NCBI GenBank assembly: GCA_038496445.1
Contig: JALMLS010000418.1
Span: 62,001-126,000, forward strand
Direction of reading: 5' to 3'
Length of the DNA stretch: 64,000 bases
Source of the DNA: Trichosphaerium sp. ATCC 40318
Taxonomy: Eukaryota > Protista > Tubulinea
Part shown: positions 1-64,000 of the stretch, piece after piece
How positions within the stretch are numbered: position 1 is the first letter of the stretch
Layout of the letters: every line of letters starts with the position of its first letter
Made by a program: the position numbers and the translations under genes
The notes under the pieces: generated by a model
What the model was told of the DNA's origin: nothing
The model's input: only the letters and a program-made list of their open reading frames with translations
Databases searched by the model: none

Positions 1-1933
1 CGATAGTGTAGTGTTAGTTGTATTGCTGATATTTCAAATAATTATGATGATGTCCAGGCTTTATCCGTTCGTGGTACAATTGACAAATACCTTGGAGCAT
101 CCGATTACGCCATTTCTCCAAGAACGTCTGTAGTCTTTTTGCCGGAAGATAGACAACGTGAAGTGGAAGAAGCAAAGGTACTGCTAAACGTTCATGTGGA
201 TTATAATCCTCTGTTGCTAGGCATCTAGTGCGCCTTACTTTCAACCAATGGCATTACTTCATGTTGTCAAAAAATTAGGATACCACGTGACATTGAAGGC
301 ACTTGTTGCTCTTGATAAAATACTTCACGATTGTATGCTATCTTTGTTTTCAATGGCCAAAGCACTTTCTCCATTGACAAATGATTATGGTCTTGTAACT
401 GATGATAACTTTCAAACTATTTGGACAGGAGTTTATGATAGCGATTATATGCTTGAGTGTGGATATTCCCAAGACTTACCACCATTACAGAATCTGGCTA
501 TTGAGTACGCATTTCTTGCTGTAGTGTTTACTGATCGTTACAAAGGGTGGATTTGAATAGCATTGATACAAAGGAGCTCCCTTGCATTGTTAGAAATGGT
601 ACTTCGTCTCTATGCGATGTAACATTTGTTGTGATTGATAAAGAAACACCAGTATTCCAAGTCAAATCTTCAAGATACGCTGTCTCAACTACAAACAAGT
701 ACAAATACCTTTGTCACTTTAAATAATAATGGTTGTTTAGGTACTTCTTGAGCCAGTTTACTGGTGGTTTCAAACAAGAAGATGTGATCCAATATGTTCT
801 CATTGATGGCGAAACACCAGATTCCGCATTTCATTTCTTGAACATCATGACAAGCGTGAACTACAGAAAAGAGATTGACCTTCTCAAAGAAAAAAACCCA
901 CCATTTAAGACACTCAAAGGTGTAGTCGTAAAACTAGGACAGGTAATAGTCTAAAGTCTAATAGGTAAGTATTAATAAGATACTTCAGGTTCTAGCTGAG
1001 GATATTCAATACTACTTTTTTACAACACTGTTCCACATCGGACTTACCAAACCAAGATTTCTTGATATGTTAGATATTGCAGGCAGTTTATTGAAGAAAC
1101 TGTCTAAAAGAAACTGCAAAAAACTTTATGTATCGTTAACTGGAATATTCAACAAAGGCTGCACGTTCATGACTTACATCATGAATAAGAAAAAAGCAAG
1201 AAAAATTCCTGAAGGTTTACTAGAGATGTTTTGTAAGTCCTATTTTGAGGACGATCCGCCTTATTTGCAATCAACGGCAGACTTGTGGATACTTGCAAGT
1301 ACGACAATCTTTTATTTGTACTTTGACTAACATTATTTGACTCAATAGGAATGGGATCACACGACGATATAGCCGAGAAATTAGAGACAAAATTACCTCC
1401 TACTTTTGCGTCACATCTTTACTTGTGTAAGGATGACCCTAAAAAACTATGGTGGCATAGTTGGTTTGGTGATTTTGTTACAAAAGAGCAGCTTCAACAA
1501 AGTGCACATAGGTTTCAACAGGCATGCACAAGTGTTAGAGTAACAAGGTATTTGAATTTTTGTTCTAAATGATAGTGACATCCTTTGCCAAGACCAGCAA
1601 TATTGGGTTCATATACTATAAAGCCAGGTGAAGACTATGTGCTCTTAGCTGGAGGATTAAAGTGGTAGGTTAGTTTCTAAACACTATTACTTATATTGAT
1701 GTAGGAATGTAACTCAACAAGACAGGAACATTACTGTGGCTCTGGACAGAAGTATTATCGGGAATATTTTGTACATGGACTACAAAGCCAAAATATTATC
1801 AAAATCAAAGAAATTATGTTTTAAAGAGTTGAATGGTAGATGTGTTGTACAGTTTACAGCTCGTATTGTTACTCCTGCAAGATGTTACCGCATAGTAATA
1901 AGTGGAAAGTCAGTGATTGATCTAAGTAGCTAA
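1..1933 (+). CDS. BTB/POZ-like domain protein, paralog A (multi-exon, 5' end outside window)
   Basis: Spliced exons give VTFVVIDKETPVFQVKSSRYAVSTTNKYFLSQFTGGFKQEDV...GETPDSAFHFLNIM, which fits a BTB pattern. Collinear with the paralog at 3.3-5.6 kb (shared GSHxDIAxKLE..LPxTFASHLYxCKDDPKKLWWH). Stop TAA at 1931-1933. Confidence 0.7.
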
Positions 1934-3323
1934 TTTCAAACTTCCTGTACCAACTGTTTTTTTGGAATAAATGGTTCCTTTTTCTTGACAATAACGATGG
2001 TTTCCTTTCAACATGTTTCAATATGTTTTTTGCTGGAACATAAGCACTATCGTGTATTGTACTTGCTATAGTGGACCTTCATAAACTAATTGATTGGCTA
2101 ACAAGATGAAAATAATAGAAACTCAACGGTAGCTATAAAAAGTGCACTTGTGAAAAAAACACGAAAAAAATAGGATTGGCGGCTTAACAGGATTCAGACT
2201 TTTGGCCTTTAGTTGTTAAAGCACGAACTAATTAACCTCTGGCTTGGCAAAACTACAACATAAACTCAAATATCTGAGCAAATGGAAGAAGCAGACAAGA
2301 ATACACTCAAATCCGCTAAAGCGACTTTAAAATGTGCCAGTACGCCATAAAACGCTATCGCAGCGATAGTTACTTTGTTAGTGTAAATGAAACTAAATGT
2401 CGCTAACTTAGCTGCGGCTCTTGAAAAATCAAAAAAAAAAGGGAAACTATAGCTGCTATTGAAGACTTGTTGCTCAATAATGAGTATAGTCTGTTTGAAG
2501 AATGGATGTTGGTTGGTATTCGCAACATAGCTAGAAAGCAAATATACTGCATACACGTTCACTGTACAATGACGCTTTAGGAGCAAGTCAATTACTGGAA
2601 GGTGATTCTCTTTTTTTTCTACTTACGATTAACTACCTGTATCACAGGCTACTGTTTGAAGCAAATTGCATCCTTAACAAAGACACAACTGTAAATATTG
2701 TGAATTATCGTGGAATTGTAAGTGTGGTTGATGCGGTACAGGTAGAAAGTATGGAAAAAATGTATAACGCACTTTACAAATGATTCTCAAATTGTCGCAA
2801 ACTCTAACTTTGAATTCGCTTGGCATCTATTCACAACAGTGTAAGCGACCTAGAAGCGATCAATACAACCAAGACTTAGTACGTTTCTGCAATAACTGGT
2901 TATAAATCTTAGTGATAATGTCTAGTTGCAACACTCTCCTAAGAAAGCAGAACTGTTCAGCCCTTTTTTTTTCTTTGTCTGTTTTGTAACATTTTAACGC
3001 TTTTCAAGCAATATCGCTAGCACATTTTGCTTTTCTTCCAAAACAGGAGTTTTTATGTGAGATACTGTTAAACAGCTATGTCTACGCCCAAAAATCATCC
3101 AGAAGGTAGGGTAAGCAGCTTGCTTCCGAAAAATAAAAAAAAACTCGCTAAATTAGTCCCATCTTTCAACATCGCAGTATTTAGGTGTAATACTAATAAA
3201 GACGTGTTACTTACCTACACATTCTAGGTTAAGTGCGCTTAAGTGTTTTTTTGTATTAAGCCAGCTAGGGGTTAGGGTTTAAACGTCAAAAACAATTCAT
3301 CAGCAGTTTTTATCACTACAACT

Positions 3324-5631
3324 ATGTACAACCCTATAACACGCTACTACAAACGAGCCGTGCCAAAATCGTTCAGTACGCTTCTTAATGCTATATATCT
3401 CTAAATAACAGTGCTCCAACGCAAAATTTATCAGTTTAAGCTCTTTAGCTATGAAAAAAAAAAAACTAACCGTTAGCGAAAGCTAAAAACTTTTTTGCCT
3501 AATTTGGCACTTTCTCCGCTTTGTGCCAAAGTGCTGATATTTGTTTAGATACTGTTTCGTTTGATGGAGTACTCTCAAACAAACATGTAGTGCTAAGCCT
3601 TATTCGTCATTGTTCCTTTGCTGAACTGGCTAAGCTTGAAATGTGCTCAAGGCTCGTGCAACGACTCTCGTTGTTAGAGTGCTACGATGATGACATAAAC
3701 AAACACTGGATATTGACAAATCTTCGCACAATTGTAAGAAAAGCAGATATAATGCATACACAAAGCGGAATGTATGAAACAGCTTATGACGCTTTTCTAC
3801 AAACTACTAGAAGGTACGCTGATGAAATAACGTGCTTCAAATTTAATCTCACAATCAGGTTATTGCCTGAAATATCAGATAGTTTTGATGATCGTAGTTG
3901 CTTGAATGGAAAGCTCAAAGAACTTAGTCACCCAGTTCCTGAGCTAGCTACCTTAGCAGATAATGATGTTAACGAAGCAAAGGTATACTGTTGATAGTAG
4001 TTTTGGTTTACTTACGTTTAACTAGGCCTCTACTCCACCTTATTTTCATCCTAAGGTATTACTTCATTATGTAACAGAATTTGGTTACTACATTACAATG
4101 AAGACTCTTTTGGTTCTTGACAGGGCTGTTCATGATTGTATGCTATCTTTGTTTTCGAATGCTCGAGAGATATCGTTAACAAACCATTCTCGCATTGTAA
4201 CTGTTGAAAACTTCAAGTTTGTTGTAAAGTACGTGGTTTTTGATCAGAGAAGCTTGGAATGAAGTACATTGCTTTATTGTACTATTTTTACTAAATTTGA
4301 AAAGAGACAGTGTTAAGCAAGAGCTTCCTTGCTATACTCAGCCTGATACTGAGTTTTGCGGGGATGAATTGACATTTGTGGTGACTGATAGTCAAGAAAA
4401 AGCATATTTCAAGTACACAGCATCCAAAAACACTTTGGTTGAAAGGAGCAGGTACAACTTAAGCTTGCGTCATCTAAATAGTACTGACTAGTACTTTAGA
4501 TACTACAATACTATGTTCACACGTGGTTTTGAAGAAAAAGGTAAAGATGTGGTTAAATACACCCTTGTAGGTGGTGAAACACCAACTACTGCGAGGCATT
4601 TCTTGAACATTGTATCTGGCGACTACAAAAAACAGATCCAAAATCTCATTAACACTGTCTTGCTCTGTCCAAGAGAAGAAGCTTTTGAAACCCTCAATGG
4701 TGTTATTGTGAAGCTTGGACAGGTAATAGAGGCCAACCATTAAATACCGTTGCTTGGTTTAACATACTTTTTCTAGACACTTGAGGAAAAGATTCAACAC
4801 TACTGTTTTTGGTCATTATATTTGAAATATCACACTTGCAAATTGCCTGAACACGTGTTCCTACTTGATACTGCACGCTTGTTGATCCAAGTGACTGAAA
4901 AAGAATATAGTAATTTGTATAGTATACTCTCAAATCATACAAACAATAAATTCATGCACCAACTTATGATGCGGAACAAGAAAATTAGGATGCCTGAACA
5001 TGTTCTACAACTGTTGTTGAACAACAAGCACTGGACAAAGCCAGATTTATGGCTACTTGCAAGTATGAGAAATACCCGAGGTATTGATTATTAAACTGAA
5101 AATAGGAATGGGCTCACATTATGACATTGCTAAGAAGTTAGAGCCATATTTGCCTTGCACTTTTGCATCACACCTTTACATGTGTAAAGATGACCCTAAG
5201 AAACTATGGTGGCATAAATATGTTGGTGATATTGTTACAAAAGAGCAGCTTAATAACAGTGCACCAATACTTCAACAAGTGTGCTTCAACGCAAGAAACC
5301 AGTCTAGTTTTTACCGAGATAAACTTGTAGTAGCAATCAAAGAGAATTTATCAGAAAAGAAGATCTTTCAGTATGCCGGGGGCTTCATGTGGTAATCTTG
5401 TTACTCCAAGTTGTATTGCTTACAGCAACTTTTAGGTCGTTTTCAAAAATACAAAACAAGATTGTTGTTGCTTATGAGGGCATTGCTGGAAACCTTTCGC
5501 ACATGGAATTTAAAGTGACCATTAATGGCAAATTTGCATCTTTCCGTAATAATGAGTTTCATGCGCTAATTGTTAAGACAAAACGACACTATCAAATTAG
5601 TATAAAATTGCCAGGAAACTCATTGGCATAA
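3324..5631 (+). CDS. BTB/POZ-like domain protein, paralog B, with a possible F-box-like N-terminus (multi-exon, start uncertain)
   Basis: Exons encode LIRHCSFAELAKLEMCSRLVQRL (F-box-like) and DELTFVVTD...LVERSRYYNTMFTRGFEE (BTB-like). Most intron positions are shared with paralog A. The ATG at 3324 is tentative. Confidence 0.7.
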
Positions 5632-5709
5632 AATAAATGTCTTGTACATTACGATGTACAAAAAAAATAAAATGTGATGAGAATCGTTTATTTTGTTCGC
5701 CAATTGCTT

Positions 5710-8700
5710 CTACACGGAATAAACGGAGAAGTGGTATTCGCCGCTACCAACAAGTACATCAATGACGCCTCCTTTATCCATTGCACCAGTGATACCTTTA
5801 ACTCCTAAAAAACCCATTATTAGAACAATAGAAACTGTACCTGTTTTTGTTACGTACCAGGTACGTATTTGTTACCACTCCAAATATTTGATGAGCCTTC
5901 TTGGATTGTAACAGATGTAAGACCTACCTTTGGTAGACTTACAGTAGCTGTTGATCCGACAGGAATCGTAACACTGTGATCAAAAATACTTTGTTTACAG
6001 CTACCAGAAAGCTATTTGTAATCCAAGTTAACCACGTGCGTTTGTAAATAAAAAAAGAGAAACAAATCATACTTGAACGTCCAAATGCTTTACTACATCA
6101 TGACACGGATCTTTAAATACGGAATCAGATGCCATGATAGAGCACGATGATTTCCCAATACAAGCCTTAGCGATAATTTCGGTCGTGTCCTAGTTGCTCA
6201 CTTAGTTTGTTTCATGCAATGCGTAGCCTCAACGTCAAATGATTTTAAAAAACGTATAGTACCGTAGCATCACAAGAGCTCTTACTGAAATTTCCGCAAG
6301 TGCCAGTCGGCGTACCAAAGGAAGCAAATTCAACCTTTTCAAACAATCCCTGTTGATGAAAGTTATAATTACGTCACAAGTTATAAACAAGAACAACGTA
6401 CACCAGGACACGTGAGTTTCATCTCTGAATTTTCTGGTACAGAAGCGCAAGTATGTTTGGTATTTTTAGCAAGCTGCCAGCTTGATACTATCAATCCTCT
6501 ATGTGTTCTCATACTAGCTGACACACTATTTTATCTGTTAGAACTGTGTACTACAACAAGACTACCAGTTACCTTGTTAGATCTGTGGAAGTCAGTCCGT
6601 TTACGTTAGGAGCGATATTTAGTTTCTTAAATGCAATGCTTCCTTTAGCCTAACATTGTTAGTGCTCTCAATCAACACAAAGTGTATCATGTTACCATCT
6701 GGATGCCTGCAAGAGATTTGTAGTACCAATCTGACTGAGATCCGAACATGATATGATTCCTTGATCCAACATTATGGTATTGATCTCCTTTCCAATTCTC
6801 CCAGAGTGTTGTAGCGCCATTCTTGTACAGGGTAAATATCAAATACAAAGAAAAAAAAGGAATATAACCGTACCATTATCATCCATCCCCAAGACGGTTC
6901 TGTAGTCTGTGTAGCAATAGTATAAGCAATGTCGGTACGGTTAATCATATCAAGCGTTGGCAACAAGTACTTGGTGCCTTTCCGTAAAGCATAAGTAAGA
7001 AGACGTTTGTTGTTTTGCTACTAAATGGAGTCATACCAACAATGCCTGTCGTTAAGTGATCTTTGTTCTTTGAGATATCGGAAAGAAGATAATCTACAAC
7101 ACCTTTCTTTTCATTGTTTCCTACTAGATCATACCATAGAGGTAAAGCTTGACTTGTTTGCCAGCCGAACTCGTATGTGCTGTTTGAAGGTTTGTAGAAA
7201 TGAGGATTGAAAGACTTTCTAGCCTTGGCTGCCAAGTTCTATAGCCAAAACAGTTACACGTGGTTTGCACGTTTATAAAATAACTTCAGCTTCGGATTTT
7301 TTCTAACGTACCAAGAGGACCTTTTGTTCCGCTGGCTTGCCAACAATACCAGCCATTTCACCGACAAGATCAAGTTGCATCAAATAGTAAAACTAAAAAT
7401 ACAAAGTCAGGTCAATAAAGCGTACAGACGAAGAGTTTTCGCTTACCGATGATACTAAGTTAGATGAATACTTGCATCCATTCATTCCAGGTACAGCACC
7501 ACACCAATCACCGTAGCGACTCCAAAGAAGTAATCCAGTAGAATTATCGCTAACATCGTGAAGCGCCATAACGTGCTATAAAAAGTCTCAGTGTGGAACA
7601 GCTTTACTTTGAACTTACATCGTATATCCCTGTAAAGAACTCTTCGAGAATATCAACATCCCCATAGTATTGGTACATCCACCAAGGTATAAGAGTGTAC
7701 GCTACACCCCACGCTGGATCAGCTGGATCACCACCTGTAATATTGATATAAATATAAAGTTTGTATCATGTTATTATTACCATGATGATAGTATGGCACG
7801 CAGTCTGGAACGTTACCATTCCTGTTCTCAAATAACTGTTCGTTACGAATGTCACGAATAAATTTAGTGTATGCTAATTATAAATCAGGGAGTGTTGGAT
7901 GAAAAACAACAAAATACCTGCGCCCATGTCCCAATTATGTAAAAGAGTCTCAGCACTTAACTGTGCATCTCCAAGCCATCCACGACGTTCTCTCTAGATT
8001 GTATTATAGGCACTGAGAATGATAATAGATGAAAGATAGCACATACTTGAGGACAATCAGTTGGGATGTTCATGTAGTTGCTCAAACTTGCAAATCTCGT
8101 GATGTGTTGGATCTTATTGAGTAATTCGTTACTGAATACAACTTCACCAATCTCGTCCAATGCAGTGTGAACGAAATGTGCTTCTAAACTGTCAAGATTT
8201 GGAACACCAGGAAATCCTGTAACAGACACATATCTAGCGAATACAATAAATAAATGATTGTACGCTGTTGTTGCGTATGGGTACCTGAAGCCGTGGTATG
8301 TGAACATCGGCGTAAATGTCTCAAGGCTTCCTCCTTTTAAGGTGTATGTATCAATCTCTGGACTGTTTCTATACAAGTGATGTACACTTCCGTTTGGGAA
8401 AAGCAATTCAGCGTGTTGTAATTTTACTACAGTACCACGTGGACCTATAATTGTTGTTATGTCAAAAGGCGAATTTCGCTACATTACCTTGTACTTTAAG
8501 AGTGCAGAATCCAGCCATGTTTTGTCCAAAATCAAAGACAAAGGTACCAGGACTAGGTTCTGTGATCTTTACAGGTGTGTAAGAATCCATAACCTTGATA
8601 GGTGGCATCATCCTAAGAAAGAATAAACAAACATGTCTACTGTACACAATTACTTACATAGCTCGAAGTTCACCTTGTGGTGCAGGCACAGTACCTGCTG

Positions 8701-10129
8701 GTTTCCAACCAGTAGTATTATAACGTGGTAAGTCCCACCCCTGGAAACATTGTTATTGTGACACGATACAAAGGAATAAAAAGGTACCTCGTGTTCCATT
8801 CTTGCATCAAAGTTCTCACCGATATAAATGTCATCAAGTGTCACAGGGCTCTGATTTCTCATTAATAAAAAGCGTTTAAAAATGTTCGTACACTTGCGGC
8901 CTTCCATGAAGACGTATCAGTCGCAGCATATACTTTTTTAGAGCCATCCAAAAGAGTAACAGATATAAAAGCTCTCAAAGACTCTCCACCAGCTTTTACA
9001 CTTGGTTGAGCATACCTGCGCAAGAATTAAATTTATAGGGTCCGTACAAGGTGTGCTTGTGACTCACCATCCGTGACCAAGAGTTATGGCTAACGCATTA
9101 TCAAATGAAAGCATATTTGTGATATCATGTACATCGTAAAGTACTTCTTTCTGGAAAGTAGTGAAAGAACCAAGAACGGTGTCACCAATCTATAACAACA
9201 GTCTTAAGTAACTCATGTACTTAAATTTATCAGTCATACCTTTTTTCCATTCAATCTAGCAACGTAGTATCCAAGCCCACAAACGTAAAGCCTAGCACGC
9301 TTCACAGCACTTGGCAGCGAAAACTCTACGGCCATGTTAACATCCGTAAAATGGCGTCACCAAACCTGTTCGAAGGGCTGAATCTCCACCAATCCAAGAC
9401 CCGCTCCAATCACTTTCTGAAAACAAACCAGTATCAAATCGTGCGACCTATGTTCGATTAGTAAATAACAATAGATTTCAGTAAGTACAAATAGATTACC
9501 TCACTCCATAAAGATTGTTCTCCAGACTTGTCAGTGTATCGAACTTTCCTTGGAACAATTGTGAGTTTATACTATTGTTGTGTGAATCATTATGTACCAG
9601 AAGTACGTGGTATCAGATTTAAGCGCTGTCGCAGTAGATGGATACTTGACAAGGTTCGATTTATCGCTTGTTACCTTTTAAACTTTGTAAGGACAAATAG
9701 AACTTTCTTGTTCACATTCGATACCTTTCCAGAGTCCCAAATATCTCCAGTTGGTACTGAAGGTGAAGAAGATACTTGAACCTGATAGGACGTCTGGGCT
9801 TGACCTCGTTCTATTTTAAAAAAAAATTAACACGTGGGAACAGATAGGGGTCAAGTTCATAAACGAAAAACTTTTGGAAAAGTTGTTTATCTATCGCTAA
9901 CAAGCGCAAAGAGACTAAAATCACGTGCCAGTGTTTGATAAAACCCAAGAAAATCGGGGTCTTAGAACATCCGAACCTATCACAGGTGAAGGCATGTACT
10001 CCAACTTCAAATCAGAAGGTGCCAGAGGAGTCGCTAAAAGTTTTTGTTAATTTGTTAACGGTTTCGGTTTATTGTACCATAAAAGCATCCAAATAATAAA
10101 AATAAGCAAATTAGAATACGATGTAACAT
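5710..10129 (-). CDS. Secreted alpha-L-rhamnosidase (GH78) with an inserted SUEL/rhamnose-binding lectin domain (multi-exon)
   Basis: Signal peptide MLHRILICLFLLFGCFY. Motifs PRFSW, VFDFGQNMAG, FTYHGFRY, IPTDCPQRERRGWLGDA and HLTTGIVGTKYLL. Lectin segment FASFGTPTGTCG...CIGKSSC...FKDPC. Stop TAG at 5710-5712. Confidence 0.92.
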
Positions 10130-11253
10130 CAAGTGATGCTGTTTTCGTTTGTTTACAACGCGTGTCGCTTCAGAAATAAGAAAACGGTTGACTGAGTTCA
10201 AAAAAAAAAGTCACGTGCCTTACTTTTCCAGATACAAACCGGGTTCCCGTTTAGGTTCTGACTAACCTCTTTCAGACTACGATTCAGTGAATTGTTGTGC
10301 TGAATGCGTTGGACAAAGGCAAACTGTAGCAAAAATCAACTCTGAATGAAGATGTGGAACATTTCAAGCGTATGGTTGGCCTGAACAAGACTGTCAATAT
10401 CGAAGGACACAATAGGCAACAACAACGACAATGACGAGTAGCAATCAAAACATCCCCTCACCCTCCCTAAAATCCTTTTTTCTTTCATGTAAAAATTATT
10501 TTTTATTTTTCCTTCACACACATTTCCAATCACACGAGGGTTCTTAAATGTAGAATAAATCCGCTCGTGTGGCACGCTAGAGCCACCAAAGACTGAGCGT
10601 CTTACCTCCCCAGCGCGTCTCCCTTATATTATAATGTTGACCAATCTAACATAACAATAGTTTGTCACTTTCACTCAACTTTGTGGAACTTTTTTTTTAA
10701 AGTGTATACGTAGTTTAGATGAAAAAAGCGTGCCGGAGGCTTACAAAGACACCAACAACTTCACTTTTTCTTTTCGCCGTTTTGATAGTAACAAAGGCGG
10801 TCTAACCTTTCTTATTGGCCTGTTCTATAAACCAATAAGATGAAGATATCACACTTTAATCTTTGTGACTACACAACAAAGATAGGCGATCTTGTTCCTG
10901 GTGAGCGATATTACTGGAACTTTTTCACTTGCATAGCTAAAAAATCCGGAATTTTGTCAAAAGCGAACATAGATACTATGTAAAAACATTTTTAGCCACC
11001 AAGTTTAAGTATAAACCAAGAAATCCAGGTAACATTATGGACTATTAGATGAAGACAGTCTAGATATAACTAAAAACCTTGATAATTGTTGTTGTATTGC
11101 TAAGACCAAGTGATGTAGGCACTCATCTGTGGGCACATTCGCAAGGTAATTACAAAGTGAAAAAAACTCTGGCTAAGTGGTTTCGTGAATAGTCCCTCGC
11201 AGTCAACCATAAACACTCCACGTTTGAAACTACTCCACCCATATACGATCATT

Positions 11254-12741
11254 ATGAAAACAAGGGCGTCTAGACTCGCAAACAAGAAAAAACGTCGTAA
11301 TGAACCTACAAAGGCTGCACAAACACTCACTGCATTCCCAAACGAAGTTCTAGCAATAATCTTTAATAACCTGCCTTATTGCCGCTGTACAAGCATGCTT
11401 GTTTGTAAAAAAATAGCAGAAGTAATACGACATCACGTAGGATTCTCTTCAATTAACGTATGGTCAAACGAGCAAATTGACTTTGTATCATCTTGTGGAA
11501 ACTTGCTACGAAATACACCTATCAATGTATTAAACTTTGAAGATATAATAGATGACGACATAGCTCCTCTTGCAGGCGTTCATACTCTCAGCATAAGCGA
11601 TTATTATGACCTAACATCATACGGCATACAATTCCTTGCTGGTGTTCACACTCTTCGTTTGAGTAATGGTGTTTTGACAGATGAAGGTTTGGGAACTCTT
11701 GATGGAATACACACCCTTGGTATGACTAGAGTCACCGGTTTTACACATGAAGGCTTTTCATTATTGAGTGGACTTCACACCTTACATCTGTCATTTATCA
11801 AGGCAACCCATGAAATGTTCCAGGCAATTGGTGCTTTAGGGTTACATAAATTCTCTTCTGATTCTACGCCTATATCCAATGATGATGCTATAGAATTAGT
11901 TGGTGTCAAGGAACTGAGTATCCTGAATGATACATGGGTACATGCCCTTGAAGGTCAAGTGTCATCTGAGGGCATAACTGCACACGGTGGAATAGTACAA
12001 AAGCTTAAGATTGACTTTCGCTTAAGTGAAAAGGCACTTCAAGCTCTTTCTGGAATACACACTATAAAACTACATTTGGGTGCATACAATCAACCATGCA
12101 TTTTAAATCTAGAACCAATAACTGGTGCACATGAAGTTAAAATCGATTGCTACAATGTATCTGCAGTTAGTATAAAAACCTTAATGACAGTACCAATACA
12201 CACGATAAAATTATGTGGTATGGGAATACATGCTGAAGCCTTCCAATATCTTGCTGGAGCACACACTATTGATGTTAGTAGCACCGAAATCACAGATAAG
12301 GATGTTGGTTTTCTAGGAGGTGTGCATAAGCTACTACTGGCACGTACACGCATAACAGGAAGCACATTTGGTGCTCTTTCAGGAATTCATACCATATCCC
12401 TTGCAGATTGCAGTAATATAACGGATGAAGCTGTAACAGCTCTTGCTGGTGTTCATAGTATTGACCTATCTTCCACACCAGTTACTGACAACGGAATTAA
12501 AGCACTTGCTGGTGTTCATACCATAAGTGTTAGAAAAACACAAGTAACTGATATCGGTATCAAAGCTCTTGCAGGTGTTCACTCTATTGATCTTGGGGAA
12601 ACCTCAGTAACAGATGAAGGTCTTTACGCATTGAAGGGATTATCCTGTTTGCGTGTATATTTTTGTAAGAATATTACTGAAGAAGGCAGAAACAAACTTG
12701 GTAAGATTGACAGGTTATTAGGCTGGTCTCCTGTATCATGA
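11254..12741 (+). CDS. F-box-like plus leucine-rich-repeat protein, intronless
   Basis: Single ORF. LTAFPNEVLAIIFNNL...MLVCKKI is F-box-like and is followed by ~22-aa repeats LAGVHTIDLSxTxVTDxGIKAL. Confidence 0.88.
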   Translation: MKTRASRLANKKKRRNEPTKAAQTLTAFPNEVLAIIFNNLPYCRCTSMLVCKKIAEVIRHHVGFSSINVWSNEQIDFVSSCGNLLRNTPINVLNFEDIIDDDIAPLAGVHTLSISDYYDLTSYGIQFLAGVHTLRLSNGVLTDEGLGTLDGIHTLGMTRVTGFTHEGFSLLSGLHTLHLSFIKATHEMFQAIGALGLHKFSSDSTPISNDDAIELVGVKELSILNDTWVHALEGQVSSEGITAHGGIVQKLKIDFRLSEKALQALSGIHTIKLHLGAYNQPCILNLEPITGAHEVKIDCYNVSAVSIKTLMTVPIHTIKLCGMGIHAEAFQYLAGAHTIDVSSTEITDKDVGFLGGVHKLLLARTRITGSTFGALSGIHTISLADCSNITDEAVTALAGVHSIDLSSTPVTDNGIKALAGVHTISVRKTQVTDIGIKALAGVHSIDLGETSVTDEGLYALKGLSCLRVYFCKNITEEGRNKLGKIDRLLGWSPVS

Positions 12742-12992
12742 ACAAAGGCAACTTAGCTCAATTCGAAAAGCCAAAACAAGAACTCCTGTTCCCCCTCTCA
12801 ACAGCGAGTGTTAATACGCTTTTGGCATAGTTGCTTATAAGATGCGACACGGAATCTACAATAATGCACTTTGCACGTGTAAAAATAATTTGAAAGTCAC
12901 CTACGCCTTATCTTGCCAGGGCCCTGGTCAGTTAAAGTAGCTATCACATTTTGCAAAGTTTGTAGACTTTTCCTTCATCGCCTTCCTAAACC

Positions 12993-14888
12993 ATGCGCAT
13001 CATAGCTCTGTGTTTTATATTACTTGCTTGCGCACTCGCAACTGAATACACGTCATACCAGGGTTATAAACTTCTTCGGTACGTTTTGTGATGACTGTAT
13101 TCGTCTGATGGCTCCTAGCGTTACACCTAAAACCGCAGAGGAGGTAAAGGATGTAAACGCCGCTGTTGAGAAGCTTGGTCTTGACTTGTGGTACTGGCAT
13201 AACTCTGAGAGCGCTGATATCATGGTACAGTACAGCATAATGCTTTAGGCTAACTTCGCCATTTTAGGTCCCAGCTTCACTTTCAAATGTATTTACAGCC
13301 CTTAATATCGATCAAGAAGTCATTCACGAGGACGTTCAAGCCGCTTTGGATGAGCAAAAACGAAGCAATGTAAAAATATTCCAATTTGTTTTCTAAGGTT
13401 TTGACGGTTTTTCCCTAGAACGCTACAGCTGATCCAGCTTGGTTCGAGTCTTACCATCAGTATCCTGTTATCCAAGAATACTTGGAGGATTTAATCGCTA
13501 GCAACAACGACAAACAAAGTACGCACGTGTACAAAGCGACGTCTAAGATAAAAGAAAAACGTTTTCGTTAGCTTTTTTTTCCGTTTTTCAAAAGTCACGT
13601 GACTTTTTTTTCAAAACGTGACGTAACTGGTTGTTTAGTTTCGTCTATCTCTGTTGGAAAGTCATACCTAGGACTAGATATCAGTGGTGTCAAGATCGGA
13701 ACAGGTGCGTTCTTTTTGGAGAAACAATTACACGTGTTGAGCGCTCACATAGCGGATTTATGCCTATGAGTCCCGAAATTGTACAAGCCTTTATTAACAA
13801 ATGTAGGGTCACGTAAGTTTTTCTTCAATGGAGGACAACACGCCAGAGAATGGCTTACACCTCCAACTGTTTGCTACATCGCTACACAACTATTATTACC
13901 AGAGAATCAAAAGTACTACGACGCTTTCGAATGGTACAGTGAAAATTCTTTTCGTTTGTAAAGTAGCCTGAGTGAAAATTAAATAAGGATTGTAGGCATT
14001 TGGCTCCTGTAATGAACCCTGATGGTTATCAATACACATGGACCAACAACAGACTTTGGCGTACGCATTAAACCCCGATAAATTCATATCAAATGAAAAT
14101 TCTAATCATCCAAAAATAGGTAAAAACAGAGCACCTACAAGCAATCCTAGCTGTGTTGGTACCGATCTTAACAGAAACTGGGCATACCAATGGAATACCG
14201 GCGGTTCTTCATCAAACCCATGTTCTGATACCTTCCACGGTGCGATATTTTTTTAATTGTTTCCTTTTTAGCAGAAAATTCCATACTTATTTACTTTTAG
14301 GTGGTGCTCCTTTCAATGCTGTCGAGACTAAAGCAGTATCCGATTATATCACAGCTGCAGATCCAGTAGCTTACATTGACTTCCATTGTTGCGGTCAAAT
14401 GTGGATGTAAGCCTATTATTACAATGTTTTCGTTTAGCTGAACAAACCTTTAGGCAACCTTGGGGTTACAGCTGTCGCGATGTACCTGCTGACAATGCCG
14501 CTCAACAAGCAGGTGGTGAAGCCGCTGCTGCTGCAATCAGAGCCACTCATGGAAGAAACTTTGCCGTTGGTGGAGTATGCCAAGTCATCTACCAAGCCTC
14601 AGGTACTTAGCTTGTTTAAGTAATCGTGATGCTTATTAATGACTTTAGGTGGTTCCAACGACTGGACATACGGTGGCGCTAATGTCAAGTACTCTTATGC
14701 TATTGAAGCTCGTGGTTCATTCACATCTCCAGCAAGTGAAATCAAGCCTTGTGGTACGTAGTCATACATCTTAACTAACCTCCCTACATGATGCTGTTTT
14801 GTACGTTTTTTGGCTTACTCTTTTTACAGTTGAAGAATTATGGGCTGGTGTTAAGGCTATGGCTGATTACATCATTGCTAACAACTAA
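12993..14888 (+). CDS. Secreted zinc carboxypeptidase, M14A (CPA/CPB-like) with propeptide (multi-exon)
   Basis: Signal peptide [16 protein letters not shown]. Motifs [38 protein letters not shown] and catalytic YSYAIEAR. Confidence 0.93.
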
Positions 14889-15045
14889 AAATCTTGTGAT
14901 GTTTGTGTTTCCTAATAAAAACCCAAAGTAACACGTGTTCAATGGTATATTTTGCGCGAAACCGGTCACTCGCAAATCTTGACGGTTTACTTTAGACTAT
15001 TTATTATTCAACTATTGAAGGTGTCTCAAAGTTCTTCAACTCTCT

Positions 15046-15964
15046 TCAAGATGTAATAAGAAAACGAAAACGCTTGCCAGGTTCTTTGCTGAAGTCCATT
15101 TGTGATTTCTTCAACTTCTTCATCTCGTCTTCATTAAGTTGTTCATAGGTACGAAACTGCATGTCGAACCAACTTCCCAGCCCTTTGTAGTCACATTTTC
15201 TAGCCAATTTTAATGCTGTAACATTCTCAGAGTTTGCTTGGATTACTTTCTCCCAATTGTAACAGAGCGCCTTTAAATGTAGTTTTGACTCTGAGACATT
15301 GTCCCATTGTAAGGCAATGCGATGTGAAGCGAAGGCTTCATAAAACACGGTAGGTTCCATCAATAGGTGAATGTAACTCTTCACTAGTGAAACTAGATCG
15401 TTCCAAGGGCTTGCTATGTATTTAATGTATGGTTGGTAGTTGTAAATAAATTCCTATGGAGCACAAATCAGTCCACCTTGGAAGATGACTTCCTCGTCAA
15501 TTGAAGACTCAACAGCAGATCCCCAATCAATGATGTAGAATTTTTGGTCGTGTATCATAATATTACGTAATTCTAGATCCCTAGCACGTGTTTAAAAAGG
15601 AGTTGGTAACAGTAGAAATAACCAAATTCCCTTTAAAATAAATTAAGTACCTGTGAACATATCCTTCCTTGTGTGCTTTCTTGAGCGTGTCTACAAGAGA
15701 AGAAAACGAGGTAGGTAATTTGGTCCCATGCTTAAGTTTGTGGCCTACAGGTTCATTGCGAAATACTCTCCTTCCTGGAAAAAAACAGTTAGGTTTTGTT
15801 CGCCCATCGAACGCCTTCAGATGCTTATACTTGTCAGAATCAAGTTTGCTTAGAAGTTGTGCAGCTACAAGATCCTCATCAAAATTGCCTTGTTTGTTTC
15901 TTAGCGTTTCAACAGCTGTCCTGTCTATCCCTGTAAAATGGCGCTGAAAGTTAAATATATGCAA
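15046..15964 (-). pseudogene. Protein-kinase-like pseudogene (C-lobe motifs present, in-frame stop)
   Basis: Spliced reading gives GYVHRDLELRNIMI...IIDWGSA...GGLICAP*EF with an in-frame TAG at 15454-15456. No recognisable Gly-loop or clean start upstream. Confidence 0.65.
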
Positions 15965-16420
15965 CCAACTTTTCTTATTGATGCCAAATCACTTATTCCC
16001 AACGACACATGTTTTTGCTATGTTTCTAAATATGAACAACCACTTTTAGTAAAACAAGTAACCAACGTTCATGACAAGGATACGGTAAGATAACTAAAAC
16101 AAACAAATGTTATCTCGAGTAGTAAAAAAATGAGAAAAATGCAAATGAACCAAAATATTTTAACTATTTAACACGCTTTGTTTACAATTACTTTGGTACT
16201 AGGGCTAGAGTTTTGGCTCAAACAAAAATCGAATACGTATTGATGTCACAACATAAAATACGACAATAGCTAACATCAATCGTTAGCAAGCTACTCTACA
16301 GACCTATTCACTTTAGTACCAAAGCCGAAAATGATATATATTATACCATAAGTTAGTCTTCTTCTGTAAGTCACTTGACTGACAAAAACTTCTTTAGTTC
16401 AATTTTTAGGGGTTTTTTAA

Positions 16421-19400
16421 TTACAATTTGGAATTACAGTATTTCTTGTGTTGCTCCAAGTACCATTTTACAAGGACTGATTTTCTTGTATAATCAAAAT
16501 TTGATGAAATAATCTTGTATAATAGTGCACAGTATATAGGTTGTAAATTACGTTCTGATGATTCTAATAGTTCTTCTATCTTATCCATGAGTATATAAAG
16601 TAGTTTTGTATTCACCAACATGAGCATCTTGAATAGTATAACACAAAGAAAAGTAGCTGATTTGTTTTTTTCAAGTTTAAGGATTTTGTCTATGTACTTT
16701 GTAAAGACGTGTATGCTTAATGCTTCATCAGTAGGTAGTTTAACAATAGTTGTTAGTGTTGTATCAGCCAAAGAATCAACTGTTGTAAGAATAGGATAAT
16801 GCTAGAGGTCATTAGAAAGTCAAAGCACGAAAGGAAAGAATAAATGTTATTTTTGTTTGTTGTACCTCAAATGCAACTTTTAGATAATAAGGGAATACTT
16901 CATTACGTAAAGCACTCTTTCTGTTGAATATGTACTTGAATAGAATATGTGCTTGTTTGTTTGTATTTTTGGTTTTGTTTTCTATAAGACTAGTTCTGTT
17001 AAGGAGTAATGAAGACAGAAGTAAAAAGTTCTGAAAAAAAAATTGGATACTAAAACAATAAAGGCATTAGTTGATTTCTAAGAATATCATCGGTGACGCC
17101 TTCAGGATGGTCTCTGAGTAATACTTCAAACTCGACAAGCGTATGGTATATTCTAGAGAGTAGTAGAGATCTTGAGAGAGCATTTGTATCACGCTTAGCT
17201 TGCTCCAAATCTGAGCAAAAAACCCAAGTCAGAAAAATTTACGTTTTCATCAATCGTACTTTCTAAAAAATCTGCTTTCTTAATCAACTTGCTCACAAAA
17301 TTTGTCTGTGAAGATACTCTATCTACTAGTGATTCTACAGCAGCCATGTAAAGTTCTTCAACAGGTGGTTGACTACAAAACTCTGTCCACATTAGAGTCT
17401 CTAACATCATGTACGCTTGGTTTACTTTACCAGTCGTTAGTAAAGTCAAATGAATAATACTACCTCCGACATACCATTCACGTGTTTTACAACCAACGAA
17501 AAAAATAAAACAAAACACAAAAACACCATTACAAAAGTAGCTTGTAAAGCCTGTGCCAGTTGATCTAAACATTAGTTGAGTGGAAACCGACCCAAAAAAA
17601 AAAAGAAAACGAAAGAGACTCACTTTGAAATCCATGTCCAAGCGCTCCAATTCCCGGTTTAGTCTCATTCCATAGTTGGTACCAATCCATATGAAGTCCT
17701 TTCGAGAAATCACACATTCTTTAACAAACAAAATTAGAACTAGGAGAATGTGACTGTATCGTAAAACAAAACCAGCATACTTTGAAATAACCGAATGTGC
17801 CAGAAATTCGTTGTCTTTTACACTAACAAATAGTGAAGCCAAACATCTCGTGAAATGACCTGCTAGTAATGCCAATGACTCTACTTGACGTGTACGAACC
17901 TACATTGCAAATAGTTAACAACAGTATCAAATATGATGTGTACTTCAAGAAGGACTGCTCTCAGCAAAGTTGGAGTATCAACACCTCGTGATATCCCATT
18001 TTGAATCATATCAAACAACCATGACGTATCCAGAATATCCCATATAGTTACATCCAAGACAATCTGTAGAATGGTCTAATAAATAGTGATAAGTCAACAA
18101 GTAACTGGGTACGGGTTCAAAATAGCTGTGTACCTCATCACTAATAAGAGATAACTTTTTGTCCAGGTAAACACAAACAACAGCAAATGCTTGACGCCAT
18201 TTGTGTTTAAAATAAGGATCTTGTGTTCCTACCAATATACGCACAGCATTAGCCATAATATGGTTTAGCCTCTGGATGATATGCTGTGACCAACGGCATC
18301 TACCGTCAGCAATAACACCTTTCCTAAAAAAATAATGAATATTTCAAGAAAAAATAAAACAACGTACAAAAAACCGCCAACAGCAAATAGCGACATATAT
18401 AGCGACCCACGATTTTTATCACTGCTATCACTAAAAATATGCTCAATTGCAGATATTATGGAAACCACCCAATCTTCCTATTTGACACAAGAATTAAGTC
18501 AAGGAACACTTAAAGTTTTTTAAAAAAATCCGAACGTCATAAACTTCGCCATCAATTGCTCTGTCTAATCGGAGTTCTAGAGATCGTTGGAATAAATTGA
18601 ACATTACAACACCATGTCTTAGCGTTGGCATTTTTGATGTGGAATTTTGAACGACAACGAGAGGCTTTGGAGACTCCTTACTATCTGATTCTTTTTCTTG
18701 GACTTTTGAAGAGCCTTTCTCAAAGTCAACATTTCAAACTTCAAAAGCAATTACAAAGAATACCTTTATCCGCTTCTGAATCAATATTTGCTGTTTGATC
18801 TGCTGATTCTACATTATTAGCAGTGATTGGCGTTGGGGACTGTTTAATCTGTGGCATTGGAGTCAATCTTTTTTTTCTTAATGCTTCACGCTTTGCAATG
18901 ATAGATTGGACTTTTGGATTATCCCACATTGTAAGTAATAGTTCAACCATCTCGAAAAGATATTTATCTATAAGATTTGAAGTCATGAATGAAAATCCAC
19001 GTGCAAGCATTGGAAAAAATCGAGTGCCAAAACTAGATGCTAAAGTCAAAGAAAAGTGGAAATCACGTGATGTCAAACGTACATTAGAAACTCAGGTTCT
19101 TCACGAAGAAACCCTGAAATAATCTCAAATGATTTTCCAGCTTCCTCTCGACCAAGAACTGATACAGCTATTGACAAGAAGTATATACAATGTGGAAACA
19201 AAAAAGACCAATCTCTATGTTCTCTTCTCTGAACAAGATCCGAAAAGTGCTCTGTAAGAGCCTTGACATGATCAACATATTTGCCTTTTGAAAAAATAAG
19301 AAAATGGTTCCAACAGTTATCCATAAAGAAGTAAAAAAGAGTCACAGAAAAGTAATACCTTTTCTTTGCAGCACAAAATCAGCAAGGATATTAATGACTA

Positions 19401-20787
19401 GTACTGGTATTTGCACCATTGTTACATTGCCATGCCTGTACTCTGAAACAACGTCAACTAGTAACGCAATATTCTCTTCAGAAAAGAGCTGATCTACACG
19501 CTCAGGAGGAAGATCTTTATGACGCTTTTTTAGAAATCTCAGGTTTGAATATACCTAACAAAACTAGTCAGCTCTGGACTTACTAAGAAAATATTCGTAC
19601 AATCTTGTTACTCTTTCCCAAGTAATCCTTTATCTTAATGAAGCAGTCTTTTTGATGGTAGAATTCCTGCACTGTTTCAAATTGAGACTTGTCTTTAACT
19701 TCAACATCTGTTGTTCCCCTTTCGCAAACAAGTAAGAGAAAGCTATTAGGTAGATACTGTACCATTTTACAAGGGCTGTCATTTGCTTCTGTTTCATAAT
19801 ATACTTTAATTGACCATCTTCAAAGTATTCATTCAAATGTAGCGTCCCACGATGTAACCTACATACAAGAGTTAATTTTTGAAAACAACTTTTTTTGCTT
19901 TCGTAAACTTACATGTTTTCCTTGGCGTATATATTCTTAAAACGGACTCTACGCTCTAATATAGCATCTATAACTTGACTTATAGTATATTTACCACTAA
20001 AATAGCCCCATGGCAAGTCCTTGTGGAAGTAAACACAAAGTAGAAACTAAGATATTTTTCTGTCGTACTTGTTGTTTTATACGGAGTAATGCTTGAAGGT
20101 ATGATAGCTGTTGATCTTGTGGAGCTGATATAAGGCGTACGTATATTATCATGAGAAAGAAAAGAAGCACAGGAGAGGACTTTCTTAGCGGTAAATGGCT
20201 AGTTTAAAAAAATGTCAAGAAAGATTAAATACAAAACATAATCAGCTGACAACGTGTATCACGTGCATCTCGATATTAAAATCACGCAAGTACCTTTTAT
20301 CTACAATATTCCGCAGATTTCCTGTTGATAAAGCTTTCTTTATGCTCGCCAAGCTCAGCTTGTGACGTTTTGTTCCAAGCTTTTTAAAAACGTAGTGAAC
20401 CGTCCTACACGCGTTTTTTAGGCGATAGAGCGTTGATATAAGACAATCAAAAAAAAACGGGCCAAATGGGCCAAATGCGTACGTGTGGGCGAAAACGTTA
20501 TCCAGGTACACTAATTCTTTCGAAAATGACGCCAGTTTCTGCTCTATCTTATACTTTGCTGACTCGAGTTACTATAGTCCAAATTACATGCACTTACGTT
20601 TATTTGGACAAGGCCCTTGGACATGCCCAATAACTGACGTGACTCTTGGCAAGAACGGAAGTTTGGCGTCATTTTGAAGATACCTCAATAGAGTATCGCT
20701 CCAGTACTCTTCGTACTCTTTAGGTGAAGGTACACGCGCTTTAGGCTTTAGTAATTGCCTCAAAGGCAAATTGGCTAAAGATGCCAT
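16421..20787 (-). CDS. Large uncharacterised, probably alpha-helical/ARM-like protein (multi-exon, contains a U12-type intron)
   Basis: The first exons chain in frame from ATG 20787 (MASLANLPLRQ...) and the last exon ends FDYTRKSVLVKWYL; not every internal junction was checked. The C-terminus resembles an uncharacterised plant/fungal family I recall but cannot name with certainty. Confidence 0.7.
16990..17050 (-). other. U12-type intron in the uncharacterised gene
   Basis: Donor GTATCCAA, perfect branch TCCTTAAC, then 8 nt ending in AG. Removal gives in-frame PLLFYLIENK. Confidence 0.8.
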
Positions 20788-20943
20788 GTCTGTGGCGCCT
20801 TTGTTATTTTGTATCATTACACCGGTCTGTTGCAGCATTGGGAAAATCACATCTGCCAATTACAAAAACTGTACTAACACAGTCCAAAATAGTCAACAAA
20901 CAGAGTATAAACAAGCAGCGCTGCTTGTTTGCAGTTAGTAACA

Positions 20944-23900
20944 ATGTCAACGCGTTATATAAAGCCATCGCCAGACGCGGAATATGGCGCCAACTACGGC
21001 TCTGCAAGACAGCTAGACAGCGCCCAGAGTATCTTTACGAGCTCTATGGTCAATTACACACCTAATCACCCACTCGTTGATGTGGTTACGAATAACGATT
21101 GTCTTTTGATGGCACTAGAGAACTCCCACATTATACGTATACAGGATCTAAACGACCCTGAAAATCTAGAAGGCAAATACACGAACTATGTCAAATTAAA
21201 CATAACAATGCGTAGATATCGAGATAAGCCGCAAGAAAAACCTCATTGCAAAACTTTTCCTCGACCCAACTGGTAACCACTTGATTATCTCCATGAAGAA
21301 TGAAGAACACTATTACTTACACTCAGCGTGGTTAAAACCAAAACCATTATCAAAATTCAAGGTACAAAAACGTTTAGACATTTCCAACGATGAATATTCT
21401 CCTTTTAACGCTTAAAACTAGCGTAGTACGCTAAAATAACGCTTAATTTTAAACGTTTTAATCTTCTCTAACGCTAAATGCAGAATATAATCATTACAGC
21501 TATTGCTTGGAATAAAAACGACCCTGATCCAATGTCAACGCAACAAATACTTCTTGGTGACAACAAAGGACAGATATGGGAGACTGTCATTGATGCCAAA
21601 GAAGCTGTTTTTGCTCAAAGTCAACAACGCTATGTAAAAATGGTAAGACCATAAGTACTGTGCTTCATGGTTTTTACAATTCTTTAGCTTCATACGATGC
21701 ATCAAAGTACACCAGTTACTGGGTTATTCACGGATTCATTCCCAAATGACGCTTCAAGAAAGATAATACTTGTTACTACACCTGAGAGGATTTATCAATT
21801 TATTGGTCGTAGAGATGATAGTTACGAAGCTATTTTCTCTTCTGCAGATGATAATGTGAAATTTCAAGAGGTAAGTCAGCGACGGTTTGGTTTTTTTTTC
21901 TTTTTTCAGTAAGTGTTCAGTGAAACTAACAAGTACGAAGTTATCTGGCGCTCAATCTTGTTCAGAACTACACTACTACGCAAAGCCATATGGTATACAT
22001 ATAGAGATGTTTTTACCGCTTTCATACCAACGTTACTTTAGGAAGTGACTCCGGGATGAAATTGTCAACTGCTGATCAGTTTGCTTGGTTGACAGGTTTG
22101 GGGGTTTTTCATGGTGCACTCTTTGAGGCAGTAAATAGAAACTCTGTACGATTTTATAGAAATACAGATGTTAATGTCAAGTACTATTTGAGATCATTTC
22201 GCTGACTAGGTCTTAGGTATGGTCAGATACAAGTATGTTGTCATGGGATAGTGTTAAACAAAAATTAAACAAAAACAAAAATGAAGTTGTCCGTGCTATT
22301 GCTTTAACAGGCTATCACTTTGTTGTCGTTTATAGTGGTAGTTTTCAAGCTGTATCATCTATTACTCATGAGGTACCAGAAGTACTTCCCGCTGTTGCTA
22401 TGGCTGACTTAACAAAAAGGTTGTTTGGAATCACGAACCAGGTGAACTAAAACAACCTCTTTTGGGTATCACAAGAGATATGACTACAAACTCAATTTTT
22501 GCTTATTCTTCAGACTTTGTATTTGAGATCCATGTAAGCGACGAAAAGAAAGATGGTATGCCCTACATTATGAATTAAGCAGTCATTATTCTCGCTGTCA
22601 TGTTAATCTTTACCTTACAATGTTTTTTAGCGTGGAAGATGTACATGAGGAAAAAGAATTTCAAAAAAGCGATAGAGCATTGCTCTGTACGATATTAATT
22701 TATTGACACTTCTTTGATTGTTTAATGTGTTGCTAAATATGTTCAATAGACACCTCAACAAAAGAATCAAGTATTCATTTCTCAGGCTGATCATTTCTTT
22801 GCTAATAAGGATTACATCAGAGCAGCTGAATTCTATGCTAATACTGATAAATCCTTTGAAGAGATTGCATTGAGTTTCATCCATGCAAATGAGTCTACAG
22901 CATTACGTAGATACCTAAATGAGAAATTAGGATCTCTGCCTTCTAAAGCAAGGGATAAGAATCAAGAACATGCCATGCAACGTACTATAATATGCTCATG
23001 GTTAACAGAGATATATCTAAACAAATTAAATGAACTTGATGAAGAAGGATCAAAAGTACACTTACCAGAGAAGAAAGGTGTCACAAGTGAATTTGTCACT
23101 TTCCTAAAAACTTACACAGTACGCAAAAACAAAAATCCAAAAAAAAAACTTTTAGAATGAAAAACTTTTCAAATGTTTCCGATTGTGGCGTTAATTGTAC
23201 AAAGTGTGATTTGGATCCTGCTACTACATTTAATCTTATTGGCAGTCATGGCCGCATTGATGCTCTTTTAGCTTACGCTGAGTTAATTGGAGACTGGGAT
23301 AAAGTGCTAAGGTACAAAACGAACAAAAAAAATTGGAAATCTGAAATCTCTTTTTTTGTGGTTCTTTTCTCATCTCTGGCAAAGCTTTCATTTACAGAAT
23401 GAAGATTATACAAGAGCCTTAAAGGTTCTAAAGGAATTAAAAGAGCCTGGACAACAGGCACGTTTTTTCATTTCAAAAAACCGAAAAAATCACGTTAACT
23501 AACAGTTACCCGATAGGAACTATTTTACAAATACACACCATTAATCATACAGCATAAACCTCAAGAAACAGTTCAAGTAATTACCCAATTAACAAAAATT
23601 GGAGACCAGATGTTCCTAGAGCCTCTTAAATTACTACCAGCTCTAATGCGATACCGAGTACGGTCCAGCAGTAACTTCTAGCAGTTGAATCTGCAAAATA
23701 CAAAAAAAATTTTCAACGTCGTTGAGGTTTTAAATTAATTACGTGGTTAGAGGTCATCCTCAGTTGAAGAAAATCAGACATTGAAGTACCTACGGTACTG
23801 TGTGAACAAACTAAACGTAAAGGTAAGTTCGGTTTACGTTCACAAGAAAAAAAAACGCTAAAATCTCTCCTCGTGTAGGAACCAGCCGTACATAACTATC

Positions 23901-25107
23901 TTTTATCTCTATACGCAGCAGAACGCGATGAAGGCGCACTAGTAAATTTTTTAAGTACGTTTCACACGTCACGAAAAAATGGCTTCCTGAGCGTCAAAAC
24001 TCGCTGTGTAGCCTTTCCTTTGGCTCATATTTCTTGTAGAGCAAGAACCACAATCATACGATCTCAAGTACGCCTTGGATCTATGCAAGAAACTCGGCCA
24101 CAATCGCGCTTGTATCACTATTTACAGTAAAATGGGCTTATACGAAGAAGCAGTTGACCTTGCTTTACAACCACTTTATCAAGGAAAGGCTGATATTGCA
24201 GCAGCTAAGATACACGCTGATGCACCTGGTAGTAACAAAGATTTGAGAAAAAAACTATGGTGAGTTTGGCACACGCGTACTTCCGCTGTGAGATCTTTAT
24301 TCTTACCCTTCTCAAGGCTTCGTATTGCTCGACATGTTGTAGAACAGCAGAAAGATATTAAAAAGGCTATGGACTTCTTATCAACAGGGGATTTGCTAAA
24401 AATCGAAGACATCCTTCCTTTCTTCCCAGATTTTGTTTTAATTGATGACTTTAAAGATCAGATATGTAAATCCCTTGAGGATTACAACAAGTTTATTTTT
24501 GACTTAAAAACTGAGATGGATGAAGCAACAAATAACGCAAACATGATCAGAATGGAGATTGAGAATCTTAGAAATAAGTAAGACGCAACATCATGAACTC
24601 TATTTTTTTCGGTTGTGAAATCAAAAAATTTTGACACTTTGCTCACTTTTGAAAAAAATTAGGTATGGTTATGTTAGAGGTAATCAGAAGTGCGCCATTT
24701 CAAATGTCCCTATTCTCAATGGACCTTTCTATCTATTCCCATGTGGGCATGCGATTTTATCGTCGTATCTCCGAGATGAAGTTGCACCACATCTAGACGA
24801 AGCACAATCAGAAAAGTTAAAAGAATATGAACAAAAGTTGGTTATTCTACAACGTAGACAAACAGGTAGGTTCCATAAAAACACTATGAACCTTGCATGT
24901 TCACCTCGTTTTTTGTATAACTAATTCTGGTTTATAGTTGGTCATGATGACCCTGAGGGATTAGTGCCTCAAATAGAAGAAGCTAAAAATAATATCGATA
25001 AAATAATAGCTGCAGAGTGTCCTTTATGTGGTCGCATAACAATCAGGTCTATAGATAAACCTTTTGTTACAGAAGACGATACAAGGCTAAGTGATTGGGC
25101 TGTGTAA
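20944..25107 (+). CDS. VPS18: Vacuolar protein sorting 18 (Pep3/deep orange), HOPS/CORVET core subunit
   Basis: LFLDPTGNHL, SFEEIALSF, ICSWLTEIYLNKLN, LLKIEDILPFFPDFVLIDDFKDQIC and C-terminal RING-like FYLFPCGH...IAAECPLCG...SIDKPF. Confidence 0.96.
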
Positions 25108-25557
25108 TAAAAATCTCTAACACCATAAAATACAACAAACCAAAAACTGCATAGTCCGCTGATGGCTAATTTTATCTTCACTTCATAAATTCCCTTTTTT
25201 TTTGCTTAATTTCGGACTTAGAAAAGTGATTCTGGCTTTTTCTACCCTTTCTGTATAATAAAAGGATCTGTGCCTATCCATTGTGGGCATTACAAGCAAG
25301 AATTTGACGTTTTGAATTCACAAACCAAAAAAAAAAAGCAACTTGTCAAAAATCACTTATTTGTTACCGCGGGAGTACTTCGCGCGTTAATACAATGTGC
25401 TTGTATTTTCGGTTTCCTATTATTCTTCGAAATGGTGGAGTAACGAGGACTTGAAATGGATAATTTTGCAACGAGTGCTTATGGGAGAAATTTCACTGGA
25501 ATTCGTAAAGATAAAGCGTTTGTAGTGGATTTGTCACAGCTCTGAGTGGTTATTACC

Positions 25558-29047
<3,490 letters not shown>

Positions 29048-31061
29048 AGATTAATTTTTTTTGACCAAAAAACCAAAAAAAAAAGCCAAAAGCAAAGATC
29101 ATTTGCAAAAGTGCCGGAAGAGCCAATATTGGAGCGAAGTGTTGGAGTGCATTGCACGTTGCAGCTCGGGGTAGTGGCTATAGTCTTTTAAAGACTTAAA
29201 GCCGAGACTGGTGGCGCTTTGTTACTTCGCAAGCAAATGGCGAAAAAAAATACCGGAACAGAAAAACAAAGAAATTTTTTTTTTCTTTTTTTTGGCCCTC
29301 CAAGAAGCAAGCCCTTTAAAAAACATACTTTAAACGTGTTGGATGTAATTTAAACAACTAATTTATATAAATTGCAGTCTTGTGGTTTCCAATATTGTCG
29401 CATGGTGGTTCTCTCAGTTTTTCTTGTTTTTTTGCGTTTTTTAGTTTAAAACAGTTAACTGATTAGGCTTGCTTAAAGCCGTATTGTTGCAAGGGCTCGA
29501 GATATTACACTATTTTGTGCAGTGAACGACCTGACTTGGAAGCGTCTGCAGTGAATTGTGTTGTATCTATTATTAGTGTTTAACTCGATTCTTGCTACGA
29601 ACGCAGTAATAAATCGAGAAATTTATTCTCTTGACTTGTAAGGGAAGTTCATACTAGGTTTCCACTTCTAACTATCTTCCGGAAACAATTGTTCCATTTT
29701 TAGAACATACAGGAGTTGTCTGTAGTGCGTCATTGTTTGCGAACTTAGTTCTACTCTTTTTGTCTTTTCTAAACACGTGATAATGTACGTAGTGTTGTAT
29801 TTTTTAATGATACAACGCTGCAATTTCATTAGTCAGTTCCATCAGGTTTATAACCAGGGACGTACTATTTACAGTTGTTACTGAACAAGAGCACTGGGCA
29901 TTTTCTCATTCTGTGGATTCCTTCTAGCACTTCACCTACAAATATGCCAACTGGTATCAACCAACAGCTGTCCTTATATTTCAGGGTAGCGTTATGACTT
30001 TTCAAGGTGGTGTAGTACGTACTTTTCGTTCTGTTGGTGGTACGAGGCGCTTTTTCGCTGTAGGCTAGCTTGGATCTTGCTATTTCAGGATCCAACACTT
30101 AATTGGTGAGGCTGTGGTTTTTGGACTGGGTAACGGTACAACTATGGGAAGTGTCACGCAAAAAACTTGCAGAAACAACAAAACATCAAGCTGTAACTAT
30201 TGTCACCGTTAACGTGGAGACAGGAAGTGAAGCTTTGTTTATCTCCTATGTTAAAACTAAAGTTGTATTTCTACTCATCCTAGGTTCTTCTACAAGCGCT
30301 TTCATGGCGTACAAGACTTTGTAGCAGTACAGACTACCATACAAACAATTACGACCAGAGCAATGGTTCAAGCATCTGTGTGTTTTGTTGTTTTTGTTTT
30401 GCTATCATTTAGTCTAACTAGAGCGTATAGGAAGTCAGTGCTGCTAACTTGAGACTTCTGTTTTTGGTCAATCAAGAACTGCCAATACATCAGTGGGACA
30501 TAGTGTTTCTATTCACGCTATTTTTGTTGTATTTGTGACGCTGTACGGCTTTGTGGTATTGTAAAGATACAAAGCAGAGTGACAACCAAAGAAAAACAGT
30601 TGCTTTTATTTATTGGTTTTCGGCCTTCCGTCTCCATAAACCACGTCATCAGAACCTAAAAAAGAAGGGAAACGGGCTTGTAAGCAGCATTGATATGCCT
30701 TTGAATAGTAAACGAGAAACGTTAGTTCAAGAAGTGGAGGACTTTTTATGTCCAACTTTTCGGGAGTTTTTGGATTTTGCCCTTACTGACTGTTCCCCAA
30801 AAGCATCACAAAAATGATGTATTGTTGTAGCAATGTTCATACACTTTTCTCGTGAAAATCCAATTTGGAAACGATCGTGCACAATAGTGGAGTAAACCCG
30901 ACGTGAAGTATGGTTGTTTCTTTGAAACCGAAACTGCTTGTTCTAAAAGCCACCAGTATGCGTTGCAATCAGTTTATAGCACATCCTTACGAATTATTTA
31001 AGTCACGATCAACTTAATCGATATGACATATTTAAGATCATAAACAAAGAATCATTCCAAC

Positions 31062-32222
31062 ATGAACACCTCCTCTCTTGTTCTTCTCTTAATCTGCGCT
31101 GGTACTTGCACATTGTCCGCTTACGCACCTGGCGTACAAGAATGTTTGACTTCTCTAGGCGCTTATCCAACAGGTACGACATTAAACACTTTCTTGAGAT
31201 TGTACTAAAAATGCTCCACTGTTGTCCACGTTTTCCTTTTCTGAAAAAGACTTACCCTTTTTGTAGGTGTCGCCAACGATTTCTCATTACTACCTTCCGG
31301 TCTTTCTTCTAGAGATTCTCATTGGGGTATTTGTGGTAGTCCACATCCTGGATTCAACAACTGTTGGGACGACAATGTAGCTCCAAACCAATGTTGCAAT
31401 GCACGAGTATTGAACGACAACAGCTGGGTTAACCCAGCCAGTTTCCCAGTTCCAGTGCGTTTTCTTAAGCAAACCATAGAATCAACCAACTAATTATCTT
31501 TTTAAAGGCAGGATGGGTTAGCGCTCCAAGTAACAATTACCTAACATTCACGAACTTTGAATACAAGGTTGAACTTACAGCTCCAGAGTGCGAAGGCGCT
31601 TCAGTTACAGCAAAATGTTGGGCTGACAACTACATCGCCACAGCTACTTTGAACGGTCAGCTCATCAATCTGCCTTGTGCATACCACTCAACTGGATTTA
31701 ACGCTGCAGCAAGTTTCACCTTGAACTTGGCACCAGGCGTAAACACGCTTGTTATTGACTTGAGAAACACAAAGCTTGTCAATGGCTTTATGCTCGCTTA
31801 CACCAACTGCTCCACATGCGAACCAGAACCTTGTCGCAAACCTCTCATTGGTACTGGTAGCGCTGTAAACTGTAGAAATGCTCCTGGCACAGAAGATCCT
31901 CTCCAGAACGCCAAAGACGACTGTGCTGCGTATGGGGCTTTTTTTTCACGTGTTTTGTTTTGTATTGTGCTCATTTTTTCTTTGTAGTCAATGTGTAGCT
32001 TTGGGATTTCCTATTGTTGCTGACTATGGTGGCTGTCATATCACATCAGTTACCGAGATGGACCTTGGTTGCTGCGATAGTGGTATCATTACGAAAACTA
32101 CTGCAGAATGCTCTTGTTGTTGCGATTGTGATCCAACTACATCTGCCCCTGGTTCAGTTACCAAAGCTCCAGTTTCTTCTGAAAGACAAACCGACGAAGA
32201 AACACAATTTAGAAGAAACTAA
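31062..32222 (+). CDS. Secreted cysteine-rich protein with a beta-sandwich (galactose-binding-like) domain
   Basis: Signal peptide MNTSSLVLLLICAG. Core WADNYIATATLNG...NLAPGVNTLVIDLRN. Cys-rich tail CSCCCDC. Three introns. Confidence 0.75.
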
Positions 32223-32459
32223 GATACTCACGTTGTGAAAATAAAGAACCACTTTTCATCTGTTTTGTCCTATTTATAAAAGCGGTCAATACTCCATGAT
32301 TTAGAATTTGCACTAGAGCTGACTTCGTTAAACTGTAGAGTTCTGCTTACCTATCCTCATAAACAACTAAGTTTTATTTCACTTAACTATATATCAGCTT
32401 CAGACGGCGATTTACAAACGAAACAATAAGCAACACGTCAAACTTTTTTTAGTTTTATT

Positions 32460-33843
32460 TTATTTTGCCTTCGCTTTACCATTTTCGTATGTTTGTCGGT
32501 ACTCTAATATACCACTCTTAGACCAATCTGTAAACTCACCATGCTTTTTACCATTACGATATTTTCCAGTGACTTTCTTCTTTCCATTGTTATGATACAA
32601 TACGTACTTTCCGTTTAATACATTTTCCTTGAATTCTTTGCATTCTTGTAATTTTCCGTTTTGATACCATTTTTTGTACTCGCCTTGCTTCTTTCCTTTA
32701 GCATAAATACCACTCTCCTTTATTTTACCGTTATAATGGTACGATGTGTACGACCCATCGAATTCACCTTGACTATACGTACAAACTAACTCCAAACGGC
32801 CATTGTTATTCCATTGTTTGGATTCTCCGTCTCTCTTTCCTTTTTTGTACATACAGCTGTACATTACGAACCCATCGAAATGCCACACTTCGTGAATACC
32901 TTCTCTTTCTCCTTTAACATATTGAGATACTTCTTGAATACTTCCATCATCATCATAAGTCATATGTTTACCAGAAATCTTTCCGTCTTTATAAAAATAC
33001 TTTGCTCGGAGTTTACCATTTGGGTAAAACTCGTTCACTTCTCCGTTTTCTTTTCCATTTTCGTACATCACCTTACGTTGTATAGCACCTCCTTCAAAAT
33101 ACGTACACCATAATCCATCTCTTAACCCATCTTTATAGCAACCATCAACGCTTTTATCGCCGTTCTCGTAAAACTCTTTGTACTTTCCTTTCTCGATTTG
33201 GACGAAAACATTACCACTCTTAAAATACTTTGTGTGACGCTCTATCGTGCTAAAAGTCCCGTTTTCGTGTGTACCTTCTTCTTTCAACGTACCATCAGGG
33301 TACCAAGCCTTCATAGGGCCGTCAAGAACATTATCCTTGAAATTACAAACCGAAACTAAAGTTCCATCTTTCGCCCACAAACGAGCTTCTCCGTTACGCT
33401 CACTGCGCTCGTATGTACACTGATACTTCTTCTGTCCATTACGGTACCATAACTCGCTACTCTCCTTCTCTCCGTTCTTGTAGCATCTTCTTTTCATCAA
33501 GATCCTGTTGTTACTGTCTACTACCCGCCAAACGTTTTGTTCACCTTCTTTACAGCCATTCTCGAAGTTACAAGAAGTGAAGTAACTGTTTTCACCCCAT
33601 CTCTTCCATTTCCCATTTTTCTCAAAGGAATCGTCAAAACGTGAAGTGAACGCAGCGTGTTTGTTAAGTAGAGGCCATTGTATGAACGTTTCCGTTGTTT
33701 GTTCAAAAATTAAGTGCATGATTTCTGGCGGCAGATCCAATAGCCTAAAAACGCGTTATATAACATTAATACGCGTAACAGATTAAGTACCGTGTTGGCA
33801 CTCTTGGTGTTTGTTCATCTTTATCAATCGGTTCGCTAGGCAT
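32460..33843 (-). CDS. F-box-like plus MORN-variant (YwqK-like) repeat protein
   Basis: Exon 1 MPSEPIDKDEQTPRVPTR (ATG 33843), then a 46-nt intron at 33745-33790, then LLDLPPEIMHLIF and many YxNGxxxxxxxYKxGKxxG repeats. Confidence 0.88.
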
Positions 33844-34639
33844 TTCAATAAACTCCAGGCACGTAATAGAGTGCATAGAAAGAACTGTTGTAACTTCCAC
33901 TGGAATTTAACAGTTTTGATGACTAAACGACGTACACTTCGGGTACTTGCTCCCAGGAGAACCCAAACGCGGCAGAAACCCATTTCCAGCTCCAAGTAAT
34001 TGTAGACAACATTTAGCACTCTAAGAGTTCTATTCAGCAAACGCTATTCAAGTACTTGGTGTCAGCAATGCGCTTTATCACAAAAATGTGACGTAATTTT
34101 CGCTTAAGCCAAACACGTTTTTTTTTGTGACGAGCGTGGCTCTTTTAGTTTTTACTTTTTTCGTTGCAGAAGATCCTAAATTAAACTGAGAGTTAAGGAC
34201 AATAAGTAGGTTAACACGTGTAGACAAGTAACAGAGCAAAAGGGTAAAAAGATGTGAATTAAAAAAGTTGAAAAAATTAATGTTAGCGTTTATTGCTGAG
34301 ATACACCATGAAGACGGAATCAAATAGTACATGTGTATGAGATGTGCTACTAATACAATCTGCTAAGCTCTTTCGTCCACGTTGGAGAAGAACGTAATCG
34401 CCTCCATTAGATACTTACTGTTTAGTATTTGTATTGATACAATTGTTATATTACTACACGAGGTGACATCTTTGAGTGTTGTATTTTAGTTCATACACCT
34501 TTATTTTTGTTTTTTAACCTCGAATAAAACGTACAGCTATGAAGGATTGAAACGTACTTGGATATATAGGTGTTCATATGAAATCGAAAACAACTTAGTC
34601 AAATATTTTGCTGTGCATTTAAAAAAAAGGTTTATTGAT

Positions 34640-35203
34640 TCACACTGCTTCCAAGTACTCCTTAACGGTTACATCATGAGGACCTTTACCATAGTAGTCA
34701 ATCATCCATATCGAAGTTAAGTCCATTGTCCAAAACTCAAAGTCTTTACTTTTAGGCCACCTATCTGCTAATGGGTGCTTGTAGAAAAATGTCTTTGCAG
34801 CTTTTTCTCGATTTTCTTCTTTCACTTCTCTACATTTTCCGAATAATGTAATGCGTGCGCACGTGGGATTTTGTGTGTCAAAACCTTCACAATGTTTGCC
34901 CTCATCTATTTGCCATAAAGTAACGCTCAAGCTACAGTTAGGGTTCGCCTTCCACTCGTTAATAGAAGGGTCAAATGTTGTGAGTAAGAAAATTGGTATC
35001 CCTGTAGAACTTGTAGCGTCGCCGTCAGAGTACGAAAAAACGTTTCCTCGTGCGCGGTTATCAGGTGTAATGGAAGCAGCTGTACCCCAAGTGCCTTCTG
35101 AAATGAGGTACCTCGAGAATTTAGCGTAATCTTCCCAAGGTGGTGGATCAGAAGAAGCTACAATGGAAATAAATAGAGCAAGTACTAAGAGCTGCTTTAA
35201 CAT
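34640..35203 (-). CDS. CREG1: CREG family secreted/lysosomal split-barrel protein, intronless
   Basis: Signal peptide; NVFSYSDG, STGIPIF, NPTCARITLFG, KHP..WP, IWMIDYYG and VTVKEYL motifs. Confidence 0.9.
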   Translation of the reverse strand: MLKQLLVLALFISIVASSDPPPWEDYAKFSRYLISEGTWGTAASITPDNRARGNVFSYSDGDATSSTGIPIFLLTTFDPSINEWKANPNCSLSVTLWQIDEGKHCEGFDTQNPTCARITLFGKCREVKEENREKAAKTFFYKHPLADRWPKSKDFEFWTMDLTSIWMIDYYGKGPHDVTVKEYLEAV

Positions 35204-36026
35204 GTTGGTGTTTGTTAGTTTTTACTTCGTGTTTGTGATTTATACGGTAAACATAGTTTAAGCCAAGGCTCGTCTGTAGGTGACAGTACTCATAAATAGC
35301 CTTTTTGTCTCGAGACTTTTCTAGTTGGTGTCTTGTATGTTAAGACTTTGGTCAACTTACAAATATGGTCGGAAACAGTCTCATTTTAACAACAGTTGCA
35401 TGTGGAATAGACGTATTACAGTTTCGACGCTAAGGAAGTTAATCTGAATTATTTGTTCAACCAACAATACTATTCGCTATGTAGCTTCGTAAAAACAATA
35501 TGATAGCTTCTTCCCAAAAAAATTACGATCAATTGTGCATTTGTGCTCATTTTACAGAATAACATAGCGCTTTGTGAGAACAACAAAATAGGCAGTAGTG
35601 AACAACACTAACAAGTCTGTTGTAGGCGCACGTGCTCAAAAAACAATTACACGACGCTTGGTTTTTATTATTTTTTTTCATTCTGAAAATCTGTCTCTGA
35701 GCACGTGACCAAACGATTAAAACAAACAAATTAGAATTTATTTTATTTTTTATTAAACCTTGCTGTTCACAAAAAAACCTCTACTTATTCGTTGTACCAT
35801 CTTTCAGCGTAGTTCTAACTTTACAGCTACCAGATGGGAAAATTCTTTATGTATGCAAGAGTATGTACAATATACAACATGTGTAGCAGTAAATAAACTA
35901 CTTCACCACAAGCAAGTAAAAAGTGGGACAAACCCCAAAAAATAAAAAAAACACCGTTACAACTCACTGTAACATTATACTAAGCCACATTAGTGGCACA
36001 GTGGTGCTTTTTTGAATCTTGTTTTT

Positions 36027-39000
36027 TTAAAAATCAACTGTCTGTCTTTCTGAAATAACATAGGCAGGCGAAGCTGTATGAGCTCTGAGCTGACGTTGCT
36101 TGTTTCCAGACAATGCATTAATCCTACTACAAACGTTATAACACTCTTCCACAGTAAAACCATTCACGTACCTTGGTGGAGATGTACCTCCAGAATCTGT
36201 GGACATCGTAGCAGTCGAGTGAGATTCGCTACGGATGCGAATGTCTTTGGTTTTACGTTTCTTAATTTTTTTCTTCTTATCCTTCATAAATGACGGGACA
36301 GAAGGTTTCAACGGTTTTTTCTGTTTTCTTGATGAATCTGGAGATTTACCTCCAAGAATAGCGACTACTGCTTTTCTAGAGTTCGAAATAGCCAAAGAAC
36401 ATGGTGTATCACCTTTAAAAAAATATATTAGAAAACACGTGCCATTAAACATCAGCCACGCACCATATTTATTCTCTACATTAACTGTAGCTCCAGCTGC
36501 AAGCAATAAATTAACAACAGCAACATTACCCGCAGTTGAAGCAATATGCAAAGGCGTAGTACCATCACCACTGGCATCTAAAAAATTAATATTAATTTCG
36601 GAATAACTTTTCTTTTCTCCTTTCATCTTACCATCGACAGTTGTTTGATGTCTCTCCAGTAAAGTTTGTAACACATGAATCTTCGAAGGTTGCTTATACA
36701 CAATATTGGATGTAACAATAAAAATAGAAGGCCAATTCTTTAGATATCTTTCTCTTATGTAAGTCTTTGTATCATAATTCAACTCTTCTATCCACCACTC
36801 ATCACCAGGGTGTACTGTTTTACCAGCCAGCACGTCTTCAGTGTGCCCTGATTTTGAAGACTTTACGGGCGTTTTTATCGCTGATTTATGCTTTAAGGCT
36901 GGTTGCTTGTACCTTCACCTTATGTTAGCCAACTCTAACTCAACAGCAAATCAACAAAAAAAAGTACATACCTCTGGTAAGCCAAAGGAGGTACTAAAAG
37001 TTTTTGTAGTTTGGCTTCTAATAGAACCAAGTAATCTTTATACTCTTGAGACTTTAAAAACTTTGGCCAAGCGTCCATGACCAAAATATGAAACAATTCA
37101 TGTTGAACACTTTCAAAACAATCCGGACCTACACAATTGATTACTGACTGGGTTTTTCTTTGAAAAAATGCGAAGTACAAAAAGTAAAAGCATACCAGGA
37201 TCATAAGCGCCTTCCAGGCGGAAAGTAACAGCTGCAAGAACACCAGAAGAAACATTCACCAAGTTATCATAATTGCTCAAATAAAGATCAAACATGGCTT
37301 TAGCCTCAGTGTGTCGAACACGTGCACGCTCGGGTGCTTTACCAAGTGCTTTATATGCTTCAATAGCCTTTAAAAATAATACACATAAGTCTACTGTAAC
37401 TCAAAGAGAAAGTACAATCATACCTTCCAACAGAGATAGTTCTCAAGGCAAAACTTTTTGCGACAGAACTTAGAGAAGTAAGGACCAATAAATGGGTACG
37501 TCAATGCAAAAAGTAAGCTGTGTGCATGATTATCCTCTTCATGTAATGAAAAAGGCTCGTTTGTGCTACTACTAGGTATAATATAGCTGAATGAGTCATG
37601 AAAGTCCAACATCTTGTTATCTGAGTCAAGCGGTAACTGTCCATTACCTATCATCAAGCTACCACCTTCGCTGCCTTCGTCACCTTCGCTTGGTTCATAT
37701 CTACGTAATATCGAAGCAATTTGACTGTGACTATGTTGCGTGGCCAATGCCAAAGGCGTAGCACCTACAAATACGCTTAAAACACGATATAGATGTTAAT
37801 CAGACGCACCCCAATTATCTTTTAGTTGTGTAGAAGCACCAAAGATAAGTAAAAGTTTTACAACATCTACATTACCAAAATTTGTTGCAATATGTAACGC
37901 TGTAGTTCCCTAACAAAAAAAAAAGAAGTTAAAACTAGCAACAAATAACAACTATCGACTTACTTGTGAGTTAACATCATCAATCTGCTCAGGGCACTTT
38001 TGCAAGAACCGACGTAAAATATAGTACAAAACTTGAGCCTTTGATACGATATAAGACGTAAGAATAAAAATATCTGGCCATTTCTTTTGAAGCCGTTCAG
38101 ACTTGTAAAGCTCAAAGTCATAGTTTAGCTCTTTAACAAACCAAGGAGCTTCTGTAATAGTAATTTCTATAACATTATAAGAATAAATAGTTCTCAAATA
38201 AACAAGACAGTGGAAAAAAACGTAACGTACGTTTTTTCAGTTTCACGTGACTTTTTTGTTTTTTCGGAGGTGCACGCTTGTTATTCGCTATGCGTGCTGA
38301 GTTTCTAGATGATCTTGACGTCAATAGTAGGTATGCATTATCTACAGTGACTTCTTCATCTTGCATACTAATAGAAATCGTTTCATCGCTCACACAGCTC
38401 AAAACGGCTTCATCTGATAAACTTGAACTGAGAGTTAAATCATACGGTGGCTGGAATTCTGAAGGACGATCAGAGAGTGTAGTAGGAATGTCTAGCGTGT
38501 CGCTAGTAGTATTCTACAGTAGTTTAGTACAAAAATACGACTTCTTTCTGAATTGTGGTACGACAAGTCGAAGAACTTGTACAACGCAACCATAAAAGCA
38601 CTTACGCGCGTGTGTTCAATATTCAAGTGCATGTCTAATTCCATACCGGAATCACGAGAAAATGCGCCAGTATTCTCTTCTTTCGTTGGTTCTGGGTCGG
38701 TTGAGCTCACTGACGCTACATTGATCGTTAACGTTACGATTTGCTACTTTCAGAATGTCCTCATCGAATAGGCAAAACAGGCGTTTTGTTCCTTAAACAA
38801 GGAGTCGGTATTTCCGCATACCTTTACCCTCACGTTTCGCTTTACGGTTACGTCGGTTGCTCTTTGGTGTTGTTGTTCTTTTTGATTTAGATGGCGATTC
38901 GGTAATGCCCAGGGTTGAAATAAGACCGCCTAGATGCTCTTCGTCCATTTTGGAGAATTTTGGGCTGGCTGCTGAGGATCCCTGTTCAGATCTGGTGAGC

Positions 39001-39077
39001 AACCATAATAGCGCTCGTAAAACAATTGAAATGATAATGCAAGAACATAAAATATAATTACATACCTCATCAGACAT
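36027..39077 (-). CDS. Ankyrin-repeat plus RGS-domain protein (multi-exon)
   Basis: Ankyrin motifs GTTALHIA and GTTPLHIAS...LLAAGA flank an RGS domain (FSKFCRKKFCLENYLCWKAI...LVMDAWPKFLKS). First exon MSDE at 39077. Confidence 0.85.
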
Positions 39078-39298
39078 GTGCAATAGAGTTTGCGTGGAAA
39101 GGTGAAAGCGAGAAAGAGAATGTGTATTTGGTTGCGTGTAATTGTAAAGAAGCAAAAAGTAGTTTAATACATTGCAAACTGGTGCGTGAACTACGTCAGG
39201 GTACTTTGAAGCGAAGAAATTTAGCACTAAGCAACAAAAAGAAAGTCTCAGAATGTCAGCTAAGTCATACGCTAATTTTGTTTTGCCGCAAGCTAAAA

Positions 39299-39839
39299 AT
39301 GTCAAAGTTGAACCTACCTCTTGCTCGCGTTAAAAAAATTATTAAGAGTGACCAAGATGTTAAACTAATTGGTTCTGACGCATGTGTCACAATTGCAAAG
39401 GCGACGGTTAGAAATTTTGTAAAATGAAGTATCTTTCTAAATGAGCGTAGGAGATGCTCATTGCGTTCATGGTTAAAGAAGCATACGATAACACGAAGAA
39501 AGACGGAAGGAAAGTGCTTCAATACAAAGATGTTGGTATGTGTAGTTGTCAATTGTTACCGCCAAAACTTATATGCTATTAGCGAAGGCTGTACGTAATG
39601 TAGACGAGTTAGAGTTCCTTGATGATTTGATACCTGAGAAAATGTACGCAATAACGACGCCAAAGTCTAACTATGCTCAAAGGGTAGCGTCAAGCATACC
39701 AAAACCAAAGCCAAAACCAAAAACAAATTTAAACCCAAAACCAAAGCCAAAAGCGAAGCCAAAAGCGCCTCCAAAGTCACCAACTCCGCCACCAAACCAA
39801 CAGAGTATGCTAGACTTCGTTAACAAGAACAAGACATAA
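39299..39839 (+). CDS. H2A-like histone-fold protein of the NF-YC/DPB3(POLE4)/CHRAC1 family
   Basis: LPLARVKKIIKSDQDV...IAKATEMLI...RKVLQYKDVAKAV...LEFLDDLIP, two introns, Pro/Lys-rich tail. Confidence 0.88.
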
Positions 39840-40115
39840 GGAGGATCAAAACAAATACGTGAAAAAAATTCTGACCACTTTATGAGTGTCAACACCACGA
39901 TGAGCGCGTAGTGATTGTAGCGGCATCGTTTAAAAAAAAACCTGTACATAAAAAAAACGCTTTTGCCAAATTCGTCACGAGTTTTCTGTCGATACAATAC
40001 CACACGTCGTAAAAACCGGTAACAACGAGTAAAGCTATTCTTTAACGTTCTACAAGCAATTACTTGCGTTTCTAATTAGTGAAGTGATTGGCACGCTGTA
40101 TTTGTTCTAATTAGT

Positions 40116-43100
40116 ATGGTACGGGCGATGGCGTGTTAGTTAGAATAACTGAATAGGAAAAGGACACTTCACAAAAGATGTTGTGGGTACCAAGTGAAAC
40201 AGACGGTTTCGAACTTGCAAAGCTTGTTGGAACTACAGAAGCTCATGGAACTACAATGTATCAAGTTCTCGCACCAGGACAAAAAGTAAGGCTATTACAC
40301 AACGAAAATACTTCTACAGAGTGTTAAACAACACCTTGAGAATTCTTCTTCCTGTCACAAACATGTTTAACTCCTTACAGAAACAAATATCGGTTCAGAG
40401 GGACCTCTGTCATAACGCAAACCCCACACAGGATGGTGTTCCAGATAATACAACACTTATAGAATTTAACCCCGCAACTCTTCTCCAAAACTTACGTTGT
40501 CGCTATAAAAAGGATCAAATATACGTATGACGCTTGTTTTTACTTCTACTATTCACTTTTTCTCAGACTTACACCGCACACATTTTAACGGCAATTAATC
40601 CTTATAAACAACTTAATATCTATGATGAAAAGACTATGGAAAGGTAATTAAGAATTCTAAACGTAATTAAACGTCAGAAAAAGGCCAAAATCTATTTTTC
40701 CTAATTTTGCCAATTTTACGACAAAAACGCTAACTTTGGATTCAATAGATATGTTGCTAAATATATAGGCAATGAACCACCTCATGTTTATGGTATAGTA
40801 TACAACTCCTTCCTTTTATGTTGTCTTACATTTTTGGTGTAGCTATTGCAGATAAGGCGTATAGGTCTCTTAAATATCAAGGTGAAAATCAAGCTATTAT
40901 AATGAGGTATGAAGCGTGATTTTCGAATTTTTCAGAAAATTTTGTGACTGATTGATTTATTTTTTCAGTGGTGAGTCTGGTGCTGGTAAGACGGTGACGA
41001 GTAAGATTGCTTTGCGATTTTTGAGCTTTGCTTGTCGTCGAGATAAGGATAAAACTGAACAATTAGAACAAAGAATTTTAGCATCGAATCCTATTCTTGA
41101 AGTGAGTTTCATGCATAGAGGTTCTATTTTTAATTATTTTCTTTAGGCCCTTGGTAACGCCAAAACATTAAGGAATAATAATTCATCGCGCTTTGTAAGT
41201 TTTATCATAGTTCAGTGTCAGATGGAAGTAACAAAAAAAAATACTTAGGGTAAATTCATAGAAATTCATTTTGACGAAAACTATCATATTGAAGGTGGCT
41301 TGATTACAACGTGTATCCTACTTGCATAAATGACTTTGCAACTTTTCAATAACTCTACATTACCTCTTTAACTCTTGAAGACCTTTTAGAAAAGTCTAGA
41401 TTGGTACATCAACCAAAGAATGAGAGGTTCGTGTCATAACACAAGTCAACTATTTCTTTTTTTACTAACACGTGTAACTTCCAGAAATTTCCGTATTTTC
41501 TACCAGATGACTCTTGGTTGTACTGAAGCTCAACGTAAAGAATGGAATTTACACCAACCAGAGAAATTCCATTATTTGAACACTTCAGGTACAGACAGAA
41601 AAACCGTTTCAGATAAGTGACTTAAGCATTGTTTAAGGTTGCATTCGGATTGAAAACTATGATGATGCAGCCCACTTTAAAGAATTCTTGGTACTGTTAA
41701 AGTATTCTAATACAATCTTACATGTTATTTAGAATTCATTAAACGTCATGGGGTTCACGCAAGATGAGCAAAATATGCTATTACGCACATTAGCTGGTAT
41801 TTTGCATTTAGGAAATCTCGAGTTTTCTCCAAAAGAAAAAGGTCAAGGTTGTGTTGTTAAGAATATGGAAGGTATGTAAATATCATAGTATGTGTTTTTG
41901 TAGCATTTGGTGCTCATATAAGGCTTAGAAGTTAAATACGCTGCTGGGTTATTTAAGTTAGATGAGAATGTCTTTGTGACTAGTTTACTTCATCGTACTG
42001 TGTCTGTAAAGGAGCAAGGTAATGTTAGTAATATTCAAGTACCATTAAAGCTTCAAGAAGTACGTGTTTGTTTGACTTTTTCTTTATTAAAAGTTGGTCG
42101 TTTTGATGGTTTTGTTATTGATTTTTTGCTTTCTTCTAGGCCGAGTATGCACGTGATACGCTTGCTAAGACGATTTATTTACAACTTTTTGAATGGGTTG
42201 TTAAGCGTATTAATGATAGCTTGAGAGATAAGAAAAAATATGATAGTGATAGTGAAGATGAGAGATTTATTGGGATTCTTGATATTTTCGGATTTGAGAG
42301 TTTTGAGGTTAATTCGTTTGAGCAGTTGTGTATTAACCTAACAAATGAACATTTACAAAATTACTATGATGAACAAATATTAAATCAAGAGCAAGAGATT
42401 TATAAACGTGAGGGTATACAGTGGACAGATATTAAATTCAAAGACAACTCTTTTTGTATAAAACTGCTTGATGAGGTACATGATCATTTGTTCTCTTCTT
42501 CGTATTAGTTTGTGATTGACACATGTTTTTTAGAAGCATCATGGTATATTATCTATACTAGATGAAGAATGTCGTATGCCTACCCATAGTAATGGTCAGT
42601 TCCTAAGGAAGGTTTATAGGAAGCACCTCAGAAATCCGTACGTAACAAAACCATTTTTCAGTTTGATTTTGTTTTGACTTCTGTCTTAGGTACCTTTCTA
42701 AGCCCGCTGTATCAGCCGCAAAAGGAGGTAGTGGTAAAGCGAGAGAAAAGACAACAGCAAGAACTGATGAAGAGGCGTTTTGTGTTAAGCATTTCGCTGG
42801 AAAGGTACTTGGTGTTTCTTTTCTAATTTCTTCGTTAGTGAGCTAATAAGTTTTGTAGGTTACCTATGATGTAACAACAGGATTCATTACAAAGAATAAT
42901 GATATGATACACCCAGCTTTAGAAGGTCTCATGAGTGGTAGTAAAGATCCAATCTTGGCTAATATATTTGCTGTAACCAAAGAGCGAAGTACTCGGTTTA
43001 ATACAATTAGTGCAACGTTCTTGGCTCAACTTCACAAACTTATGGCGAGGTATATACCTCTAATATATTTCGTATACACTTACATATATTACTTTAGGCT

Positions 43101-46100
43101 TCGTGGATGTTCTGCACACTTTGTGAGATGTATCAAACCTAATAGTATTCAGAAACCAGCTGTCTTTGACGGTAAATCAATTTTTTTTCAACTCAAGTGT
43201 TCTGGACTATTGGAAACATTACAGCTCATGACTCTTGGTACTTATATTTATCGTATGCACATAATCTTATGCTTTTTTTAGGTTACCCTACACGCTGCTC
43301 GTATAAGTATTTGTATGATAGGTATCATGATATCATGCCACCTTTGCTTAAAAATATGGATCCTTCGTCGTTCAGTGAGGCGCTTCTTATGGCTCTTGAA
43401 GTACCTAAATCTTCGTATACACGTGGTGTATCGAAGCTGTTTTTTAAGGCTGGTCAGGTACGTTAATATCACATAATTTTAAAACGGACTTGTACTTGTA
43501 TTATTTATCACGTGAATCTTTTTTTATGCTAATTACATTCCTATAGATGTCGTTCATAGAGAAGCTAAAAGAAGAGGGTAAAGCTATTGCGCCTGAACTT
43601 GTTCAGCGTGTTAAAAGCTGGATACTTATGAAGAAATTTCGTCGTGCAGTTACTACAATTATCGCTGTTTTCCGCTGTACGACCTTTTCTCTTTCTTGTA
43701 GCCATCCATCTCTAATGGTTTTACTTATAGTCACACGCGTTCTAAGATGTCTTGAATCACTTCAACGCTTTAGAAAAACAGTGAGAGTTTTGTGTATAGT
43801 TAACAAGACTATGATTAAATTAGCTCGTAAAATACGTAAAAGAGTTGCTGCTACAAAGATACAGAGCTGTAAGTGAACAAATTGTTATTTATTTTTATCG
43901 TTAAGCTTACCTCTGTGATAGTGTGGAGAATGTATTCGCGTCGTAGAACATATCGAAAGATTAGGGCGAATGTAATTAAATTACAGTCTTGGATACGTTG
44001 TACTCACACGTGGCAAGTTGTAGCTCCTGTGATTGAACAGCAACGTGAAGGTAACTTTGTTTTCTTTTTTTAGATGATATTGTACTGAAAATTCGCTTAT
44101 TTCAACATAGAACTCCGGAAGAAGATTGAAGCTGAAGAAAAGAGACGTAAAGAAGCATTGGCATTAAAAAGACAAGAAGAGAAGAAGCGAGCTCTTCAAA
44201 AACTTGAAGATATGCAACGAAAGAGTAAGCCAGTTTCTTGAACCTCACGTGTTTCTTTTTGTTTACTTTGACTATAGGTCGAGAAGCTAAAGCAGCTAAG
44301 TTTAAAGAAGCCGAAGAAAAGCGTCTCAGGGAAGAAGCTTTGAGAGAGAAACTAGTACTTGAAGAAAAAGAAAAGGAGAAAAAAATAAAAGAACAAAAAG
44401 AGCTTGAGGAAAAACGGAAAAAAGAAGAAGAGGAACAACGTCTTCGTGAAGAACAAAAAAAGCGTGATGAGCAAGATAGGATAGCTAAAGAGGCTGAAGA
44501 GAAGCGAAGAAAAGCTGAAGAAGCCCATTTGGCTGCTCTCAAAGCGCTTGAAGATGAAAAACAGGCACAGATCATTGAAGCTAAACAGAAACGCGATGAG
44601 GCTGCAAAAGAAGCCAAAGAGCAACAAGCGTACACTCACATATGCTCAGAACAATAACTGACACTTTTCTAGGCTTAAAGCGCAGTTAGAAGCTCAATTA
44701 GAAGCTCAACGTGTTGAGCAAGAGAAAAAGAATACTGTGCTTGCTAAAAAAGCAGAAGAACTTGCTGTATTGAAAGCAGAGCACGATACCCGTGTTAATG
44801 AACTTCATAAGATTACAAAAGAGCAATCTGAGCGTTTGGCTCAACTAGGAGAATGGGAGGAAACGTTGGGTACGACAAGAAACAGCCAGAGTTAGGACTA
44901 TCGAACAAAAATGAAGAGTTTGTCTTCATATTCTTTCGAGTTTGTTTGTCATGTACTGATATGGTTTTTTGTAGAAAAGGAACGTAAGAAACGTGAAGAA
45001 GAACAAGAGAAATTGAAATCCAAAGACAAAGAATTGAAAGAGTTATTGGAGAGGCATAAGGCAGATAGCGCAGAACTTGAACGTCGTCAACAAAATATGA
45101 CAAAAGCTCATTTAGAAAAGGAGCAGGTACCACTTTTTTCTTGTTTGTTTTTTTTAAAAGAGAGACGATATTTTATTGATCCGTTGGTGCTTATAGGAGT
45201 TGAATTTACTGCGTAATGAGCTTGAACTAGCTAAAAGACAAGTTGAAGATCGTAAAAACCTGGAAAAGGAGAGACAAGAATTACTTTCTGGTGAATTAAA
45301 GAAGCAACAAGATAGTTTAGGTAAACCACTTTTCCCTTTAAAAAAAAACTGGCCAATGTCAATGTTGCTCTTCTTGTTCCATGTTTTATCTTCTATCTAT
45401 CTACTCCTACCTTATTCTTCTTTCTTCTTGTTGTTCTTATCGTGAACTGTTAGCTTCTCTTAAGGATGGTATTACGAGGCGTGAAAGTAATGTTTCGTTA
45501 ATGGTTCAGGAAGCACAAAAAAGAGAGATGGAATTAGCTTTAAAATCAAAAGAACTAGAGTTTGAGATAAAGCAAAAAGAGGAAAATAAGAGGATGGAGC
45601 TTGAACGCTTAGAGCAGTCTCTCAAGGATAGTATGTCCAAAGTAGAGGAAGATAAAGCCAAGCAAGAGGAAATAGCAGCTTCTACAGCCGAAAAACTGAA
45701 CGAAAAACAGTCTTCTTTAGAAGAACGTGAAGCTGCCCTTAAGGCTCGTGAAGAGGCTGTTACTCTTAGAGAAGATGAAGTAGCTATATTTCAGACTAAA
45801 CTGGAGAAGAAAGAGCAAGAGTTAGACTTTAAAGAAGTCCGCTTGAATGAAGATACAGAAAGCTTTAACAGCAAGAAAGCAAAGTTTAAAGTGAAGAAAC
45901 AAGCCTTTAATGAGGCTAGTGCTACTTTTACACAGAAACAAGCTGATGTTATCATCAATGAAGCACGTGTTAAAGAAGAATTACGTATATTACAAGAAGC
46001 AAAGATGAAGTTCAAAGAAAAGAAGAAAAAGTTCGCTGAAGCTCAACCAAGTGTTGCGCAAGGCGTTGATCAAGACCATATTGCTAAGCTTGTTGAGGTA

Positions 46101-47110
46101 CCCCTATTTCATAAATACACTAATTTTACTACAACACAACAATGCTAAATATAACTAGGCATCTACGTCACGTGTTTTAGAAAGACAGTTATCAGATTTG
46201 AAGCAAATGTTGGTTACAAAAGACCCAGAGAGTGATACAACTCTGACACCTCGTAAGAATAAGGGTGGTGTTCCTTATACGCCTAGAGATATTCATGGAA
46301 GGCGTAAGTATTATGTAGATACAATGACAAACTCACTGTTTGTTTTAGTTGAGTATAAAGTAACTAACTTGAGAAACGCTTTGGGCAGTATTGAAGGCGA
46401 ACTACCGGCTTTGACTAACCGTAATTTTCAACAACAAAAGGAGATTGCTGAGCTCAAACGTATTATATGTAAACATGAGGATGAAGTTAAACGTTTACGC
46501 AGTATGTTAGTAACTAGCTTTGATAAACCTGAGGAAACGTTATCTGTACGAAGAGCTTAGAAAACAAGTATGATATTTATTTTTATTCGTAGATTGTTGG
46601 CGACGACTCTGTCGCTCATCCTGAGTGGCCTAATAAGGAAGAGCGTGAGCGTAAGCACTTACAATTACACAATGATTTTATGACATCGGAGGTACTTTGT
46701 TTGTGTGGGGCTCAAATGTTGAGACTTGTTTTTAGGTTGAGCGTCTTCAAAAAGATTTAGAAGCTAAAGACGACCTCATCAATGTTATGAGAAATGAGAA
46801 TTCTAGACTTAAAGAGTTTGCAAAGACAACTTCAGTAGGCGGAGAACCTCAAAGTTTGGTTGTAACACAGTTCCACGATCTAAAGAGCAGGTAAAACGAA
46901 AGACAACATTGCATCTCATTTTTTTCTGACAACTCTTTTTTTAGATACTTTGAAACGATTGCTCTCTTTATTAAGCTGCAAGGTTCTATGCAAGGTAAAT
47001 CACATATCGGAAATGCAGATGTGCATAAGTTAAAGGAGAAGGCGTTACGCCTTGGTATACCGTATGACCAGTGGCCAAACTGGATCTTGGATGAACTTCA
47101 AGAAACTTGA
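40116..47110 (+). CDS. Unconventional myosin heavy chain, myosin VI-like (motor, IQ, ER/K helix, coiled coil)
   Basis: GESGAGKT, NNNSSRFG, YLLEKSR, LDIFGFE, FVRCIKPN; IQ motifs; E/K/R-rich tail. First coding exon is probably ATG only (40116-40118). Stop TGA at 47108-47110. Confidence 0.95.
41313..41380 (+). other. U12-type (minor spliceosome) intron in the myosin gene
   Basis: Donor GTATCCTA, branch CTCTTTAAC, then 8 nt ending in AG. Removal restores Y-LLEKSR. Confidence 0.85.
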
Positions 47111-47363
47111 AGCTTGTTGGCTTCTGTAGTAGCTCTAGACCAAATTTTTTTTATGCGTTTTGAATGCATAGTGTAGTTTTGTAAATAAGTAATAATGTTA
47201 TGGTTTAAGAGATGAAATACAAGCACACCTAAAGTAAAGACAGTTTCGTCCAATTTAGTAATTCTGAACATGTCACTTAATCATTTTTTGGATTAAGTAC
47301 CTCGTGAACATCACTTTGAACATCACTTCTACAAAGTTACAACAATAACGTAAAATAGTCAAC

Positions 47364-47823
<460 letters not shown>

Positions 47824-47846
47824 TTCCCGCAACCCCTAGTTCCCTT

Positions 47847-47862
47847 GGTGTTCTTTAACACC
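47847..47862 (+). promoter_or_regulatory. Histone 3'-UTR stem-loop
   Basis: GGTGTT-CTTT-AACACC is a 6-bp stem with a 4-nt loop starting with GG, about 24 nt after the H3 stop codon. Confidence 0.85.
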
Positions 47863-48211
47863 TCCTAAAATTGCTGTATGCTTCTCTTCATCGCATTGTA
47901 GTACCTTTTGTTGATAGTAGAGCACATTTAATAAAATTTTCCTTTTCGAATACGTTTTGACGTGTACACGTTCCACTTCAAGGTTTTGGAGCGTGCTTGA
48001 AGATGGATGATATTCAACCATCTTTTGTGTCCCATAGGGCGTTATTAGTAGTTTTAGTGATTTGATGATATCATGTGATGATTTCTAGTTCTTGACGTAC
48101 AGGAAGTCACCCATGATAAGTGTTTCAGCTTCATAGAAGCCATCATAAGTTGTATTATGCTTTCATGCATTTACGTCGTAAAACCTAACTACGTCTCATC
48201 AAGGCGACTAA

Positions 48212-51200
48212 ATGGATCCAAACCGAAGCTTGCTAACGAATTACCAGCAAGTGATAGAAGCCAGCAAAAGTGATGAAGAACGAAGCACCGCTTTGACCCA
48301 GTTTCGAAACTGTCTCAAAAGCAATGTTGCCCTAACATTTCTATTACGCTCATATTTAATATACTAATTACAGTCATCTTACATTCAAGAAGTGGACGTC
48401 TGGAATTCTGTGAGCGACCAAGAAATTTCAACAGAATTTATCTATTTTGATCTTATTTGTCTCGTGCGGTTAAAGCATGTGGTGACTATGTCCGAAGAAA
48501 TAGAGATGGATATCTTGTACGATTCGACTCCTTGGCGTTTAGAGTACAGGCCAAAAGTCAGTAGAGCTTATTTATTGTACTAGTACTTATTATTACATTA
48601 GGTGTCGCCTCTACAATGGCAGGTGTAAGTTGATACGTATTTATAGCTTATTCTTGTCATTTCGCTACACGTTTTAATGTTTTGGAGTCTATGCTTACTA
48701 TTTACGCAGTTACAGAGTACCTAAAGGACCTCCTGATGTTTCTACTCTACGTACCGCCGTAGATGACGTAAATAAGGATATAGACTTTAAATCTAATCAT
48801 AAACGCTTGTGTCATGCGCTGGAACATCTACAGAGTGAAGGGTACTGACAAATCCTTTTTTTTTTTTTTTGATTGTTTATTCCCAAATGTACAAACTCAC
48901 TCAAAACTATCATGATAGATGGCAACCAACAACAAAGACAACAAAAGTATCAAAAGAATTTGTTCGTAAAGCCAGACCTCTACTTTACTGTGATTTGGCT
49001 ACATTTGAACGTTATTGTTTATACACCAAAGGTACGTAATGTGATGTCTTAGCATACAAGACATTTTTATGTTGTTTTTTTTTTTTTTGGGCAGTTTATC
49101 TAACCAACGGCTGTCACGTGACTTCAAAATCAGTGATATGAGGTTTCCACGTGTATACTTTAATTTACAAAAAAAACTAAGTATTTAATTAAGCTATCGA
49201 ATCAGCGCCAGATACAGCACCAATGACTGATCCAGACGCTATTTCTCGTATTATTGCCGCAGGTACATTTTTACTTTAAAAATCAGTTTTTTTTTTGTTT
49301 TAGTTCCCAACAAATTTATAGTTCCTATGTTTGTTGTAGGGATGTAGTGTTGTGTGGGTTATTATGTTGGTTTTTTTGACGGCGTATTAGGTGAATATTT
49401 CGCTCATTTGGTGCGAACATATAGCCTTGCAGGTGTTGAAGTGTCATTTTTAAGAAATACAATAAAAACGTTCATAGCTAGTGAGAATCCTAAGATGCCT
49501 GAGGACATTCAAAAGTATGCGGAGATATTTGAAGTAGATTTATCAACAACAAAGAAGATTTTGACAAGTTGTATTGACTTGGTAGCAAAGACTGCGTCAT
49601 TTCTAGCTGAAAAGCGAGTACGCCATGTTTAGTTGAAAAACAAACAAAAATGCCTCAACGGAGTAACACTATTTTGACGTCTATGTTAGAAATCTGCGTT
49701 TAAGGATGAAGGAAATGTCAACAGCGGCATTCCACAGTCTAAATACGTTGCATGCGCTCTTGGTCCATCACCACAACAGAATAAGGGAGGCATTGTATTT
49801 CAGTTAAAACCGGTACAATACTCGTATTCCACACGAATAACAAAAAAATCAACTACTTTTTTTCTCGAACCCTTTTTGAACTTCAGTGCCAATACTTGCT
49901 TTTGAGTAATAGTCTAACTGAGATAGGAAGTAATGCATCACCCGGATTTTGCTATATTCTTTGGCCGAGAAACAGCGTATAAGGATAAAACAATTTTTTT
50001 TGAAAGACCTTGGGATTTACTTCAAACAAAGCAAACAGATAGTGCTGAACCTGTTATGAGAGGTAGCGATCCAAATGCCACGTATTTACATAAAGTATCA
50101 AATGAACAATCTCTTGAATGCCATAAATCATCTTGCGTTCATCCTGCTTTCGAGAATTGGACGGAAGTCGTCGCTCAACAATTGATTAATACAACCAGGT
50201 ACGATTTCTTTTCTTGATGGAATATTTGACTGCTTGCTTGATCGCTCGCTACCTTATTGCGTGTTTTAATTGTAATATAATAGCTTGCATGTGCATAAAA
50301 ATATACAGGATGCAGATGAGTTTCATAAAGAAGTAGGAATGGGAGAATTCCGTGATTTTTTACGTCAAGTTGACTCCAAACACGCTATCCATTGTAGACT
50401 ACCAAAGAAAGTACGCTTTATCACTATGGTTTAAATTCTTTTTTGATAAAACTGGCAGTTTTATATAAACACGTGATTAAAAATTCAACAAGTTGAATTC
50501 GCTTTTTCGAGTTTTTTTTTGCTGTTTGTTCATTTCTTTGCTTATGTTGTTTTGCCAATAGATTCCATTTGAGTACATTGAGAATATTTACCTACCAGCT
50601 ACTGTTTGGCCTTATATTAGATCTTTTATTGGATTTGTAAAAGTAGGGTCTTGTGATAGTAATATGTCTCAATTGGTCAGCACTGTATATAAGACTAGAG
50701 ATGATCTGCGTAATAAGATTGATGACTTATTTTATAACTCTCAGGTATCGAGAGGAATCCCTAAGAAGGGGTTCACTTTTTGTATAGCACAGATGAAAGG
50801 AAATGATGTTTTCCTTCCGTGTGGCGAGTTCAAAAGAGAGGTAAGACTAATTTTGACCTTTTTTTTTTCTAAAGGGTAAAAACAAAAAACAGTGTTGAAG
50901 TGTTTTGCTTCGTTGGTTTATTTCATTGAACCTGACATGATTTTTTTCTAATTTAGGGATATGGTTGGGTGAGGTTTAAAGCAAAGGGACAGCATATACG
51001 TATTACTTTTACGCCCAAACGTGAGAATTCACGTGCAGCTGATTATAAAGTTTATAATATTGTAATCGGCGCTTTCAAGAACTCAGTGCGTCTTACAGTA
51101 TTTCCCGTATTAGGTGTGAATGGTATTAATTTCTTTTTCACCAGATAACTTATCTGAAGACTTTGAACAAAGAGAGAAAACACTTGCCAGAAGATCCCAT

Positions 51201-51560
51201 TCTGCACTTTAAGGTTTGCTATTTTTTTCTCACACAATTTTACTCATTGCTTGATAAGGTAAGTGCTAATGAGAATATAAATGCTATGGCATCTCCTTAT
51301 AATCATCAAATGTATTGGATATCAATAGAAAATGGTCACGTGAAGGCGGGTAAAGGTGAGTGAGAAAGAAACTAATTTATGAGAGTAAACTTGTTTTTTT
51401 TGTTAACTATGGCTCTTTAGGAAGTGCTATTAATCGTCAAGTTTTCATGGATTGGGAAGATAAAGAAGATGCTGTAAAATTTAAACATATTGGTATTAGC
51501 ACATGGGAAACAGCGATAGAATTCGAGCAATTTGAAGTTGGTGATATTGATGAAAAATAA
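48212..51560 (+). CDS. Uncharacterised protein with a C-terminal farnesoic-acid O-methyltransferase-like (Methyltransf_FA) domain (multi-exon)
   Basis: C-terminal VRFKAKG...YNIVIGAFKNS...YWISIENGHVKAGKG...FMDWED...HIGISTW matches the FAMeT-domain pattern. Upstream exons chain from ATG 48212, though the first donor is weak. Confidence 0.7.
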
Positions 51561-51659
51561 AAATTATTCAAAAAAGAAAAAAACAAGAGTAGTTGTTGCT
51601 TTGTTTCTGTTCTTAACCTTTGTAGTACTTGATAGGGACTAAACCACCCCTTTGTTTCA

Positions 51660-54600
51660 CAAAATATGAGAAGTATTCGTATTCATGAATGTGGTGGCCT
51701 TCACAGTGTATGTGGGTTTAAAGTAGCATTTAATTAAGCTGTGGGCGTTCCAATCTGCATAACGTTGTAGATTGCAACCTTGCAACCCAAATTGGGTTCT
51801 AGCAAGAGATGCTATACTGCATGCTGAAGCAAACTACCGAAGCAAACATGTGCAATATGGAAGGTATGAATAACATTTTTAGCGTATCACGTGATAGCCA
51901 ACAATGTGTTGCAAAGCATACTTATTTTGTAGGGTTTTACAAGAAGAGGTTTAGGTGTAAATGCATACAGTAGATCCAGTAAAGGAAGATTTTGTATACC
52001 TGACACATGAGACAAGAGTTTACAAATCCTAAGCTGTAAAAACCATAAAAGACTTTTTGTAGCTGGTGTTTGCAAAAGCTATTGTAGAATAAATACATTT
52101 GCTTATTGAGATGTTTGACAAGGTTCAGTACTTCAAATCACTTATCATAGTCTATATTGTATACTGACAGGAGAGCACTAGTTTTAGGCCAATCCGTACA
52201 ATGTGAATAAACAGATTTAACAAATTCTGACCAATCTGAGTTTTGAGCTGTGCAACAATAAATGTACCTAAAGTGGTTTTTTAGCTAACAATTGTAAACG
52301 ATGGAGATGTAATACAATAGTTTGTCGAAGAACTCTATGCCGACAAGTACTTGATACTTGTTAATGATATCCATGGCATCATCCCAAGCCTGTTGTTGCA
52401 TAGAGTACACAAATGCTTGCTGCACAAAAGGCTTAAAAAAATAGTCTTTTTCCCAATCCTCAATGCTACTATTGTGTTGTTAACTAAAGTTCAACTGTTT
52501 TCAGGGTGTACTTTGCTACTCCTTCTTTAAGGATTTCAAACACTGTCCTATCATCAATATACATCAAGTATGTAGACATGTATTTTTTAATGTCTGCCCT
52601 AGTTTTCGCAGAAGACATTTGGGAAACAGCTAACTCGAAGGCACGTGCAACTCCCTTTTTGTGTTTTATATTAAAACTCTCTTCTTTCGCTGCTTCATCA
52701 AGTGCATTGATCGCAACCTTATTTCTTATCTCATTACTTAGAGAAGACCAAGGTACGCTCCAACTCTTCCCGACAAGGTTACTCTGAGACATGGCGACTT
52801 CAAAATCATCTGAAGCCAATGCTACTTCCATTGTGTACTTTTGATAAAGCGACTGTAACAAGTGTTAACACGTGCTATAAAATTGAGGTTTAGTACGAAC
52901 TTGACAACCCATCCAATCAGCAGCGATTTGTGCTTCTTTGAGGGCGTTTACTTTGTCCTCAATTATTGGCAACGTAGTTCCGTTTTTGATATCTTGTAAT
53001 ATGCCTATATGACATCTTAACATGTGAATGAGTGCGATGGTGAATGAACCGTACGTTTAACACCTTTCAAGGTGACATTGTTTCCAAGTTTAAGTACAGC
53101 TTCTTTTGAACTGCTCTTGCTGACTTCAAGTTGATTGGCGATAACAGGGACTTGCTTTGCGACAGTTGTTTCTACTTTAAACTGAGAAATCAACTGTTCG
53201 TCCTTCCACACCTCTATTAAATTAACGACTCATAGATTTATTGGTAACTTACGGATCGCTAACATTAGATGTCTCTGAGCGGAAAACTGTAGAAATGTTG
53301 AAAATGCATAACTTACCCGAATTTTGCTTAAGGCAAATATGTCGCGTAGCGCTACACCAAAAGTGTATTATTATCGCAATACAAGGGGTGAGGTGTAGAT
53401 CTACACGACATGTATACAGAATCATGAGATATTAGCTACCAAGTAATGGTATTGGAGAAAGCAATATAAGACTTTAGCGGTTTCTAAGTTCATAATGAAC
53501 AGTTGATAACTAGAGGCAGAACGTAGGTGAACAGTAATTTTTTTCTTTGTAGTACATGCTCTCTTTTGTTGTCTCTAATATCTCTCCATTCAATGGTGTC
53601 AATCAGTTTGCAATCTTCTTTGCATGTTCATTGTTTTGGAACAAAGTAATGCAATAACACGGCTTCGATCTAGAAATTTATGGGCATAAGAACAACTTTG
53701 ACAAATTAAATACTTACCTATACCTTGCGACAAACTTGGAGGAAGCTATAGACAAGAAAAACATGATAAGAAAAGAGTTGGAAGGAAGAAAAATTCAGAT
53801 GTTGTCTGGTAAGAAAAAAAGAAGAAAAAAAAAAGTAGCTCGTTTTTCTTACCACTTCGTTTAGGATGTACTTCATTACAGGTCCATCTATAGGAAAATG
53901 ATCTTCATCTCTTGCAATGCGTATGTAGTTATTGAATACAAATGTTTTATGGTTACGGACTATAACCTTAAAACGTTTGAGAATAGTAGTACGCTTTACT
54001 TCATCTTCCAATCCTAGAAAACAATAACTTGTATCAGTACGTTTGGTTTTTGTTTCTTGTCATGTCCGTTCAGTCAAGTACGTAGAAATAATCTTCTGTT
54101 AGTTTCATGCCTCCAAAAGTGCTCTAATTGAGACCTTACTGTTTTAGATAGAATCCAGCTACGCCACCATAAAGAGAGCACTTTTTGGAGACAAGAACAT
54201 GGCTATAACTTGCTAATTATCATGTGCGTACCTGCATCATGAGGTGATGACGAGATTCGCAATAGTTCTTGTATCCTTGGTGAACTTGTTTCGTATTCCT
54301 CGTTAGCAAGTACCTCGATGGTATGCTCTAATTCATTACACATATGCTCGGGTATCCTATACTTTTGTTTAGTTGTCTCAAACAGAAGAAAAAGTTAATA
54401 TTTAAAAAAGTTACCTTGGTCTTTGAGAAGCAGGTACACCTTCCCACATTTGTTCTGAAAGTATTTTATGCTCTATGAAGTTGTACAAGTTCATGATAAT
54501 ATTGAAAACACTCTAAAAAACTGTTAATAATAGCCACACGGTGTTGTTTGTATTTTTTTTTTGTTTGAGCTAGAAACTTCATTTAATCAATAAGTACCTC

Positions 54601-56178
54601 AACTGACTCTCCTTCTACATTCAACCCTTCCAAGTTCATACTTGTTAGTACTTCCCTGCAGTGAGCAACAAATTCTTCATCTTTAGCACATTTATCTTCA
54701 TCCTCCTCTAAGTTCTTGTTTAACATCCAAAAGAAAAGAACAAAACATAAATCTCATTTTTTTCTTACGAATATTCATTGCGAACATTCTGAATGGATTC
54801 TTTTCATCTTCCATGCTTTCGCTCCAGTTTTTCTTTTTGGCAGGCTACATAGCATTTATAAGAATAAAACAATCACATACCATTAAACAAAGAAAGTGTG
54901 TAGCGTACAACTGATGTTGATGGGTCAAAATCTACAGCTGCTTGGTTTGCAATCTGAGTGTCGATGTACTCGCGAATATTGAACACAAATGGTTCAACGC
55001 CAAAATTCACTTTAACTGTTTCTCCAAAGCTATGAAGTCCAACTAGGAAATGAAACGATGGTGCACTTTGCAAATTCTAGAAGCAAAGAAATGAGCACTC
55101 AAACAAAAATTGGAAGAACGGAAACAAATTACTACTCCAAGACCATACCTCTACAGCAACACCAACCATCTTTCCGTTTTTAGTGTAGAATAACTCCTTT
55201 GTAGGAAAATTGATACCACAGCCAATAACGTCACCTTGTAACACGACAGTCAGTAGAAAACAGAACGCTTGTTGTAGTACCAGTTGTATAAACTGGTCCC
55301 CATTTAAGTCCGAATCCTCCTCCTTTATAAAACCGTCCATCATCACCATGATACCCATAGGACTCAGGCTTCCATCCAGGTTGAGCTTTGGTTTTAGGAA
55401 ATCCTTCCAGGCCAATACCGATACCGATATAACTAGAGGAAGTCAACCAGATTAGAGCATTTTAAACGTAGTCAAGTTACTGCAAAAAATCTCACCCGTG
55501 CTCTCCACTGGTTACTATTTTCGCTTCAAAGTATGCTACAGTACAAGCATTACCAAATGGTAGGATTGGAGCTGGCAAAATGCTTTGTGCGGACCATAAG
55601 AGTCAATAGAAATAAAGTCACAAAAAAATATTAATATAAAATGTCGTTTCTTGGTTTTTTGCGGATACACCAACTGTGTCTGATTCCTCGCAGTTGTGAC
55701 CAATGTACTCAAGAGTCATTTTATCATTAGAAAGAGTTACACATGAAGTGAGTAAGTCTGAACAAACATGAGACATCAAAATATTACCAACTGCACACAG
55801 TGTACCTTTGTCGTCTAAGTGCATTGACAATATTTTGTCCCACAATCCAACACGACTGACGAATAACGATCTCCATGTTTTGTGTGTTGCAGGTAACTGG
55901 AATTGGCGTATTGTACGGGCACATAGACTGCGCTAAAGCGCTCTTAGAGGAAAAGTTCTAATAATCAATCAAAATGCGTACCCACAAGTTTTCTTTTTGT
56001 AGCACTTTAGACCACAGCGTACAGACAGGAGCTAAGTTAGCAATATTTCGTAGCGGTAAATACGAAATGATACTGTCAAACACCTAAAACACGTTACTAT
56101 CGCAGATTAGACAAATTAGTTGACCTCTAATGGCACAATAGCGACAAATGACCCGTTAGGTTCCTTGAACTCCTCCAT
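51660..56178 (-). CDS. F-box plus SPRY (RanBP9/10-type) protein with a long unknown C-terminus (multi-exon, 3' end approximate)
   Basis: VPLEVFDSIISYLPLRNIANLAPVCTLW (F-box); AYFEAKI, PGWKPESYGYHGDDG, TTGDVIGCGIN and VKVNFGVEPFVF (SPRY). Confidence 0.85.
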
Positions 56179-56439
56179 GAAATACTTTAGGCGATAATAC
56201 TTACAAGCGTTGCTTTCAGTACAAAAAACAAGAAAGTTGCTCACAAGCACGTTCAGTGATTTCTTGGCTTAAGTCAGTCAAAAAAAAAACCTGTTGATCA
56301 GTTGACTTTTTCTCATTCCGCAGAGCGTAAATCGCGGCGTAAGGTTAGGTTTGCCTGCACACTCTTAACGGCTTTTTGTAACGCTAACAAGCTAGCCAAA
56401 TAATAGTGAGTCTATGCTGTACAAAGGTGTTTCTTTATT

Positions 56440-57809
56440 TCATTTAAGATTGATTCTTTCGATATTGATTTGGTCAAGTCTGCGTCTTGTTTCATCAAGA
56501 ATAGGTGCCGTAGAGCATCGTTGCTTTACCATCTCTTTCATTAACGCAGTATTGAAAGGATGCATTGCGCCATGTGTTAAACACAAGTGCTTAACTGAAT
56601 CAGTAAGCCACCGACAAGATTCCTCAGAAGAGCACATTCTTGTTTCTTGACAAAAGTTAATCATCTCATAAGCTAGACGAGTATGTGTAGCACTATCACC
56701 GTCCAATTCAGAGTCTAAAAATAATACAATAAGCAAAAGAACAACAACGGCAAAAGGTACCCAGAAAAAGGGTAAACTCGATTTTTCGAGTCAATTTCAA
56801 AAAAATACGTACCAATCAAATCTGATATTACTCTCGCCATAGGGAGTACTTTTTGGTCAGAACGTGACATCATGTCAGGTAGTACACGTGTTAATAGATG
56901 GTTGAGTTTGTTCACACCGTCATTATTATTGATGGTACAAGCTTGACACAAGCACTCAAATCCAAGCTTATTGTTACGAATTGTTTTTGGTTCATGGATT
57001 GGTATGTATGCTATTGTAATCTCTTCTCCTTTCTTAATTTTCTTTGTGGCACGTATAACAACTTGTTGACCATAATTAGGGTTATCAATCTGCATATTGG
57101 CAAGAGAAGCATAGCAATTTGGTTGACAAGAGTGATTAATCCTCGATAATAAAAAACTAAAGACGCCATGTCCATCTATGAATCGTCCATAGTCGCGCCA
57201 AACACCCGCGAGTGCAGCAACAAGTAGTGGAAATTCTATACCATGATATGTAGTAAACATTGTAAAGTTACTTGGAAAGTCCTACAACGTATTCGTTACA
57301 CATGACATTCATTAAAAAATACATCAAAAAAAAAAAAGAAGAAAATAAGATTGTCACTTTAGAAAGCCTATGGAGCCTTTTTACTTTACCTGGAAATGAT
57401 GTACTTCTTCTTCTGCTACTTCAATGTCTATCAGGCGGTCGAAGGCAACGTGATAACTTCTTGGACAACTCAGAAAGTAAAATATAAGGGATTGAACAGG
57501 ATCATTATCTTTGTCTATTTTCATTTGATGACATTCTTGCTTGAATATAACTGTTCCAGGCTCCACGGTAGCTGTACTAAACATGCCCAAACCTTTTCCA
57601 ATGGACGTTCTTATCTCAAAAGGTCGTCCTGGTTGCCTCCAAAGCTCCGAATCGTCTGTTGATTGGTAATGGTATTCAACAATACTTGCCACAGAATAAA
57701 ATCCATATAGTGCTAACAAACCGCCCAACGCAATACCCAAGAAGTATAACGCGTCAAGGGCTTGTTCTTTAGTGGTTTTTCTGCGTTTTTGTGTGGTGAC
57801 TTGTTTCAT
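56440..57809 (-). CDS. SET-domain (SMYD-like) methyltransferase with an N-terminal transmembrane helix
   Basis: GKGLGMFST...PGTVIFKQE, SRINHSCQPN, RATKKIKKGEEITIAY and post-SET GFECLCQAC; hydrophobic ALYFLGIALGGLLALYGFYSVASIV. Confidence 0.88.
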
Positions 57810-58345
57810 TGTAGCAAGGACCTTCTTGGGAGGGCTTATGTTAAATTCTACAGTCTCGTCAGAGATTGAAGCGACCAAAAGGAAGCGTACTTTTAAATTT
57901 TGAATCAGTGTCTGTTTTTCCACCCCGTACATCTGATATAAGCTTTGCAAGCTCTTTACGTTGTATTGCAGTTAGCCCAAGCTGAAAATAAAATCAATAG
58001 AACGTTTTTACACTGAAAGGCAGCAACCTTTTGATCTGAGCAATACCGTCGAATTTTGAGCGTAGTTATACAATTTTGAGCTCGAAGAACTTTCGAGATG
58101 TGCTTGTTCGATTTAGCGACGTCTGACGCTTACACAATCATTAGCATATCTAAAACAATCGTCTAATGGATAAGAGGCGTACGATGTGTAACATTTTTGC
58201 TAGAAACCTTGAAAGCACTATGATAACCTCGTCTAAAAGCTAGACGAGACAACATGCTATCTACAGAAACACTGAGCCCACTTAGTAGGGCTTAATCGTT
58301 AAATAATTAAGCAAGGCGGATTTTCACGATTACCAGACTTTATTG

Positions 58346-59892
58346 CTATCCTGAATTCTCTTGAGTATATTTCTTTTGTTGTCTCCTTTCGAATATATCA
58401 CTTTCAGATACAGCCTTTAGCTTTATCGGGTTCTCACCACGTGAGTACTCAAAAGTTTTTTCCAAGCAATGTCGCACTCGAGGTACAATTATTTTATCGT
58501 CACTCTAAAGAATATCAACGTTGTTCTGACAAATAAGAATCACCACGCACCTGAGCCAACACGTGATTATTATCATTATCGGTATTGTTTCTCTCTTGAA
58601 GCCAGGGATGTGTAAGAGCTTGAACAGCTGTAAAGCGCCGTTGAGGAATTGGGTCCATCATATGCTTAATTAAGTCTTTTGCTTGTTCTGAAATATTATC
58701 CCATGAAGTTTCTGGAAAAGTATACTCAGCTCTACTTATACTTTCTAGTAGCTCTTCATCATCTTCAGAGTAGAAAGGAGGTTTCCCCGATAAAATAAAA
58801 TACAATATTACACCAACACTCCATATGTCAACACCATGAGAATAAGCATCTCCTCTATTAACAACAATCTCAGGTGCTGCAAAACGTTAGCAATCCAAAT
58901 AACTAGTAGCGTCTAGTGTTCGTGTACCTATGTAGTCGACAGTCCCACAGGGTGTCGTACAACGATCATCATCCGAAGTGAATCGCGCAAAACCAAAGTC
59001 TAATTACAAACATATTAATCAATTACACTTCATTGTGACCTAGAAAACCCGCACCTGCTATCTTTAATGTGTCTTTTAAAATATCCTCACTACAGCAAAG
59101 AAGTGTTATGGTTAATAACAAGAAAACATCACTAACCTGTCACCCTTCCAAAGCAAATTTTCAAGCTTTCTACAAAAATAAAATAAGGCACGTGATATTT
59201 TTTAAAGAGATCGTCTCTAAAACAAAAACATACAAATCTCGATGGACTATTTGCAAACTGTGTAATTCCTTAACAGCTTCAAGTACTTGTCTAGCAATAA
59301 GTCACATTTTCAACATCAACAATTCACCAATACCGTATTGTATGTGCTGCCTCAACTTCCGAAAACTTGCTGACAGCACTCAGTTTATCAAACAAATCAC
59401 CTCCTTTCATAAGCTCCATCACAATATAATCACAATCTTGCTCCCTCCAAAAAGAATCAATACCCACCTAACCGAAGAATAAGCCAAAGAATACGTAACA
59501 ACAAACCAAAGTCAAATAAAAATAGAATTGTGTACGCACAATGTTGGAATGTGACACCTTTGTCATTATCTGTATTTCTGTTTCTATTCTTCTTCGTGTA
59601 CGCTCACCAATGTCGGAGCGATTGATAATTTTGACGGCGTGTTTTGTGCCTGTGAACAAGCTGTAAAGGTGGAAGCTCTGAAATCACTAAATGAATGTAC
59701 CAGTAGCTTTGTTTTCTGCTAGAAATACCTTCGAGAAACCTCCGCTAATAAACGTTTTAGCACCAACCAAAGTATAAATGTACAATCGCCGTACCACCCA
59801 AGCAGAGTACAGAATTTGTATGCTGCCTTTGATTTAGAGCGGTTTTGAGCAATTTCAGCGGTATTACTCGTAGGTTTTTTAAATACGCTCAT
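58346..59892 (-). CDS. CAMK-group Ser/Thr kinase (CaMK1/RCK/MAPKAPK-like)
   Basis: GGFSKV, HAVKII, HRDLKLENLL, DFGFAR, TTPCGTVDYIAPE and LSGKPPF. Stop TAG at 58346-58348. Confidence 0.93.
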
Positions 59893-60495
59893 GGTCCTAG
59901 TAATATATTTTGCGCGTGTACTGTGCTTGTGTTGTAGTTTGAAGCAATTACTTGAAAATTATATTGTTTGATACAAACGACTCTGTTACGCTAAAAACGC
60001 TGTACGTTAGTGAAAACAAGTTAAACAACGAGTTTCTAGCATACGCGCAACACGCGCTATCGCGTAAAGTTATTAAACGTACAGTAAAACCGCTAAAAGT
60101 TAGTTCTACAATCCTCTTAGTAGCCTTTAACGTGATTTGGTCCAGCAAAATGTGGAATTTTAGTCGACATTCTGTGAACTAAACAAATTGTGAAGCTGTT
60201 TTTCTTGCGTAGTCACGTCGTGAGCATCACCAACCGACCGAGAGAATTTAAATGCAATTGAACAAATGAATCTAGCTCAGTTCTTGTCGTGATAATTAAG
60301 ATGCTATCAAGTTTCGTCTTACTTTGAGTGTCAGAACGAATGACAACACTAAAAGTGGCCAGGAACAGTATATTGTCAGGCTCTATACACGCCGTACGTG
60401 TAAATCCTAAGTTAGCATAATAAACAGAGCGTTGACCCAAGAGTCAACTTAAAACAGTTGGTTAAGGGCCAGCACCAATTGATAGATCAGACGGA

Positions 60496-61187
60496 ATGCG
60501 ATTGTCTATACTTGTTGCTATTGTATGTTGCACGCTTGTTGTGCTCGCGAAAGATCAAGCAGAGTGCTCAAAACTTGGTTTTAACGCCGGTTTGCTCTGC
60601 TCGAGCTGTGAAGAGCTAAAAGTACGTATTAATGATTGCACACATATTTAACTCGTACCCAAGAGCGTCGTTGACGTGGCAAAAACGCCTGGTATGTTAC
60701 AATTATGTTTTATCGCTTACAAACGCTAGGTATATACGAGGAGTGTACAGAATGTTGTAGTAAGGACAAAGAGAGCGAATTGGAGGTAAATGCGTCTTAA
60801 TTAACATGTAGTGACGCCTAACCGGCGCCTATAGAGAGTATTCGTAAGTGCTAGGTTGCGCATTGATAGAAGGAGATTACTGGCATTCCCTCACATCCAA
60901 GGATTTGTACAACAAGAGACAGAGAACAAAGCATTCCCAGGGTTCAAATATCAGGTACTCACAATTACTGTACCAATCACATCTAACAAAAAAAGCACTC
61001 TGTTGGCGTGTACTCACCCAAGCTTGTATTGGAGGATGAGGACGGCAAGAAGCTACAACTGAGGTACAATCAAGAGTACTTCTATTAGATCTATTGTACT
61101 GACACGTGGTGTAGCATTGATAGCTGGAAAGGCACTACAATTGAAGAATTCTTGAAAGAGAAGCTTAAAGGCGCTAAAGAGGATTAG
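60496..61187 (+). CDS. SELENOF: Sep15/SELENOF homolog lacking the CxU/CxC redox motif (6 exons; largely missed by the ORF track)
   Basis: Signal peptide; ECSKLGFNAGLLCSSCEEL...ECTECC (Sep15 Cys-rich domain); FPHIQGFV...PKLVLEDEDG...SIDSWKGTTIEEFLKEKL. Confidence 0.88.
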
Positions 61188-61366
61188 TGTATCATAATAA
61201 AAAGCCAGTTGAGTCTGTTCGTTTAAACTAACTTTCCAAGCTGGTAAAAAGTCACTGCCAACAAGTCAGAAGTCGCTCACGCATGTGGGATAGCGTTTAG
61301 ATGTTCTGTTAAGAGTTTTTATGGCGTTGTTAACTGCAGTGTGAAATTCGGCGCGATAGACATAGA

Positions 61367-63238
61367 ATGCGTGCAATAAACGCGTACGTATGCGTTTAGC
61401 GCTCTGGTTGTTAAAAAACCGAATTAGTACCGCTAATCAATGGAACAATGCGTCAATACGCGCCAAAACGCATGTAATTGCGCAGAAATTAAATGTCAAA
61501 GTGTTAAACGATTGGTATGCAATTACAACAGCAGCGCTTGTTAAAAATGGTGCCAGAGGTATACTGTACGTTAACACTACCTATATAAGCTAAGCATAAC
61601 ATTGTAAAAGCAACCGACACAACAACTCAGTATCTGCTTGCCTAAAGTGCGCTTTTCCGGATTACGCGTGGGATATACGTAAATTCAGGTAAGTGACAAC
61701 TATGTGTTGCGTGCCACGAGCCTAAAATAACATAAACCAGAAATGCGCCCAGAAAATACTGGGATAAAGACCTCCACCGTTCTGCAAAGATTGAGAACGT
61801 TGGACAACAACTATCTATAAAGTCTTTGGATGATTGGTACAGCATAGATTTGTCGGATGCATACCGTTGTGGAGCACACTCAGTTTTGTACGATTGTGCT
61901 TAATAACTTGATTGAACTACCACTCCACTATCTTACTCCTTTGAATTAACATTATTTCCAGGCACGCCTATGGAAACTCCATACACAAGTGCTTGTCGAG
62001 TATTTACCCTCAATACAAGTGGATTCCTTGGCGGTTTAAGTGCGTGCAGTGAATACCACTTAAAAGGTGATCAATAAACTTTCCCTAAAGTTTTTATTCA
62101 GGTCTGCTCCACGCAAATACTGGTCTAGTATAGAGCATCAAAGACATCTATTCAATGATATAGCAAGTGATTTCAATGTTAAAACTCTCAAAGACTGGTA
62201 TAAGATTACCTTACAATCCGTCTTAAATAGAAACGCCGGAGCTGTAATTAAGTAAGTCATGTGACAGTACAAAAACAAATTTCTTTTCAATCTCTTATTT
62301 TGCTATTTCAGACACTACTACAATGGATCACTTTCATGTTGTATATCTACATTGTATCCAAGTTATAAATGGGAACTTTGGAGATTCAAATCGTCACCAA
62401 GAGGTTTTTGGAAGGATATAGAAAATCAAAGAACTTTTTTGAATGCCACTAAGAAAGCTTTACAAATAACATCAAGAGATTATTGGTATAGAACTTCTTA
62501 TGAACAAATAAGTAGTATGGGTGGTCAAGGTATATTAAAGTACTGGCCATACGTACTTAAAGTGGTTGAGCCTTCATACAAATGGGATTGGAGGAAGTTT
62601 TCTTTGACAGGCAAAATGGCAAAGCAAAGGTAACTTTAATCGGACCATGTGTCAATATTTTTTAACATTTCTTTGATTAGGCAACTTGTCAAGTATGTTC
62701 AACGTCTATTCCCAGGATTGCGAATTATGGAAGATCACTGTGTTGGGTTTAGTACTTCTAATCAAGAGAACATAACAGTTGATGTTTATGTTCCTTATCT
62801 TAATTTAGCTTTTGAATATCAAGGCACACTTATTAGTATTGAACGTTTGGATGCTTACTTATACATAGGAGAACACCATTATACTGATGGAGTGTTCTTT
62901 ACAGAACAATATTCTGTTATACAAAAATCACGTGACACAGAGAAACTTCAGTATTGTACAGACATGGGTAAGTCCTTTTTGAATCAAATTTTGTTGCGAA
63001 TGTCAATTTACTTGGTTGAGTTTAATACTTAGGTATGACTTTGGTTACTATTCCTTTTTGGTGGTCCTATGATATAAATACTCTAGCAGCAACCATTAAG
63101 CATCAAGCGCCGCATATAAAATTTGAAAGGCGAGAAGTATTTGGTACACCACTTACAGACGAACAACCAAATATGTACAGTAAAAAAACACAAGTTCTAA
63201 CTTTCCCGAAAAGCAGAGCTTCAATAAACAGTTTGTAA
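61367..63238 (+). CDS. Tandem-repeat protein with a C-terminal PD-(D/E)xK (Vsr/DUF559-like) nuclease domain (multi-exon)
   Basis: Four ~65-70 aa repeats of PRxYW...LxVKxLxDWYxI...YxxS...YPxYxWxxWxF, then VDVYVPYLNLAFEYQGEHHY...RDTEK...TLVTIPFWW. Confidence 0.8.
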
Positions 63239-63583
63239 TATGGATTGTATTGCCTTCGCAGTTAGTTCCAAAATAACATGTACTAAAGTCACATGGATTG
63301 AGCTTCCCTGGAATTCCATTGAGCTTTGTTGTTGTATAATACCAAAAACCCATAGTTGCAACAGTGAACTACACTGCTGCAAGAAGTGTAAAAAATGTGA
63401 CGCATTTCTACATTTGCACAAAACCTTTGCGCCACCTTAGTGTTTTGTGCTAATATCACTGCCATATATTTCGCGCAGCAGCTGAGTAATTGTGCCACTT
63501 TTTCATGAATGGAATTCTAAGCATTTAAGTCTGTCCAAAAATACCACTTACAGGCGCTCCAACTTGTCAAGCAATAATACAAC

Positions 63584-63886
63584 ATGCAACTATTTATAAA
63601 GACATTAACAGGGAAAACAATAACTATTGAAGTTAAACCTGAAGAAACAATTTACAGTGTAAAAGGGACAATCCACAACATTGAAAAAGTTCCACCTGAT
63701 CAACAGCGCCTTGTTTTTTGTGGAAAAGAACTTGAAGACGAGTGCCACATTAACGACTATAACTTTAACAAGTCAGGAACAGTTCATCTCATACTGAAAC
63801 TGAGCAATTCAGAAAATACCGAAAGACAACACGCAGAGGTTCCTATGTGTACTTATGAACCGAAAAGTAGTTGGTTCTGCTGCTAA
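63584..63886 (+). CDS. Ubiquitin-like protein without a diglycine, with a C-terminal CC motif
   Basis: [17 protein letters not shown]...[16 protein letters not shown]...VHLILKLSN, then an extension ending WFCC-stop. Confidence 0.9.
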
Positions 63887-64000
63887 ATACTGTAATAAGC
63901 AATGTACTATCGTAATTCTGAAAGTTCGTTTTTTGGCGCTACACTCCCTTTTTTGCCGTTGTTCTTTAATACTCACCTTGTACATGCGTTCATTATGTAA

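Follow-up and report, generated by a model that had tools for sequence, protein, structure and literature searches.

The amoeba Trichosphaerium sp. ATCC 40318 carries, in the window analysed here (a stretch of 64,000 nucleotides of contig JALMLS010000418.1), the gene for a myosin that, by analogy with animal myosin VI, probably walks backwards on actin. On balance, we favour the view that it encodes an intact, myosin VI-like reverse-gear protist myosin, which would probably be dimeric and have its lever turned toward a minus-end stroke.

Results

Three-frame translation and the splice sites of the genomic sequence gave the gene model summarized in Table 1, in which the 32 consecutive introns are all GT-AG and 42-133 bp long, and the sole stop codon is the terminal one. 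The interval 43281-44050, which drew attention to the gene in the original prediction, consists of four exons (E19-E22) and is not a single reading frame; the peptides quoted in that prediction were all found on the + strand, those of the interval on exons 19-22. Single exons or the proteins of retrieved relatives served as database queries, and the joined spliced model was compared locally, only with proteins that had already been fetched. Exons 1-23 align with the relatives almost without gaps, which confirms the E18-E23 junctions. The search with exon 14 against 1.84 billion representatives yielded no near-identical or orthologous protein, the best match being a fragment with 62% identity, so the organism's own protein seems to be absent from this collection. 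If the gene model were partly wrong, or if the gene were unexpressed, i.e., a pseudogene or two joined neighbours, the protein described here would not exist. The splice model was derived from genomic sequence only, and tail exons 24-33 have no homologue that could serve as a cross-check, but 32 GT-AG introns in succession with no internal stops, the intact catalytic motifs, the alignment of exons 1-23, and inter-exon gaps that are all too small to house a promoter make such an error extremely unlikely. A pseudogene as such was rejected on account of the intact frame and motifs.

Table 1. Features of the predicted myosin heavy-chain gene, with positions in the window
Feature	Positions	Strand	Basis or remark
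Myosin heavy-chain gene	40178..47110	+	33 exons, 1640 codons + stop (predicted)
Exon 1, SH3-like N-terminal start (MLWVPSETDGF...)	40178..40285	+	weak Pfam Myosin_N match, E 0.098
MLWVPSETDGF peptide	40178-40210	+	read from translation
Motor core, exons 2-18, residues ~37-680	40381..43237	+	Pfam Myosin_head on exons
P-loop GESGAGKT	40970-40993	+	intact
Switch I NSSRFGK	41180-41254 (spliced)	+	intact
Insert 1 site, FHYLNTSG/CIRIENYDD across E10/E11 junction	41567..41666	+	insertion absent
TEDS-site Ser375	42027..42029	+	16 residues ahead of DTLAK in alignment
Switch II DIFGFE	42281-42298	+	intact
Converter, exon 19, residues 681-739	43282..43457	+	phmmer against PDB, myosin VI first
Exons E19; E20; E21; E22	43282-43457; 43547-43676; 43731-43868; 43922-44050	+	GT-AG introns of 89, 54 and 53 bp
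Proximal insert-2-like part, residues 740-755, Gly750 and Pro755	43547..43594	+	predicted helix break
Distal insert-2-like helix, residues 756-790	43595..43753 (spliced E20/E21)	+	putative calmodulin/light-chain site
Helical spacer of ~30 residues, residues 791-820	43754..43843	+	neck alignment; helical in relative's AF2 model
Two IQ motifs, residues 821-843 and 844-864	43844..44028 (spliced E21/E22)	+	IQSLWRMYSRR, LQSWIRCTHTW; weak Pfam IQ match
ER/K-rich segment, residues ~872-1026	44050..44629	+	likely single alpha-helix
Long heptad-rich tail, residues ~1027-1585	44673..46890	+	composition; break near 1420-1447
Exon 33, C-terminal 54-residue non-coiled segment	46945..47110	+	putative cargo end

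Judged by its ATPase motifs, the motor is catalytically intact. The start of exon 1 aligns with the xVWxPxxxxGF of animal myosin VI and with that of other classes, so the resemblance of LWVPSETDGF to class VI that had been pointed out is real and yet not class-specific. At the TEDS position, the alignment has Ser here and Thr in animal class VI, both of them phosphorylatable, with Asp, Glu or Gly in most other aligned classes and a mixture of residues in the VI-like relatives. In animal myosin VI, nucleotide gating is tuned by insert 1. The predicted absence of this insert was borne out by the alignment, which contains no insertion at its site in the window protein, in any of the aligned protist VI-like myosins or in Capsaspora MYO6; an insert of 26-27 residues is seen in some of the animal VI rows. 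In MYO6 it comprises residues 278-303 and lies near the nucleotide pocket (PMC5762158). Motor exons 12, 14 and 17, when searched against the PDB, revealed no preference for any class, class VI included.

The motor of the spliced model is 44-47% identical to fetched protist VI-like myosins and 44.6% identical to Capsaspora MYO6, compared with ~40% for animal VI and 32-40% for other classes. The VI-like relatives carry RUN, PH, CAP-Gly or PX tails. The converter and neck together (220 residues) scored 232 bits, without gaps, against a profile of 52 protist VI-like sequences and 106 bits against a non-VI profile, and Diphylleia P0159 is 43.7% identical across ~210 converter and neck residues. The neck family obtained by a region search includes the RUN-tail myosin EMIHUDRAFT_448407 of Emiliania, which was assigned to class VI by Sebé-Pedrós et al. 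2014 (PMC3942036), and among named proteins, those closest to the relative from Rigifila are for the most part unconventional myosin-VI.

In the full-motor tree, the window protein falls inside a clade of 43 rows of VI-like and animal VI myosins (SH-aLRT 99), at whose base it forms a long branch (~1 change per site) without a resolved position, while class VI bearing the cargo-binding domain (CBD) is a clade of its own (SH-aLRT 100) that excludes it. The alternative was 18.9 log-likelihood units worse for the full motor (AU test, p 0.119); for the motor core without the converter, the SH-aLRT of the clade was 90, and the constrained tree with the window protein among other classes had the higher likelihood (AU p 0.65). 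The motor phylogeny that had been suggested as a check on the original prediction thus recovers a grouping with class VI sensu lato, but the AU tests keep the alternatives. With moderate support from the tree, the sequence points to membership of the window protein in this broad class VI (VI-like) family of many protist lineages.

The predicted likeness of the converter to animal myosin VI was confirmed, since phmmer ranked myosin VI as the best class in the PDB for this exon (E 5e-7 to 3e-6; 23/57 residues identical, ungapped), four orders of magnitude ahead of the next class, Dictyostelium myosin II (E 2e-3). The residues that follow, 740-755, align with 763-778 of myosin VI, and in the neck alignment the Gly and Pro at the places of 750 and 755 are conserved in VI-like relatives and absent from class V/XI. 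Within the distal helix, Trp764 is the counterpart of myosin VI Trp787, and Phe770 replaces the conserved Trp793. The same helix lines up with IQ1 of class V/XI as well and could be a degenerate first IQ.

Exon 20 alone, too short a query to be searched as a single sequence, had no match in the PDB at E up to 10, and a profile was used instead, made from the 50 residues that follow the converter in 23 myosin VI sequences with the class VI cargo-binding domain. This animal insert-2 profile gave 20.5 bits with the window protein (E 1.9e-8 for one sequence) and at most 5 bits with 30 control myosins of other classes (V/XI/II/other), and its positions 17-45 match post-converter residues 17-45, i.e., with identical spacing. 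For the distal helix, the profile of the protist family gave 54.8 bits and the non-VI profile 10.8 bits, the latter over residues 736-800. By these sequence comparisons, the segment after the converter is genuinely homologous to insert 2 of myosin VI, in agreement with the resemblance noticed originally.

The geometry of the lever was approached through an AlphaFold2 model of the converter and neck of the closest relative (43.7% identical, Pro in the same position, pLDDT 88); the model is free of calmodulin, and AlphaFold has seen myosin VI. In this model the helix breaks after the converter and is non-helical at five residues matching the Gly/Pro site. All top Foldseek matches are myosin VI MD-insert2 structures (125 columns, rmsd 4.2-4.7 Å), against 14 Å for myosin V. 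VIA-align superposed residues 21-132 of the model on residues 704-815 of 2vas_A (Z 12.6, rmsd 3.4 Å), through insert 2; myosin V and II superpose just to residues 90-94, i.e., up to the break. A non-VI control neck that was built likewise is an unbroken straight helix and matches plus-end myosins alone. Structure prediction with calmodulin had been proposed as a further check; the calmodulin-free model of the relative, with its bend as in myosin VI and a straight control beside it, supports a myosin VI lever geometry of the window protein by proxy.

The same data could be read as those of an orphan plus-end-directed myosin, in which the segment is a degenerate first IQ on a straight lever and its likeness to insert 2 reflects common origin with IQ1, with no shared reverse gear. 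In the neck alignment the segment stands in the same register as the IQ1 motifs of myosin Vc from frog and myosin XI from plants (VQ for IQ, KKF in common), most motor exons lack a class VI preference in the PDB, and the AU tests leave a placement among other classes (p 0.65 and 0.119). We consider this reading unlikely, if worth keeping in mind, since the animal insert-2 profile sets the window protein apart from the 30 other-class myosins, Gly750 and Pro755 break what plus-end myosins keep as a continuous helix, the model of the relative that shares this Pro is broken and follows the path of myosin VI, in contrast to the straight control, and the converter itself is VI-like.

Extra residues before the first canonical IQ were also part of the original prediction; they are present, but they number ~30 (791-820) and not ~20. 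This spacer is common to RUN-type and PH-type protist relatives, is absent from animal myosin VI, and is possibly one more light-chain site. Both IQ motifs align with IQ motifs of relatives. In the ER/K-rich region that follows (residues 870-1030), Glu makes up 26% and Lys with Arg 34%, there is neither Pro nor Gly, and no Pfam family was matched; ER/K stretches occur at the corresponding place in relatives too. The heptads of the tail suggest a probable dimerising coiled coil. Pfam found no domain on any tail exon, neither RUN, PH nor DIL, nor PF21521 or PF16521, the RUN-type tail profile of the relatives scored 1.1 bits with the window protein, and exon 33 had no match to that profile or in Pfam, Atlas or PDB. 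Class V/XI was rejected on account of the absent DIL domain, the helix broken at Gly and Pro, and the insert-like segment.

Animal myosin VI works both as a transporter and as an anchor. The reverse-gear geometry might accordingly belong to a slow anchor or tether that bears load as a monomer or a dimer and for which direction in the cell would matter little. For animal myosin VI, some roles have been proposed to be of this kind, no cargo domain can be recognised in the tail, and without insert 1 the head-to-head gating may weaken and lower processivity. The long coiled coil and the long lever are, however, traits expected of a stepping dimer, and we regard an anchor as very unlikely.

Discussion

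The minus-end motor that we favour may work in the following way. Directly after the converter, a helix-breaking linker (Gly750, Pro755) would lead into the amphipathic helix 756-790, whose spacing from the converter equals that in animal myosin VI. If it acts as its myosin VI counterpart does, this insert-2 homologue would fold the lever back across the converter, and the power stroke would consequently move the motor in the direction of the minus (pointed) end of the filament. The predicted lever is longer than in animals, with the insert helix, the 30-residue spacer and two IQ motifs, and would continue into the ER/K single helix, while a coiled coil of ~550 residues with a small C-terminal piece appears to replace the animal cargo-binding domain. 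We infer the lever geometry from the model of a relative, and light-chain binding, dimerisation and direction are inferred as well.

The placement of protist VI-like myosins is a matter of dispute: they belong with class VI according to PMC3942036, to which PMC5583752 objects that they lack the loops and the tail domains of class 6. Holozoans, an apusozoan and Emiliania have already been reported to possess class VI or VI-like myosins (PMC3942036), the VI-like genes of alveolates are class XXIII according to Sebé-Pedrós et al. (PMC3942036), and apicomplexan MyoJ/MyoK have insert-2-like segments with predicted minus-end geometry (PMC13448217). The notion of a candidate minus-end-directed motor outside animals therefore fits the non-animal host but is less new than was implied, and the window gene adds a member to the already known VI-like myosins. 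The protist family to which it belongs is widespread and little-studied, and in the literature searched we found no published study of the insert-2 segment in RUN-tail, CRuMs or amoebozoan myosins.

We tentatively hypothesize, as one arguable possibility, that the reverse gear is ancestral to an old pan-eukaryotic family (Amorphea, CRuMs, Archaeplastida, haptophytes) and not an animal or holozoan invention, and that the amoeba protein is a working dimeric minus-end transporter whose longer lever holds about four light chains and which does without gating by insert 1. If true, this would lend support to a motor for the minus end of actin as far back as about the last eukaryotic common ancestor, and the disagreement between the myosin classifications of 2014 and 2017 would be settled toward a deep class VI. 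The insert-2 segment is conserved in sequence, spacing and, by model, geometry among distant protists, and the gene and its relatives suggest that insert 1 and the tail of the animal proteins were acquired later, so a motor-neck fragment would offer a simple test of ancient backward movement. Such a fragment would also suit the question of how the motor operates when its lever is longer and gating by insert 1 is missing.

Comparison with known myosins

Animal class VI (MYO6 / Jaguar 95F; PDB 2BKI, 2VAS, 8W41) resembles the window protein in its VI-type converter, ungapped and 40% identical, in the insert-2 homologue at an equal distance from the converter, and in the SH3-like N-terminus, the phosphorylatable TEDS residue and the ER/K helix after the neck. 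The window protein differs in that it lacks insert 1, the three-helix lever extension (PF21521) and the cargo-binding domain (PF16521), and has ~30 extra residues, two IQ motifs instead of one, Phe for Trp793 and a long coiled-coil tail; its motor also stands outside the strongly supported CBD-bearing clade.

The closest systems overall, with 44-47% motor identity, are the RUN-tail protist myosins (Emiliania EMIHUDRAFT_448407 and the Thecamonas homologue; PMC3942036), which are also found in Rigifila, Diphylleia, Rhodelphis and Cyanophora. They have the same gapless neck plan of converter, insert-2-like segment, ~30-residue spacer and two IQ motifs and are likewise without insert 1; unlike them, the window protein has no RUN domain, a far longer coiled coil, a 54-residue end and a long branch. 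The PH-tail VI-like myosins, i.e., Capsaspora 'MYO6', those of Salpingoeca and Fonticula (H696_04004), and those of the amoebozoans Stygamoeba, Vermistella, Cavostelium and Soliformovum, share the insert-2-like segment, the spacer, the absence of insert 1 and the same large clade, but their neck enters the ER/K helix without a canonical IQ and they end in PH, whereas the window protein carries two IQ motifs and lacks a PH domain. PfMyoJ/PfMyoK (PMC13448217, 2026) are alike by description, as non-animal myosins with a post-converter insertion like insert 2, and their minus-end direction was predicted from AlphaFold lever geometry (PMC13448217), which is the same kind of argument as the one made here.

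Gene model and motor domain

The window is eukaryotic DNA (G+C about 37%), and its myosin heavy-chain gene comprises 33 exons separated by 32 introns of 42-133 bp, all GT-AG, with 1640 codons and no internal stops. The gene model is based on splice signals, open frame and homology, and because exons 18-23 align near-gaplessly with relatives, its key junctions are fixed. The interval 43281-44050, where the original prediction placed a myosin VI-like converter and reverse gear, corresponds to exons 19-22, and all the peptides quoted in that prediction occur in the sequence, including two that span splice junctions. Single exons or proteins retrieved by searches served as queries in the database and structure searches, and the spliced protein was compared locally (BLAST, HMMER, MAFFT, IQ-TREE) with already fetched proteins only.

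Coordinates of the myosin gene, its TEDS site and the flanking genes
Feature	Position in window	Strand	Basis or remark
Gene upstream of myosin	39122-39839	+	Histone-fold-like start LPLARVKKIIKSDQDV, Pro-Lys repeat tail (PKPKPKPK...)
Myosin heavy-chain gene	40178-47110	+	Three-frame translation and splice sites
TEDS site Ser375	42027-42029	+	16 residues N-terminal of DTLAK in alignment
Histone H3 gene, one intron	47359-47826	+	Directly downstream of myosin

Myosin_head was detected on the exons by Pfam, and the motor motifs are intact, i.e., P-loop GESGAGKT, switch I NSSRFGK, switch II DIFGFE, and FVRCIKPN. The TEDS residue is a serine and thus phosphorylatable; in the same alignment the animal class VI rows carry Thr, most other classes Asp, Glu or Gly, and the relatives a mixture (Ser/Thr or Asp/Glu). 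The serine suggests that phosphorylation of the heavy chain regulates this myosin, as it does in classes I and VI. As for the flanking genes, the tail of the downstream H3 departs from canonical H3 in having His after Lys27, where Ser28 is usual, and the gene may encode an H3 variant; the upstream product resembles a small histone-fold protein of the NC2-alpha/DPB3 type.

Converter and insert-2-like segment

Exon 19 encodes the converter (residues 681-739), which in a phmmer search of PDB matched myosin VI alone at E 5e-7 to 3e-6, with the next class at 2e-3; the alignment with myosin VI is ungapped with 23/57 residues identical. A class VI preference was looked for in motor exons 12, 14 and 17 by PDB search and none was seen. 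Exon 20 alone, too short for a single-exon search, gave no match in PDB, therefore a profile of insert 2, the reverse-gear element of myosin VI, was built from 50 post-converter residues of 23 myosin VI sequences bearing the class VI cargo-binding domain (CBD) and scored against all other fetched myosins. The window protein scored 20.5 bits (E 1.9e-8, one sequence), the protist VI-like myosins 12-36 bits, and 30 myosins of other classes at most 5 bits. Profile positions 17-45 coincide with post-converter positions 17-45 of the window protein, indicating the same spacing from the converter.

According to the numbering of PDB 8W41, window residue n equals myosin VI residue n+23, so that Trp764 is myosin VI Trp787, Phe770 occupies the place of Trp793, and Val761/Lys762 is the counterpart of the bend site 784/785 (PMC5762158). 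Between the converter and the insert-2-like helix lie Gly750 and Pro755, a place where Pro is accompanied by Gly, Ser or Asn in the relatives and where classes V and XI run as continuous helical sequence into IQ1 in the neck alignment. The main rival explanation, that the segment is merely a degenerate first IQ motif on a straight lever, draws on its register with IQ1 of classes V and XI in that neck alignment, but is opposed by the insert-2 profile scores and the Gly/Pro break.

Lever geometry

The lever was modelled on a Diphylleia relative (P0159, residues 650-864, converter and neck), which shares 43.7% identity with the window protein and has the corresponding Pro; the alignment input consisted of protist sequences only. 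In the model (mean pLDDT 88), a helix of six residues follows the converter, and after a break of five residues a single long helix begins. The model's top Foldseek matches were all myosin VI MD-insert2 structures (125 columns, rmsd 4.2-4.7 Å), while myosin V gave about 113 columns at about 14 Å. In VIA-align, model residues 21-132 followed 2vas_A residues 704-815 across the whole of insert 2 (Z 12.6, rmsd 3.4 Å), and myosins V and II fitted only as far as residues 90-94. An identically built control neck (P0087, non-VI) formed an unbroken helix from the converter on; it followed the levers of myosins II, V and I, and its top 50 matches included no myosin VI. The predicted non-straight, myosin VI-like lever is supported by proxy, in a relative's protein modelled without calmodulin, by AlphaFold whose training included myosin VI structures. 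Both models oppose the degenerate IQ motif, which we regard as doubtful. We lean, somewhat beyond an even chance, towards a VI-like myosin that has kept the reverse gear and is hence a candidate minus-end-directed motor.

Insert 1, spacer and tail

The noted absence of insert 1 (MYO6 residues 278-303, PMC5762158) is confirmed by the aligned site, which has no insertion in the window protein, in any of the protist VI-like myosins compared, or in Capsaspora MYO6. In this alignment the CBD-bearing myosin VI entries P0265, P0205 and P0194 have insert 1 and P0254 (fish), P0196 (Hydra), P0240 (Pomacea), P0234 and P0178 do not, a difference that could stem from isoforms or faulty gene models, or from insert 1 having arisen later, within animals. 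Extra residues do precede the first IQ motif, but they number about 30 (791-820) and not about 20; this spacer follows the insert-2-like helix and is common to relatives and missing from animal myosin VI. Two IQ motifs (821-864) are followed by an ER/K-rich stretch (about 872-1026; Glu+Lys+Arg 60%, no Pro or Gly) and a long heptad-rich tail. On the favoured reading, the myosin would probably act as a dimer that has a longer lever and lacks gating by insert 1. The C-terminal 54 residues had no match in Pfam, Atlas, PDB or the relatives' RUN tails.

Relatives and phylogeny

No near-identical protein was found for exon 14 among 1.84 billion representatives; its top match, P0001 (1355 aa), has three separate Myosin_head stretches and could be either a tandem-motor protein or the product of a fused gene call. 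The best full-length matches of the spliced model come from Rigifila, Diphylleia, Rhodelphis and Cyanophora, whose tails carry RUN, CAP-Gly, PX, or no recognised domain. Motor identity reaches 44-47% with this group and 44.6% with Capsaspora MYO6, compared with about 40% for animal myosin VI and 32-40% for other classes. Beyond protist relatives, the named matches of the Rigifila protein were overwhelmingly unconventional myosin-VI, with similar scores for class XI. The Diphylleia converter and neck retrieved RUN-tail myosins first, Emiliania EMIHUDRAFT_448407 among them; a second tier held the PH-tail myosins of Fonticula and Stygamoeba together with one CBD-bearing myosin VI, and class V scored far lower. 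The window converter and neck scored 232 bits, gapless, when the profile came from 52 protist VI-like sequences and 106 bits when it came from 50 non-VI necks.

Two trees were built in IQ-TREE (LG+C20 PMSF, quick search), one from the motor core minus converter columns (106 rows) and one from the full motor (77 rows, after removal of redundant sequences of animal VI and of eight very long branches). The window protein fell with VI-like myosins and animal VI in both, within a 59-row group (SH-aLRT 90) and a 43-row clade (SH-aLRT 99), respectively. Constraining it to other classes was not rejected by the AU test, the constrained core tree being slightly likelier (p 0.65) and the full-motor tree 18.9 log-likelihood units worse (p 0.119). 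It is a long branch without a resolved position at the clade base, and the CBD-bearing class VI clade (SH-aLRT 100) excludes it. Given these values and the long branch, the phylogeny favours, without proving, membership in class VI sensu lato. The full-motor tree also contains a small sister clade of class VI sensu lato (SH-aLRT 99), made up of four metagenome/Logan proteins (P0123, P0076, P0135, P0111) that score weakly with the insert-2 profile (5-11 bits) and may be a further VI-like group.

Comparison with known myosins

Sebé-Pedrós et al. put RUN-tail myosins of Emiliania and Thecamonas in class VI (PMC3942036); Kollmar and Mühlhausen (PMC5583752) disagree, because these lack class-6 loops and tails. 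The 2014 survey reported no class VI members among amoebozoans or in lineages on the fungal side. Among amoebozoans, the PH-tail VI-like myosins of Stygamoeba (P0181), Vermistella (P0190), Cavostelium (P0187) and Soliformovum (P0184) have an insert-2-like segment and group with Capsaspora 'MYO6', Salpingoeca and Fonticula. None of the papers covered by our literature search analysed insert 2 in RUN-tail, CRuMs or amoebozoan myosins. The window tail is unusual in its long probable coiled coil, unmatched C-terminal end, and lack of a RUN, PH or CBD domain. Non-animal class VI or VI-like myosins were already known (PMC3942036), and apicomplexan MyoJ and MyoK have insert-2-like segments and predicted minus-end geometry (PMC13448217); the window gene adds to the non-animal VI-like myosins with such a segment.

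Follow-up and report, generated by a model that had tools for sequence, protein, structure and literature searches.

A transcript-supported 75-nt intron with GT-GG termini, probably of the U12 class, in an amoebozoan F-box/SPRY gene

U12-type introns have a 5' splice site of the form /RTATCCTT and a branch site of the form TTCCTTRAC, the A of which is located ~10-13 nt from the 3' end, and they lack a distinct polypyrimidine tract. In human and mouse, ~5% of U12 introns have non-canonical ends (PMC1557818). Among the U12 introns that start with GT, the most common non-canonical subtype is GT-GG, with 5 cases in human and 3 in mouse, and the GT-GG intron in ARAF is conserved (Sheth et al. 2006, PMC1557818, Table 2). 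The distance from the branch site to the 3' splice site is important in recognition, with an optimum of 11-13 nt, and the choice of the 3' splice site is error-prone (reviewed in PMC3584512). In Physarum, 1,014 non-canonical introns are U12-type, amounting to 71% of the non-canonical introns, and the branch A of U12 introns is 9-12 nt from the 3' end (bioRxiv 10.1101/2020.10.12.336362). Vertebrates share a conserved GG acceptor in BANP (PMC4176328).

We followed up a preliminary description of a candidate intron of the GT-GG type in a 64,000-nt stretch of DNA (the window). The candidate lies in a gene on the minus strand that encodes an F-box and a SPRY domain. We found that it is removed in RNA exactly at its GT and GG ends. 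Taken together, the evidence makes it likely that this is a genuine 75-nt GT-GG spliceosomal intron of an expressed F-box/SPRY gene, removed most likely by the minor (U12-dependent) spliceosome. The features discussed below are listed in Table 1.

Read on the minus strand, the upstream exon ends GAG GAA TCA GAC ACA GTT GGT (EESDTVG) at 55669, and GTATCC comes next. There are two TGAs in frame inside the 75-nt stretch (55620-55618 and 55605-55603), and the frame picks up at TCC GCA CAA AGC (55593), which is translated SAQSILPAPILPFGNACTVAYFEAKIVTSGEH. The 3' part of the intron reads ...TTTCTATTGAC TCTTATGG, such that the branch-like motif CTATTGAC is followed by exactly 8 nt (TCTTATGG) up to the intron end at 55594; T-rich sequence is found further upstream, as in the neighbouring U2 introns. 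Past the intron end, an AG is first met at 55584-55583; it is located 11 nt inside the exon and would shift the frame if used. The donor matches RTATCCTT at 6 of 8 positions, and it does so exactly at the junction defined by the transcript. The branch motif matches the U12 consensus TCCTTRAC at 5 of 8 positions: the TTGAC core alone fits, and the upstream CC/CT is absent. The preliminary description had noted an exon ending DTVG followed by GTATCC, a frame that resumes at TCC GCA CAA, an in-frame TGA in between, and a branch-like motif plus exactly 8 nt leading to a GG end (here CTATTGAC and TCTTATGG, at 55609-55594). All of these sequence statements are correct on the minus strand, and the TGA that it mentioned is one of the two.

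Table 1. Features of the GT-GG intron, its host gene and the comparison introns in the window.
Feature	Position	Strand	Description	Evidence
F-box/SPRY gene	53853..56178	-	13 transcript-defined exons, 482 open codons; continues below 53853	joints, frames, Pfam
Upstream exon	55669..55757	-	...LLTSCVTLSNDKMTLEYIGHNCEESDTVG	transcript contig and translation
Intron	55594..55668	-	GT..GG termini, 75 nt, phase 0	sequence and transcript joint 55593/55669 (run X3)
Donor	55663..55668	-	GTATCC, the U12 5' splice-site core; +7/+8 are GC (consensus TT)	
Branch-like motif	55602..55609	-	CTATTGAC; presumed branch A at 55603, 10 nt from intron end	
Intron terminus	55594..55595	-	GG where AG is expected	genomic base from assembly alone
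Downstream exon	55496..55593	-	SAQSILPAP...AYFEAKIVTSGEH(G); the SPRY domain starts at its end	
Repeat copy 1	55654..55665	-	TCCGCAAAAAAC; starts 3 nt inside the intron	
Repeat copy 2	55582..55593	-	TCCGCACAAAGC; first 12 nt of the downstream exon	
Canonical alternative intron of the preliminary description	55536..55670	-	GT-AG, 135 nt, giving DTV-A-YFEAK	not observed
U12-like GT-AG intron	41313-41380	+	68 nt; GTATCCTAC...TCTTTAAC + 8 nt (TCTTGAAG)	sequence
U12-like GT-AG intron	17050-16990	-	61 nt; GTATCCAAT...TCCTTAAC + 8 nt (AGAACTAG)	sequence

The gene that contains the intron begins with an ATG at 56178, and its 13 exons down to 53853 translate as an open frame of 482 codons with the GT-GG junction included. 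Domain searches were done exon by exon, without a joined model. Exon 2 matched F-box-like (PF12937, E 1.1e-5) and F-box (PF00646, E 4e-4), and exons 6 and 7 matched SPRY (PF00622). The exon that follows 55496..55593 matches the Pfam SPRY profile from position 17, and exon 6 matched the SPRY domains of RanBP10 and RanBP9 (PDB 5jia and 5ji7, E 6e-9). The domain order is therefore an F-box followed by a RanBP9-like SPRY. There was no match for the 32-aa exon after the junction, a short query, in phmmer searches of PDB (E up to 10) and Pfam (E up to 1), and none in Pfam for the C-terminal half of the gene. We take the SAQSILPAP of the 32-aa exon to resemble the region before YYFEV in RanBP9.

The ordinary introns of the gene are very short (41, 46, 48, 49, 58, 61, 63, 64, 72 and 85 nt, plus one of 218 nt), and their donor consensus, mostly GTAC(G/A/T)N, is unusual for the major type. 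The upstream neighbour, at 56440-57950 and also on the minus strand, encodes a SET domain (PF00856, E 5e-12), and its stop is only ~260 nt before the ATG of the F-box gene.

Parts of the gene were contained in eight public runs, each with a share of sampled words ≤0.21. Four of the runs were placed on the region 53800-56300, and all of their contigs there were spliced, indicating that these runs behave as RNA. There were 11 joints in this region, 10 of which are GT..AG on the coding strand. The remaining joint, 55593/55669, is in record 8 of run X3. It leaves out exactly 75 bases, the ends of which are GT..GG on the coding strand and CC..AC on the plus strand. It was found in one contig of one run. 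The contig is 237 nt long at a depth of 2.3, has 89 nt on either side of the joint with an ambiguity of 0, and also bears the adjoining canonical joint 55757/55806. On the downstream side, 55505-55593 read straight through as exon. The junction that had been predicted from the sequence, 55669 joined to 55593 with 75 bases skipped, was matched exactly by this spliced contig.

The same contigs held other information about the gene. The 48-nt GT-AG intron at 55758-55805 (minus strand) is in frame and stop-free and looks coding (GTLCAVGNILMSHVCS), and it was spliced out in the contigs of runs X3 and X4. At 54937, the X1 contig is 3 bases shorter than the window, an in-frame indel after the SPRY core that is a strain or allele variant. 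In the region 53650-53853 (minus strand), contigs of X1 and X4 extend 171-215 nt past 53853 into a further exon (CTTCCTCCAAGTTTGTCGCAAGG..., around 53740), which gives the gene one additional exon or more.

It is possible, though unlikely, that the expressed DNA really ends in AG. In that case, the G at 55595 would reflect either a mistake in assembly or polishing or an allele carried by the assembled strain, leaving an ordinary GT-AG intron that could belong to either class. The contigs of the four runs are all spliced, and none spans 55594-55668. In addition, X3, the only run with the junction, and the window disagree at four exonic positions, 55720 (T>C), 55348, 55366 and 54465, so that X3 represents a different haplotype, that of another strain or allele. 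With AG, the intron would end in TTATAG, an unexceptional acceptor given that other introns here end in TAG, and switches between GT-GG and GT-AG are known between human and mouse, for example in SLC12A7 (PMC1557818). On the other hand, one substitution error at precisely 55595 is improbable a priori, and elsewhere in the window the gene is intact and matches the X2 contigs without a difference. If the window is part of the published Trichosphaerium draft genome, a long-read assembly with a GC content of 37.69% and a mean intron of 75 bp, then its sequence was polished with Illumina reads in three rounds (PMC10521059); the GC content of the window (about 0.37) and its short introns agree with that genome. 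In exact-pattern scans with N at the doubtful base, neither the JGI metagenomes nor the GTDB genomes contained a match (0 hits). The 33-aa ORF that spans the site on the plus strand was looked up as an exact sequence and gave nothing, and a protein word search for junction-bearing fragments with the stop-free ORF 55618-55932 gave no candidate.

With the GT-GG ends taken as real, the U12 class of the intron is probable, judging from the donor GTATCC and the non-AG end. We favor the U12 reading because GTATCC is unlike the gene's 11 other donors, namely GTACGC (x3), GTACAC, GTACTA, GTACTT, GTAAGA, GTAACT, GTGAGA, GTCAAC and GTATGG, and because the end is not AG. The 11 other introns all end in AG, and none starts with GTATCC. 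The TTGAC of the branch motif does not separate the two classes here: two U2-type introns of the gene, 55495-55433 and 54597-54513, have TTGAC and TTAAC at a similar distance, with the A at -11 and -12. This, the fit of the TTGAC core alone, the lack of TT at +7/+8 and the weak enrichment of the sequence pattern (see below) are neutral or count against the U12 class.

The preliminary description had referred to two GT-AG introns with the same 8-nt spacing, and we found both (41313-41380 and 17050-16990). Removal of the first restores the frame of a myosin motor (...HFDENYHIEGGLITT, then YLLEKSRLV...). The frame also stays open across the second. Both have strong U12 branch sites, and their +7/+8 positions vary (TA and AA). 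In all three GTATCC introns the presumed branch A is at -10, and this common spacing is a further point in favor of the U12 class for the GT-GG intron. Selection of the 3' splice site by its distance from the branch point is probable, in that it fits both the literature and these three introns. In such a mechanism, the GTATCC donor would be recognized by U11/U6atac, and U12 would pair with the TTGAC core, bulging the A at 55603. In the second step, the phosphate ~10 nt downstream would be taken on account of how far it lies from the branch; a G would be tolerated at position -2, and the terminal G would be kept.

An intron of the major spliceosome (U2-type) with a chance GTATCC start and a GG acceptor seems quite improbable. 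The U2 donors of this gene are degenerate (GTAYNN), so that only two or three changes separate GTATCC from GTACGC or GTATGG. For U2, too, TTGAC makes a good branch site, which in the U2 introns here lies 10-12 nt from the 3' end, and there is a pyrimidine-rich stretch ahead of the intron's 3' end. However, every other intron in the gene ends in AG, U2 introns have non-AG acceptors far less often than U12 introns do (PMC1557818; Physarum, 71%), and GTATCC would make up ~0.5% of U2 donors, a rough estimate from the 11 local donors. Using this last value, and assuming that U12 introns are ~1% of introns and that non-AG ends are at least 10 times more common in U12 introns, we estimate roughly that the U12 class would be very likely if the GG is real, and somewhat favored if the end is really AG.

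Taken by itself, the sequence pattern exceeds chance only weakly: the window has 4 occurrences of GTATCC-N35-65-TTRAC compared to an expected 1.39, and a count of 4 was reached in 6 of 100 shuffles. It is the transcript junction that raises the intron above chance. Another U12 candidate, at 16083 (GTATCCTT), was rejected, as the sequence upstream is full of stops in all frames. There were also 6 ATATCCTT sites in the window compared to 3.4 expected, none of them with a branch motif at a plausible distance. A search of the window with Rfam gave 0 matches, with no minor snRNA gene within the window.

The preliminary description had pointed out that TCCGCA is found just inside the donor and again where the next exon starts. 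The two copies are present, at 55665-55660 and 55593-55588, and are part of a longer imperfect repeat: TCCGCAAAAAAC and TCCGCACAAAGC are identical at 10 of 12 positions. This identity was reached by 44 of 5000 shuffles, and the corresponding values for the gene's other 11 introns are 7-8 of 12. Direct repeats favor template switching by reverse transcriptase (PMC4176328), and here the skipped stretch has an imperfect direct repeat of 12 nt at its two sides and the junction is supported by a single low-depth contig. The joint could be an artefact, either of template switching between the TCCGCA repeats or of a chimeric contig. Had the enzyme switched between the repeats, GTA would be retained and 72 nt lost, with an ambiguous cut, whereas the observed joint skips 75 nt, is 3 nt outside the repeat and has no ambiguity; template switching is therefore unlikely. 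Moreover, the joint falls exactly ahead of GTATCC and restores the frame, there is no 30-mer common to both sides that could yield a graph chimera, and retention of the intron would put two stop codons into the mRNA. Overall, we consider an artefact highly improbable. Barely credible is the possibility that the GT-GG form is a minor product next to a main mRNA spliced at the canonical GT-AG pair 55670..55536: that pair has canonical dinucleotides at both sites and keeps the frame, but the joint from 55670 to 55535, specified beforehand as the observation that would count against the GT-GG intron, was absent in all four runs, 55536-55593 is exon in the X3 contig, and the canonical form would remove 19 residues just ahead of the SPRY core.

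The repeat may also be the footprint of intron gain, by an insertion with target duplication. We think it rather unlikely that the gain was fairly recent, that a ~60-nt insertion with a 12-nt target duplication (TCCGCAAAAAAC and TCCGCACAAAGC) arose beside an exonic GTA-TCC that served as a ready-made U12 donor, and that the minor spliceosome of this amoeba cleaved at a constant distance (A at -10) regardless of the dinucleotide there. If this were true, the birth of a U12 intron de novo would be visible here, together with a pure ruler rule for choice of the 3' splice site. We found no other copies of the intron in the window, as would be seen for an introner-like family, beyond chance matches of 9-17 nt.

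The GT-GG intron is a further example of an established, already catalogued rare type, and the mechanism proposed for it is also already established; no current concept is altered by it. It adds a case from Amoebozoa to a catalogue of GT-GG introns built on animals and plants. Gene predictors that allow only GT-AG introns would mis-model this gene, either calling it broken or choosing the canonical alternative with the loss of the 19 residues.

The intron resembles the GT-GG U12 introns of vertebrates (ARAF, SLC12A7) in its U12-like donor, the G in place of A at -2, the terminal G, and a short distance from the branch site to the 3' end. It differs from them in having a much weaker branch site (the TTGAC core only), a length of only 75 nt and an amoebozoan host, and there is no known orthologous intron. 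The U12 introns of Physarum polycephalum (Larue, Elias and Roy) are also amoebozoan, with a reduced branch motif and the A 9-12 nt from the 3' end, and many of them are one terminal base off the canonical pairs, as is the case here. In contrast, the Physarum motif is TTTGA, with a matching change in the U12 snRNA, whereas the clear U12 introns here keep TCYTTAAC. The dominant subtypes in Physarum are AT-AG, AT-AA and GT-AT, and GT-GG is not among the subtypes listed. Like the intron described here, that of BANP has a GG acceptor supported by transcripts, and other lineages have AG at the BANP site (Parada et al. 2014, PMC4176328). The GG of BANP is an alternative 3' splice site, whereas the GG of the F-box/SPRY gene is the sole site seen and the sole one that keeps the frame.
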